NCBI GenBank assembly: GCA_004431415.1
Contig: QPMI01000161.1
Coordinates: 148,461 to 212,460 of the forward strand
Direction of reading: 5' to 3'
DNA length: 64,000 nucleotides
Source: Cyanophora paradoxa CCMP329
Taxonomy: Eukaryota; Plantae; Glaucophyta
Shown here piece by piece: positions 1 through 64,000 of the stretch. The notes beneath the pieces were generated by a model that was not told where the DNA came from, made no database searches, and saw only the letters and a program-made list of their open reading frames with translations. Every line of letters starts with the position of its first letter. The first letter of the stretch is position 1. The position numbers were made by a program, and so were the translations under genes.

Positions 1-3
1 CCG

Positions 4-642
4 GTGGCCGTGCTGGGCCCCCTCGCCGCCCTCCGCCGCCTCGCCGCGCCCCTCGCCGCCACCCTCCGCTCCCTCTCCTCCCGCCCCGACCGCCCCGCCC
101 GGACCGCTTCTCCCTCCGCATCCCCTACCCCACGCCCCGCCCCGCCCCGCCTCGCCCCGGCCCCTCCCGCCCCACCCTCGGCCCTCGTCATCGTCTCCCC
201 CTCGCCGGCCCTCCGTCGGGCCGCCTCGGAGCACGGGCGCGCCGCCGGCTGCTCCGCCGTCTTCGCTGCCGCCTCCCCGCGGCCGCCCGCGCTGCCCTCG
301 CCCTCCACCTCGCCGCCCCTGGCCCCGGCGCCGCCCTCCGCCGCCGCGGCGCCCGCCCTCCTCCTCGTCGACGCCCGCGCGCTGCCGCCGGCGCTGTCCC
401 CCCGGGACTCGGCCCCCCTGGCCGAGCTCTGCGCGGCCGCCCCGGGGGCCGCCCTCCTCCACCTCGCGCACCCCCTCTGCCCCTCCCCGGCGCCCCCGGC
501 CCCGCCCTTCCTCGCCTCCCTGCCCCGGCCCCTCTGCCCCGCCGCCCTCCTCGCCGCCCTCCTGCCCCCCTCCAGCGCCCCCTCGCCCGGCTCGGAGGTC
601 CCCCCTCTCCCCACCGCCTCGGCGGCTCGCGCTCAAGCCTGA
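4..642 (+). CDS. Possible 3' end of a gene; Pro/Ala-rich, weakly resembling a degenerate receiver domain
   Basis: Open frame to TGA at 642 with hydrophobic strands ALVIVS, ALLLVD, ALLHL and a terminal LPRPL..AALLAAL; low complexity makes the call weak. Confidence 0.25.
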   Translation: MAVLGPLAALRRLAAPLAATLRSLSSRPDRPARTASPSASPTPRPAPPRLAPAPPAPPSALVIVSPSPALRRAASEHGRAAGCSAVFAAASPRPPALPSPSTSPPLAPAPPSAAAAPALLLVDARALPPALSPRDSAPLAELCAAAPGAALLHLAHPLCPSPAPPAPPFLASLPRPLCPAALLAALLPPSSAPSPGSEVPPLPTASAARAQA

Positions 643-704
643 TGCCCTCACGGCCCTCCAAAGCCGGCGCGTGCCCCGCCGCCAAGTCCGCGGTAGAGGA
701 TGCA

Positions 705-731
705 ACACACACACACACGCGCGCGCGCGCG
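705..731. repeat. (AC)7(GC)6 compound microsatellite
   Basis: Read directly: acacacacacacac gcgcgcgcgcgcg. Confidence 0.9.
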
Positions 732-1574
732 GACTTTCATCGACTAGAAGGAGAATCTAATTTGCACGACGTCGGCGTGCACACTGCTCGTACTCGCTCG
801 CACCCGAATCGCCGTAGTGCGCGTCACTTTCGAATTCGCTGAATGTTTTTGCTTCTGACAGTGACTAAATATTTATATTTACATGTCCTAGTGGCGTTCA
901 ACGGTTGATGTAGGCAGGCCGCTTGGTCGGTTCAAACTCGCGAAACATAGTTCGACGGTTTCTTGCAAAAAAATGTACACGTAAACGTTCCCCCTGGGTG
1001 TACCTTAAGCTTAGTAGTGTCGACGTCATGTTCATTCTAATTACCAAAACAGCTATACTATAGCTAAGATATATTGTACTGTAATTATAACTTGTCAGTG
1101 ACAGCCGACTCGGCGAACTTCGGAAATCAATCTTTTCGCAACCGTTGAATTCGAACGTTAGCTATAGCGCGTAGTCGCCAGTTTCTAGATCTTTTTCCAG
1201 ATTCAATCGTAATGATTCCGAGCTCGATCCGATGATCGCGAGTTTTTTTGTCACAGTGTGTCCAAATATAATCATGCAACCACCGTGGCACGCCGTGACG
1301 TGCACCGTCCCGGTATACCGCGGTACTACGGTACGAGTTACTGAGTGAGACACCACCAGAGACCCCGGGCCCGACGTCGACAGTGACTGGCCAGGTGGTA
1401 CTCGCGATCGGTATGCATCTCAAATTTAAAGATGTGAATTCTTAGTTACATGCAGAACCCGAAGGCTCAAGATCACGAATATTCCAACTAGATCTCATGA
1501 ATATTACCAATAACTAGATCCTGATCACCACTCGAGCTCAGCACAGCGGCCTCTCCTGCAGTCTCCTGCAGAGG

Positions 1575-1608
1575 CCGGCTGTACTAGACTACCGGCTGTA
1601 CTAGACTA
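1575..1608. repeat. 17-bp tandem duplication ccggctgtactagacta x2
   Basis: Read directly; preceded by tctcctgcag x2. Confidence 0.85.
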
Positions 1609-1714
1609 GGTTACCAGGCTATGCAACTTGGCGGGAGCAATTGCAAGCAAGAAGCGTATACGCTCGCAGGGCACTGCGGATGCAGCAGGGGGCGCGTGGG
1701 CGCCGAGGCCAGCG

Positions 1715-4516
1715 CTATCGGGCGCCGGCAGAGGCGGCCTGCGGGCTGAAGGTGGCGGCTCGGAGGAGGCCCCCCCGGGGGGCAGCGGCTGGCTCGGGGG
1801 CGCGGGGCGGGGCGGCGGCTGCCGCCTCGGGCCTCGCGGCCGCTGCCCTCACCAAAGACGGGGAGAGGGAGCGGGCCTCGGCGGGCCCCTCCAGCTCCAG
1901 CAGCCGCCCCCGAGGCTGCCCCGACGTCGCCCCCTCCACGCCCGCCCCGCCCTGCCAGGCCGACCCCGAGGGCGAGCCGGCGGCGCTCGGGACGGAGGCG
2001 GAGGCGGGGCGGGGCGGCTGCGGGGAGAGGGAGATGGCGCGGCGCGTCGGGTCGCGCACGAGGCGCGAGAGGCCCCGCCCGATGCTCTGCAGCACCCGCT
2101 TCAACCGCGCCGAGCGCCTGCGCGGCTCCGGCGACGCCGCCGCCGCCGCCGCCGCCGCCGGCTGCTGCAGGGGGCCGCCGGCGGGGCGGAGGCGGGGGAG
2201 GCCGACGGGCTCTCCGGGGAAGAAGGGGCCTCCGACGCCGGCCAGCCGGCCCCGCTACCCCCGCCCCGCCCCTCTGCGAGGGCGTGCGGCTCGCGGCGAG
2301 GGAGCCGGCGACAGGGGTGCCCCGCCACTCCTCCGCATCCTCGCCCTCGCCCTCAGCCTCCGGCGGCTCGGGGTGGGGCACAGGGCGGGGTCGGGTACGA
2401 AGGAGGGAAGAGGGGGTAGGGGAGGGGCGCGCCGCGGGGGCGGCGAGCAGGGGGAGCCCCCGAGGGCCCGAAGAAGGAGTCCACGAGGGACTCTGCCGAG
2501 GGCGGCGCCGGCGGGGGCGGGGCCGGCTCGGGGGCGGGCGGGGGCGGGCGGTGCGAGGGGCCGGGGCCCCCGCCACGCGCCGGCCGGCCGCGCTCCGAGG
2601 CCGGGGGGTCCACGTCCGGGGAGCCGGGGAGGCGGGGGCCGGGGCCCACGCCGGCCTCGGGCGCCGGGCGCGCGGTGGCGCCGGGGGCGGAGCGGGAGGT
2701 GGGGAGGCACCCCGCGGGGGCAGGGGGAGCAGCAGGTCCCCGGGGGCAGGGCGGCGGGGGCCGAGAGCGAGGGTGCGCTCACGCGGGAGGAGGAGGGCCC
2801 GGAGGAGGGTGGTGGGGGAGGACGGGGAGGGCCCGCCGGGCGAGCGCCGCGTGCCGCCAGACGCTCGCCATCGCCGCCTCCACCGCCCCCTGCCCGCGCG
2901 CCCCGCCCCGTCCGAGTCAGAGCACCGCAGGCGCGGAAGCAACGCGGGGCGGGGCGGCGGGGCGGACCGGAGGGCGCGGCGGGTGTGGGCGAGGTCCCTC
3001 GCGGCGCCCGCCACCGCCGCCCGCGCCGCCTCGTCCGCACCGTCCCGCCCCGCCTCCAGCTCCTCCTCCCTGGCGCGACGCCGGTCGGCAGGTGAGAGAG
3101 GTTGGGGGCGGGGCGGGGCGCCTGGCGAGGGGCACCGGAGGCGGGCGGCGGCGGCGCAGCGGCGCTCGGCCTCCAGCAGCGCCGCGAGCTCGCGGCGCAG
3201 GGCCGAGCGCTCGACCTCGCGCACCAGCGCCGCGGCCGCCCCGTCGACGCGGTCGCCCTAGAGGACGAGGTGACGCTGGAGGCTCGAGACGGGCGGTGCG
3301 GCAGAGAGGGCCGACCTGGAGGCGGGCGAGGTGGACGGTGCGGGAGGGGCAGGCGACGCGGTGCGCCTCGACGGCGTCGCGCGTCCCCCGGAAGAGGCAG
3401 CCGTCCGCGGCGTACGCGCACGCCGCCCGCCCGCACGCCACGCCGTGCTCCGCGTGGTGCACCCGCAGCACCGGCCCGCACTCGCCCGCCCCGTTCGGGC
3501 ACGGCAGCGGCTCGTACGGGCAGACCGCGCGGTGCTGCGGGAGCCTGCGGGCGGCTCGGCTCGGTGGGAGCAGCGCGCGAGCGGCTGAGAAGAGGCGCAC
3601 TCGCGGAGGCAGACGCGGGCGGTGCAGCCGCGGATGGCGTTGGCGCAGGGCCCCGGCCGCAGCGCGCAGACCCGGTTGTGCTCCGCGCACTGGCGGCTGC
3701 GGAGGCGCTCCTGGCAGAAGGGGCACACCACCGGCCTCTCCGTGCACCGCAGCAGGTGCTGCGGCAGCTCCGAGCGCACGATCCGCCCGCACGTCCCGTC
3801 TGCGCCGCCCCGCAGCGCCCGAGGCCGAGTGAGGAGGCCGTAACGGGAAGGCGGCAGAGGGGAGGGGAGGCTGCGGGGCGGACCGCCGTGGGGGCAGGAG
3901 ACGGGGAGCCACGGGCACTCCTCGTCGTGCCTCTGGCGCTCGCTGAGCACGCCGGTCCACCCGCACCCTAAGTCGGCGCGCTTGCAGCGGATGCGCAGCC
4001 GCCCGATGGCCGCCTGCAGCTCCGGCAGCGGCCGCAGCGGCTCCTCCGGCTGCAGCGGCTGCCGGCACGACGGGCACGAGGGCGCGACCTGCAGCCACTT
4101 CCTGAGGCACCGCCTGCAGAAGCGGTGGTGCCGGCTGCACGCCTCCACGGGGCTGTCTGCGGGGCCGGAGGGTCGGCGGAGCGCGCGCCGCGTTCGTGGG
4201 CGAGGGGAGGGAAGCGAAGCGTGCGAGTCTCTCGCAGACGGAGGATCTGTTTCTAGGGCGATGGCGCAACCCGCCGTTCGCACGCCGGCAGCGGAGGGAT
4301 GGCCGGAAAGCGAAAACGACCCGGGTCGGATAGCGGGAGCCCCACGTAGGCGCAAGCGAAGACACACCTAGCACGTCGATACAGATGTTGCAGGTGTAGT
4401 CCTCTGGCGGCGCGTCGAGGAAGAGCGCCGAGCTGAGCGCGCCCAGCTGCAGGATCAGCGATCGGGGGCCTCACACTCGAGGCGAGTGGGGGCGGCCGAC
4501 GCAACTGGAGACCCAT
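1715..4516 (-). CDS. RING finger plus TRAF-type zinc-finger protein (putative E3 ligase), multi-exon; 3' end approximate
   Basis: Spliced MGLHSALFLDAPPEDYTCNICIDVL / SPVEACSRHHRFCRRCLRKWL..SCPSCR (RING), then IRCKRADLGCGWTG and repeated C-x-C..H..C TRAF fingers, then a coiled coil. Confidence 0.8.
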
Positions 4517-4799
4517 CTCAGCCGCGTTTCCTTGCGGCGCAGGGCGCTCCGCAGTTGCTTCGGAAGCGCCGGAAGCCCGAACGCTATCGATAAGCAACTG
4601 GGGGTTTCTTGTTGGCAGCCATTTGCAGCTGGGTCCTAGCTAGCTACAGCCGAGGCCGCCCCCGCTCGGGCCCGCCTCAGAGGTCCGCAACGCCTGCCAG
4701 CTTCTCGGTGTACCCCTGCAACCACGCTGCACGCTGCACGTGCACCGCAGACGGGCCCGGTGCACAGCTAGCATAGCTATTAAAAAGTAGAACGGCGCG

Positions 4800-7307
4800 A
4801 TGGGGTCGCGCACGAGGACCGCCAGCTTCGTGCCCGCGGCGCCTGCAGCTGCACCGCCGAGCGGCGTGGAGCTGCAGCGCAGCGGGTTCTTCCGCGGCGA
4901 CTGCGCCCTAGCGGTCCGCGCGAGGCGCGCGCGCCCGGTGCGGAACCGACGGCCGAAGGCCGCTGCGGCGCCGGCGGCCGCGGCTGACGCGGCGGTCTTC
5001 ACTGCGCCGAGCGCGGAGCTTGCGTCTGAAGAGCGCAAGAAGGTGGTCGTCGTGGGAGCCGGCTGGGCCGGCCTGGCGGCCGCGTACGAGCTCAGCAAGC
5101 GGCGGGACGTGGACGTGACCCTCGTCGAGGCCGGCAGCAGCGTGCGCCCCGCCCCGCCCCAGCTAGCGCTCCGCGCATCGGACCTGCCTTGACCGCGGCC
5201 TGCACCGTGCCGTGCTTGCAGCTGGGCGGGCTTGCGAGCGGGTGGCGGACGGCGCAGGGCCGGAGCGTCGAGGCGGGGGTGCACGGGTTCTGGCGGCAGT
5301 ACAACAACATCTTCCGCATCGTCGACGAGCTGGGGATCGAACCTTTCACGGACCCCGTCGAGCAGGCCTTCTACGGCCTCGAGCGCCTTGAGGCCGTCTG
5401 GTACCCCCGGCGCCCTGCCCCCCCGCCCCTCCCCCCCCCCTCCCCCCTCGATCTGAACGCCATAACTCCGCAGGCCGGTTTTCGGGAAGCTCCCTAAGCT
5501 GCCCGCCCCGCTGGGCTCCTTCCAGTACGTCAAGGTTCGAGTGGCCCCACCCGCCTCCTCCCCCCTGCCGCCGCACCTTGTACCCCCCCCTCCCCGCCTC
5601 CTCCCCCCCTGCCGCCGCACGTGCACCCTGTACCCTCCACTGTGTGACGCCCCAGCAGTACGAAACCGTACCCCTGGTGGACAGGCTGTCAGCGTGGGGC
5701 GCGATCGGCCCCCTCGCCGACTTCGACAACAGCAACGAGGCCTGGAGCCGCTACGACAAGGCGAGCGAGCGCCGTACCCCCCTCAAACTTCTCCCCACCT
5801 CAAATATAGACGAACCGGCCCAGATCTCGGCGCGGGATCTTTTCCGCGCCTGCGGCGTCTCGCGGCGGCTCTACGAGGAGGTCCTTAACCCGATGCTCCT
5901 CGTTCGTGCAGTACCCCCCGGCGCGGCCCGAGTCCCCGTGCCCCCTCAACCTTCCCCCCACTCCAGTTCGGCCTGTTCGCGCCGGGGGAGGAGTGCAGCG
6001 CGGCGGCGGCCCTCTCGATGTCCCTTTTCTTCATCCTGGGGCAGCACGACGCGTTCGACGCCCGCTACGCCAGGCGAGCGCGCGCCCTTTTGTTCGAGGG
6101 TGTACCCCTCGAGCTCTTCGTGGCGGTCTGGACTGAGATTGGTCCAGGGGCCCTGTCTCGGAGGTCATCTTCCGGCCGCTGCGGGAGGCGATCGAGGCGA
6201 GGGGGGGCAGACTCTGCTCGGGTACGCGCGTCGCGGACGTGCTGCTGGGCCCCGGCGGGGCGGCGGTCGGGCTCGCCTGCGAGGGGGCCTTCGAGGGGGT
6301 GCTGGAGTGCGACGCGGTCGTCTTCGCGGTGGGCGTGTCGGCCATGCAGCGCATCGTGGCGGGGAGCGCGGTCCGCCCTCCACCACCCCTCCCTTCCTCC
6401 TCTCCTCCATCATCCTTCTTCCCAGGCGCTCCGCGGCCGGCCGGACTTCCGGGCGGTGTCGGACCTGAGGGCAGTGGACTGCCTGGCGACGCGGCTCTGG
6501 CTGGAGGGCGGGGGGCCCCTGCCCCACGCCGCCAACGCCTGCCGCCACCCGGACCCCTCCACAGGGTGCCCCGCGTCCCGCCCGGCGGCCACCCCGCTCT
6601 CTGAAGCAGCGATGTGCCGCGGCAGGTTCACGGTCTTCGACGTGGGCCAGCTGCACGACGAGTACAGGGGGAGCTCGAGCTCGGGCGGCTCCGAGACGGT
6701 CCTCGAGGTCGACTACTGTTCGTGCCCCTCGCTCTTCGATGCCACCCGCCTGGGCGTCCCGCACGCGTGACCCCTCCTCTGGGGGCGCAGACCACAGCGC
6801 GCAGCTGCTGGCGCTGGACGACGAGGCGGCGGCGGCGCACTCGCTGGAGAACGTGCGGCGCATCTTCCCCCACCTCCGCCCCGCCCGCCTCCTCGACTCC
6901 GCCGTCGTCCGCCTGCCGCGCGCCGTCACCCACTTCTACCCGGGGTCCGCCCCTCCGCCCCTGCCTGCCCGCCCTCGTCCCTCTCCTTTCCTCACCTCCT
7001 CCCTTGCTTGGCTCGCAGGGCGCACCAGCACCTGCTGCGGGAGCGGACCTCCATCCCCAACGTCTTCGCCGCCGGCGACTGGGTCCGCGGCGGGGCCCGC
7101 ATGGAGGACGCCTGGTCCCAGGAGAAGGCCGCCGCCACGGGCCTGCGCGCCGCCGCCGCCGCCCTCGACGCCCTCGGCCTCCCGGGGCCCTGGCCCCGGC
7201 CCCTCCCCCTCGACGACCCCGAGCCCCACATCCTCGCCGCCCGCGCCGCCGCCGCCCGCCTCCGCGCCGCCCTCCCCGTCCCCCTGCCACCCGACTTCCT
7301 CTTCTGA
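4800..7307 (+). CDS. Plastid-targeted FAD-dependent oxidoreductase of the phytoene/zeta-carotene desaturase (amine oxidase-like) family, multi-exon
   Basis: VVVVGAGWAGLAAA Rossmann motif, GGLASGWRT..SVEAGVHGFW, C-terminal NVFAAGDWV..SQEKAAATG; N-terminal Ala/Arg-rich transit-like peptide. Confidence 0.85.
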
Positions 7308-7788
7308 TAGATACGCTCTAACAAATAACAATAACACCTCGCGCTACATTGCAAGGGGGGGTACCCCCTCCCTTGCTCCCCTGGTGAGTTGGTGCGGCGT
7401 ACTTTCTGTGTTAGCAATTTTTCTAAGATGCGATTCTTTGCATGCGCTCTCGTATAGGTGTGATCGCATCGTAGCCGCTGCGAGCGGCGAAAAAAAATGC
7501 AGGGGCGGGGCTGCGCAAACATGTCGAGGTCGCGCCTCACCTGCTATTGCTATACGCGCCGGACCACGTGCTCCTGATTGCTCTCGATGCGTTCTACAAA
7601 CTTTGTCATACATGCCCGGGCTCGAGAAGCGGCGTACGTCGCGCTAGACCGCCTCAGGTACCTGTTGTACCGGGCGCCGGAAAAAAGCGCTCCTGAGAGT
7701 TTGTGGAATTCGCTTTGACGCACCCCCCTGCAAGTGCACCCCCCTGCCGTACCCGTACTTCGTTCTCCTCAGAATCTCCTGCGTCGTC

Positions 7789-8199
7789 ATGGCCCTTCGC
7801 CCGGGGCCGCGGCCGACAGACGCAGTCGCAACTGAAGTTGAGCTGTGCTCGAGCTCGCGTCCTTGCTCCGACCCCCGCGGCTGCGGGAAGCACTTCACTC
7901 GGCAGGACAACCTGTACAAGCACATTCGTCAGTGCAGAAAGAAGGCGCCCGCGACGCCGCTTTCCGGTGCGCGCCGCTTGGCCGAGCTCGAGTGTGCGCC
8001 GATGGTTATGAGTGCCCCGCGCCCGCCGCCCGCAAGATCCGAGCTCGGCGTTTGCGATCGTTTCAGACATTCCACGCTCTTGCTCGCGCGCCTAGGTGAG
8101 CTCGCGCGCCTCCCGGCAATCCCGAGCTGGGCATGCACACTCGAGCTCGCCGACGGCTCTGACAAGGCCGCTCGGGTGCAGATCTTGCCATGTCGTTGA
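7789..8199 (+). CDS. Small ORF with a single C2H2-like (C2HC) zinc finger
   Basis: RPCSDPRGCGKHFTRQDNLYKHIRQC matches the C2H2 consensus, with Cys as the last ligand. Confidence 0.5.
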   Translation: MALRPGPRPTDAVATEVELCSSSRPCSDPRGCGKHFTRQDNLYKHIRQCRKKAPATPLSGARRLAELECAPMVMSAPRPPPARSELGVCDRFRHSTLLLARLGELARLPAIPSWACTLELADGSDKAARVQILPCR

Positions 8200-8234
8200 G
8201 CAATTCGTCTTGCGCATCTTCTAGATCCCATCCG

Positions 8235-8460
8235 GAAGGCGAGCTCGCGCGCTATAGGGCGTGCGCCGCGCGCGGCCACCTCTCTGACTGGGCGCCCGGT
8301 TGCAGATCGCGGCCTGCCGTCTGCTGTCGCTTCGAGCACTTCTTCTTCTTCTCAACCAGAAGGCGAGCTCGCGCGCCGGCCGCACAACTAGCGCCAAGAG
8401 CTCGTGCGGCGCGCGCGGCCACCTCTCTGACTGGGCGCCCGGTTGCAGATCGCGGCCTGT
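8235..8460. repeat. Imperfect direct repeat with a ~50-bp near-identical core about 143 bp apart
   Basis: cgcgcgcggccacctctctgactgggcgcccggttgcagatcgcggcctg occurs at ~8267 and ~8410. Confidence 0.85.
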
Positions 8461-8593
8461 CGTCGAACAGCTTCTCATGCGCATCTTCTTCTCAGCCCAC
8501 GGTGAGTTGCGCTCCCACTTCTCCGGTGGGGCCTCGAGCTTGGGCCGGGCGGCGCCGGGCTAGCCCCGCCCCCGTGCCACGGCTCTCCGGGGA

Positions 8594-9270
8594 GAGCTGA
8601 CGCCTCGGCCCTGCGCAGGCTATGCGCAGGGCCCGGCGCCACCTGCCGCTCCGCCCGCTTCCTCGCCCGCCGCCCTGCCGGCTGCTTCAGCTTCGTCGAC
8701 TCCAGGTTCGCCCCGCCTCTGCTGCTGCGCACCTGGCCCAGCCGCCCCCGCTGGGCCCCGCCCCCGCACGGCCGCTGTCCCGGGCGAGCTGACGCCTCGG
8801 CTCTGCGCATGCGCAGGCTATGCGCAGGTCCCGGCGCCACCTACCTCTCCTCCCGCTTTCCCGCCCGCCGCCCCACCGGCTGCTTCAGCTCCGTCGACTC
8901 CAGGACCCGAGTCCAGGTTCGCCCCGCCGGCGCCGCTGCTGCCACGCGGGTCACCCGGCCGACCTCGCTGGGCCCCGCGCCGGCACCGCCGCTGTCCGGG
9001 GCGAGCTGACGTATACGCGAAGGGCCCGGCGCCACCTGCCGCTCCGCCCGCTTCCTCGCCCGCCGCCCTGCCGGCTGCTTCAGCTTCGTCGACTCCAGGT
9101 TCGCTCCGCCGCTGCTGCTGCGCACCTGGCCCGGCCGCCCCCGCTGGGCCCCGCCCCCGCACGGCCGCTGTCCGGGGCGAGCTGACGCCTCGGTTCTGCG
9201 CATGCGCAGGCTACGCGCAGGGCCCGGCGCCACCTGTCTCTCCTTCGGATCCCGCTTTCCCGCCCGCCGC
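8594..9270. repeat. GC-rich tandem repeat of about 3.5 units (176-217 bp) with an A-B-A-B pattern
   Basis: Units start at gagctgacg at 8594, 8786, 9003 and 9179; the three full units share ggctgcttcagct.cgtcgactccagg. Confidence 0.85.
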
Positions 9271-9745
9271 CGCCGCCGCCAGCGTCGCCACCCCACCTAC
9301 GTATACCCGCCTCGCCACCCCGCCCGCCTCGCCCGGCCGCCCGCCTTCCGCATGCCTCTCTAGCTGCCCCTTCAGCCCCCCTCCCCTGCGCCCCCCGCCT
9401 CCCCCCCAAGTACATTGCAATGTGTACCAGTACCCCCCCTTGCACCTCCGCGCGCGGCCCGCACTTGCCGATCTTGCACAGGGCCGGGCGCGGTCTGCTA
9501 GTACACAGATCCAACATGCTCGGCATACACAATGTAGAAAAAGCGCTGTCCTGCGAAAAAACGATGGCGATGCGGGGCTCCACAGCAGATGGGAGGAGGC
9601 AAGATGGAGGAAGCGAGGGTGGGAAAAGCCCGTAAAAGGGATGCCGGAGAACTTGAAGCGGGGGCGGAGGCGGGGGTGGAGGCGGGCCTGGGCGACGCCC
9701 AAGGAAGCGAGGCGAGGCGAGGGGAACGGTCGCGTGGGGGAACGG

Positions 9746-10830
9746 TCACTTGTCCTCGCGGGAGGCGCGGATGACGAGGCGCTCGACGTCCTTCCAGCGC
9801 CCGGGGTCCACCCCGTAGAGCAGCGTCGGCGACCCCGCCCGCTTCGCCCGGCCCCCCAGCGCCGACCGGTCCCCCCGCGGCGTCCCGTCCTTCAGCTCCA
9901 GCTGCGCCCACTCCACCTGTACCCCGCAGGGGGTGAGGCGGGGAGGGGAGGGGGAAGCGGGCGGGGGGTACGGGACCGGACCTCCTTCAGGCCCTCCGTG
10001 AAGCACTTGGACTGCGGCCGGAGCTTGCGGCCCCGCGCGTAGTACATCTTCGCTGTGTTGTGCTTGCCCAGCGCCAGGCTGCGCGGCGGGGGGACGGAAT
10101 CAGCGGGGGATACGGCGATTCGGAAGGTGCAGGAAAGGGTCCCACTTGATCTCGGCCATAGCGAGGAGGCCGGGGCTGCGCGGCGCGGGCACGGCGAATC
10201 AGCAGGGGTACGACGGTCTGCGGGCAACAAAGGAGAATGGGTCACAGGTAATCCTTATCGGTAGCCATGCTTCGCTCCGCGTCCTTCAGCGCCTGGGACG
10301 GAATCAGTTGGGGTTTTTTTTGGAGGGGGGGGGGGGGGCAAGGGCATGTTGCACACGTCCTGGTACTGGCCTGCGGGCGGGCGGGGGCCGGTCAGCCGGG
10401 GAGGAGGAGATAGAAGGGGTGGGGGGGAAGTACCGAGAAAGAAGAAGCACTTGGAGCGACCCATGAGGCACGGCTGGTGGTCCTTGCGCATCTTGAGGGC
10501 CTGAGGGGGAGCGCAAGGCGCGTCGGCCTCGGGGCGCGGGCGCAGCGGGGAGGAGGGCGGGGGCCTGCGCGGCGTCGCCCCGCACCTGCGTGTAGTTGAT
10601 GATCGCTGAGCTGTACTTCTGCACCTTGTAGTCCGTCTCCGCCCGCTGCACGAACATGTCGCTGCCGAACGTCAGCCGCCGCGCCGCCGACGCGCGCCCG
10701 CGAGTCAAGGCCCAAGGACTAAAGGGGCGCACAAATAGTCATCCTCTGAGGCGGGGATGCCGCCGCCAAGCAAGTGGTTCGGTGCGGCTTTTAGGCGCTT
10801 CATCGAAAAGGCCTGCGTGCGCGTGAGCAT
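9746..10830 (-). CDS. TPR protein resembling the N-terminal TPRs of TTC25/ODAD4, multi-exon
   Basis: Spliced YSSAIINYTQ/ALKMRKDHQPCLMGRSKCFFFL/GQYQD/ALKDAERSM..LALGKHNTAKMYYARGRKLRP..FTEGLKE. Confidence 0.7.
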
Positions 10831-11462
10831 GGCGGCGAGCGGCGGGCACCGGCGCCGATTGGGGATGTCGCGGGATTGCACGTGTATCAGCATCGGCGGC
10901 CTGCGGGGTCGTTAGCACTACTTCCGCGCCCTTCTCACGCCGCTAGACGCGACCGCCAGGCCAGTCGCGCTACGATACAAGAGCTAGAAGATAACAGCTA
11001 AAAAGATGAAAGCCAACAAGCTCGCCCCGCCCCTCGAGCTCGTCTCTTGCCCGATTTCTCTCCAGCCGTCACGAGGTCGGAGGGCTCCGGGGGTTGTCTC
11101 TAGCCTAGCTCTTCAAAGGGCGACTGAAGCCTTTAGAGGCCCCGGGAACGCATTGCGGGCCCTTGCTCCTCACCGGAATTGTTGGCTCTCCCGGATGGGA
11201 GGGAGCTGGACGGGCATTTTCGCCGCCCGTCCCAGACGTTGGCAAGCGCTACAACTTGGCTGGCTGTGATGTGTGTGTGGAGCGAGGTGTGAGGTGATAT
11301 TGCGTACCCCCGCAGACGACCACTACAAAAGGCCCAGCAGATCGCGCGTCCGTGGTGCAGCGTGATTTTCAGCCAAATACTAGTCATTAACCTCGGCAAC
11401 CTCGGCCGCATTCGCCGCGTTCAAGCTCCGCGCGAGACGATCGCCCGCGACCGCTGGGCGAG

Positions 11463-12113
11463 ATGGGGCGGAAGAGCGCAGTCACGAAGTTCCCGTTGGT
11501 TTGCAGAACCTCGAATTCAGCCTTTGGCCTGCCCGCCTAGCCTTTTCGCTGAGTGCTTCCCGCCAGGCTCGGATCAAGAAGGTGATGCAAAACGACGAGG
11601 AGGTCGGCAAGATCGCCGCGAACGTGCCCGTCGTTGTCTGTATCCTGCACGCAACCGCGCTCTGAGATGTCAAACCGCTCGCTCGCTCTGTCGCTGCCGC
11701 ATCGTGACGAACCATTCAGCTCGAGCGCTGGAGCTGTTCATGCAGGACATCATCGAGAAGTCCACGGACATTACGCGCGCGCGAGGAGGCAAGATCCTGC
11801 AGGCCGGGCACGTGTGCGTCCACCCGCGCCTCTCTCGTTCGCTCCTTGGCCGACACCTTTGGGAGCGCAGAAAGGAGTGTGTCACGTCAAATGAGAGATT
11901 TGACTTCCTTTCGGACATCGTCGAAAAAGTGCAAGACGCGCCAGCAGCAGAAGAAGGAAAAAAGAAACCGAGGTGCGAAAGAAACCGTGAGTTGTAGGCC
12001 GCCGCTCATGGCGCGCGTCGGTCAGGAAACGGAAAGCGAAGGAGGAGGGAAGCAGCAGCGCCCCCGCGGGCACCGCAGAAAACGGCGAGGAAGAGGATGG
12101 AGACGGGAGTTGA
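11463..12113 (+). CDS. DRAP1: Negative cofactor 2 alpha (DRAP1/Bur6), histone fold
   Basis: MGRKSAVTKFPL/ARIKKVMQNDEEVGKIAANVPVVV/RALELFMQD..KECVTSNERFDFLSDIV. Confidence 0.9.
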
Positions 12114-12514
12114 GCCCGGCGGCCCGCGGCCGGCGCACTTCCTTCGATCTCCTCCATGAGTCTCGCCTCGGCCCCTCACGAATCCGCCCGTCCCTCCTAC
12201 CGATTTTCCATCTCGAATCTTTCCTTCCCGGTCCTTTGCGCCGCCGCTCCAGCCCCTGTGCGTTCCAGTTCAACAAACCGAAACAATGGCCATTGTGCCC
12301 TCAGCTCAGGGCCCTAGAGCTCGAGCGTATTGAGCTGGCCGCATGCAAGCTACGGCCGCGGATCCGGACTCCGGGGGACCTGCGAGCTGGACTTGCAGCT
12401 GGAGCGTTCACTGTATTTTCGTATACACGCAGTTATAGGAAAGCATTGCCGTACATAGAGAGATAAGAGGATGATGTTACAAGAGGGGGGAGTGGGAGGG
12501 GGCGGGGGCGGGGG

Positions 12515-14976
12515 CTAGGCGATGTGGACGGGGGTGCGGAAGGGGGCGGGGCCGGCGGCGGCGATGCGGTCGAGGAGGGCCTCCTCGTCGGCGGGGTGCC
12601 CGCGCAGGCCGTAGTAGAGCAGCGGGGAGACCTCCACGCGCGGGTCCGCCTCGTCCACCTCCACCCTCGCCCCCAGCTCCACCAGCGCCCTCCTCTGCTG
12701 CTCCGAGAGCGCCGCCACCGCCTGCCCCACGCACCGAGCACCGAGAGCGGCTCAGTAGGCCTTATACTCTAGTTTATCAGCCCTAGCGCCGTGGCACGGA
12801 CCGTGGCCGGCGAGTCGGGCCCGGTCGCGTTCTTCACGGGGCTGAACTCGTCCTCCTTCTCCACCTGCATCGCCGCGAACGACTGGGCGGGACCCGCACT
12901 CAGACCCCCGAAGAAGCCCCGAAAACAGCCAGGCTCAAATCATTCACCTTGGAAGCCATGAACGCGTCGAAAATGAACTGCGCGGAAAAGACGGAGATTT
13001 CGGGCCGGGCGGCGGATCGGGAGTTCAGAATGAAGGCGACGGACCATCTCGCGCTTGAGGCCGTTTACGGCGGAGGGCTTCGGCTCCTCCACGCAGGGGA
13101 TCTTTTTCTGGAGGGGGCAGAGGGGGTCAGCACCGAAAGCGCTCAGGCGGGCGCGCAAGGCTCCTCAGACAGGGCTTAGGCCTAGTCAAGGCCTGCAGGC
13201 GCTGGCCCTACGCCAAGGACCAAGGCCGCAGGCCTCGGAGGGGACTGCAGACGGAGCCGGGGGGTGTGGAGGAGGGGGAGGGGTGGGGGGGAGTGGGGGT
13301 GGGGTGGGTGGGGTGGGGAGGGAACGGGGGAGGAGGGGAACCTTGGCGAAGTGGTACGGGAGCTTGTTGTTGGCGACCTGCTCCAGGAACTCCACGGCTG
13401 CGGCGACGTGAGCCCCGATCTGCTGCCATCTCGAGCTCGAGGGCGGGGCGGGGCGCGAACTGAAGGCGTGGATGCAGACGTTGGCCGCGTTGTAGACCAG
13501 CGCCCCCGTCTTCGCGTCCCTCGCCGCCGCGAGCTCCCCCGGGATCTCTGCCGCGAACAAAGCTCGGGCCGGGGGCGAGATGAGGGGGGCGACGCAGACG
13601 GGGGCGTGCCGCTGTACTCGAGGACGCGGGTCCTGCGGGCGGAGTCGAGGGCGAGGACCCCGCAGGGCTCCTCGGGGACCTTCTTCTCCACCACCTTCGC
13701 CGCCGCCTCCACCCTCCTCTCCCAGCAGAACCCCAGGAAGACTGCGCCCAAATTCGATCCCCGAGCAGCGCGCCGCAATGCATCCCAGCGCTCGGGGGGG
13801 GGGGGGGGGGGCCGAGGGCACGTACTTGGGTCGGCCACTGAGCAGAGGATGTTGTCGACGCAAAACACGTGCACAAGATCGATGCCTGAGGAGACGGGAT
13901 CAGGAGCCGCGCACGCACACAAGCGCATCGACGAAGGGTAGCAAAGCAAGTGGGGCACCCCGCTTCTTCATGTCAGCGAGCGCTTTGGAGTGCAGGAGCG
14001 ATCCGTAGATGCCACCCTGCCGTCATATTGCACTTCAACTGCATGACCCGAGGACTCGCAGAGGGAGGGCGGACGTTTCCGTTGGGGCTGGTGGAGATCT
14101 TGGACTTGGAGTGCATCAAGATCTGCAGACGCGAGGTCGGTCGGTCACGGCCGGCCGCTCAACGACCTCGACGGAGGACAGTGGGGCAGACGGCGGGCGC
14201 GCCTTGCCATCGAAGGAGATGCAGGGAACCTCCGTCTGGGCGAAGAAGAAGACCTGGTCGCGGCGCAGCCCGAAGAAGGCGTGCTCCTCGAAGAAGCGCT
14301 CCGTCACCGCCTGGTTGTCGCTGCACATAATGTACCACATGATCGGAGCCGCCTGCGAGCCGTTCGACGCCGCCAGCGCCTGCAGCCGCAGCAGCCGCTC
14401 CGCCTGGATCTGGAAGAGGCTGCGCGCGCGCGGCGCTCAGGCCACGGGCGCGACTCGCGGCGGGGGCTTGCGGACCTCTTCCCACTCTGCAGACCGAGTG
14501 GCATCGTGCCCTTGGGCCCGTCGTATCCGAGCCGAGAGCCCTGGCCGCCAGCAAGGACCTGCACGGAAGGAGCAGGTCGGCTCGTGCGCCGCGCGGTGCC
14601 GGAAGAGCGGGAGGGGTTGCCGCACCAGCGCGGCCGCCTTGCCCTCGCGCAGAAGCTTCAGTCCCTGAACCAGCCAGCGGGCGCGCGTGGCCGGCTCCAC
14701 GTTGCGCAGGACGGTCAGATCCGAGAACGGCTGGATTCCCTGCAGTTGCCCCGTCGGCGCGGCCGCCGAGCTGCGGTACTCTTCGACCGAACGCGCAATG
14801 TCCTCCAGCTCGCCCGTCGACTCAATGACCGCCGCTTGGGCGTACAAGGCGCTTGCGTCCTCGGCGCTCAACTGGTCGACGTGGGCGAACACGTGCCCCT
14901 GGCCGGCCTTCTCGAACGCCGCGCGCAAGCGCTGCGCTTCCGTGACTTCGATCGCCGGCTTGCCCATCTGAGCCAT
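12515..14976 (-). CDS. UAP1: UDP-N-acetylglucosamine pyrophosphorylase, multi-exon
   Basis: AGQGHVF, VLAGGQGSRLGYDGPKG, VHVFCVDNIL, RVLEYSE, NGLKREM/FIFDAF, EEFSPVKNA, VEVSPLLYYG. Confidence 0.92.
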
Positions 14977-15310
14977 CTGTACGTTAGAGCGCGCAGCGAG
15001 TTCCCAGCTGCCCGGCGGTGGCGAGGCTAACCTTCCCGATGCGCTTTGCAATTGCGGCGTAAAAAGCGCCAGGCTAAGCTTCGCCTTCGGGGCCGGAAGA
15101 GGGCCGCGAGTTGCAATTGACGCGCGCGACTTGACGACGCGGAGCTTAGAGCTTGGCGACTTCACGAGAAGCCGCAGGCCCTGATGCAGACACCGAATGC
15201 GAATTTAAGCTGGAGACCGCTTCTGGTTCCAGCTGGAAGTTCTGGTTCTTCGAAATCAGTAGTGTACCCCGACAAACGGTGCCTCAGCCGCGCCTGACGC
15301 GCGATGAAAC

Positions 15311-17401
15311 ATGCGATTGCGCTGGAGCAGCTGCACAGAGAGCGGCTCAACCGATTCGAGCGACGCGCCAGCATCCCCCTGTGCGACCCAGCTGGGCTGG
15401 TTGCCGAGCGTCGCTGACCGCCGCGCGGTTCGCAGCAAGGATGTGCTAAACCAGTCCCTCAACGATGCAAGCCGCATCGAGTCTGATGACGAGTCGGACA
15501 ACTCGGTGCGCAGCTCGTCGAATTCAAATGCTGCGCCGCAGGAGGCTTAGCTGCGCCGCAGGAGGACATTGAGGACGTGTACGAGGAGCTCGCCAAAAGC
15601 GAGCAGATCGTCGGGGTGAGCCGTGCAGCCGGCCCGGCGCCGCAGCCGGCCACCGACCTCCGCGCAGGGCCGCGTGGTCGTGAACTACTCGCCGGGCCGC
15701 CTTTCTAGGTCGCGCTCGCGCTCGGCGGCGCCTTCGGCGGCGGCGACGCCCCTGCGGCCGGCACCGACGCCGGTGCGGGCCGCGGCGGACCGCACGCCGT
15801 CGCGCTCGGAGGCGGGGCCGGCCTCGGCGCGGGGTGCGAGCCCGGGAAGGCGGCGGGCGCACTTCGCCGGGGACGACGGGTCGGACTCGGACGGCTTCCT
15901 GGACTTCGTGATGGAGCTGAACCGCAAGGCCGCCTCGTCCTCCTCGCGGCGCGGCTCGGGCGCCTCGGGCTCGGCGGAGTGGGCCGAGCAGGGGCGCGAC
16001 GAGGAGGCGGCGTACCGGCAGGCCCTCCGCGACATCTACGGCGACGACCGCTTCCACGTCCTCTCCCACCACTCCCACCACACCCACGCCGCCCGCGCCC
16101 CCTCCCCGGGCCCGCCCGGGCCCCCCCACGCCTCCCCCTCCTTCCTCTCCGCCCCCGCCCACCGCTCGCCCGCCGCGAGCCCCCTCCGCGCCGCCCCCGA
16201 CGAGTCCATCCTCGGGTACCGCACCGACGTGGGCCCGTCCACCCCCCGCGGCTTCCCGTCGGCCGCCGAGGCGCTCTCCTTCGCGGCGACGGGCCGCCCG
16301 GCGCCCTCGCCGGCGCGGCCGCCCCGCTCGGCGGCGGCCTCGGCGGCCTCGCCGGCGGCGGCTGCGAGGGCGGGCGCGCCGGAGGTGGGCGCCGCGCTGG
16401 AGGAGATCCGCCGGCAGCTCTCCGACGTCGCCGCCCTCGTCCGCGAGCGCCGCCCCGCCCCCTCCCCGGCCCCCGCGCCCCCTGGGCCGAGCCGCCCGAG
16501 CCTCCCCGCGGACGCCCCGCACGCCCTTGGCGGCAGCGGCGGCGGCGGCCGCGCGCTCTGCGGCCGCCACGCCCTGGAGCGCGGCGTCGGCGGCGGCGTC
16601 GGCGGCGGCGGCGGCGGCGCGGGACCGCAGCAGGAGCAGGAGCCGCGGGCGCGACCTCAGCGGCCTGGAGCTGGGAAGCGAGCTCGGGGTAAGCAGCTCC
16701 AGGCTCCACGAGCACAGCCACAGCCACAGCCAGAGCTACGGCCAGGGACACAGGCACGGCTGCCGCGTGCACGGGCACGGGCAGGGGCCGGGGGAGGGGC
16801 GGGAGGGCCGCTGGCTGGAGCACGCGGAGCGGCACCTGGCGGCGAGCGAGGAGCGGCTGCGGCGCGCGCTGCAGCGCCGCATCGACGACGAGGCGCGCCG
16901 CACCGACCAGCGCTGGCGCAGGGTCCGCCCCTTTCCCCTTCTCGTCATCTCTTCCCCGCCCTCGCTCACGCGGGACGGGGCGGGGCGCAGCTGGAGGAGC
17001 AGGTGCGCAAGTCGGCGGAGGAGGCGGCGGCGGCGTGGCGCACGGGCGGGCGCGCTGCGCAGAGCCTCGAGCAGCTCGAGGCCTCCAACCGCCTCCTCCG
17101 CGCCGAGCTCGCCCGCCTGGCCCGTACCCCCCTCCCCTCTTTCCTCCGTTTTCGCCGTCTGACGCCCGCGCAGCAGCGGGCCATCGCGCGGGGCGGGCGC
17201 CCCCGGGCCGACGACGCCTCCCCCTCCTCCCCCTCCTCGGCGCCCCGCCGCCGGGAGCCCCCCTCGTACGCGTACGCGTACGCGTACCCCCCCGGGAGGA
17301 GCCCGCGGGCGGCCCGGGCCCGCGCCGGCGTCGCGAGGCCGGCGAGTGCGGGCCGCCCGGGGCGCGACTTGGGATCGAGCCCCCTGCGGCCCTGGTACTA
17401 G
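15311..17401 (+). CDS. Uncharacterised Ser/Pro-rich coiled-coil protein, multi-exon; start uncertain
   Basis: Coding-like segments (EDIEDVYEELAK, DGFLDFVMELNRK, LEEIRRQLSDV, LEQLEASNRLLRAEL) separated by gt..ag introns; no family recognised. Confidence 0.5.
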
Positions 17402-17426
17402 CCCGGATGTGTGCAAGAGCCCGTCC

Positions 17427-17662
17427 CAGAAGAGGAAGCCGGGTGGCAGGGGACGGGGAGGGCGGCGCGGAGGCGGGCGGCGGCGGCGCGGGCGGCGAGG
17501 ATGTGGGGCTCGGGGGCGTCGAGGGGCAGGGGCCGGGGCCGGGGCCCGGGGAGGCCGAGGGCGTCGAGGGCGGCGGCGGCGGCGCGCAGGCCCGTCGCGG
17601 CGGCCTTCTCCTGGGACCAGGCGTCCTCCATGCGGGCCCCGCCCCGGACCCAGTCGCCGGCG
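17427..17662 (-). pseudogene. Inverted duplicate of the desaturase last exon (source 7070-7306)
   Basis: Near-identical sequence encoding AGDWV..MEDAWSQEKAAATGL..; a 1-bp deletion and loss of the stop codon. Confidence 0.9.
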
Positions 17663-17944
17663 CCCCGCGAACTTCGGAATAAGTTTGAAGGCTTAATCCA
17701 GTGACTAGTAAATTTAATTCACGGTGAACTTAGAATATATTGCAGAAGTATATAGCAAACAGAAGCCAACATGTACAGCCCTTATCCGGATCCTCGAGTT
17801 CGCGATCGAGCGATAAGAGGGACGAGTTCGGAGCGGAATCGAAATGTCCTGGCCTGCTACCGCCCGGGGCCGGCCGTCGCAGCCGGAGGCGGCCCGGGCG
17901 CTGCTCTAGCTAGCTAGGTCGCGAAAGTGGAGCGAATCGAAAGT

Positions 17945-20767
17945 TTATAGAGAGAAGCGGACTGGCTGGCGATCGCGTGTGGCGGCTCGGACCCGACCCG
18001 GGTCCTCTGGCCACCCGGCGCGCGGCGGCGGCCCGCTCAGTGCTGGGCGGTCTCCTCGGCGGCACCCTCCTCCTGGGGCGACTCCGACCTGATCGAGATG
18101 TAAAGTCCGGTTAGAAGCGGCCGGAAGCACTCAGCTTGAGGGGAGGGCGCAGCGCGCACCGGCGGCGGCGGATGCGAACAGCGACGAACGCAACGGCGGC
18201 TTATCCGTGGTCAGTCAAACACGTGCACTCAAGAATCACGCGGCAACCGGGGATTCACGTACCGAGGAGGGCGGCGCCGCCGACGCCGCCGACGACGCCC
18301 GCGACGATGGGGACGGTGGGGACGGAGGCGGCGGCGGCGGCGGTCGAGCCGCCCTGCAGCTGCTGGCCGTCGCCGCCCGAGGGCGCCGGCGTGGGCGTGG
18401 GCGTCGGCGTCCCCGCCTTCCCGTCGTCGTCGCCCGGCTTCAGCGCGCCGGCCCTGGAGGCGGCGAGGTCGAAGGCAGGGCGAGCGGGCTCAGGCACGCG
18501 GGAGAAGGTGGAGCGCAGGGCGCACGGGGTGGGGGACGGGGTGGCGCTGGCCGTGGGCGAGGGCGTCGGCGTGGGGCACGTCGGGAGCTGGTCCGGGCGC
18601 TGGCCGGCCCCGCTCAAGGCTTGCGTGCTCGATTCGGCATTCAAATTCAAATTTTCAAATTCGAACCTGGACGGCGCCGTTGAGGATGAAGTCGGCGGGG
18701 ATGCCGTACTCGCCGTCGGCGCTCGCCAGGAAGGCGTTGAAGACCTGTCGCACGTTAAGCTGGATGCTATAGCTGGATGCCTGAGCCCGCGGCGATGCTG
18801 ACCAGCGCACGGAGCTGCAGCGCCACCCGCTGCGCACGAAGGCGTGAGGGGGATGGGTAGTGCAAAGCATGGGCAGGGGGTACGGGGGTACCGTGAATAT
18901 GACGGCGGTCTCGCCGCTTCCGCCGAGCGAGCGGCGGCCCTCGCGGATCGGGAAGACTGCGCGGCAGCGCGTCAGCGGGACGGAGGGGGCTGAGCAGGCG
19001 GGGGGTGCGGACACTGGGTGTCGTCGCCGAGGCTGAAGGGCTCGGTGCGGGTCACCTGCGGACGGAGGGAAAGCCAGCTTCATTCGAAGTGGGAGGGAGC
19101 ATTTCGGAATAAAGTACGGTGGTGGTGGCGTTCTGGAGTTCGTCGAATACGCGGTCGAAGAACTTCTTGGCGCCCGTCAGCGAGATCGCCACTTTCTGCG
19201 CCCGTGGACCACGGCGCAGGTCAGATCAGATCCGAAGGAGGAGGAGGGGGGGGCTGCGAGGGAGACGATCCGGAGCGCACCGGGGGCTCGCACTGCGCCG
19301 CGAACGAGGTGGTGGGCGCTCAATTCGACTCTGTACCCCCGTCGCGGGGCGCGGGCTCGGGCTCGAACCTGGGTCGTGAAGTCGACGGAGAGGCGAAGGG
19401 AGGTGAGGGACATGTCTGGTGGCGGGCCTCAGAGCGGACGAGGAGCGGCGCGAGCGCTGGGCGCTGAGCGCGGGGCGGGGCGCAGCGGACCGAAGTAGCG
19501 CAGCGGGTCCGCGTTCGCCGCGAAGTTCTCGCACCTGCGCACCCGAGCCGGCGTCAGGTGCCCGCTTCTGAGAGATTCGGAGGCGGCGATGGCGCACGTG
19601 ATGACGGCGGTGTTGGGGAAGGAGATGCAGTCGCTGATCTTGCAGTAGGACGGCAGCGTGAAGTTCCCGCACCTGCACGCGCCGCCCCCTCAGAGGGCGC
19701 AAGGGGGGGGCACGAGGGGGAGCTCGGGGGGCGCGCTGGAGGTTGTCCTGGAAGCGTGAGAAGGCGGTGGCGGGGTTCATGGCGCCCGCCGTGGCGCTCG
19801 CGGGGGCGTCGATGCGGATCGCCCCCGAGCGCCCCACCGCCTGCACGCCCTGTTGGTGGAGGGGAGCCATGTGGGGTGGGCGGGGCATGGGGTCGAGCGA
19901 GCGCGGTCCCAGCGCGCGGCGCGGGGCGATCCAGGGCGCCTACTCCGCGTACGCACGATCGTCCCGTCGTCGGTCACGGCCTCCACCTGCCGCGCCGCGC
20001 CGCGCGGCGTCAGCTCCCGGAGTCCGCTGCACCAGGGCCGGCGAGAGGCGGCCGAGCGGCTCGCCTGGACGTAGTAGTCGTTGCCGCGGGGGATGTAGAG
20101 GGGGAGGGGCGGGGAGCTGTAGAAGCCCGTGTTCTGCGCGCCCGGCCGAGGCCGTGTCGGCTGGGCGGGGGCGCGCGCGGCCCGCGGCGGGAGTGGCCCA
20201 CGGGGACATCCTTGCCGATGACGGCGTAGCTGCAGGCGCGAGCCGCCGCTCAGCGATCGCGCGCGCGAGCACGCGCACGCATTCCGGGCGCGCGCGGGCC
20301 GGGCTCACATGCGGTTCTCATAGAGGCTGCTGTTCCTCCGCAGCGTCAGCGTCGCCGTCTGGACGGTGTCGAAGGCTGCCAGACAGGCGTCAGGCGCGGA
20401 TGCGGAAGGCGGCCGCCGCGCGGCCGGCGGGCGGCGCTCACAAACGCCTGGTCCAGTCCACACAGAATACAGGCCTGCGCGCCGAACCAAGTGAGCGGGG
20501 GCGGGCCCGACGGGCCGGGCGCTCGATCGTTCCGGAATGTGGCCGCATGGCGGCGCGCGCGGGCGGAAGAGCGCAGCGCACCAGCGCCGGCCCACTGGAC
20601 GTCTAGCCGCTCGTCAGCGACGCGAAGCGCTTGCGCGGGATGGGGCGGGTGCGAGCGCGGAAAGGGCGCGGACCGCCTTGCCTTGGCGTGCTGATCGTAT
20701 ACGTCGCGGCGGATACTGCCTGGACGAGCGCGACGGCGAGCAGAAGAGAGACGGAAGCGCGCCGCAT
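17945..20767 (-). CDS. Type I membrane/secreted protein with many small exons; 3' end approximate
   Basis: Signal peptide MRRASVSLLLAVALVQAVSA, Cys-containing ectodomain, PT/PS stalk, TM VPIVAGVVGGVGGAALLG followed by RIRRRR. Confidence 0.65.
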
Positions 20768-21355
20768 GGCGAAGCGCGGAATGCTGAGCTGAGCGGCCGC
20801 GTGCGGTGTGCGCGTGCGACTGGCGGCGCGTGCGGGGCGCGGCGGATGGCGGCTGCGCGGCGTCCCCGCTTAGCGAGCGGTCTGGGAGCGCTAGAATGGG
20901 ACCGCGGCAGCTCGGAATGGGCTCACCTCGAAGGTCAGACTGCGGGAATGGGGGGCTCGACTCGGCGAGCGACGTCGACGAGTGATTCGAAATGCCGACC
21001 CAAACGCGACTGTACCCCGCCTAGTCGACAGCCGTACCCCGCCACCCCTCAGCGCTGTACCCTCAGACAGCCCTGTACCCACGACAGCTGCAGCGACAGG
21101 GCTGGAACGTGCAATACGTGCGGTTTTCAAGTTTCAGGGCTGGAATGTGGTTTTTCGCTGCAGCTAGCGCTGGTCGCCGTGACTGAATTCTCTGACATTG
21201 GGCTGCACATGAATCAAAAAACATGCCGCAAATCGATATCAGGGGCTCAAAATTAAAATCTGTACAACATAAAGCCAGGAATCTTATATGGGTGAGGCCG
21301 GACTCCGGGATGCTCCCGGGGCCTCCCCCCGCAGGGCCCTGTGCGCCTCCCCGGG

Positions 21356-24300
21356 CTACCACCAGACGGGGCAGCGGTCGGCGACGCGGTTCATCTTCGA
21401 GGCGGCCGGGCAGTTGAACGCGTTCTGCGGCGCGCCGCGGGAGACGATGAGGCGGAGAGCGGCGGGGCGCACGGGGGATGCGTGTGATCACGAGGCGAGG
21501 GACCGACCTGGAAGGCCTGGAAGCCGCCGAGGGGCACGTTGCAGCGCACGGGGGGCGGCGAGTGCGGGTTGTCCCGCACCAGCGTCCTGCCCCGCCCAGC
21601 GATCAGCGGGGGATGCCCCGGGGGATGGCGGGTGGCGGGGAGGACCTGAAGTGGGCGGCGGTGGAGGCGAAGCACCACTGCTGGCCGTACGAGACGAAGA
21701 AGAACTGCTCGTCCGTGAGGCCCTTGAAGATCGAGGGGCCATCCGGCCCCGCTGCCCCCGCGCCGCGTCAGAGGGGCGGCGAGGGGGGGCAGGAGGGAGG
21801 GCCGGGGCGGGGCGGACAGAAGCCCGGGGTGCCGCGGGAGGCGGCCTCGGCGGCGGCGTCGAGGTAGGCCCAGTACGTCAGCTGCCGCGGCGCGCCGGCG
21901 AGCGAGGTCGGAGTGGGGTCGGGGGGCGGCGGGGCGGGCAGGAGGGACCTGGAGGCCGCCCCAGTCGGCGACGTTCTCCCCCAGCGTGTTCGCCCCGTCC
22001 ACGTAGAGCCCGGGGATCACCTGCGCGGCGCGTGAGGCCGGGATCGGGAGCTCGGGGGGCGACGGGGCCGGGGCGGACCTCGGCCTTGTTGTAGAGGTCG
22101 ATGACGCACTTCTGCTGCTTGCGGTAGGCGGCGGCCACCTTCTTCGGCATCCAGTGCGCCAGCCGCCCCTCCGCGTCGTACAGCGACCCCTCCTCGTCGT
22201 ACCCGTGCGTCACCTGCCCTCGTTCAAGCGCGCGAGAGCCGGGGGGGGGGAGGGGAGGGGGGGTAGGGGATCGGACCTCGTGGCCGACGGTCATTCCCGT
22301 GACGCCGAACTGGGCGGAGGGGGGGTACTCGGCGTCGAAGTCGGGGTTCTGGAGCTGCCCCGCCGGGATGACCTGCGGGGTGCACCGTCGAAAAGAGGGC
22401 GGGGGGAAGAAAGCGGAGGGGGGGGGGGGGGGGGGGGGGGAACGGCTGACCATGATGTTGGTGGGGTCGTAGTAGGCGTTCACCGTCGGCGGCGTCATCG
22501 TCCACCTGCGCGGGGCGCAGGTGAGGCGCGAGGTCGGAGGAGGTCGTTCTCGGGCCGACTCTCTTAAACGCGTTCGATCTACCCGTCTTCCGGCCGCGCA
22601 GGATAACACGACTATGGCTATGAGGGCCATCATCCCGAGTTCAAGCGAGGGGGGGAGGCGAGGGGCGCGGGGCGGGGAGCACCGGTTGAGGTCTGCGGCC
22701 TTGCCGACCTGGCGGATGAAGTCCACGTACTGGAACTTGCGCACCTGTCTCCCGGGGGCGCGGTCAGTCGGGGGCCCGGGGCGGGTCGCGGGGGGCGCGG
22801 GCGGGCCTTCATGGTGGACTCGACGAGGGCGTCGGCGGTGATGTGCAGCGCGTCGAACGTCGGCCACCGCTCCGGGTACCCGATCTGCGCCCGCAGGCGG
22901 CCCCCGCCCGGGATCAGCGAGGGAGCGAGGTGGAGGGGCCGAGGGGCGGCCGCGGGGGCGCCGGCGCGCCATGTTCTGCATGTTGGCGAGCTTCTGCTTG
23001 GCCACGCCGATCGTGAACTCGTCCATCCACTTCACCTGCCGCCCCCGCGTGACCGTTTGGACGAGACGAAGCACCAGGAGTCTAGCCTGGCCTAGCGCAG
23101 CCGCTCGGCGCTGGGCGCGAGTGCGGGCGGCGGGGGCGAAGTGGAGCGGGGTGGCGCTGGGAGGCTGGGGTGGCGCCGCACCTCGTCGACGTGCTTGAGG
23201 AAGTTCTCCTTGATGCGGGCCACGATGCTCGTCGCCCCCGCCTTCTGCTCCTCCCCGAAGTGCTTCATCACCTGCGCGCAGCGCGGGGCAGCTGGTCGGC
23301 CCCCGCGCGCGCCACCCAGCAACCCAGCCAGCCAGCTAGCTGCCGCGGTGGCTCGACAGGGAGCGGGGGCGCACCCAGTAGTGGCCGAGGAGCTGCCCGA
23401 TCTCGCTGTCGGCGAACTGGACGCACAGGAAGTCCCGCGACTGCATCTGTCGGGCCCCGGCGTCGGCCCCGGAGCGCGCGGCGAGCCACCGAGAGGAGCC
23501 GGCGAGGCGCGAAGGGGCTCTGCTGCGGCTCTGGGGCGGCTGCAGAGAGAGGCGGACCTTCTCGGAGCCGTCGAGCACGTGCTGGAAGAACCACCAGTCC
23601 TCCTCTGCGCACACGCGAGGCATCTTGGTCAGACCCCAGCGAGCTAGAAGACACCCCCCTGCTCTACGCTTCACGCGCGCCGTCGATCCCTTCTTAGATC
23701 GGCTGCCACGCTTGGCGGCGTGTGAGGGGGGCGCCGGCGGGGGCGGGCGGACCGGCGATCTCCTTGGCCATGAACTGGGCGTAGCTGTGGACGACGTACC
23801 AGCGGAAGTAGGCCTTCACCTCCTCCGCCTTCGCCCTCGAGATGATCTGCCCCGCCCCCGCGCCCCCGCCGCTCACCCCGGGCGGACTGGAGGGCAGCGG
23901 ATGCGGGGCGCGGCGGGGCGGGCGCACGCGGTTGAGCTTGTCGAGGTACTTGGGCGTGTCCGACTCGATGTCCTTCGCCTTGTCTGCCCCCCCGGGATGT
24001 GAGCAAGGCAGCGGAGAGCCCCGGCGCGAGGCCGCCCCAAGGAGCCGCCGGCGTCCCTTCTAGCCCTCCCTACGCCCCCGCCCCGGGGCGCCGCCCCGCC
24101 GCACCGTTGCCGGCCGAGGCGAAGAAGGTCTCCCAGGGGATGTCCGGCGCCCGCGCCTTCAGCCCGTCCATGTTCAGCCGGTGGTACGCCTGCGAGCCCG
24201 CCGCCCGCCCGCGGTTAGCACGGCCGGCGAGGCGCGGGTCTTAAGGTGGCGCTGGTGAAAGCTAGGTCAGAGCATTTGTCTCAGCACTGCGTCCCACGGA

Positions 24301-26069
24301 GCGAGCGAGTAACTCGGAGCGCCTCCGCGGGGTCGCCGAGAGGGCGATCGTGGGGGCGGGGGCGGGGGCGGGCGGGGCGGGGGCGGACCTTGACGGGGTC
24401 CTCGTTGTCGACGTCGTCGCCGCCCCACGCCTTCGCGATGCGCGACTCCACCGCGATCGCCCTCTCCGCCGCCGCCCGCACCTCCGAAGAGCTCTTCGAC
24501 TGCCGCACGCCGCGGGGCTCAGAGCGGGGCGCCGCCGGGGCAGCAATGCCCCCCCCCGGGGCGCGGACGAACCGATCCCTTGTACGAGTACATCATCATC
24601 TTGGAGACGTGCTTCTGGTAGAGCTCGAACACGTGGTCCCCCTCTGCCTCCTTGATCGCCTGCAGGAGGCGCCCCCGCGATTCGGCGGGGCGGGGCGGGG
24701 CGGGGCGGGGCGCATGGGGAGGCCGGCGCACGGCGTAGGAGCGGGGGCGGGGAGCGGGGGCGCCCCGCCCGATGCCCACGCCGCGCCTCTTCGCAAGCCT
24801 CTTCGCCTTCGCCCCCGGGCCCGAGCCGGCGCCCGAGTCCGAGTCCGAGCTCGCCGCCCGCGCCGCGCCATCCGAGCCCGCGTCCGAAGCCGAGTTCCAC
24901 CACCTCTCCTCCCCGTCTTCGTCGTCGTACATGCTGCAGCGGGCCGGGTGCGCGCGCACGCGCGCGAGTGAGTGAGCCGTCGAAGCGAGGCGGGGCCAGC
25001 GGGCGCACTTGGGGTCGCCCGTTGCGATGCCGCCCTGGCCGATCTGGAGGAGGTACTTGTTCGGGTCCTTCGGATCCGGCGTCACGAGCATGTCGAAGAA
25101 GACCGGCACGCCGATGCTGCGCGCGCGCGGCTGAGCCGTAGATGCTCGCGTACAGGCGGGGCACTGCACGCGGCCGCACCTGTGCAGCTCGCCGGCGAGG
25201 GACATGATCGAGTTCAAATCGTTGATCGCGTCAATCTTCTCGAAGAGCGGCGCGAGTGGCGAGGCGCCTGCGCGACGCGCGGCCGGGGCCGGGGCTCAAC
25301 CGCCGATCGGAACCGAGGGAGGCGGTCGAACGCGCACCGAGCTTGTCGATCGTTTGCGTGTCCATGCATGACTTGAAGTACTCGGTGAGAACCGGCCTGC
25401 GCCCCGGATGAGCTTCGCGCGCGCCAAGGGGACGAACAGTCGCCATGCACCAGTTGTCGTTGAGGATCTCCGTCAGCTGCTTGCGGATGCGCTTCTCGAC
25501 AACGTTCTCGTTCATCCACCATTCATCCTGCACGCTCGGAGTCGGCGCGCGGGTCAGGGATTCACGTGGCTGCTGACGCACGAATCCCTTGGGTAGTTCG
25601 AACGTGTTCGAAAAGCCGCCGCATGCGTACCTGCGAGCGCAAGTAAGGCAAGCGCGAGAGCGCGATGCCGACGAGTGCCAGCGGCTGCGCGCGAGCGCAC
25701 TGGTAGAAATCATCGCAAGGGTCGTGGCTGACGTTCATCGCCCCGAGCATGAGTTTCGCAAGATCGGACACCTTCGGAGTTAGGCCATCTGCAATTGTTG
25801 CGTTGGCGTTCAGGAGATGTCGCGTACGTCGCGCCCCCGCAAAGGGTCGCACCTGCGATCTCCTTCGGCTGGGGCCAGCTGCGGCCCCCGAACACGCGGA
25901 TTACGGCATAAGCCTTCTCATGCGCCCAAGCCTGAGGTCCATCCTTGTGCGTGGCCGCCAGAACGCCCACGAGGACGACTGCGATCACAGCTAGCGCCCC
26001 CGCGGCCGCCCGGATCGCCTTGCGTCGGCGGAGGACGCTCTCACTGTGAGCGTCTAAAGGAACGTACAT
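21356..26069 (-). CDS. M13 family zinc metallopeptidase (neprilysin/ECE-like), type II membrane protein, multi-exon
   Basis: N-terminal TM, DPCDDFYQ/YACGG, VNAYY, GHE/VTHGYD (HExxH), GENVADWGG, NPHSP, AFNCPAASKMN..RCPVWW*. Confidence 0.93.
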
Positions 26070-26671
26070 GCTAACTCGCCCGTCACGTGCTGAAGCTAGC
26101 TATAGCGCTCGCCCACCGCGCCCTTTCTGTGAAAGGCATGTACCCCCTGCGCACTTCATTCAAATTAGACGACGCGCGCGGCCGCGATGGCCGGCGCCGG
26201 CGCCGGCATCGAGCTCGCACAAATGCATGCGCCGAGACGGTTGGCCCCAGATATCGATGCAGGTGCACACGCGCTCGAGCTCCGCTCGGGAGCTCCTGCG
26301 GCCTCGCGCTTTAGGGCCGGGGGGCGCGCGCGCGTACACGTGCACGTGCGTTCATGATCATGCGCATGCACTGCATGGGCACGCGCATGCAGGTCTTGCA
26401 AATACATTGACTCGTAGATGTACATGCGTCTCTAAGTGTCAAGTGCTTCTTGAAATTTTCTGCAAAAAACTCAAAAATACATCGTAAAATGACGCTGTAT
26501 AACCAACGCGGAGCGCTTAGTGTGAAGGGACGGCGGAAGCGGATGGGCAGAGGGATCCGGATCGAGGTGCGGGGCCGCGGGCGCACGTGGGAGTGACCGA
26601 GCAGGGGCAGAAGTAGACTCGGGGCAGATGTGGAAATAGCTATCGGGAGCAGAGGGCACGCGCGGGACGGG

Positions 26672-29041
26672 CTACTGGGCGAGGTGGAGTTGGTTGAGGT
26701 CGAACGTGACGCGCCCTAAGGAGGCCTGTCTGTTCTCGACCGGGTTGTGCTGCGGCGCATCGACTCAGGAATGGCCAAGCGCAGTGATCGGGAGGGGCAG
26801 AGAAGGGGCGGACCCTGCGGTTCTGCTGTGGCGTGGGGACGACGCCGCCTCCCGATGGGGCGTACTGCGGGCCGCCGCCGCCGCCGGGGGAGCCGCGGCC
26901 GGCGCCGGCGACGGCGCCGGCGAAGCCGCCGGAGGCGGGGCGGTCCATGGAGGGCTCGCGGTTGGCGGCGATGCCGCCGATGGCGGCCTGGAACTTGTTC
27001 ATGGCGATGGCGGCGAGGATGCCCTTCTTGAAGCGGCGACGCGCGTTGAACGAGCGCAGGTTCTCGATGATCGTCGGCGAGAGGGCCGTCTCCGCCGCCG
27101 TGTGGCCCTTGATCCAGGGGTGGTTCAGGCACTGCTCCGCCGTGTACCGCTTCGTCGGGTCCACCACCAGCAGGTGCCGGATCAGGTCCTTGGCCGACTC
27201 CGAGATCGTCGACCACTCGTCCGGCGGGAACTCGAAGTGCCCCTTGTACACCATCTTGAAGATCTCCTGGATGTTGTCCCCGTAGAACGGGTAGTACCCG
27301 CACAGCCTGCACCCCGGCCGTCATCGGAGGAAAGGAGAGAAAAGGGAAGGAAGGGGAGGGGTGGGAGGGGGGCGGGCGCACAGGATGTAGGTGATGACGC
27401 CGATGGACCACATGTCGCAGGAGGCGGAGTAGCCCTTGCGGGAGATGACCTCGGGGGCGATGTACTCGGGGGTCCCCACGATCCGCTGCACGACCTTGGC
27501 CGCCGGGCTGTCGTAGAACTGCGAGAGCCCGAAGTCGATCACCTTGATCTCCGAGTGCTCCTCCCGCGTCGCGTAGATCAGGTTCTCCGGCTGCGCGGCG
27601 TCAGCCGCGCCGCCTGCGCCCCAGGCTGCTGCGGGGGGGCGGGGACCTTGAGGTCGCAGTGGCAGATGCCCTGGGAGTGGACGTGGTGCAGGCCCGACAC
27701 GATCTTGCGCAGCACGCTCGCCGCGTCCCGCTCCGAGTACGACCCCTTCTCCAGGATCCGGTCGAAGAGCTCCCCGCCACGCATCCTGTGCCGCCGCCGC
27801 GATGAATTCAACAAGACGTGTAAAACGTATAGAGCCGAAACGATTGACGTAATGTTCACGATACTTAGGTGGGCCAGCGCAGCGTCGGTGGCCCCTCCCC
27901 CGGGAGGGCTGGGCGGGGAGGGGCGGCAGGAAGGGCGAAAAAAAGCGCACAGCTCCATGACGATGGAAAGTTCTCCGGGCGTCTCGAAGACCTCTTTCAG
28001 CTTCACCACGTTCGGGTGGTTCAGCCGCCGCATGATCCGGATTTCCTGCGGCGGGCGGGCCTAAGCCGGGCCGGCCGGACCGGAGCCGCACGGGCGGGCG
28101 CTCTCACGGCCCGCCCCGCGGAGCGCGCACCTGCAGGATGTGCGTCTTGTTGTCCTCGAACGTTTTCCTCTTGATCTGCTTCAGGGCCCACTGCTTGCCG
28201 TTCTGCCGGTCGACCGCCACCTTCACCGCCGCGAAGCCGCCGCTGCGCGCTCGGGTAAATGCCTCGCGACGCCCCCCTTCGAACGCGGGCGACGGACCTG
28301 CCGAGCTGCTCCTGCAGATCATACTTGTCCTCTATGCGCTCGAGCTTCGGGATGTCGACGCGCTCTTCCCACGGCGTCGACGCAGGATTGTACGCAGGCA
28401 CTGCAGCATGGGCCGCCGAGTATCCTCCGCCAGTCTGCGGGGCTTCGCGCCGCGTTGACGGCTGTCCTCCCCCCATGGCGGGCGGGGGCGTTGACAGGGG
28501 TGGCTGGGCAGCGGGGCGTCATCTGCGGGAAAAGGAAGCTAGCTAAGGAAGGGCGCGTACCATAGCATAGTTCGGTTGCTGCGGCTTGGCCGAGTAGGAC
28601 GCCCCACTGCTAACCGGCGTCCCCCTCCAGATGGCTTTGATCGCATCGACCCACGTCTGACGTTCGTGCGCCGAGTCGGCGTAAAGCGTGTGATTGCCGT
28701 CCGACGCGTTGAGCTGCGAGACGTGGCCCCTTGATCAGGGGCGGCAGTTGGGCCAAGGTCAGACGGTGCGGACCTTGAATCCGTAGCGTCCGTCGCTTTC
28801 GACAAGACCAAGAATCGGATCGCTGTTAGGCGGAATGCTGATCGACTTGGAGCCGCCAACCTGCGGCAGCCGCCTCGTTATGCGAACGCCGCTAACATGG
28901 AGCTTTTAACGCGGCCCGGCAAACCTTCGGATCTTTGGAGTACGTCACTGAGCCTTTGCTGATGATGAAGTACCGCGTCTTCCATCGCTTGAAGAGCCGG
29001 CCCTTCTTTGCAAGCCACCCGGCCTTCTGGTCGCTGCTCAT
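26672..29041 (-). CDS. CAMK-family Ser/Thr kinase with an N-terminal PH domain; a further upstream exon is possible
   Basis: [38 protein letters not shown] (PH); [42 protein letters not shown] CaM-binding tail. Confidence 0.9.
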
Positions 29042-29354
29042 GTCCTTGCCGCTGTCGGCCCACGCCCTCCGAAGCTAAAGCCGAAGCTGAAGTCTCCCGC
29101 ACAGCTTTCCCCGTCCACACGGCCTCCGAGTTCACGCCAGAGGGTTTCCTGTACCCGCCGGCTCAGGAGTCAGAAGTCAGGACGCTGCGGCGCAGGCTGC
29201 GGGTTACGGCTTCGTGTCCTCATCGCTTGCTGTTTACGGTCGTATATCGTAGCAGCGCGAGATTCGCAGCATTACCGTCAGCAGGCAAGGTTTGATCAGC
29301 AGGGAGCGCGAGATTCGAGTATAAGCGCCGTCTGAGCATTCGATCGGCGTAGTC

Positions 29355-31566
29355 ATGGATTTCTTCACGCTCCTCTTCGTTGTGCTGCTCGTCGTCTGCG
29401 GCGGAATCAACTACTCGCAATGGCAGAGCAGCAAGGTCGTGAAGACTCCCGCTTTCACGAAGTTCCAGTACAACTACATCGCGGTCTATCTGCTCGCCAT
29501 GGGTGCGGCCCGTCTCGTCTCTCGCCCTCGTCCCTGCTCACCTTGGTCCTTCCGCGGCCTGTCCCCCGACGTGCCCGCGCAGCCTCGGATTGGCTTCAGG
29601 GACCGTGAGTTGTTCCCATCCCTCCTCGTCCTGCCCGCGCTCGCCTCGCGCTCATGTTCGAACCACATCTTTCCCGCGCAGCTATGTCTACGCGCTGTAC
29701 GAGGCGTACGGCTACAAGGAGGGCGATATTGGCAAGCTGTTCATTGCCGGATTCGGCTCCAGCATGATCTTCGGCACGATCGTCGGCTCCGTCGCCGACA
29801 AGTAGTGCGCGGCGCCGCCCCGCCGCACTCGACGTGTCCGGGAATGAGCGGCGTCCCTCGCAGCGGTCGTAAGAAGAACTGCATTCTTTTCGGCATCATC
29901 TACTCGCTCTCCTGCATCACGAAGCACTTCAAGGACTTCAAGATCCTCATGCTCGGCCGCCTTTTCGGCGGCATCGCCACCTCCCTCCTCTTCTCCGCTT
30001 TCGAATCCTGGCTCGTGTACGAGCACAACAAGGTGCGCGGAAACCGAGCCGTGTCAGGGCCTGCGAGTGGCGCGCCGAGGCCCCGCGCAGCTCCAGTTCG
30101 CGCCGGACCTCCTCGCGAACACCTTCTCCATCGCAACGCTCGGCAACGGCATAATCGCCATTCTCTCCGGCCTCGTCGCCAGCGCTGTTGCCGCGAAGGT
30201 CCGCCCGAGGCTCCAGTCCTTCCCGAGCCGCCCCGACGCCGGCCGCGCACACAGTACGGCCTCGTCGCGCCCTTCGACACGGCGCTCGTTCTCCTCATCG
30301 TGTGCACGCTCATCGTCGCGGCGACTTGGACCGAGAACTACGGCGATCAGCGCGTCAACGTCGAGGCTTCTTTCAAGAACGCCTGGCAGACCCTCATCTC
30401 CGGTGCGCCCCTTCCCCTCCTTTACGGCCCACGCGCCTCCTCTTAAGCCCGAGCAGACCAGAAGGTCTGGCTCCTGGGTTCCATCCAGTCTCTCTTCGAG
30501 GGCTCGATGTACATCTTCGTCTTCAAGTGGACGCCCTCGCTCTCGGGGAGCACGCCCATCCCCCACGGCATGATCTTCGCCTGCTTCATGGTGCGTACGC
30601 GTACCCCTCCGCCCTGCGACCCCCGACCCGCCCTGCAGGTCTGCGTGATGATCGGAAGCGCGGTCTTCAAGTACCTGATGGCCTCCTCCCGCATCGAGAA
30701 CTTCGCCCGCGGCATGTTCGCCACCGCGGCCGTCTCTCTCTTCGTTCCCGTCATCACCGAGGTCCGCCCCGCCCCTCCCCTCCCCCGCCCCGCCCCTCCC
30801 CTCCCCCGCCCGCCCGCTCTTTTCCCCCCGCGTCGCCCGTCGATCCGTCGTGACCCGCGCTGCGCAGAACCGCACGATGCGGCTGCTCTCGTTCCTCATC
30901 TTCGAGGTGTGCTGCGGCATCTTCTGGCCCTGCCTGGGCACCATGCGCTCCAAGTACGTTCCCGAGGAGGTCTGTATTTTCCTCCCCCTCTCCGGCCCCT
31001 CCCCCCATCCTCCCCGCTCACCCCCCCAGTAGGTCCGCGCGACGATCATGAACTTCTTCCGCGTGCCCCTTAACCTCTTCGTCGTCACGGTCTTGCTCGA
31101 GGTCCGGTGGAGCCCTTTCTTTCCTTCTTCCCACGCGCGCCGGCCCAGGCAGACGCGGGCGCAGGTGGAGAAGATGTCGACGCAGTCGGTCTTTATGTTC
31201 TGCACGGCGCTCCTGGTCGTCGCCGCCGTCTGCCAGCACCGCCTCTGGTCCCTCGTCCGCTCCGAGACGCACCAGTCCGGTCCGCGATCCTGTCCGCCCC
31301 TCTAGCGCTTAGGCACGCAGGCCCCGCGGCCCGTGAGCGGGGGCGCGGGGGCGCAGACGAGAAAGGGGCCCACCCCCCCGCGTCCGCCGCCCCGCGGTCG
31401 CCAGTGGCTAAGGCCGGGCGGCACGCGGAGTGATCTAGGAGGGGCTAGAGCCGGCCGCGCGCGCGCGTGCCTGCCGCCAGCCAACCGAGAGTCGCCCAGC
31501 GTAGGTCTGGCCACCCGGGTCGACATGGACGAGGAGCTGGAGCACCTCCACGAGGGCGGCCACTGA
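29355..31566 (+). CDS. MFSD5: MFS transporter of the molybdate-anion transporter MOT2/MFSD5 family, multi-exon
   Basis: ASDWLQGP/YVYALY, IATSLLFSAFESW, SLFEGSMYIFVFKWTP, IMNFFRVPLN. Confidence 0.92.
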
Positions 31567-32012
31567 CGCTCCCCCTCCGCCTCCGCATCCGCCGCCGCCC
31601 GGGAACACCCCCCCCTTTGCCCGGCCGGCGTTGCCGCTGCGCCCCGCTCGGCGCGTCCTGCGATCTACCGCCAGCGCTTGTCCGACCGTCAGTGTATGCA
31701 CTTCGGCAGTCTCCGAGAACCCCCCTCGCATTGTGAGTTGCTGCTCTTTTTTTGCACAGGAAATGTACGGTACCTTCCCGGCATGCTGAGAAGATTGCAC
31801 AACCTCGAGCTCGGACGGGGATTCACATGTATATTAATAGCATTTGCACATCTATTGAAAGTATGCTGGGTCCTAAAAGGGAACGGGGCGATTTGGTAAG
31901 GCGTTGAACGGACGCAGAGGCGTCCCCAGGCCTAAGTTGCTTGCCGCGAGGCGACCCCTGTACAAAACCCGAGATGCCTTCCATCATACCTCATGAGCCG
32001 CCTCAAGGCAGG

Positions 32013-32780
32013 TCAGGGCACGCCTGCCTCGGCCTCCTCGCCCTCCTCCATCAGCGGATTCATGCGAGGGCCGACATCGGGCTGGCTAGCCGCCGTTGCC
32101 GCTGCCGCTGAGCGCGCTGCGGCGGCCTGCTGTCGTCTCCGGCGAGCTTCGACGAGTGCATCGCCCTGGCTCTTTCCTGGAACCGCCGAGTTCAAGTACG
32201 TCGAAGGCTTGCTGCAGCTAGCGCTGGCGCTGAGCTTTGCGCCCGCTGGCTTCGCTGCCGGCGCCCCAGAAGAAGATGCTGATTTCACGCTGGTGAAAGA
32301 AGCGGACTGCCTGCGGTTCACAGTCTGCGGCGCAGCGCCCGCGTACACGGAGACGGCGTCCGCAAGCGACCTAGGCAAGCGTAAGGGTAGGCTCCGGCGA
32401 AATTCAAGCGTAGCAGTCTCTCTTAGTGGGAGGCCAACGCACGAGCGGTAGTTAGGGAGCTGGACGGCGTGCACACGCCTCACGATGCGGGTTGGGCTCG
32501 AGCCGCTCGACTCCTTCCCCCTGGGTGGCATAGCTGCGTTCCAGGACTCCAATAACGCTAGCGCTCACACTCGTTGAGGCTGGAGTGGGCTGCAAGCTTG
32601 AAGGCCTGGACGTTTCGTTACCGGGAGCTCCAGTGGTGTCGCTGTGCTTGCTTCAGCGCTTTGAGGGCTCGCAGCCTGGGATTTGAGGGCTTTAAGGTCC
32701 TGTGCTCGAGTAATCTGGGTACGCGCCCTGCGTGGGGGTACACACACTGCTCGCGGCAGAGAACAAACACGGCCTGTGAC
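32013..32780 (-). CDS. Hypothetical Ser/Ala-rich protein, divergent from RRP4
   Basis: Open frames with plausible splice sites; no recognised domain. Confidence 0.3.
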
Positions 32781-32953
32781 ACACGTCTATACCTACGTAA
32801 CGCTCTTCCAGGATAGCGCGTCCCGATTCAACTTGCTTGGTAGGGTAGGGTTACGCTCGGCGCACTAGCTTGGAAAAGAAGGCCAGCCAACCACAGGTAC
32901 TCCCGAGCGGCCGCCGACTGCAGGCGATCGATCGCTGCCGGCCGGCGGCGGCC

Positions 32954-34583
32954 ATGGCGCAGCCGGAGATTTCGATCCAAGTCGCGACCGCCGGCCCGCA
33001 GCTTGCAGCCCTGCAAACGGCTGGCGCGTCCAAGAGCAAGCTCGCCGTGCATTACGTGACGGTGGGTGATGTCTCAGCCGCGATCGGAGGCCGCTGCTGA
33101 ACCCGTCGCGAACAGCCCGGCGAGGTGATCACTTCTGAGCAGGGCTTTCTACGGTGAGCGACGCAGCGCCAATGAATACACCATCGATCGCGCTCTGATC
33201 CCTGCGCTCGCGCAGGGGCCACGGCACGTACGTGGAGGACGGCAGCCTGATCGCTTCTGTGAGCGGCGTGGTGGAGCGTGTGAACAAGCTCATCTCCGTG
33301 CGGCCGCTGCGTTCCAGGTGCCCCGCAACGCCGAGCAAACCGCTCGCGACTCGGCCTCACATCGCGGCGCAGGTACACTGGCGAGATTGGCGATGTGGTG
33401 GTCGGGCGCATCGCGGAGGTCGGCCAGAAGCGGTGGAAAGTCGACGTGAACTCGCGACAAGACGCCGTGCTTCAGCTATCTTCTATCAACCTTCCCGGCG
33501 GCGTTCAGGTTCGGAACACTTCGTCTCGAGACTTTCCCATTCGAAATCACCGCACAATCTAAGCCTTAATTCGAATGATGACCAAAAAAATTATCAAAGG
33601 CTTAACCATTGACGTCCCTCACGGGGCGCTTGAAACAACCTTTGTCTGACTCTGCGATCTATTCATCTTTCCTACTTCTCCCGCCCCACTTTCACGGAGT
33701 AAACTATCTCGAATGATGACCAAAAAAATTATCAAAGGCTTAACCATTGACGTCCCTCACGGGGCGCTTGAAACAACCTTTGTCTGACTCTGCGATCTAT
33801 TCATCTTTCCTACTTCTCCCGCCCCACTTTCACGGAGTAAACTATCTCGAATGATGACCAAAAAATTATCAAAGGCTTAACCATTGACGTCCCTCACGGG
33901 GCGCTTGAAAACACCTTTGTCTGACTCGCCTCTCTCCCTGCGCGCTTAATTTCCGGCCCCCTCGTACCCGTCCTCGCCAGCTGCTCACCACTCCCGCGCC
34001 GCCGCCGGCAGCGGAGGCGCACGATGGAGGACGAGCTGAACATGCGACTCTTCTTCGAAGAGGGGGACCTGATCTCGGTGCGCTGGGATCCCCCCGAGGC
34101 CCCGCTCCTCCCCCCCGACGCGCTTGCCGGCAGGCGGAGGTGCAGTCCTTCTTCGCGGACGGGGCGCTGGGCCTTCACACGCGCTCGCTCAAGTACGGGA
34201 AGCTGGAGAACGGCGTGGTGGTGGTCGTGCCGCAGACGCTCGTGAAGCGGGCCAAGCAGCACTTCCACAGCCTGCCCGAGCTCGGGGTGGACGTCATCCT
34301 GGGGAACAACGGCTTCTGCTGGGTGGCGCCCCTCGAGAAGGGCGAGGCGACGCGGGAGGCGCGCGAGGCCGTCGCCCGCGTCCGCAACGCCATCGAGCTC
34401 CTCGGCCAGCTCTTCGTCGCCGTGTACCCCCAGACCATCGCCGACGTCGTCGAGGGCGCCGCCGCCCGCGGGCTCTCCCCGGCGGAGATGCTCAGGCCCG
34501 AGCACGCCCTGGCGATCACGGAGCGCGCCCGCTCCCGCCGAGAGGTACCCGAGGGCGCCTCCGCCAAGTACGGCGAGATATAG
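32954..34583 (+). CDS. RRP4: Exosome complex component RRP4 (EXOSC2), multi-exon
   Basis: [88 protein letters not shown]. Confidence 0.95.
33575..33649 (+). ncRNA. Putative box C/D snoRNA, copy 1
   Basis: Box C ATGATGA 33575-33581, box D CTGA 33646-33649, 75 nt, internal hairpin cgtccc-tcac-ggggcg, intronic and on the sense strand. Confidence 0.65.
33713..33787 (+). ncRNA. Putative box C/D snoRNA, copy 2
   Basis: Identical to copy 1. Confidence 0.65.
33851..33924 (+). ncRNA. Putative box C/D snoRNA, copy 3 (variant)
   Basis: Boxes C and D retained; the A-run is 1 nt shorter and gaaacaacc becomes gaaaacacc; box D lies ~87 nt from the 3' splice site. Confidence 0.65.
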
Positions 34584-34821
34584 CCGCTCGGGTAGTGCAC
34601 AGCGTACGCCTGGTTGGGCCCAGCAGCAGCAGCGCGGGGCAGAGCAGTTCTCGTCAGGTTTAGAGTACGTAGTAACCGTAGCGCAGGCCAGGCAGTGTAA
34701 GGTTCTGCAGTTATCGTAGTAGTGTTAATACTGTGTTATTGCTTCACTTATTCGATCGAATCGACGCGAGCTACGTACAGATACGCCGCCGACGGACTGA
34801 GCGACATCGGGGCCGGGGCCC

Positions 34822-37037
34822 TCAGGCGGAGGCCGGGGTGCCGCCGGCGGGGGCTGCCTCGGAGGGCGAGGCAATGGGTGGGAATAGTTGAGCAGCCATC
34901 GCGCGGAGAGCGTACTCGCCCCGGATTTCGCGATCGAACACTCGCACCTGCTCGGAAAAAAATGATAAAGGGCGAACAGGTACACGGCGCTTCGAATCGC
35001 GCAAGTGTGGGGGGCGGGCCTGAGAGATCTTGAGGTCGGGGTCGGCGGCGCGCAGGGTGCGCTCCACGAATGCGATGTTCGACGCGTGGTCCCGCCCCCG
35101 CTGGGCGCAGAAGGCGCACGGCTCTTCCGCTCCGTGGCCTGCCTCCCCGGGGGCCGGCGCCTCCCCCGGCGGGGGCATCACCTGCTGTCGATAAGGGCGG
35201 GGGGAAGGGGGGAGGGGCGAGAAAGAAAGCGGAGGGGGTTACGACTCGCCTGGTTGACGACGATGCGGTGGACGGGTACGTGCTCCTGGCGGAGCTCTGC
35301 GACCAGCCGCTCCGTCTCCGCGATCGCCATCATCTGGTACCGGGGTCAAAAGAGGAGGGGGGGGGGGAGGCAGAGGGGGGCGGAGCGCGGACGGTGGGGA
35401 TGGTGACGACGACGAACTCGGTAGCCTCCTGGTCCCGGAATAGCTTCGAGACCTGGGCACGTACCCCTTGGGTGGGGAAAGGGCGAAGGAAAGCTGGGGG
35501 GGTCGGGAGGCTGGGGGGTACCTGCTTCATGCTCTCCTTCATCTCCTCGAGCTGCTGGAGGGCCTCGGCCTCCTCGGAGGCGCTAGGGGCGCCCCCGAAC
35601 ATCGACGCCGCCTGGCCCCTGCGAGCACGGAGCGCCGCGACTCAGACTCCATATCCCACAACAGCAAGAACGTTGGACGGACATGAAGGAGGACATCTTG
35701 GAGCGGAGGGAGATGATCTTGCCGACCATCGAATCAAGGAACTGGGGGAACTGCAGCAGCCGCAGCGTGTGGCCCGTCGGCGCCGTGTCGAACACGATCC
35801 GATCGAACTGCGAGTATGCAGGGTCCTGCGCGGCGCTCAGGTGAGGGGCCGAGGTGGCGGACGGCTCCAGGGGCGGGCGCGGAGCGAGGATGTGGGGGTA
35901 CCTGGATAAAGCGGACGATCTCTGATAGAGCGAGGGTCTCGTCGAATCCCGGCGGCATCTTCTCGAAAAGCTCGCCCAGCTCCTGAGATACGGAAAATAA
36001 AGAGAGAATGGGGTACGTAGAGGAGGGGAGGGGGGTACGCACGCCCATGCCCATGGCGGAGAGCTGTGCCTGGTCCTGGGCGCTCATGGGGGCGAGGGAG
36101 GCGCGGCGGCCCTTCTCCGGGTCCAGCTCCAGCCCCCACAGGTTCGGGATCCCCGGTACAGGCACAGGCTCCTCCTCGTCCCCCGGCGTCTGCCGCGGAA
36201 TCAGAGAGGGAGAAGTTCGGGCGGGGTAAGGCCGCGCACGGTGAGCGGGGGGCAGTTGAAAGAGTCGGAGAGGGAGTGCGCGGGGTCGGTGGAGAGCACG
36301 AGGGTCTTCTCACCTGCGGGGCGCGCTTCGGCGGCGCGCGAGGCGCCGCGGGCCCTGCGGGAAGGCGGACCGAGGCTTGCGAACTGGACGGCGATGGCCG
36401 CGGCCGTGCTCGTCTTGCCCACGCCGCCCTTGCCGCCCACCTGCGACCGACGAATCAGAGGAGTCGATCCAGAGTTCGGTGCGAGCGCCGCCTGCACCAT
36501 AATGTATCGGCGCTTTTTGTTGGTGATGAGGTCGCGGGTCTCCGGCGGCGGCGGAGTCCACGGCGCCGGCTGCGACGTCCTCGATCGCACCGGCGCCTGA
36601 GCTGTAACAGAGGAGCTAGACGAGGCAGCAGGCGACTGCTCCGCGGACGACGGCGCCTGGCGGGCCGGGCGCGATTCGTCCTTCGACGAGCTCCCGCGGA
36701 AGCGCGCAACAAGCTGCTGGGCGGCGAGAGCCACTACAGCACCAGCTGCACCAGTGAAGATCGGCGTCGCGTTGAAGCTGCGGGGCTTCGGCGCGTTCGG
36801 CTGCGCGTCGACGGAGATTTGCGTCTGCGTGCCGGTCGTCTTCCCGGTGCTCTGCGAGCCGCCGGCGCGAGCGACGACCTCATAATCTTGCCCCCGGCTG
36901 ACTCTGCTGCGCTGGATCCGCCCCCCGGCGTCGAATCGCTGCTCGCTCCTCCCGTACAGCTCGCCGCGCGCCGACGCGATCCCGTTCCTGGGCGGAGCTA
37001 CCGGAACTGCGAAAGCCTGGTCGTGCGCGCCGCGCAT
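34822..37037 (-). CDS. ArsA/GET3-family ATPase with an organellar-type N-terminal extension, multi-exon
   Basis: [55 protein letters not shown]. Confidence 0.93.
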
Positions 37038-37102
37038 CTTTACTCGAGGTGCGGCCGTGTGCGGCGGTGCGCCTGCAACCCGGGTATAGGAAGAATTCGG
37101 CG

Positions 37103-39017
37103 ATGTACGAGGTGGTGCGGCTGCGCTCGGAGCGGCGTCGGCGGACGGCCGTCGAGGTCCTTGACGCGCTCGGACGATCTCCGCCGCCCTCCCCGGCTCC
37201 GCGTGAAGGAGAGCGTTGGTGGGATCAGTACGACAACGCCGCGCGCGGAGGCGCAGACGAGGACAGCGAAGAACGAACGTCGCGCAGCGCTCGCACGGAG
37301 AGCGACGTGTACGAGTCCGGCGAATCCGCGAAGCGGGCGCGGGTCGGCGGCAGCGCAGAGTGTACGCGCGATTCGGAGCGGAGCCTCCAGGGCTCCTCTG
37401 CCGGCCCTGGAGGAACCTCCACAGCCAATGCTCTTGGTGTGTACCGGCCCCGCCTCGGCAGCTCGCAGGCTCGGCCGCGGTCCTCGATCACTTCCGCTTT
37501 CGAATTCAGCTGACTGGCTGTGCGGCAGCGCGCGCAAGAGAGCACACGGGCACGACCTCGACACAGCTGCTCGACAGACCGAAGAACGACTACAGCCTGC
37601 ACTTCGTGACGAGCGGGCAGCGGCCGCAGAACTTCGTGCGGGACGCCGACATGCACGATCGGTTGGAGGAGTACCCGAAGCTGCGCGAGCTGTTCACGCT
37701 CAAGGAGGAGATCTACAAGCGCACGGCCCCGCCGCCCTTCTACCTTCAGTGCGACCTCCGCACATTTGATCTCGCCTCTCTTTCCCTCAAGTTCGACGTG
37801 ATCCTCGTCGACCCGCCCTGGCCCGAGTGCGCGCGCTCGCCTGTGCGCACGCTCGACCCGTCCGCTCACATTCCGGGCAGGTACGCGCGGCGGTATCCCG
37901 GCCTGGTCACGGACAGCTGGAGCTTCGAGGAGATGGCGCGCCTGCGGATCGACGCCGTCGCCGACAGCGTGCGCTCCCTCCCGCGCTCCTTCGCCTCCCG
38001 TTGCCCGCGGCCGCCTTCCGAGCCTCTCTGCAGCGCTGCTTCCTCTTCCTGTGGGTCGGCAGCAGTGAGGGCTTGGACCACGTGCGCGCGCCCCGCCTCG
38101 GGCCTCCTGCCGCTTTTCCCCCTCGTCACCCCCGTGTTCCGCCCCCAGGGCCGGCAGCTGATGCGGCGGTGGGGCTTCCGCCGCTGCGAGGACGTCTGCT
38201 GGCTCAAGACGAACGTTCGCCGCACCGACTCACGCGTCGTCGACCACGACAAGGAGAGGCGCGTATCCCTCCTCGAACTCCCCCCTCCGTCGGCCTCACC
38301 CCCCGTGCAGCGTTCTGAAACGGGTAAAGGAGCACCTGCTGGTGGGTATCCGGGGCACGGTGCGGGGCGCCGCGGCGGGGTCCGGGGGCGGCCTCGTGAA
38401 GGGCGGCCCCCGGGGCCAGGTGCGGCGCTCGACGGACGGCGACTTCATCCACGCGAACGTCGACACCGACATCGTCATCGCCGAGGAGCCGCCCCACGGC
38501 TGTCCGCCCCGCCCCGCCCCGCCCCGCCCCGCTCCGCGCTGCGCCCCCGCCTCGAGGGCTCTCGGCGCTAGCGAGCTTCAGCTTCCAGTTGAACTGACTC
38601 TCTTACGAACTCCGCCCATATTATAAACTGAACGTTTCAGAAGTATAGCCGCGGCCGCGCCACCGCGCCCGCCCGCTTAGTCGCCGCAGCGCTGCGGAAG
38701 CCGGAGGAGGTGTACCACGTCGTCGAGCACTTCTGCCTCGGGCAGCGCCGCCTCGAGCTCTTCGGCGAGGCCCGTGCTTTGCCGCCACCCCTCCCGATCC
38801 CCTTCTAGTGTTGACGCGGGCGGCGCAGACGCACAACATCCGGCAGGGCTGGCTGACGCTGGGGCGCGACCTTGTCGGCTCGAGCTTCAGCCGCCCCGCC
38901 TACCTCGCCGCCCTCGAGCGGGCCGGCCCGCGCGTCCCCACCACGCCCCAGATCGAGGCCCTCCGCCCCAAGTCGCCCCCTCGCGGCGGGCCCCGCCTCG
39001 GCGCCGGCCCCAAGTAG
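37103..39017 (+). CDS. METTL14: MT-A70 family m6A writer subunit METTL14/MTB, multi-exon
   Basis: [100 protein letters not shown]. Confidence 0.93.
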
Positions 39018-39078
39018 CAGCGGGAAGGCTTAGCCAGGATTTGAAGTAAGAGAGAGCAGGTCCTTCGGCTGGCTGGAG

Positions 39079-41047
39079 CTAGACGAGGAGGTAGGAGACG
39101 AGGGCCTGCTCGCGGGCGGTGGCGTCCGAGTGCCACTTCTCCACGATGGCGCGGAGCAGCGGGTCCCCCCGCCGCCCGCACATCACGTCCTGCATCGCCC
39201 GGTACCCCAGCAGCCACGAGTCGTCCGCCGACCGCGGCCGCCGGTTCATCTCGTAGTCGTCGTGCCACATCTGCGCGCGCGAGCCCCCGGACTCTTCTTC
39301 GCTGCGGAGGGGTGCGCAAATGAACTTCCAAACGCACGCGGCCGGAGAGGGTCACGAGGAGGTCGTCGCCCATGAAGAAGCACGCGTAGCTGTACCCCCC
39401 GTCAGAACGAGGGAGGGCTCCGGTAAAAGAAGAGGCGGGCGGAGGGCGTGGAAATAAGCACAAGAAGACTAGGGGGTAGATCTTAAAATCACAGAGAGAG
39501 ATAGATTCGCCGGATCTCGGGAGGCTCATAAGCGTGGGACAAGCTCAAGAGCGTAGACAGCTACACGCGCGAGCTGGGGCAAGGGGCTGGGGATGCGGAC
39601 CCGAGGGCGTGGAGGTAGGCGACGGCGTCCCTGAGGCGCTCGGGGGGCATCTCCGCCACCGACGCCGCCTCCGCCCGCTCCCCGAGGAACAGGTCCCCCA
39701 CGTAGTCTGCGCCCCCGGGGGCACTCAATTCCTCGGTGTGCGTTCGGGGGGCGCCGCGGCGCGCACCGCTCCACTGCGGCCCGTACTCGAAGAAGAGTAC
39801 GGCGATCCGGCGGCGGGAGAGGAGCTCCCGCATACCCCGCAGCGCCGGCGCCTCGTACCCCTGCCGGACTGTTTCGAGAAGGGGAGGAAGCAGGAGGCCT
39901 GTACCCCCACCTCGATGTCCATCATGACCATGTCGAGCTCGGGGGCCCGCGGGTCCCCCGTCGGGTCGGCCGGAAGCGCCCCAGGTACCGCCTGCGCCAC
40001 GTACGAGTCCAGACGGACCGCCGTGTCCTGCAGTGGGCTCGATCTGGGGCGGGAGATTTGAGGGGGGGCGGGGCGGGCGGGCCATTCGGATGGCGCCGGT
40101 GCGCTCGGTGAGGACCCCGTTCGCCCGGTCGACCTGCAGCTGACCCGCAGTCCTGCGGCCCCCGTCGCCCCGTCCCGCAAGAAGGGGATGGGGAGGGGTT
40201 CGCACCATCGGGAGCAGCTCCCGCTGTCTGCGCGCGGCGCGGGCCGGTCGGCGGGAGGGCCGGCGAGCCCTTCATAGGGATCGAATCACATGTCGCGCAC
40301 CGCACATGGTGGCGGTGCCGTCGCGCTCAGAGACCGCCTGCGAGAGCGATCAAATGAGCGGGGGCCAGGAGCGCTGGCGCTCTAGGGGCGAGCGGCGCGC
40401 CTTTGGGACGAGCACGACGGTCCCTGCGGCGATCTGCGTGCGGTACTTCTGCTCCAGGTGCGGAATCCAGCGCGGCGCCGGCTCGAAGGTGTGGATGGCG
40501 CCCGCGAAGCCCGGCCACAGCTTCAGCACCTCGTCGATCTCGTCGCCCTCTTGCGGCTTCGGGAACGAAGGCGCCTTCAGCACGCGCGCGTCTACGACAC
40601 TCACACAGCGAGGCGACACGGCTGTAAGCAGATTACGGCTCGCGGACGCACGCCGAGGCTGAAGAAAGTCATCGCGTCGGGGCGGAGCTCCCGAAAGATC
40701 GGCAGGAGCTGCCGCAGCGGGCGTAAGCGCATGAAAACAGGCAGGACAGGGCGATGATATGCGAGATTGTACCTTCCGCTTAGGCGCGTGCCTGCCTGGG
40801 CCGTACCTGCGAGCGCGTCAGCGCGTGCTGGCCCGAGCGCGGCGTACGTTACTACTACTAGCCTGTCCCGGTTTGCGAAAAGGAAGGCGACGTTGGCGTC
40901 CCGGATCCGGCTTATCTCCTTGACGGGGATGCCGAGCTGAGGGTCAAAGGCGCCCTCTTCTGTCGCGCCGGCCTCCCCCGCGGTGAGCGGGAGCAGCGTT
41001 GCCACCGCGAGCACGGCGACGACGAGCGCTAAGCGTCGCCAGGCCAT
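39079..41047 (-). CDS. FkbM-family SAM methyltransferase with a signal peptide/anchor, multi-exon
   Basis: Hydrophobic N-terminus; IHTFEP, VRLDSYV, DMVMMDIE/GYEAPALRGMRELL..FFEY, GYSYACF. Confidence 0.75.
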
Positions 41048-41185
41048 TTGCGGCTCGGCGGCTCAGCTCAGCAAGCAGCGAGCTGAGCGCCGAGCTCGGC
41101 TTGCTGGGTACGCCGGTTTGCAGCGGTCGGAAGTCGAGACCCGCATCAGATCACTGGCCGCGTCTTCCAGGCGCTTTTAGCGGCG

Positions 41186-42209
41186 ATGGGCAACGCGTCG
41201 GCGCACGCGGAGGGCGAGCGGGCAAGCTCGCCAAAGCGCGACGCAAACGACAGCCGCGGCGAGCGGATATTCGACAAAGCGATGAAGGACGCGTGTTGGA
41301 GCAAGGTATGCTGCGATCGCTGCGCGCTGCAGACCGCCATCCGACGCCTACGCAGGCCACGACAATCGCAGGCCGCGACCCGCAGCGCTGGCGGCTGGAC
41401 GCCGTCGGCAACATCGTCTGCAAGAAGCTGACTTCGTGTGAGGGTTGCCTCTGTGAGTCCTCGCCGTTCACGCCGTGTGCCGTTGCTCACCGCCGCGCGC
41501 GCGCAGGCCACGAGTACGATCACATCACTCCGTACAGCAAGGGCGGCAAGACGGAGCTGTCCAACTGCCAGATCCTGCAGACACGAGTCAACCGGTGTGC
41601 CTTCGAATTCCAGCCCTGACGCTCTCCGTGGGCTCGCGTGAGCTGGCTCTGCAGGTTCAAGGGGAACAAGATCCTCGAGGGCGAGGAGCTGCGCAAGTTC
41701 TCGTGCGATCTGAACCTCACAGGTGGGCGCTTTCGCTCCCGCTTCCGCTCCCGCTTGCGCTCGCCCATGCCGCTGCGCCGGCGCCTGCAGAGCGGGACCT
41801 GGACGTGGTCGAGATGGCTGTCTACGGGAACATTAGGCGGGTGGGCCTCGTCTGCAAGGTGCCCACCCTCGAGGAGATCCAGGTTCGCTCGTACCCCCCG
41901 CCCACGCCCCGCCCCGCCGCCCGCCCCCCTGCCTTGTGAAGCCCGCCCCAGAGTGGCAATGCGAAGGACCCGTGCCGTTTGCCAGACCCAGAGAAGGAGG
42001 GAGCGGGCCGCGTCATTGGGCAGGAGGGCTTCATTCAGTCGCTGTGGCTAAACGTCGCGGGTTTCTTTTACTTTGGGCCCTTCTCGGGATCGGACTCGAG
42101 CCGGCGGCGCCACCGCCACCGCCACCGCAAGTTCAGGCCCGAGCAGCAGCAGCACCAGGACGGCGCGTACTTCCGCGGCCGCGCCCGCCACCTCAAGAAG
42201 TACCAGTGA
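41186..42209 (+). CDS. HNH endonuclease family protein (plant/algal conserved type), multi-exon
   Basis: CWSK/ATTIAGRDPQRWRLDAVGNIVCKKLTSCEGCL/CHEYDHITPYSKGGKTELSNCQILQTRVNR/FKGN. Confidence 0.9.
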
Positions 42210-42436
42210 AGGCGGCAGCGGGCGGGGCGGGGTAGCTGGGAGTGTTCGTGTGCGTAGGAGGGGGGCAGTGGACTGAGCTATATTGAAGTATAATCAACCC
42301 GTACCGCTTAATTAGAACTGGAGGCTACAGCCCTATGGCTACAGCCGGGCCAGGTGCTCGGGCTTGAAAAGAAACTCGGATTCGAAAAGGAAACGGAATG
42401 CGAGCGCTCAAGCTTCCCTCCGGGGCCAAGCTAGCT

Positions 42437-45400
42437 CTAGATCTGCCCACGGCCGCGCGAGGACGGCCCCGCGGCAGGGGTGCCGGGGCCAGCCGGCGCA
42501 TCGGCCTCTTCGGGCTCGAATCCGGCGGCGGAGAGTATCGCCCTTCCGAAGGCCTGCGTGACCGCCGGGCAAACCATGTTCCTGCGCGGCGGGGGCGGGG
42601 GGACGGGTCGCATGGAGCTCAAGGGAGCAGAGCTCGAGGGGGGAAACGGAAGGGCCGGGCGCACCCCACAAGGCGAAAGTGGATCTTGCTCAACCGCCCC
42701 ACCAGGGTGGCCTATGCGCGACGGGCCTCTCCGAGTGAGCGACGCGCAGAGCGGGCGAGCATGTGAGCGGCTCGCAATCGTGCACACCCAGTCGGGAACG
42801 CCGAACCCGCGGAGGCGCTCGCGGAGGGTGAGGGGCCGGTTCCCCTCCGCCCAGTGGCGGACGCAGCCTTTGCTTGTGGTGATGGTGAGGAAGGGCCTGT
42901 CCGGCGCCGCGACAGCCTTGCGCTTCTTCTCGACCGCATCCTCGTCGCCTTGCCTGTCTTCTTCCCCGAGGTGGAGTTCTGGAAACGTCGTACCCGCCGA
43001 CTGGCCTCGCCGCATCTCCTCCTGAAAGGTCCCCTCGGGGGTCCCGTAGTCGACCGCCAGCAGATCCTGTACCCCCGCCTCAGAATTGGATCGAGGAGGC
43101 TAGGCGAGGCCGGGCGGGCGGGTGCACGGAAATGGCGTCGCGGGCGGTGACGGCAGGCGGGAGATACGCCTTGCGCCTCTCGAGGTCATCGAAGTCGGGC
43201 AGGATCTCTCCGAGCTCGAACGCCTTCAGGTTCAGCTGCATCGGCCGGCTCTCCTGACGCCTGTCCCCGCTCACTCGGCGGGGCCCGTGCGCGGCCGCGT
43301 CGGCGGCAATGGCGGCGACGCACCATGGCCAGTAGTGGCTTTCCGCGGGCCGCGGGGGCAGCTCGCAGTCGAAGCGCGCCCCGGCGACGAAGCAGCGCCA
43401 GCGGTTCTGCGGCGCCCCGTAGTGCGAGGCCAGGAACAGCCCCGTCCTCGTCTGGAAGCCGTGCTGGTGGGGAGGAAGGAATCAGGGGCCGCGCTCGGGG
43501 AAGCGCCCTGGGGGCGCGGGCACCCGGTGGAGAAGATGGATGAGGGCGAGGTAGAAGACGGAGAGCTCGTTCTGGTTCGTGTTGATCAGGAAGCGGGGCA
43601 CCTGCGGCGCGGCGCGGCTGAGCTCGGGGACAGAAAGGAGAACGGCGGCACAAGGCGCGCACCTCCTCGAAGAGGAAGAAGGGGGCCCCCCGGAGCACCG
43701 CCAGGTCCACGGTGTCCCGGATCAGCCGCAGGAGGGACGCCGGCTTGTCGGCGGGGCTCGCCTCCTCCTCCTCCCCCTCCCCCTCATCCCCCTCCTCCTC
43801 CTCCTCCTCCCCGCCCTCCTCGTCGCTTCCGTCGCCCCGGGCGCGGCCGCGGCCGAGGTCCGCCACGCGGTTTTTCCCCGTCGTGTTTGCCGCCGAGAAG
43901 GCCTGGCTGCGGGCACGCTCAGATTGGAGGGGCCTGGCAGCAGGGGAGCGGGGCGGGCCGGCGGGCGCACCAGGGGAGGCTCGCGAAGAAGAGGAGGGGG
44001 CCCTCCTTGGGGAGCCCCGCGAGGTTGACGCCGCGCGGCTCGAGATCGGGGGAGGAGGCGGAGGCGGCGGCGAGGCGCCTGAAGTGCTCGGCGACCTCCT
44101 CCACCGTGCCCCGCACCGCCGCGAAGCTCGGGCACCGCGTCTCCTCCCGACGCACCTGCCACGCCCGCTCCAGGTTCCTGCCCCCGCGCGCCGGTCGTCT
44201 GCGGTTGCAGGGGCGGGCGCGCGCGGGGGGAGGGGCGGCGGGACCTGCGATAAGAGCTGACGGCGTCTGCTGAGGAGTCGATGGAAAGGCCCGGGGCCAT
44301 CCCCGCGGAGGAAAGGCCGAGCGACGCGCCGCCGGCCCCGCAGAAGGCGTCGTCGAAGAGGGGCGGGTCCCCGGCCCTCCGCCCCGCCCCCGGCCGCCTC
44401 ACCTCCCCGATCTCCCGCGCCCCCTGCCCGAGAGCACAAGAAGAGATCAGCGCCGACAGAGCCGCGGCTGCAGCGAGCGCACGTCGGGGATCCTGAACTC
44501 GAGCTTGGCGGGGGTGACGGCGTAGCGGCAGTAGGGGCGCCCGCGCCCCGCCAGCGCCCGCCTCGCCGCCTCGGGGTCCTCTCCCGCCCGCGTCCGAAGC
44601 AGCGCCACCGCCGGCTGCGCGCGCGCACGCCCCGCGCTCAGCGACGGCGTGGTCTCCGCCCACGTGATCGGGATCCGCCGCACCGGGTCCCTGTGGAAGC
44701 GGTCGAAGAGGACGTAGCGGCGGGCCTCGCGGAGCTTGAGGTCGCAGCGCGAGTCGAAGTGGAGCTCGTTCGCGTCCTGCCGCGCGCGCGCGCGCGCCGA
44801 TCGGCTACCGCCGCAGGTGCGATCGGGCGTGGGCCGGGCGCGCGCGCTCACGTAGTCGGCGCCGACGGCCTGGAGGGCATCGTCGAGGCGCGCGAGGAAG
44901 GCGCGGAAGCGGGCGGCGCCCTCGGCCTGCTCCGCGAGCAGCGCCCCGTCCTCGTCCCGCTTCGACAGGTGGTGCGCCAGGCCCTTCAGCGAGTGGAACT
45001 ACGCCCCGCCCCGCCCCGCAGCCGTCAGCGCGCGCGAGGCTCAGATCGATCAGATCTGAGCGGACCCACTGGAGCTTGACGAGCACGACCTCCTCGTCTT
45101 TCCCGCCCTCGGCGGCGCCCTCCTTGGGCCGGCGGCGCGTCCGCCTCGTGACCGTGATCTGCCGCGCGCTCGCGGTCAGCGGTATCGATCGGGTGCCAAG
45201 GGGGAGAGACGTATGCCACAAAGAACTCGAGGCCGGGAGCGCACCTCGCGGACGACGCCGTAGTTGAGCTCGTCGCCCGAGGCCGCGTCGCAATACGTCG
45301 GGACGACGTCGCCGACGGCCACGACGCCCTCCCCCTTGCCCTTCTCCAGCCGGTAGCGCAGCGCGGGGAAGTAGCGGCGCGCGCGCCCCAGCTCCCGCTC

Positions 45401-48400
45401 GCGGCCCGCCTCCTCTGCCCGTGTATGCTGCCGGCTGTACGAGCGTTCCTCCTCCTCGTTAGGCCACGAGCTGAAGTCAAAGCCGTGGCGGGGCGGCGCC
45501 CGCTTGGCCCGGAGGCGCGCCGCCTCGCGCGCCGCCTCGCGCGCCGTCGCGAAGGCCTCGCCCTCCGCCGCCACCTCCTCGCCCCAGTCCTCCTCCTCCT
45601 CCTCCGCATCCCCGCCCGCATCCTCCTCCTTCTCTTCTGCCGTCTCCCCCTCCTTCTCGTCCGTGTCCGCCTCCCCCTGCCGCCTCCGCGGGGCCTTCTT
45701 CCCCTTCTTCGCCTTCTGCGGTCGTCTCGGGCCGCCCTCCTCCGCCCCGCGGCTGGGCGGGCCCGAGCCGCCGGTATCCGGCGGCTTCTCCGCCAGCCTG
45801 CTGATCCTCGCGGCGGCCTCCACCCTCGCCGCTCGCGGCGTCCGCCCCTCGCGCGGCGGCAGGCCCTCGAACCGCTTGCCGAGGGGCCGCGCCGCCCCCT
45901 TGCGGCCCGCCGGGCGGGGCCCCGCGCCGTCCGCCGGCTCTGGCGGGGACGAGGGGCCGGCGCCATCGCCGCCGCTGGCCGGCGCGGGGGCGGGGACCGG
46001 GACCGGGGCCCCCGCCTCGTCGTCGAAGGCGCCCGGATCGAGGCTGCCGAAGGAGTGCGGAATGGACGGCAGGCTGCCGCCCTCCTCCTCGTGCCGCTCC
46101 TCTTGCCCCTCCTCCCCACCGAGCTCCTCCTCTTCGTACCTCTCCTCCTCTTCCTCCTCCGCGTCGATGATGGCAGTCGGGGCGTCGGGCGAGCCCGGGC
46201 GGGCGCCGGCTGCAGGGCCGTCGTCGTCCTCCTCCTCGAGGCAGATGGCCGACTGCCGGCTCTTCCCGTCTGCCGCCTCCGCACCGGCGACACCCGCCTT
46301 CGCCTCTCCCTCCTGCTCCTCCTCCTCGCCGGCCGATTGCGCCGCCACCGCCGCTGCGCCGCCGCCGCCGCCGCCGCCGGCCAAGAACGGAGCCCGCTGC
46401 GGCTGCTGCCCCTCCTCCTCCTCTCCGTCCTCGCCGGGCTCGCTGGCGCTGCGGCTCGGGTCGGAGTGGTAGGAGGCGCCGTCCTCGTGCACGCAGAAGT
46501 CGACCCGCTCCAGCGGCATCTCCGCGAAGGCCCCGCAGAAGCGCCCCAGCGCGCTGTTGTAGCGCAGCGCCCGCCTCCCCACCGCCTCGCACTGCCGCCC
46601 CCCCTCCCGCTGCCCCGCCGCCGCGCGCCGCCGGCGGCCGGCGCGGTTCGTGCAGGCGGGGCAGGGCGGGACGTCGTCGGGGGGGCCGTACTCGAGGCAG
46701 GGCCGCCCCTGGAGCCTCCCCACGAGCGCCTCCCTCGCCATGCGGGCCGCCAGCCGCCCGCTCGGGATCGCTGCCACCGCCGCCGGCGCCGGCGCCGGCC
46801 GCTCCCCGCTGCGGCTGGAGCTCGTCCCCGCCGCCGGAGCCGGAGCCGGCGCCTCCTCCTCGCCCGCGCCGGCACCCTCGCCCTCGGGCCCCGCCTCCTC
46901 GCCGTCCATCGCCCCCTCATCCCATCCCCCGTCCTCGCCTTCCTCCTCCTCCGCCCCGCCTCCGTGCCGCCAGCCGTCTTCGTCGTCCACGTCGGCCGTG
47001 CTGGGGGCCACGGGCGCGTAGCGTGGCTCGTAGGGGGCCGGCGGGCGGCGGCGGCGCCCCGGGCGGGGCGGCGCGTCGACGTCCTCGCTCGCCTCGCTCT
47101 CGCCGTCGGAGACGTCCGCCGCCGGCTGCTCCTGCGGCGGCTGCTGCTGCTGGACGGCGCCGGCGCGGGAGGGGGCGGGGCGGGGCCGGCGCGGGCGCGG
47201 CGGCGGGCCGCGCCCCTTCTCCTCCTCCTCCTCCTCCGCGCCCTCTTCCAAATCGATCACGTCGGGCGGGACCGTGGCCGGGGCCGCTGCAGCCGCCCTC
47301 CACGGCTGCTGCTCGCGCTCCGCAGCTCTGCCGTCGCCGCCGGCGCCGACACTCTCTGGGGCTTGCTGCTGGGCCACTGGCTCATCGACGTCCATGGCCG
47401 GCGCCGCGGTCGCCTCGCCCTCCTCCTCCTCCCTCACCGACCGCCCCGCCGGCGGCTGCTCGGAACTGAAGCCTTCGTCAAAGGATGCGCGCCGCTGGGC
47501 CGAGCCGAAGGCCGCCCCCGCCGGCCCCCGCCGGCCCCGCTTCGCCCTCGGCGCTCCGTCCCCGCGTCGTCGCTGCTCGCATGGGGTGCCCGCCGCGCCG
47601 GTGGCGCGGGCCCCCGGGGCGCCCGGGAGCCTCGCCCGGACGGTGAGCTGGCGGGCGGGGGGCGGGGTCGCCTCCGGCTCGTCGAACTCGAAGGGGTCCG
47701 CCCCCCGCCCCGGCCCAGCCGCCCCCTCACCGAGCGCCCCGCCATTCTGCGCGGCGGCGGCGGCAGCAGCAGCAGCAGCGGAGGGCCCGGCATCCGGTTC
47801 CTCCTCCGACTCCTGGGGTGGCGACGGGGACCGCCGCCGGGCGGAGGGGCCGGGGGCGGGAGACGAGGAAGCTGGCGCCGGCTGCGGCGAGCGTGGCTCG
47901 CCGCGCTCAGAGGAGGATGAGGAGGAGGAGGAGGAGGCCGCTGCGGGTCCGGCGCGTGCGGAGGAGGACGCCGGAAGCACATCGGTGCTGCTCCTCCGCG
48001 GGGGGGACGCGCTCGGGCGCGAGGCCGGGAAGGCGGCGGCGGGGGCCGGGGCCGCCTCCTCCTCCTCGCTGGTGAGGTCGATCACGCTGCCGGCGACCTC
48101 CGATCCGCCTCCGCCGCGCTGCTCGCCCTCCGGCGGCGGCGGCGGCGGCGTACCCGCCTCATCGGGCTGGGCCCCGCCCCCGGCGCCAGCGCCCGCCTCG
48201 AGCTCCGGCCGCAGCGCTTGCTCCAGCCGTCGGCGCTTCGCCCGGTGCGCCGCCAGCAGCTCTGCGCACGTACGGTCAGAAGGGGTCGGCTCCCGCGCAA
48301 GCTCGAGGCGCTGAGCCCGCGCGCGCGCGGCCGCCGCGGACCGTCGAACGCGCGGTGGATGCCGCGCACGACGCCCGGGTTCCCGTCAAAGTGCTCCGCA

Positions 48401-49011
48401 GCGACTCTCCGTGCCGCGCCGGCTGCCCGTCCGTCAGGAACGGGGGCGAACGCGGGCGGCAGGCAGGGATGAGGAGGGGCGGCGACGCGAACGGACCTGC
48501 CTCGAGCGGGAAGAACATCATCACGTGGACCAGGGTGGAGTCCACCTGCTGCCCTTGGAGAGCGAAGCGGCACTCGTCTAGAATGCTATCATAGTTTGGC
48601 ACGAAGCATCTGGGCGACCGCGGGTCCGGTCAGCCAGCATGCGCCCGCGGCCGCGCGCTGCCGCGGCGCACCGGCCGTTGGAGTCCAGGAGTAGGACGAG
48701 CGTTGTTTCCTCGTCAAACGTTCCGCAAAACAGCCCTGATGCGCACCAGGGATTGCATGCTTGCTCTGCGAGACAGGGCGGAACTTGAACATCAGCGCCA
48801 GGCCTAGGAGCGCCGGTCGCGGACAGTTCAGGGTGTCCGGCCAGCACCGCCAGGGCGGAGACATACCTAATATCATGTGTGCTTCGGGAAGAAGATGCGC
48901 GGCGTCCGGCGTAGGCCACCGCCGCACTTGCAGACTGTCCAAGTCGCCCTCGGTTCGCTCCGGAGAGCTGGCGGCGATGGGCCCGAAATTCAAAGGCTCG
49001 ATCTCAGTCAT
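42437..49011 (-). CDS. Large C5-cytosine DNA methyltransferase with a BAH-like domain and long acidic N-terminal region, multi-exon; start approximate
   Basis: Motif I DAFCGAGGASLG, motif IV ASLP-C/QAFS (split by an intron), motif VI FLFEE/VPRF, motif VIII YGAPQNRWR, RPLTLRERLRGFGVPD, motif X VG/NMV. Confidence 0.85.
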
Positions 49012-49901
49012 CGCAGCCGCTGACCGCTTCTGCCACGCGCGAATGCGTTTCCCTAAAGGCAGTCAAGGGAACGCTCCGCTGCGGATTGCGGCGTCCGGGG
49101 GCGCACCTAATATGTTCCAATCCGCCTCGTGTGCAGATTGTACAACCCGCCTCGTGGGCGGTATCACCTCGCGAAGACTCGCCATCCCGTGGTCACCGAA
49201 AGCCGGGCGTATCCGCTCCTGTGGTCCACGAAGCGTGCGTGTCGTCGGTTTCGCGCAGTTCAATACGGGCTCAAAGATGCGCACCGGTCATGATCAGGCG
49301 AACGCTTGATGATGAACGCGCCTCGGGACACGAGGCCGTCTAAAAGCTGCAAGAAATGCTTTAAATTTGATTCTCGCACGCTCTCTGCCGTCAGAAGACA
49401 CGTTGGGGGCGTCCTGACTGCTGAGGCTGACTGCCTGACTAAGCTGACTTCGACGAGGGGGTATCTCTTTCTAACCTTCCAGCCGGGTACAGCTGCCGAT
49501 GCAGCGACCTGCCCTCCTCTGCTGGAGTTCGAGGCGCGGGCTCGCGTCCCTTCCGCGAAAACGAACTGCAGCCCTGCCGAGCCAGCCCGCAAAGCCTCCT
49601 AGAGTCACCACACCGAATGACGAACCTGGCGTCGTGCGACCGATCGGATGCGCGGTCCGCGCTCTGGGAATGCTGATGCCATCCTGCAGAACGCGCGGTT
49701 TCGTGCGACCCCGCTGGACCCCGCGGTGCGCCCCTGCTTAACTGGGCTCCCTGGACTACCAGCGACGGCTGAGCTCCATGCTTGCGCGCAGATCCTCCGC
49801 AAGATTGATGAAGAGTGGTGCGTGTGACGGGTCCGACCGATCGCGGGCGGCACTGGGGCAGCGCTAGGGCTCCAGGCGTCAGTAACTAAACGAGCGGCGC
49901 G

Positions 49902-51697
49902 GTGGATTGCGGTTCGTTCACGCACCGCGTCAGGGTCGGTCGGCAGCGCGGGAAGATACCGTCATCCATCACGAAGCACCTCGAGGACAAGGAGGACGAG
50001 GCGAACCGCGTGCGCGAGCTGCATCCGCATCGTGCAGTGCGAGATCCCTGGGCGCTGATTTCGGGGGCGGCCATGCGCAGCTTTTCCTCGCGAAGCCGGA
50101 ATTCGTAGCGGGTGCCCTGACGGCCGAGTCCCTTCCCCCGGAGGGCCTCCCGGTGAGCAGATAAAAATGTAACCGAACGCTCGCAGTCTTGCGTTAAAAT
50201 TAAATTCAGGAAGTGGCCTTCGCTGGACGCTCGAATGTAGGGAAGAGCTCCTTAATCAACGCCCTCGCGCGCGGTGTGCCTTCGCCCGCCGCCGCCGCGC
50301 GCCGCCGCCGCCCGCGCGCATTGCGCCGTCGGCCCGTCCGATGTTGACGACGGGGCGGTCGACCCGATGCGCAGGGATGCGGGCCGCGCGCGTGAGTGAC
50401 AAGCCAGGTAGGCCCTGCCCTGCCCTCCCCTCCCCTCCCCACGACGGCGGCCGGCCGACCCCGGGCCGGCGCAGGCGTCACGCAGCAGCTTAACTTCTAC
50501 AGCCTGAAGAATAGGCTCATCCTCGTGGACTTCCCAGGTCCGCCCCGCCCCGCCAGGCCCGTGCTCCCCCTGAGTAGCGGGCGGGGTGGCGGGCGGGCGG
50601 GCGTGCAGGGTACGGCTTCGCGTTCAGCAAGGAGGAGAGGAGCGGGGCGTGGCAGGAGCTCATGAAGCAGTTCGTGAGCAGCCGGAGGACGCTTCGCCGC
50701 GTCTGCCTGCTCGTCGACGCCCGCGTCGGGTCCGCCCCGCCCCGCCCCGTCTGGCTTCCCTGGCGCGCGCCTCACCGCCGCGAGTCGGCCGCAGGCTCAA
50801 GCAGTCGGACCGGGAGTTCGTCGAGAACCTCGTGCGGCGCGTCCTCTACATTCGATCTCGCTCGCTCTCGCACGCTCTCGGGATCTGATGCACATGTCAA
50901 CTTCAGGGCGCGGGTGCGGCTGCAGGTGGTGCTGACGAAGTGCGACGCGGTGCTGCGCGAGGAGCTCGCCCGCCGCGTCTACCGCATCCGCGAGGAGCTC
51001 GCCTGGGCCCGCCAGGCCGGCCCCATCCGGGTGCTCCATCCCCGCGCCTTCCCTGAGCCTTCCTTGAGCTGAGAGCTTAGCTTGAGCTTGAAATCTTGCT
51101 AAGCCGGCCCCACCCGGGTGATCCCTCGCTGAGGCTTCCCACCCGTCTGCTAGGCGCGCGTGTGCGAGCTGCTAGGCCAGCCACCTGCTCTTCCACGCTT
51201 CAGGAGCGCCCTCTCACCCGCGCGCTCGCTCGCGCGCGCTCAGATGGTCTCGGCGAGGACGCGTGCGGGGATCCTCTCCCTCCGCAAGGACCTCTACGCC
51301 GTCAGCCTCAAGCCGAGGCGGCCCGACCCGGCCCCGGCCCCGCCTCCCGCCGAGCAGCGCCAGCAGCCGCGGGCGGGCGCCGGCGGGAGGTGGCTGGCCG
51401 CGCGGGGGGGTATCCGGAGGAGCCCCGCCGGGCCCAAGGCGCGGTCGGGCAGGGTGCAGGCCTCGCGGGAGCGCGCCCCGGGGCCGGCGCGGGAGGGCCC
51501 TGAGCAGGCCGAGGAGCCTCAAGACGCGGCGGGGCGCAGGCGCGGCCGCCACCGCCCCGCCCGGGAGGGGCGAGGCCGGCAAGAAGGGCGGGCGGCGGGC
51601 GGGCGGCGGGGGCGGCGGGGGCGGCCTCGGGAAGCGGGCGGCGAAGCTCGAGCTGAAGCCCCAGAAGTCGGCGTCCAGGCGCGGCGCGAGGCGGTAG
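49902..51697 (+). CDS. engB: EngB/YihA-family ribosome biogenesis GTPase, multi-exon; both ends approximate
   Basis: EVAFAGRSNVGKSSLINAL, SDKP/GVTQQLNFY, LVDFPG/YGFA, CLLVDAR, VVLTKCD, MVSA. Confidence 0.9.
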
Positions 51698-52247
51698 CCC
51701 GGCGCCATTCCGCGCCTTGCCAGCCCTGGGCCACTCGCCATCCGGCACGGCGCCTTGCACGCCGGCCCGGCGTCTCGGTGCGCGCTACGCCAACGCGCGC
51801 GGAGCCAGGAGCCTCGAACGCCACGTGCAGGTTGCCGATCACGACGGCGCGGATGCGTGCGCAGTTGAGACGCCGGCGCATGTGCAGCCAGCGTCTCCCT
51901 GCGTATGATGGATGAAGCCCAAGCACTAGTAGGCAGCGCTGTAGTGCCCACTGCTAGCGCTCACCTGCTGCAGTGCAGCGCCTTTATCTGGCGCGACCGC
52001 CCGGCCACTAAGCCGCTGCTAGCTAGGCAGTGGTAACAGTCTGGCAAAGTAGACCCGGTCAGGCACTGCCAGTGCGCCAGCATTCGCCGATGGCCCGGTG
52101 CACCGTGCACCTGGCGCAGGCGGCGCGCTTGAAGGCTGATCATGAAGCTTCTCCTAACGGTAACTCGAATCCTGTCGTCACATGCACATGATACGAGTTC
52201 GCTCAGTTGCGTTGTTTTTCTTATCTGCGATCTGTACCCCCAACTGA

Positions 52248-53667
52248 ATGCCCCAGTTCACTCCCGGCCGCCGGCTCGCGCACAAAGGGACGTCGACCGT
52301 CGACGTCAGTGGCACCACCTGCTCCGATCCCCCGCCGAGCAGCTGCAGGCCGCGCATCGCCCATCGCTTGAGCGACCGCAGTCAGCGTTTCCGCCTTGCC
52401 AAGTTGCTGGGCCGCAGCCCCGCCTACCTCGGACGAAGCGGGCGCGGCCGGTTCGCTCCTAGCGGGCCCAACCTTGCCTGGCCCAGCTGCAACGCATCTG
52501 GACCGGCGTGCAACAGCGGCAACAGCGGACCGGCGTGCTGTTTGTCGTCCGCTAGCTGGCTGATTCGCTTTCCAGCTGCCCGCTGGCCACAACGTGTTCT
52601 GGGCGCTGCGTAGCCGCAATGGGTGGGGCGTTCAGCGGTGGAAATCGCGGTGCGGTCTTTTGTCCCCTAGCTTTTCCTTTGCACTGCCTCATAGTCCCGC
52701 AGATCGGAATCGTTCAACGGTTCTGGCAAGAACAACGGGACCAGAACGTCCAGTACCACTGTTGTTCCTTCAGAGAGTGTGCCGCCTGTTAGCCTTGCTT
52801 CCGCTCGCCCAGAGTTGCCTGATCGATCGATTGCTTCCGCAGCCGTAGCAGCAGCACCGCCACCAGCGGCCGCTCCTCCGCAGACACAGCCGGCGAAAAG
52901 CATCGCTCAATCTCGGTTGAGCAAGCTCTTTGCATCAGCAGATTCGGAAGCATCATCCGTGCCGTTGGACGCAACCAGCCATGCACGTGCTATCCTCGCG
53001 AAGACTGACCGGGGCGGTTTGCCGCTATCCAACTCGTTCTCCGGAGGATTTGGGGGCTTGAGAGGGCGGCCATCGATGCAAGGAGTGCACTCTGGAGCAG
53101 GCAGAAGCGAGAGCCCGCTGATAGACCGCCGCCGCGCTCGAAGGTGTGCCTGCCCGCGGCCAGGCAACCGGGCGGTCTGCCTTTTGACCCGGTATCTTCG
53201 CAGCTATCATGCGCCCAAGTCGGGGACGCTGCCGTCGTCCCCCAACGAGGCGGGTGCCGCGACTGAGATCGAGAACTGGAAGAATTACCTCGTGAGCCTT
53301 CTAATTCCTTTTCCCGAGCCCGGGCGGCGCTCGCGACCCTTGATAGAAGAATGCTTAGACGCCTGTCGCTGACGCCCCGTGATGCCTCGCGCAGGCCCAG
53401 TGTATAGAGGAGATCCGGGAGGTGCGGGAAGTGTCGCGGGACAGGATGACCGTAGAAGCGCCGGACGCGAAGAAGGGAATGGCGGCCGGCTTCGGCTCCA
53501 TCGTCTCTGGGCTCGCGCGCAACGAGGAGGGGGACGCAATTCCTCCGCCCGACCCGGGCAGCGCGCGGTGGTCGGAAGGCGCGGGGGCCCCTCGGCTGGA
53601 GGGCGGTCTCGCAAGCATGGCGGGCCTTGGCGTGGACCGGCACGCCGCTGCGGTCGCTGCGGGGTAG
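52248..53667 (+). CDS. Hypothetical Ser/Pro-rich protein, multi-exon
   Basis: Coding-like frames with gt..ag junctions (EIENWKNYL/AQCIEEIREV), followed by an AT-rich 3' region. Confidence 0.4.
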
Positions 53668-54330
53668 CCTGCCCTCTCCAGCTTTCCACAAAACTCTCCA
53701 TCTGCCTTCTCCTTTCCTTTCGACCTCCCTCCTCGCCCTCGTAGGAAGCCCAGTCGTCCTCATCATCATCTTTTATCGAAAATCTCTCGTCCTTAAATCC
53801 CTTTCAGTTGTACTTACGCTTCGCATCTACATATTATTATATGTGCAGAACTTCGGCTTCAGTTTTAGATAGAAGCACTCATTGTAGAATAGCCCCTGTT
53901 CGAGATTCGGACTGCTGTGCGTTCTATGCCAATGTGCTGAGCGGCTTTCGCGGTTGCTGTTCATGATCAAAGATTCCAGCTCTAATTCTAATCCTGCGAA
54001 TGCAGGCCTAGGTTCAGCACTGGTCTAATTCGAAGTGGTGGGGCCGGCGCACCCAGGCGGCGGGCCCAGGCGGCGGGCGGGCGATACGTTCCTTCAATCA
54101 ATTAAGGCTTGTGCCACGGTGCACTAGCACTGCGGCCGCGACTGATCGACGGAGACGTACTAACTTCACAGAAGGCGGATACGGATTGCAACTAACCTAA
54201 CGGCGTAAAACGAAAAGACCCTGCAGCTGCCGGCGCCGCAGTGCCATGGTGCGCGAAGATCCAATTGGCACTGCGGCAATGCAAGGCGCGGGGTACGGCA
54301 CTCCCAGATCAGGATCTTCAAGGGCTCACC

Positions 54331-55405
54331 ATGTTCGTCGCCGCCGCCCCCGTTGCCCGCCCGCTGGCCAAGGCGTTCATCGGACAAGAAGTTCGCGCTC
54401 GCCCGGCCAACAAGGCCCAGGCCACCACCAAGTTCGCGGTCGAGGCCAAGACCAAGGTGCGCCCCGCACGCCTGCGCCGCGACCGGTTTAGCACTCTAGA
54501 AGCCAGTTCTAGTCGTGGATCCGGATTGGCGCGCCGGCCGTCCGCTGTGTCGCGCGAAAGCTCTTGTTGTTGTATGTGTGGTATGTTCCGACGCACTTCG
54601 CAGGTCTGCTCCGACAGCGACCTCGTCGAGGGCGACCGGAAGATCGTCGTGCGTTTCTCTTCGTTCAATTCACAACTGAACACGCGCGGAGAGCAGCGGC
54701 GTCGCTTTTAGATCTCGCCCGCTTCGTCAGTTGAGCGGCCTGGTGCCCGCAGGACGTCGATGGCCAGGCCGTCATCGTCACCCGCCAGAACGGCAAGCTC
54801 TTCGCCGTCTCGGCCACCTGGTGCGGCAGCTGCCAGATTTGATCCGCCGGGCCTGACGCTGAGCCCGACTTCGACAGCCCCCACCTTGGCCTCCCCATGA
54901 AGAAGGGCAAGATCGAGAACTGCGCCATCGTGAGCTTGTTGTTCTTGCCTCGATCCGCGCGCCCGCGTTGACGCGAGCGGTTGCAGACCTGCAGGTGCTT
55001 CTAACCTGTGACGCGGCGCCGAGCCGGGGCCGGCGAGAGCCTGCGGCGGCTGACATAAGAGCGCAATGCGCGTGCGCAGCTTCCACAAGTCGACCTTCGC
55101 GCTGGAGGACGGCAAGGTCCTCGCCTGGTCCGAGTCGTTCATGGGCCTCCCCGGCACCGGTGCGCGCGCGCACACAGCTTCGGCGAGCGCGCCGCACCGG
55201 CCCGCCCACGCGCTCGCGCCGCAGGCATGATCGGCAAGGCCATCGGCAACCTCAAGGGCGGCCCGAAGAACCTCGCCACCTACCCCGTTAGCATCTCCGG
55301 TGCGAATTCGCAGCCGCCTCCCCCCGCGATTCACGGAGTCAGTGACAAAGCTCGGACGCTGACCGTTCCTCCTGTGCCGCAGGCGGGGATATCTACGTCG
55401 ACTAA
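54331..55405 (+). CDS. Plastid-targeted Rieske [2Fe-2S] ferredoxin-like protein, multi-exon
   Basis: Transit-like MFVAAAPVARP..; ATC/PHLG (CxH) and I/TCS/FHKSTF (CxxH); ends TYPVSIS/GGDIYVD*. Confidence 0.88.
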
Positions 55406-56093
55406 GCTTCCAGCGACGCGCTTCGGATAGGATGTAGCTTTGAACAGGAAATATAATACTTTGGCGGACCCGGGGACCCCACGCGTGCACGCAAGCGTGT
55501 CCTTGCACAGCCTCTCCCAGCCTGGCACAGCGGCCGTGGCTCTCGGACGGCGGGGGCGCGGGGCTGCGTAGGCCTGGACCCTGAGTTTCGAGCTTGCCAG
55601 TCGTGATCGGACGTCGGCTGGCTCGTCCCCAGCTGCCAAGCAGGGATCCGGATGCAGGCCGCGGGGACTAGGGAATCTAGATCACTGATTATTCTATCCA
55701 TGATATCGATCCGATGATATCGATGTTCTTTGACTTAGATCTAGATCTCGTCACTTCGATTTTGAAGCGCCGCGGCGCGGCCGACCCTTCAACTTGGCGA
55801 TTTGGCAAGGCTCAACGCAGGCCTAGGAGAGGGCTCCCCAAGCTCATGTGCAGCCGACGCCCCTGGCCGCCCCAGGCCCGGCTCCTTTAAGTGAATTTTC
55901 CCTTCCCCAATATTTGCTATCCGTGCGACACCGGCTCGCCGAGTCGGCGATCGCAAGGGCAGACTCGGCGAATCACTGAGTGTTGCCTGCAAAAGTATGC
56001 CTGCTGGGGGAGGCTCGCCATGCGCATGCGCAAGCCATGCCTTGCAAGCAATGACTCCATGATCATGAGATTCCTCGCGGGCGATCCGGACCT

Positions 56094-59000
56094 CTACCGG
56101 CTGCGGCGCCCGGGGGCGCGCGCCCCGGCGGGGGCGGGGGCCCCGGGGGCGGCCGCCCCCGGGGCGGGGGCGTTGGCGGGGGCGAGCCCGAGGGCGGCCT
56201 CGTCCACGCTGAAGAGCTCGAGGACCTGCGGCGCCTTCAGCAGAGGCGCGCTCGAGGGACGAGTTCTGTGGGGAGGGGGAGGGAGGGGGCCGGGGGCGGG
56301 CCTCGCGGGTCTGGAGGCGGTCAGCCTCCTCGCGGGTGAGGGCCGTCTGCGCGCCCCCGCCCTCCACCTGCGCCGCCCCGTCAGCCTCTCCTCGGGCTCC
56401 TCGCCTCAGACGCCTCAGATCTGACCTTGCGGCGCTGCAGGTCCACCACCTTCTCCTCCACCGTTCCCTGCCAAGGGCCCCCGCTCAGCGCGCGGGCCGG
56501 CCGGCCGGCGGGGGCGCTCGAGCGTCTAGTCTTAGCGCCTCTCCCGCCCTCGCTCGCGAGAGACGCGGGGGCGGGGCGCGTGCGCACCCTGACGATGAGG
56601 CGGACGACTTTTGTCTCGCGGCGCTGCCCGATGCGGTGCACGCGCAGCGCCGCCTGCGCCTCCACCCCGGGGTTGATCGCCGGCTGCCCCCGCCCCCCGC
56701 CTGTCACGAGGGTGCGCGGGGGCGGGGCGCGCCGCGGCCCTTTGCGGCGCGGCGGGTCCGGAACCTCGAGGATGTAGACGGCGGAGGCGGCGGTGAGGGT
56801 CATGCCCCCGCCCGAGCGCATCAGCGCCAGGAAGCACGTCACCTCCGGCTGCCCCCAGCGCGCGTCACGGCCGGCGCGGGGCGGGGCGGGGGCGGGGGCG
56901 GGGGCGGGGGCGGGGGCGGGGCGGGGGCGGGGCGGGCGGACGTCGGACTGGAAGGCGACGATGGCGTGGGCGCGGCGGCGGGCGGAGCCGGCGAGCTCCT
57001 CGTAGCGCACCCCGTTCGCCTCCAGCGCGCTCTTCACCAGCCCCAGCATCTTGTTCCAGTGCCTGCCCCGCCCCGTCCCCCGCTCAGAGGCGCCCCGGCG
57101 GGCCCCCCGGCTGGAGGGCGGGCGGGCGGGCGTGGGCACGAGAAGATGACGGCCTTGGCGGTGGGGTCCTGCGCCCGCAGCGCGATGAGCTCCGACACCA
57201 GCGCGCACACCTGCCGCCCCCCGTCAGACCCCGGCCGCCGCCGCGCCGCTCCGAGGGCCGCCGGCTCCGCTGCCGTGCCGTGGCCCCGCGCTGTCGCGCT
57301 CGTTCTAGGTCCCAGACCCTTTCTTTCTTCTCTCTTCCGAATGCAAGGGAGGGGGCGGGGCGGGGCGGGCCTTGGTGCCGTAGTCGTTCTGGGCGTCGGA
57401 GGCGGCGGCGGCGGCGGCGAGGTCGAGCGGCTCTTCCGGCGCCGTGTCGAGGGGCGCGGCCTGCGCGCCCCGGCCCCCCGCCCGTGGGCCCCGCGCCAAG
57501 GCAGGAGGGAGGCGGGCGGCCGCTCTGGGGCGGGGGGCGGGGCGGGGGGCACCTCGTGGAGCATGGCCTGGGTGAGGGGCCGGCGGCACGTCGGGCACAG
57601 CCGCGACCGCTCCAGCGCCTCCTCGATGCAGCTGCCGCCGCCCCGCCCCTCAGCGCCCCCCACCTCGAGCTCGCCGGCGCGGGGCGGGGCGCGGGGGCCG
57701 CGGCGCGGCGCACTGCTTGCAGAAGGAGTGCCCGCACTCGGTCACCACCGGCTGGCGGCGAGCAGGGGCGGGCGGGGATGAGGGAGGGCGGACGCCGCCG
57801 CGAGGCGAGCCTCCGCGGACCTGGAGGAGCTCGTCGAAGCAGATGGGGCACACGTTCGCGTTCATCGCCTCCTCCCCCTCCTCCCCGGCCCCCGCCCCCG
57901 CCGCCCCCGCCGCCGGCGCAGCCGCCGCCGCGGCGGAGGAGGGCCCGGCGGCGGAGGCGGGGCCCTCGGGGGCGCCGGCGCGGGCGACGGCGGCGCGGGT
58001 GACCTTCTGCGCCTCGTCGAAGCGCGCCCGCAGCTGCCGCCCCGCCCGGGCGTCGGGCGCGGGGCGGTGGAGGGGGCGGGGCGGCTCTGGGGCGGGCGCA
58101 CGTGCTTGAGCTCGTGCTCGGCGGCCTCCGCCTTCTTCCGCAGCGCCTCCGCGTGCCGCGCCGCCCGCTCCACCGGCGACGGCCGCTTCGCCGCCGCCTT
58201 GCCCTTCCCCTTCTTCTTCTTCGTCTCCTCCTCGTCCTCGTCCTCGTCCTCTTCCCCGTCTTCGTCCGCCGCTTCAGCGGCGGCGCCGGTCGAAGCGCCG
58301 CCGGCCTCGCCGCCCGCCGCCGCCGCCGCCGCCGCCTGCTGCTCGGCCGCCTTCTGACGGCCGCTCTCCCTGCGGCCGGCGCGGCGTCAAACGAGGGTCG
58401 GAGGGGGTGGGGGCGTCGGAGAGGGGGCGGGGGCGGGGCGGGACCCGCGGGTGGTGCGCTTGAAGGCGGGGTCCAGCACGACCTCCCGCGCCGCCTCGTG
58501 CGCCGCCACCTCCTCTGGCGGGCCCGAGGCGGCGAGTGAGCGCGCAAGAGCGGCGGGGCGCTGGGAGGAGACGGGGGAGGGCGGGGCGGGGGCACCGCGG
58601 AGGGCGGCGAGGCGGGCCTCGGCGGGGCCGGTGGTCTCGGCGTCGGCGGCGCAGGCGTGGAGGGCGCGGCAGAGCGCCTCCGTCGCCTCGAGCTCGGCCC
58701 GCGTCCAGCGGAACGCCTCCGCCTCGTCCTCCCCGCACAGCTCCCGCTGCTCCCCGATCACCTGCTCCGCACTCAGGGGGGGCAAGCCGAGCACGGGGCC
58801 TCGGAGCGGGGGAGGGCGCGCGTCGATCTCGGAGCGGAGGCGGGCGGCGACGGCGGCCGCCGCCTCCACGCCGGCGTCGCTCGTGGCGGGGCGACGCCGC
58901 CACGCCTCGAGCTCCGCCGCCGCCTCGGCCTCCGCCTCCGCCGAGGGCGGCGCCTCCTCCGCCTGCGGCGCCTGGCGCCCGCCCTTGCGCTTGCCCTTGC

Positions 59001-62000
59001 CCTTCTTCTCGTCCCCCTTCTTCTTGCTCTTCGCGGCGGCGGCGGCCGCGGGGCTGGGCCCGACGAGGGCATCGAGCTCGGCGGCGGCGAGGGCGGCGGA
59101 GGCGTGGGCGGCGTCGCGGAGGGCGGAGGCCCAGGCGGCGCGCCCCTGCTCGACGAGGCGGCCCATGATCTCCGTCAGCGTCAGCGTCCGGTTCCCCAGC
59201 AGCTCCTCCGCCCGCCGCACGACCTGCCCCCGCCCCGCGGGGCGCCGCCGCCGCGTCAGGGGGCGCGGGGAGCGCGGGGGAGGGGCGCTGGGGGGACCTG
59301 GGGGTGGCAGGCGGCCTGGCGGAGGGCGAGGACGTGGCCCATGACCTTGGAGGAGAGGGCGACGCGCGCGCCCCGCGCCGGCGCCGCCTCCAGCTGCCCC
59401 GCCCGCGCCAGCGCCTGCAGCGCCTTCAGCGCCTCCTTGTGCACCAGCCCGTACGCGCTCTGCCCCGCGCCCGAGGGCGTCAGCTGCGGGGAGGGCGTGG
59501 TGCGGTGCGCGGGGGGACCTGCTCGAGGGGGGAGAGGCGGAGCTCGCGGGTCTCGTGGGAGCACGGCGGCAGCGCGATCTGGGCCGCCACGTGCGCCTTC
59601 GTGTGCCGCCTGCGAGGGGAGAGGTGGTGGGCGGGGGGGCGGACGAGGAGGGGGCGGGGCGGGGGGGCGGACCACATCCAGCGGGCGAGGAAGCCGGCCA
59701 TGCGGGCGCGGGCCCCCGGGCGGCGCCGCTCGAAGGGCCCCAGCAGGAAGGTCCGGAAGATGTACGCGCTGCGGCCCCCGCCCCGCCCCGCGTGGGCGAG
59801 GGGCGGAGGGGAGGGCGGGGGTGGAGGGCGGGGGCGGACCTGTCGAAGGGGCGGTACTCGAGGAAGCGGAGGAGGCCGACGAGGTCGCCCGTGCGGTTCG
59901 AGGCCGGCGTCCCCGACACGCACCACCTGCGCCCCCGCGAGCCCGTCAGCGGCGCCCCGCAGGGCGAGCGGCGGGGCGGAGCAAGCGGGAGGGTGCGGGA
60001 CTCTAGCGAGGGGGGCGGGCGGGGCGGGGCGGACGAGAGGACGCGGGGGACGGAGGCGGCCATCGCCGCCGCGTTGGAGGAGGCGTTCGCGACCGTCTGG
60101 CGGGGCCGTCAGCGCGGGAAGGGCGGCTGGGGCGGCTGGGGCGGGCGGGCCTGGGCCTCGTCGAGGACGACGCGCCAGAACTCGGCGGCGAGCAGCGGCG
60201 ACGGGTCCAGCGCCGTGTGGCCCCGCATCTCCCCCCGCAGCACCTGCCCGGCCCCCGTCAGGAGGGGGGGAGCGGGGGAGGGGGGACGGTAGGAGGGGCG
60301 CCTCGTAGGTGGTGAGGACGACGTCGGCGGCGGCGAAGGCCCGCAGCGCCGCCTCGCACGTCGCCGGGCCGCCCCCGGCCTCCACGCCGGCGGCCGCCGC
60401 CCAGGGCGCCCCCCCCTCCTCGGCGCCGCCGCCGACGAAGGCGAGGGGGCGGAAGCCGCCCTCGAAGACGACGGCGCGGAGCGTCGGCGCGTGCGTCTGC
60501 ATCTCCTGCCGCGCCCGGAGGCGAGATCGGTGGTCAAGCGAGGCAGAGCCAAGGGAAGCTGGAGGAGCGGGGGCGGACCTGGACCCACTGCTCCTGGATG
60601 GAGACGGGGCAGACGACGAGCGTGGCGCCGAGGCGCGGGCGGGCGCGCTCCCGCTCCGCCGCCGCCTGCCGCTCCGCCTCCCCGGGGTCCACCCCCGCCG
60701 CCACCAGGCTCGCCCGCTCCCGCGCCTGCACCAGCCGCCGGCTCGCCCGCCGCTCTTCCTTCTCCTCCTTCGCCGCCGCCGCCGCCGCCGCCGCCTCTGC
60801 CGCCGGGGCCGAGCCGGGGCGGCGGGGCGGCGGGGGCGGCGGGTAGGCGGATGGTGGCGGGGTCGCGGCGGTGCGCCAGCACGAGGGCGATGACCGAGAT
60901 CTGGGGGCGCCCCGCGTCGCACCGGGCCCCGCCCTCGGCGGCCGCACGCCCGACGCGGAGCGCGCGCGCGCACCGTCTTGCCCAGGCCCATTTCGTTGGC
61001 GAGGACGCCCCCCCGGGGGTCCGGCGGGGCCCCGAAGCGCTGCGCCGTGAAGACCCCCAGCGCCAGGTTCTGGCAGGGCCCGAGGGAGTGAAAAGGGGAA
61101 GCAGGCGCGAGAGCAGGGCGAGCTCGAGGTCGAATGAGCTGAGCGAGCCAAGAGTGAAGCGGACCTGGTAGAGGAGGCGGCCGCCCGGCAGCCGCAGCGC
61201 CCGGTACGACGGGTGCAGCGCCGCCCGCTCCCCGTCCGCCCCCGCCGCCGCCGCCTCGTCAGCCCCCTCCTCCTTCTCTTTCTCCTCCTCCTCCTCCGCC
61301 TCCTCGTCCTCTTCCTCGCGGGAGCGCTTCGCCTGCTTCTTCGTCCCCGCCTTGGCCTTCTTGCCGCCGCCGCCGCCGCCGCCGCCGGCCGAGGCGGCCA
61401 CGGGGCGGGATCTCCCCTTTGTCTTCCCCGCGCTCTTCCGCGCCCCCGCCCCCGCCTTGCTCTCCCCCTCCTCCTCCTCCTCCTCCTCCTCCTCCTCCTC
61501 GGGCTGCTTCTTCTTCTTCCCGCGCGACGCCTTCCCGCCCGACGCCGGCGAGGAGGCGGCGGCTGCGGCGCCGGCCGCCGGCTTGCCCCCCGACGCCCGC
61601 GCCCGCTTGCGCGCCGGCCCCGCCGCCTCCTCCGCCTCCTCGCCCTTCTTCTCGGGCGAGGGCTCGAGGGAGGCGAGGCTGCGGCGGGCCTCGGCCTCGG
61701 CGAGGGCGCGCTGGTGGGCGGCCTCCTCCGCCGCCGCCTCGGCGCGGTACGCGGCGAAGCCGGCCCGCTCCTTCTCCACCATCCAGTGGAGGGCTTGCCG
61801 CTGGAAGCGGAGCAGGGTGGAGAGCATGCCTGGGGCGGGCGGCGCGGCTCAACGCGCTGGAGGACGTGCGGAGGCAGGGTTCGGGAGGAGAGGAGAGGGC
61901 GGACCGCGCGGCTGCTCGTGCTCGGGGGCGTCGTCCGGCGGCCGCAGCGCCTCCAGCAGCGACGGCAGGTCCGCCCTGCGCGAGGCGGAGCTGAGGGCAG

Positions 62001-63960
62001 GCAAGGCCGAGGCGGGCGGGCGGCGAGGTCGGACCCCTCCCCGGCCTTCGCGCCTGGCGCGGCGGCGGGGGCGGGGGCGGAGGATGAGGAGGCGGCCGGG
62101 GGAGCCGAGGAGGAGGAGGAGGAGGAGGAGGCCGGGGCGAGCGGGGCGGGGGCCGAGGAGGAAGAAGAGGAGGCGGCGGCCTGGGGCGGGGGCGGCGGCG
62201 GCGGCGGGGCGGCCTCGTCTTCGGCGGCGGGGCGGGGCGGCCCGTAGAAGGAGAAGGAGTCGGGGTCGAGGGAGGGCCCGCGCCCGCCCCACGCGCCCCC
62301 CGTCGCCTCCGCGCGCAGCCTCAGCCAGTCCGCGAGGGGGACGGCCGACTCCATCCCCCCCCGGCACTCCCCGTACGCCGGGCCCCGCGGGTCGAAGTGA
62401 TAGGAGGCCAAGGGGCCGGCCTCCGCCTCCTCGTCCTCCTCGCCCGCCGCGGAGGCCGCTGGGGGGCGGCCCCGGCCCTTGCCGGCGGGGCGGCGAGGCG
62501 CCTGCGCGGCGCGGGCCGCCCGCGCCGGGTCCAGCATTCCCTCCTCCACGACCCACGCCGAGACGGTGAGCTGGCGGTACGACGTCAGAAAGAGAGGGGG
62601 GATGAAACGGGGGAGGGGAGTGTTGGACCACGAGGACGGCGTCGGGGGCGCCGGCGGCGGCGGTGTCGGCGGGGCCGGCGAGGCGCAGGTGGGATCGCAG
62701 GACCAGCCCGTTCGGGTTCAGATCCGCGAGGATCGTTTTCAGGATCTGCCGCGCGTAAGAGGCGCCGGGCCGGGAGCCCGAGCTGGGGGCGGGGCGCGCC
62801 TCGCGGTGCGGGGAGGGTACGAGGGCCAGGGCCTTGTAGCGGCGCCAGGAGGGGTACCACCAGAGGCCCATCGGCATGGGCTCCGCCTCGGACTTGGTCA
62901 CGACGCCGTCCTCTGCGCCGAAGGGTAAGACGAGGGAGGGGGCGCTCGAGGCTCTTCGAGTGGGGGCGGGGCGCGGGCCGAAGTTGAGGCGGACGAGGGC
63001 GCGGGCGCCCTTCTTGGCGAGTCCGGGCACCGCCTTCTTCACCCGCTCCAGCGGCATGCACAGCTCCGAGTCCCCCAGGGGGAAGGCGTAGACGCCCAGC
63101 AGCGCCCCCTCCTCCCCCTCCTCCCCCTCCGGCCCGCCCGCCCCGCCCTCCGCCTCGCCCCCCGCCTTCTTCTTCTTCTTCTTGGGCTTCGGCTTGGGCG
63201 GTGCCGAGGAGGAGGAGGCTGCGGGCGCCGCCGGCCCGGCGCCGGGCGGCCGGAGGGCGCGCAGGCGCGCCTCAAGGGCGGCGCGCTCGGCGGCGAGCGT
63301 CGCCTCCTGCTCGCCCGCCGTCTGTCCCCGACCGCAGTGGCCCCCCATCCGCCGCAGCGCCTCCCGCCGCCCTGCGCCGCTGAGAAGGGGAGGGGGGGGG
63401 GGGGGGAGCACGCACGAATGCGGTACTCCTCGGGGAGGCCCTCCTCCTCGGCGCGGTCCTCGTCCCCCACGTCGTCGTCTTCGTCGTCGTACCCCTCGTC
63501 CATGTCCGATTCCTCCGCTTCGGCGTCCGGGACGGCTGCGGGGGGTTGTCTGGGCAAGGGAGGGTGGGGGCGGAGGAGAGAAGTGGGGTACCGCCGAGCC
63601 CGTAAAGGAAGTTGGCGAAGGCGTTCATGGGGAAGGCGGGGAGGGGCAGGTGTGCGAAGGGGGCGTAGCGGCCGCCCCCACCCCTGCCCCCACCGCGGCC
63701 ACCGCGGCCGGCGGCGCTCCCGCGTCGCCCTCCGGAGCCGCCGGAGCCGCGGCCGCGGCCGCGTCCGCGGACCGGCGCGTCCTCCTCGCTCGACAGATCC
63801 AGAAGCACCTGGCGCCACGGTTCGGTCGGTTGGCGGGTGGAGGGGCGGACGTGGGCCAGCGCGGGCGAGCGGGAAACAGCCGCACGTCGCGAGCGCGGTC
63901 GGCAGAGGCTGCGGCGTTGTCGCTCCAGCCCTGGGCGCCCTGGTTCTCTGCGCACGGGCG
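56094..63960 (-). CDS. SNF2-family helicase with an embedded RING finger (Rad5/SHPRH-like); the 5' end may lie beyond the window
   Basis: LLRFQRQALHWM, GGVLANEMGLGKT, TLVVCPVSIQEQW, DVVLTTYE, WRVVLDEAQ, WCVSGTP, LRQACCH-like LRQAACHP, CPICFD..ECGHSFCKQ/CIEE..CPTCR, QAALRVHRIGQ, GTVEEK. Confidence 0.9.
56876..56939 (+). repeat. (GGGGGC/GGGGC)n intronic repeat, potential G-quadruplex on the template strand
   Basis: Read directly; about 10 G-runs. Confidence 0.85.
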
Positions 63961-64000
63961 CACGCGCTCGAGCGCGCGAGGGAGGGGGCCGAGCTGGGCG

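Follow-up and report, generated by a model that had tools for sequence, protein, structure and literature searches.

A candidate cluster of box C/D snoRNA genes in an intron of the exosome subunit gene RRP4 of Cyanophora paradoxa

The RRP4 gene and its fourth intron

The window analysed here is a stretch of 64,000 nucleotides of Cyanophora paradoxa DNA, and all positions given below are those of the window. The gene for the exosome cap subunit RRP4 lies on its plus strand, and one intron of this gene contains a tandem array of three short units with the boxes of box C/D snoRNAs. The part of the gene surrounding this intron is composed of the following features.

33373–33508, plus strand: RRP4 exon 4, first part of the S1 domain (Pfam RRP4_S1, E 1.1e-21; ends taken from transcript contigs)
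33509–34011, plus strand: host intron, RRP4 intron 4, 503 nt, GT..AG, 50% G+C (spliced contigs of runs X15 and X17)
34012–34077, plus strand: RRP4 exon 5, remainder of the S1 domain (Pfam RRP4_S1, E 7.5e-07)
34134–34583, plus strand: last RRP4 exon, KH domain and stop codon (Pfam KH_6, E 5.7e-11; RRP4 homologues)

The RRP4 exons were searched singly and not joined into a spliced protein. Both exons flanking the intron matched Pfam RRP4_S1 and the last exon matched KH_6, with RRP4/EXOSC2 proteins as its homologues. The EukProt protein tig00000655_g2884.t1 (P0001) was 100% identical to the last exon, the next best RRP4 relatives being 46–51% identical. Logan contigs of four public runs were placed on positions 32900–34700, and two of these runs, X15 and X17, which come from two studies, are RNA judging by their spliced contigs. 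Contigs of both X15 and X17 skip exactly 33509–34011, and a transcript contig of approximately 1.96 kb in each RNA run gave RRP4 introns of, in order, 54, 62, 55, 503 and 56 nt, all GT..AG. Intron 4 is approximately nine times longer than the other introns of the gene and has a G+C content of 50%, compared with 63–80% in the other four introns and 70% in the window. The preliminary description of this DNA had placed a 503-nt intron, far longer than its neighbours, in RRP4, and this is confirmed by spliced contigs from two studies and by the RRP4_S1 and KH_6 matches. The long-read assembly of the C. paradoxa genome has a G+C content of 67.6% and many short introns with a mean length of 86 bp (PMC6704402). 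A second large low-G+C island of the window (791–1294, 504 nt, 44% G+C) contained neither a box C/D pair nor a tandem repeat and probably lies between genes.

The tandem array and the anatomy of its units

Tandem Repeats Finder (TRF) reported an array within intron 4 with a period of 138, 2.6 copies and 98% matches, and alignment of the copies together with the positions of the boxes resolved it as follows.

33571–33927, plus strand: tandem array, period 138 bp, 2.6 copies (TRF, alignment of copies)
33575–33649, plus strand: snoRNA copy 1, 75 nt (box coordinates, shuffle tests)
33650–33712, plus strand: spacer 1, between box D and the next box C (alignment of copies)
33713–33787, plus strand: snoRNA copy 2, 75 nt, identical to copy 1 (alignment of copies, coordinates)
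33788–33850, plus strand: spacer 2, same sequence as spacer 1 (alignment of copies)
33851–33924, plus strand: snoRNA copy 3, 74 nt, three differences (alignment of copies, coordinates)

The three boxes C start at 33575, 33713 and 33851, a spacing of exactly 138 bp. Copies 1 and 2 are identical over the entire 138 bp, spacer included, and copy 3 differs from both at three positions, its A-run being one A shorter and a CA in copies 1 and 2 being replaced by AC (gaaacaacc to gaaaacacc). The array begins 4 nt 5' of the first box C and ends 3 nt 3' of the third box D (33921–33924) and therefore has the form unit-spacer-unit-spacer-unit, with spacer present only between units. No other long-period tandem repeat is present in the 64-kb window. 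Three units at exact 138-bp spacing had been described previously and are recovered here both by TRF and from the box C positions, and the identity of copies 1 and 2, extending through the spacer, upholds the accompanying suggestion of a recent amplification. The 7-mer CTTAATT forms a direct repeat around the whole array (33565–33571 and 33945–33951), with one copy abutting the first unit and the other lying 21 nt past the last, and this may be due to chance or may be a trace of the first unit's arrival.

Short-read DNA contigs from runs X1 (2012) and X4 (2024) break at the repeat, and the depth of the repeat contig relative to its flanks was 2.9–3.9x in X1 and 2.0–2.4x in X4. A repeat depth 2.0–3.9 times that of the flanks indicates the presence of several copies and rules out a single-copy assembly artefact, a possibility raised in the preliminary description; an excess of just this size is also incompatible with a dispersed high-copy repeat. 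The depth in X4 fits three units. The difference in depth between X1 and X4 (33606–33773) could reflect an extra copy in the X1 sample, for which four would fit, or a G+C bias of the older library.

The elements of the units, all on the plus strand, are given in full for copy 1 and by position for copies 2 and 3.

33575–33581, plus strand: copy 1 box C, AUGAUGA
33582–33608, plus strand: copy 1 27-nt stretch, including the A-run, with the putative D' guide at its 3' end
33609–33612, plus strand: copy 1 D', UUGA
33613–33628, plus strand: copy 1 hairpin, 6 bp CGUCCC/GGGGCG, loop UCAC
33629, plus strand: copy 1 single C
33630–33636, plus strand: copy 1 C', UUGAAAC
33637–33645, plus strand: copy 1 9-nt stretch
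33646–33649, plus strand: copy 1 box D, CUGA
Copy 2, plus strand: box C 33713–33719, D' 33747–33750, hairpin 33751–33766, C' 33768–33774, box D 33784–33787
Copy 3, plus strand: box C 33851–33857, D' 33884–33887, hairpin 33888–33903, C' (TTGAAAA) 33905–33911, box D 33921–33924

A box C/D snoRNA has box C (RUGAUGA) towards its 5' end and box D (CUGA) towards its 3' end, and its total length is approximately 60–120 nt. All three units carry a perfect ATGATGA and a perfect CTGA in the sense orientation of the host gene, at a distance of 75 nt in copies 1 and 2 and 74 nt in copy 3, and all lie within one spliced intron on the same plus strand as that gene, as in a polycistronic cluster. The layout of a k-turn consists of a canonical stem, a 3-nt bulge, tandem G.A pairs and two further pairs. 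The interior of the unit fits this layout, with D' abutting the 6-bp hairpin, which takes the part of the canonical stem, and the C' strand providing the bulge CUU followed by GA. Positions 5 and 6 of C' are both A and could form pairs with, respectively, U2 and U1 of D', giving an A-U in place of the usual G6-C1 pair. Both k-turn motifs, the internal one and that of boxes C and D, are intact in all three copies. The box C/D anatomy initially proposed for the units is thus supported by ATGATGA and CTGA in every copy and by the internal D'/C' pair, and the TTGA that had been termed only D'-like proves stronger than was claimed, since with the hairpin it makes a proper C'/D' k-turn.

The frequency of these arrangements in shuffled sequence was low. 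A box C followed 45–95 nt on by a box D, on either strand, was obtained in 62 of 20,000 dinucleotide shuffles of the 138-nt unit (0.3%), and the pattern UGA, stem of at least 5 bp, loop, 3 nt, GA was obtained once in 20,000 shuffles of the 64-nt interior (0.005%), although this second pattern was defined after viewing the sequence and the result is supportive rather than a clean test.

Other properties of the unit are less typical. The terminal stem of box C/D RNAs is usually 2–5 bp (PMC7671301). In the RRP4 units this stem is weak, with 1 bp (G-C) in the strict k-turn register and 2–3 bp with a one-base offset (A-U and G-C, plus C-G in copy 3), and no external stem better than those of shuffles could be formed from the 40-nt flanks. 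The free RNA folds with CAAAGG/CCUUUG around the hairpin, so that both putative guides pair together, which could hinder guiding, and the fold energy is not beyond that of shuffles (z −0.9 to −1.7). Antisense elements in this class of RNA lie next to D or D' and measure at least 10 nt. The segment preceding box D has just 9 nt and would probably not suffice as a guide. The CA to AC swap of copy 3 had been noted previously and is present as described, but its interpretation as guide diversification finds no support, the bases concerned being position 7 of C' and the first base of the 9-nt stretch. An 8-nt sequence upstream of copy 1 alone, TAAGCCTT at 33560–33567, is perfectly complementary to AAGGCTTA within the D' guide. 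This complementarity may be fortuitous, or the sequence may cover the guide of copy 1 in the precursor.

Transcript contigs, known families and rRNA complementarity

In addition to the spliced mRNA contigs, both RNA runs (X15 and X17) yielded a separate 168-nt repeat contig at 33698–33865, a length of 138+30 that is the form taken by a tandem cycle in a 31-mer graph. The depth of this contig was 10.2 and 16.6, compared with 49–54 for the mRNA contig, and the repeat RNA corresponds to approximately 7–15% of the mRNA level per copy. As the DNA depth gives approximately three genomic copies, the repeat RNA stems from the RRP4 intron. No RNA-run contig was observed on the unique 5' part of intron 4 or on the other four introns, although gaps between contigs prove nothing. 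The 168-nt contig spans the spacer, which indicates that species longer than one unit exist, and these may be either precursors or a longer protected RNA. The transcript contigs, which give neither size nor ends of the RNAs, provide modest support for a 75-nt RNA rather than proof of one.

When the whole window was searched with Rfam at the gathering threshold no hit was obtained, and at E ≤ 10 the sole sense-strand snoRNA hit on the intron was snoZ188, with 14.1 bits (E 6.4) against a threshold of 50. A further hit on the intron, to snoR77Y, was rejected as it lies on the minus strand and rests on the 8-nt complement upstream of copy 1 (33560–33567). No tRNA was found with ARAGORN, and no hits resulted from a metagenome scan for box C, gap, guide and D'. 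The window contains further box C/box D pairs at 28962, 36523 and 49309, which were discarded, being G+C-rich or without snoRNA form.

Complementarity to rRNA was examined with a panel of LSU 3' regions from other eukaryotes, collected through a conserved anchor and consisting of 118 metagenome loci and one usable locus on a viral contig; locus L028, on a human-gut metagenome contig, was left out of all analyses as possibly of human origin. The 11-mer TTAAGCCTTTG was present in three of the 114 readable LSU tails (L018, L079 and L089), always as CTGAGA-TTAAGCCTTTG-TT, and, judged against the 3' ends of two complete rDNA units, it lies approximately 20 nt from the LSU 3' end. The D' guide forms 11 bp with TTAAGCCTTTG, starting at position 4 relative to D', and the flanks add no pairs. 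Perfect 11-mers were also obtained with 7% of shuffled guides in the LSU parts of the panel and with 35% anywhere in the panel, and since 7% of shuffled guides equal the 11-bp match its statistical weight is small. The LSU segment itself varies, other lineages having TTAAGCCC, TTCAGCC (plant-like LSUs), TTTAGCC and others. Set against possible readings of an LSU 3' end, the D' guide matches GGTTAAGCCTTTGAT in full and GATTAAGCCTTTGTT over 11 bp, and has no match to TTCAGCC. The preliminary description had named a complementarity of the D' guide to UUAAGCCUUUG near the 3' end of yeast LSU rRNA; such a motif does occur near the LSU 3' end in three of 114 eukaryotic LSU sequences, but the match amounts to 11 bp and is equalled by 7% of shuffles.

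For the stretch before box D no conserved target was found in the LSU panel, the best match being 9 bp from position 5 at a conserved 5' LSU site. The two complete rDNA units contained no better site than the 11-bp LSU match, and they gave no support to the idea that the two guides mimic the helix formed by the 5.8S 5' end and the LSU 3' end. In a full-text search of the literature, the only sequences matching the 11-mer were unrelated primers and siRNAs. Two A+T-rich, giant-virus-like contigs from IMG/VR (L003 5890–6270 and L002 5230–5560) share an element of approximately 330 nt, in which Rfam calls no rRNA; it is bounded by an inverted repeat of approximately 30 nt, and its 5' part includes approximately 25 nt identical to the conserved eukaryotic LSU rRNA segment CTGAACGCCTCTAAGTCAGAATC.

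Interpretation and relation to known snoRNAs

The array in RRP4 intron 4 is probably a cluster of three near-identical box C/D snoRNA genes. By analogy with other RNAs of this class, the units would be transcribed within the RRP4 pre-mRNA, and binding of Snu13/15.5K to the C/D and C'/D' k-turns would be followed by assembly of Nop56, Nop58 and fibrillarin. Release would occur either through splicing and debranching or through cuts in the 56–63-nt spacers, with exonucleases trimming each unit to the protected snoRNP. Trimming from the ends alone would leave the three units of one intron joined, so that the spacers are expected to be cut, as they are in plants (PMC7671301). The antisense element is probably the 27-nt stretch before D', and 2'-O-methylation would be predicted at the base paired to the fifth position. 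By the simplest path, the array would have started from a single unit in an intron of approximately 227 nt. An older duplication would then have produced a second unit 56–63 nt away and left copy 3 with its three differences, and copies 1 and 2 would have arisen very recently, when unit and spacer were duplicated in tandem over 138 bp. Feedback on the host gene by way of the exosome, as proposed at the outset, is speculation, and the conjunction of an exosome host with trimming by the exosome is regarded as no more than a coincidence.

It is conceivable, though unlikely, that the units are orphan or decaying snoRNA copies which are made from the intron, may assemble poorly, guide no modification and were amplified by unequal crossing-over. 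Neither the full rRNA sets nor the 118 LSU loci provided a target beyond the 11-bp match that 7% of shuffles equal, and this interpretation is also consistent with the weak terminal stem and the lack of an Rfam relative; moreover, lineage-specific orphan snoRNAs are common, accounting for 17 of 131 in Ostreococcus (PMC7671301). However, both k-turn motifs are intact in the three copies, the rRNA searched for targets was that of other organisms, and the copies are too young to show decay.

A plain intronic minisatellite, with box-like motifs arising by chance and no RNA function, is a decidedly improbable explanation. Tandem duplication requires no function, and the unremarkable fold energy and the lack of a family match are as expected for such a repeat, but only 0.3% of shuffles contain a box C with a box D and only 0.005% reproduce the internal k-turn layout. 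In addition, the array is the sole long-period repeat of the window and is located in the single intron whose length is nine times that of the others, and RNA from the repeat is present in transcript assemblies that have no contig on other introns.

We regard as very improbable a C/D RNA that is specific to glaucophytes and is not a methylation guide, whether its 27-nt element pairs with the LSU 3'-terminal region during maturation, with exosome and RNA supply coupled via the host gene, or it forms an RNA of approximately 350 nt capped by snoRNPs at both ends. As a rival to the guide cluster, a chaperone or processing RNA of either form, possibly linked to the exosome host, is likewise very improbable. 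In its favour, three of the sampled eukaryotes have an 11-nt match approximately 20 nt from the LSU 3' end, the RNA contig spans the spacer and so indicates a species beyond one unit, and the host encodes an exosome cap subunit. Against it, the LSU match is statistically weak, its motif varies among eukaryotes with TTCAGCC in plant-like LSUs, mimicry of the 5.8S/LSU helix failed on two complete rDNA units, and ordinary precursors explain the spacer RNA equally well.

The interpretation as a cluster of snoRNA genes can be compared with systems already described. Polycistronic intronic C/D clusters are known in plants (rice and Arabidopsis), and two intronic clusters are present in Ostreococcus tauri (PMC7671301); intronic C/D clusters of Chlamydomonas are attributed to Chen et al. 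(2008, Genetics 179:21) as cited in PMC7671301. The presence of several snoRNAs in one intron is thus already known and is ordinary in plants and green algae. Of the snoRNA hosts of Ostreococcus, 33% function in ribosome biogenesis and 18% in RNA processing (PMC7671301), and RRP4, as an RNA-processing gene, belongs to a common class of snoRNA host. The RRP4 array resembles the plant and green-algal clusters in having several C/D units with short spacers in one intron of a protein-coding gene, in the origin of homologous copies through local tandem duplication and in a host tied to RNA processing or ribosome biogenesis. It differs from them in that its units are all one snoRNA rather than mixed guides, in its terminal stem, which is weaker than the usual 2–5 bp, and in its occurrence in a glaucophyte.

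Intronic C/D snoRNAs of animals and yeast occur one per intron, approximately 70–90 nt upstream of the 3' splice site. The RRP4 units are similar to these in box layout and size, 87 nt separate the end of copy 3 from the 3' splice site, and release by splicing, debranching and exonuclease trimming would likewise be shared; unlike the single snoRNAs, there are three units in the intron and cuts in the spacers would be needed. U13 and U8 are C/D snoRNAs that pair with rRNA ends and function in processing, not methylation. The RRP4 units would be comparable, as C/D RNAs complementary to a terminal rRNA segment, only if the LSU 3'-end match holds true for Cyanophora, and they differ in that they have no sequence relation to U13 or U8 (no Rfam hit) and their LSU target is putative.

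A literature search found no description of snoRNAs in Cyanophora or any other glaucophyte, and a small-RNA study of Cyanophora retained 16–32-nt reads only. If confirmed, the RRP4 units would count among the earliest snoRNA genes reported from a glaucophyte, and multi-snoRNA introns, a habit of plants and green algae, would also be present in the third lineage with primary plastids, which would bear on the ancestry of this habit in the Archaeplastida.

The intron is also relevant to gene prediction. The public model tig00000655_g2884.t1 (167 aa, 34024–34583) begins at an ATG at 34024 inside exon 5, just past the snoRNA intron, and is without the N-terminal region of RRP4 and most of the S1 domain. 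Similar breaks may occur elsewhere, at other long snoRNA-bearing introns in a genome of 50–90-nt introns. In contrast to the public model, the transcript contigs give a full six-exon RRP4 gene at 32900–34583.
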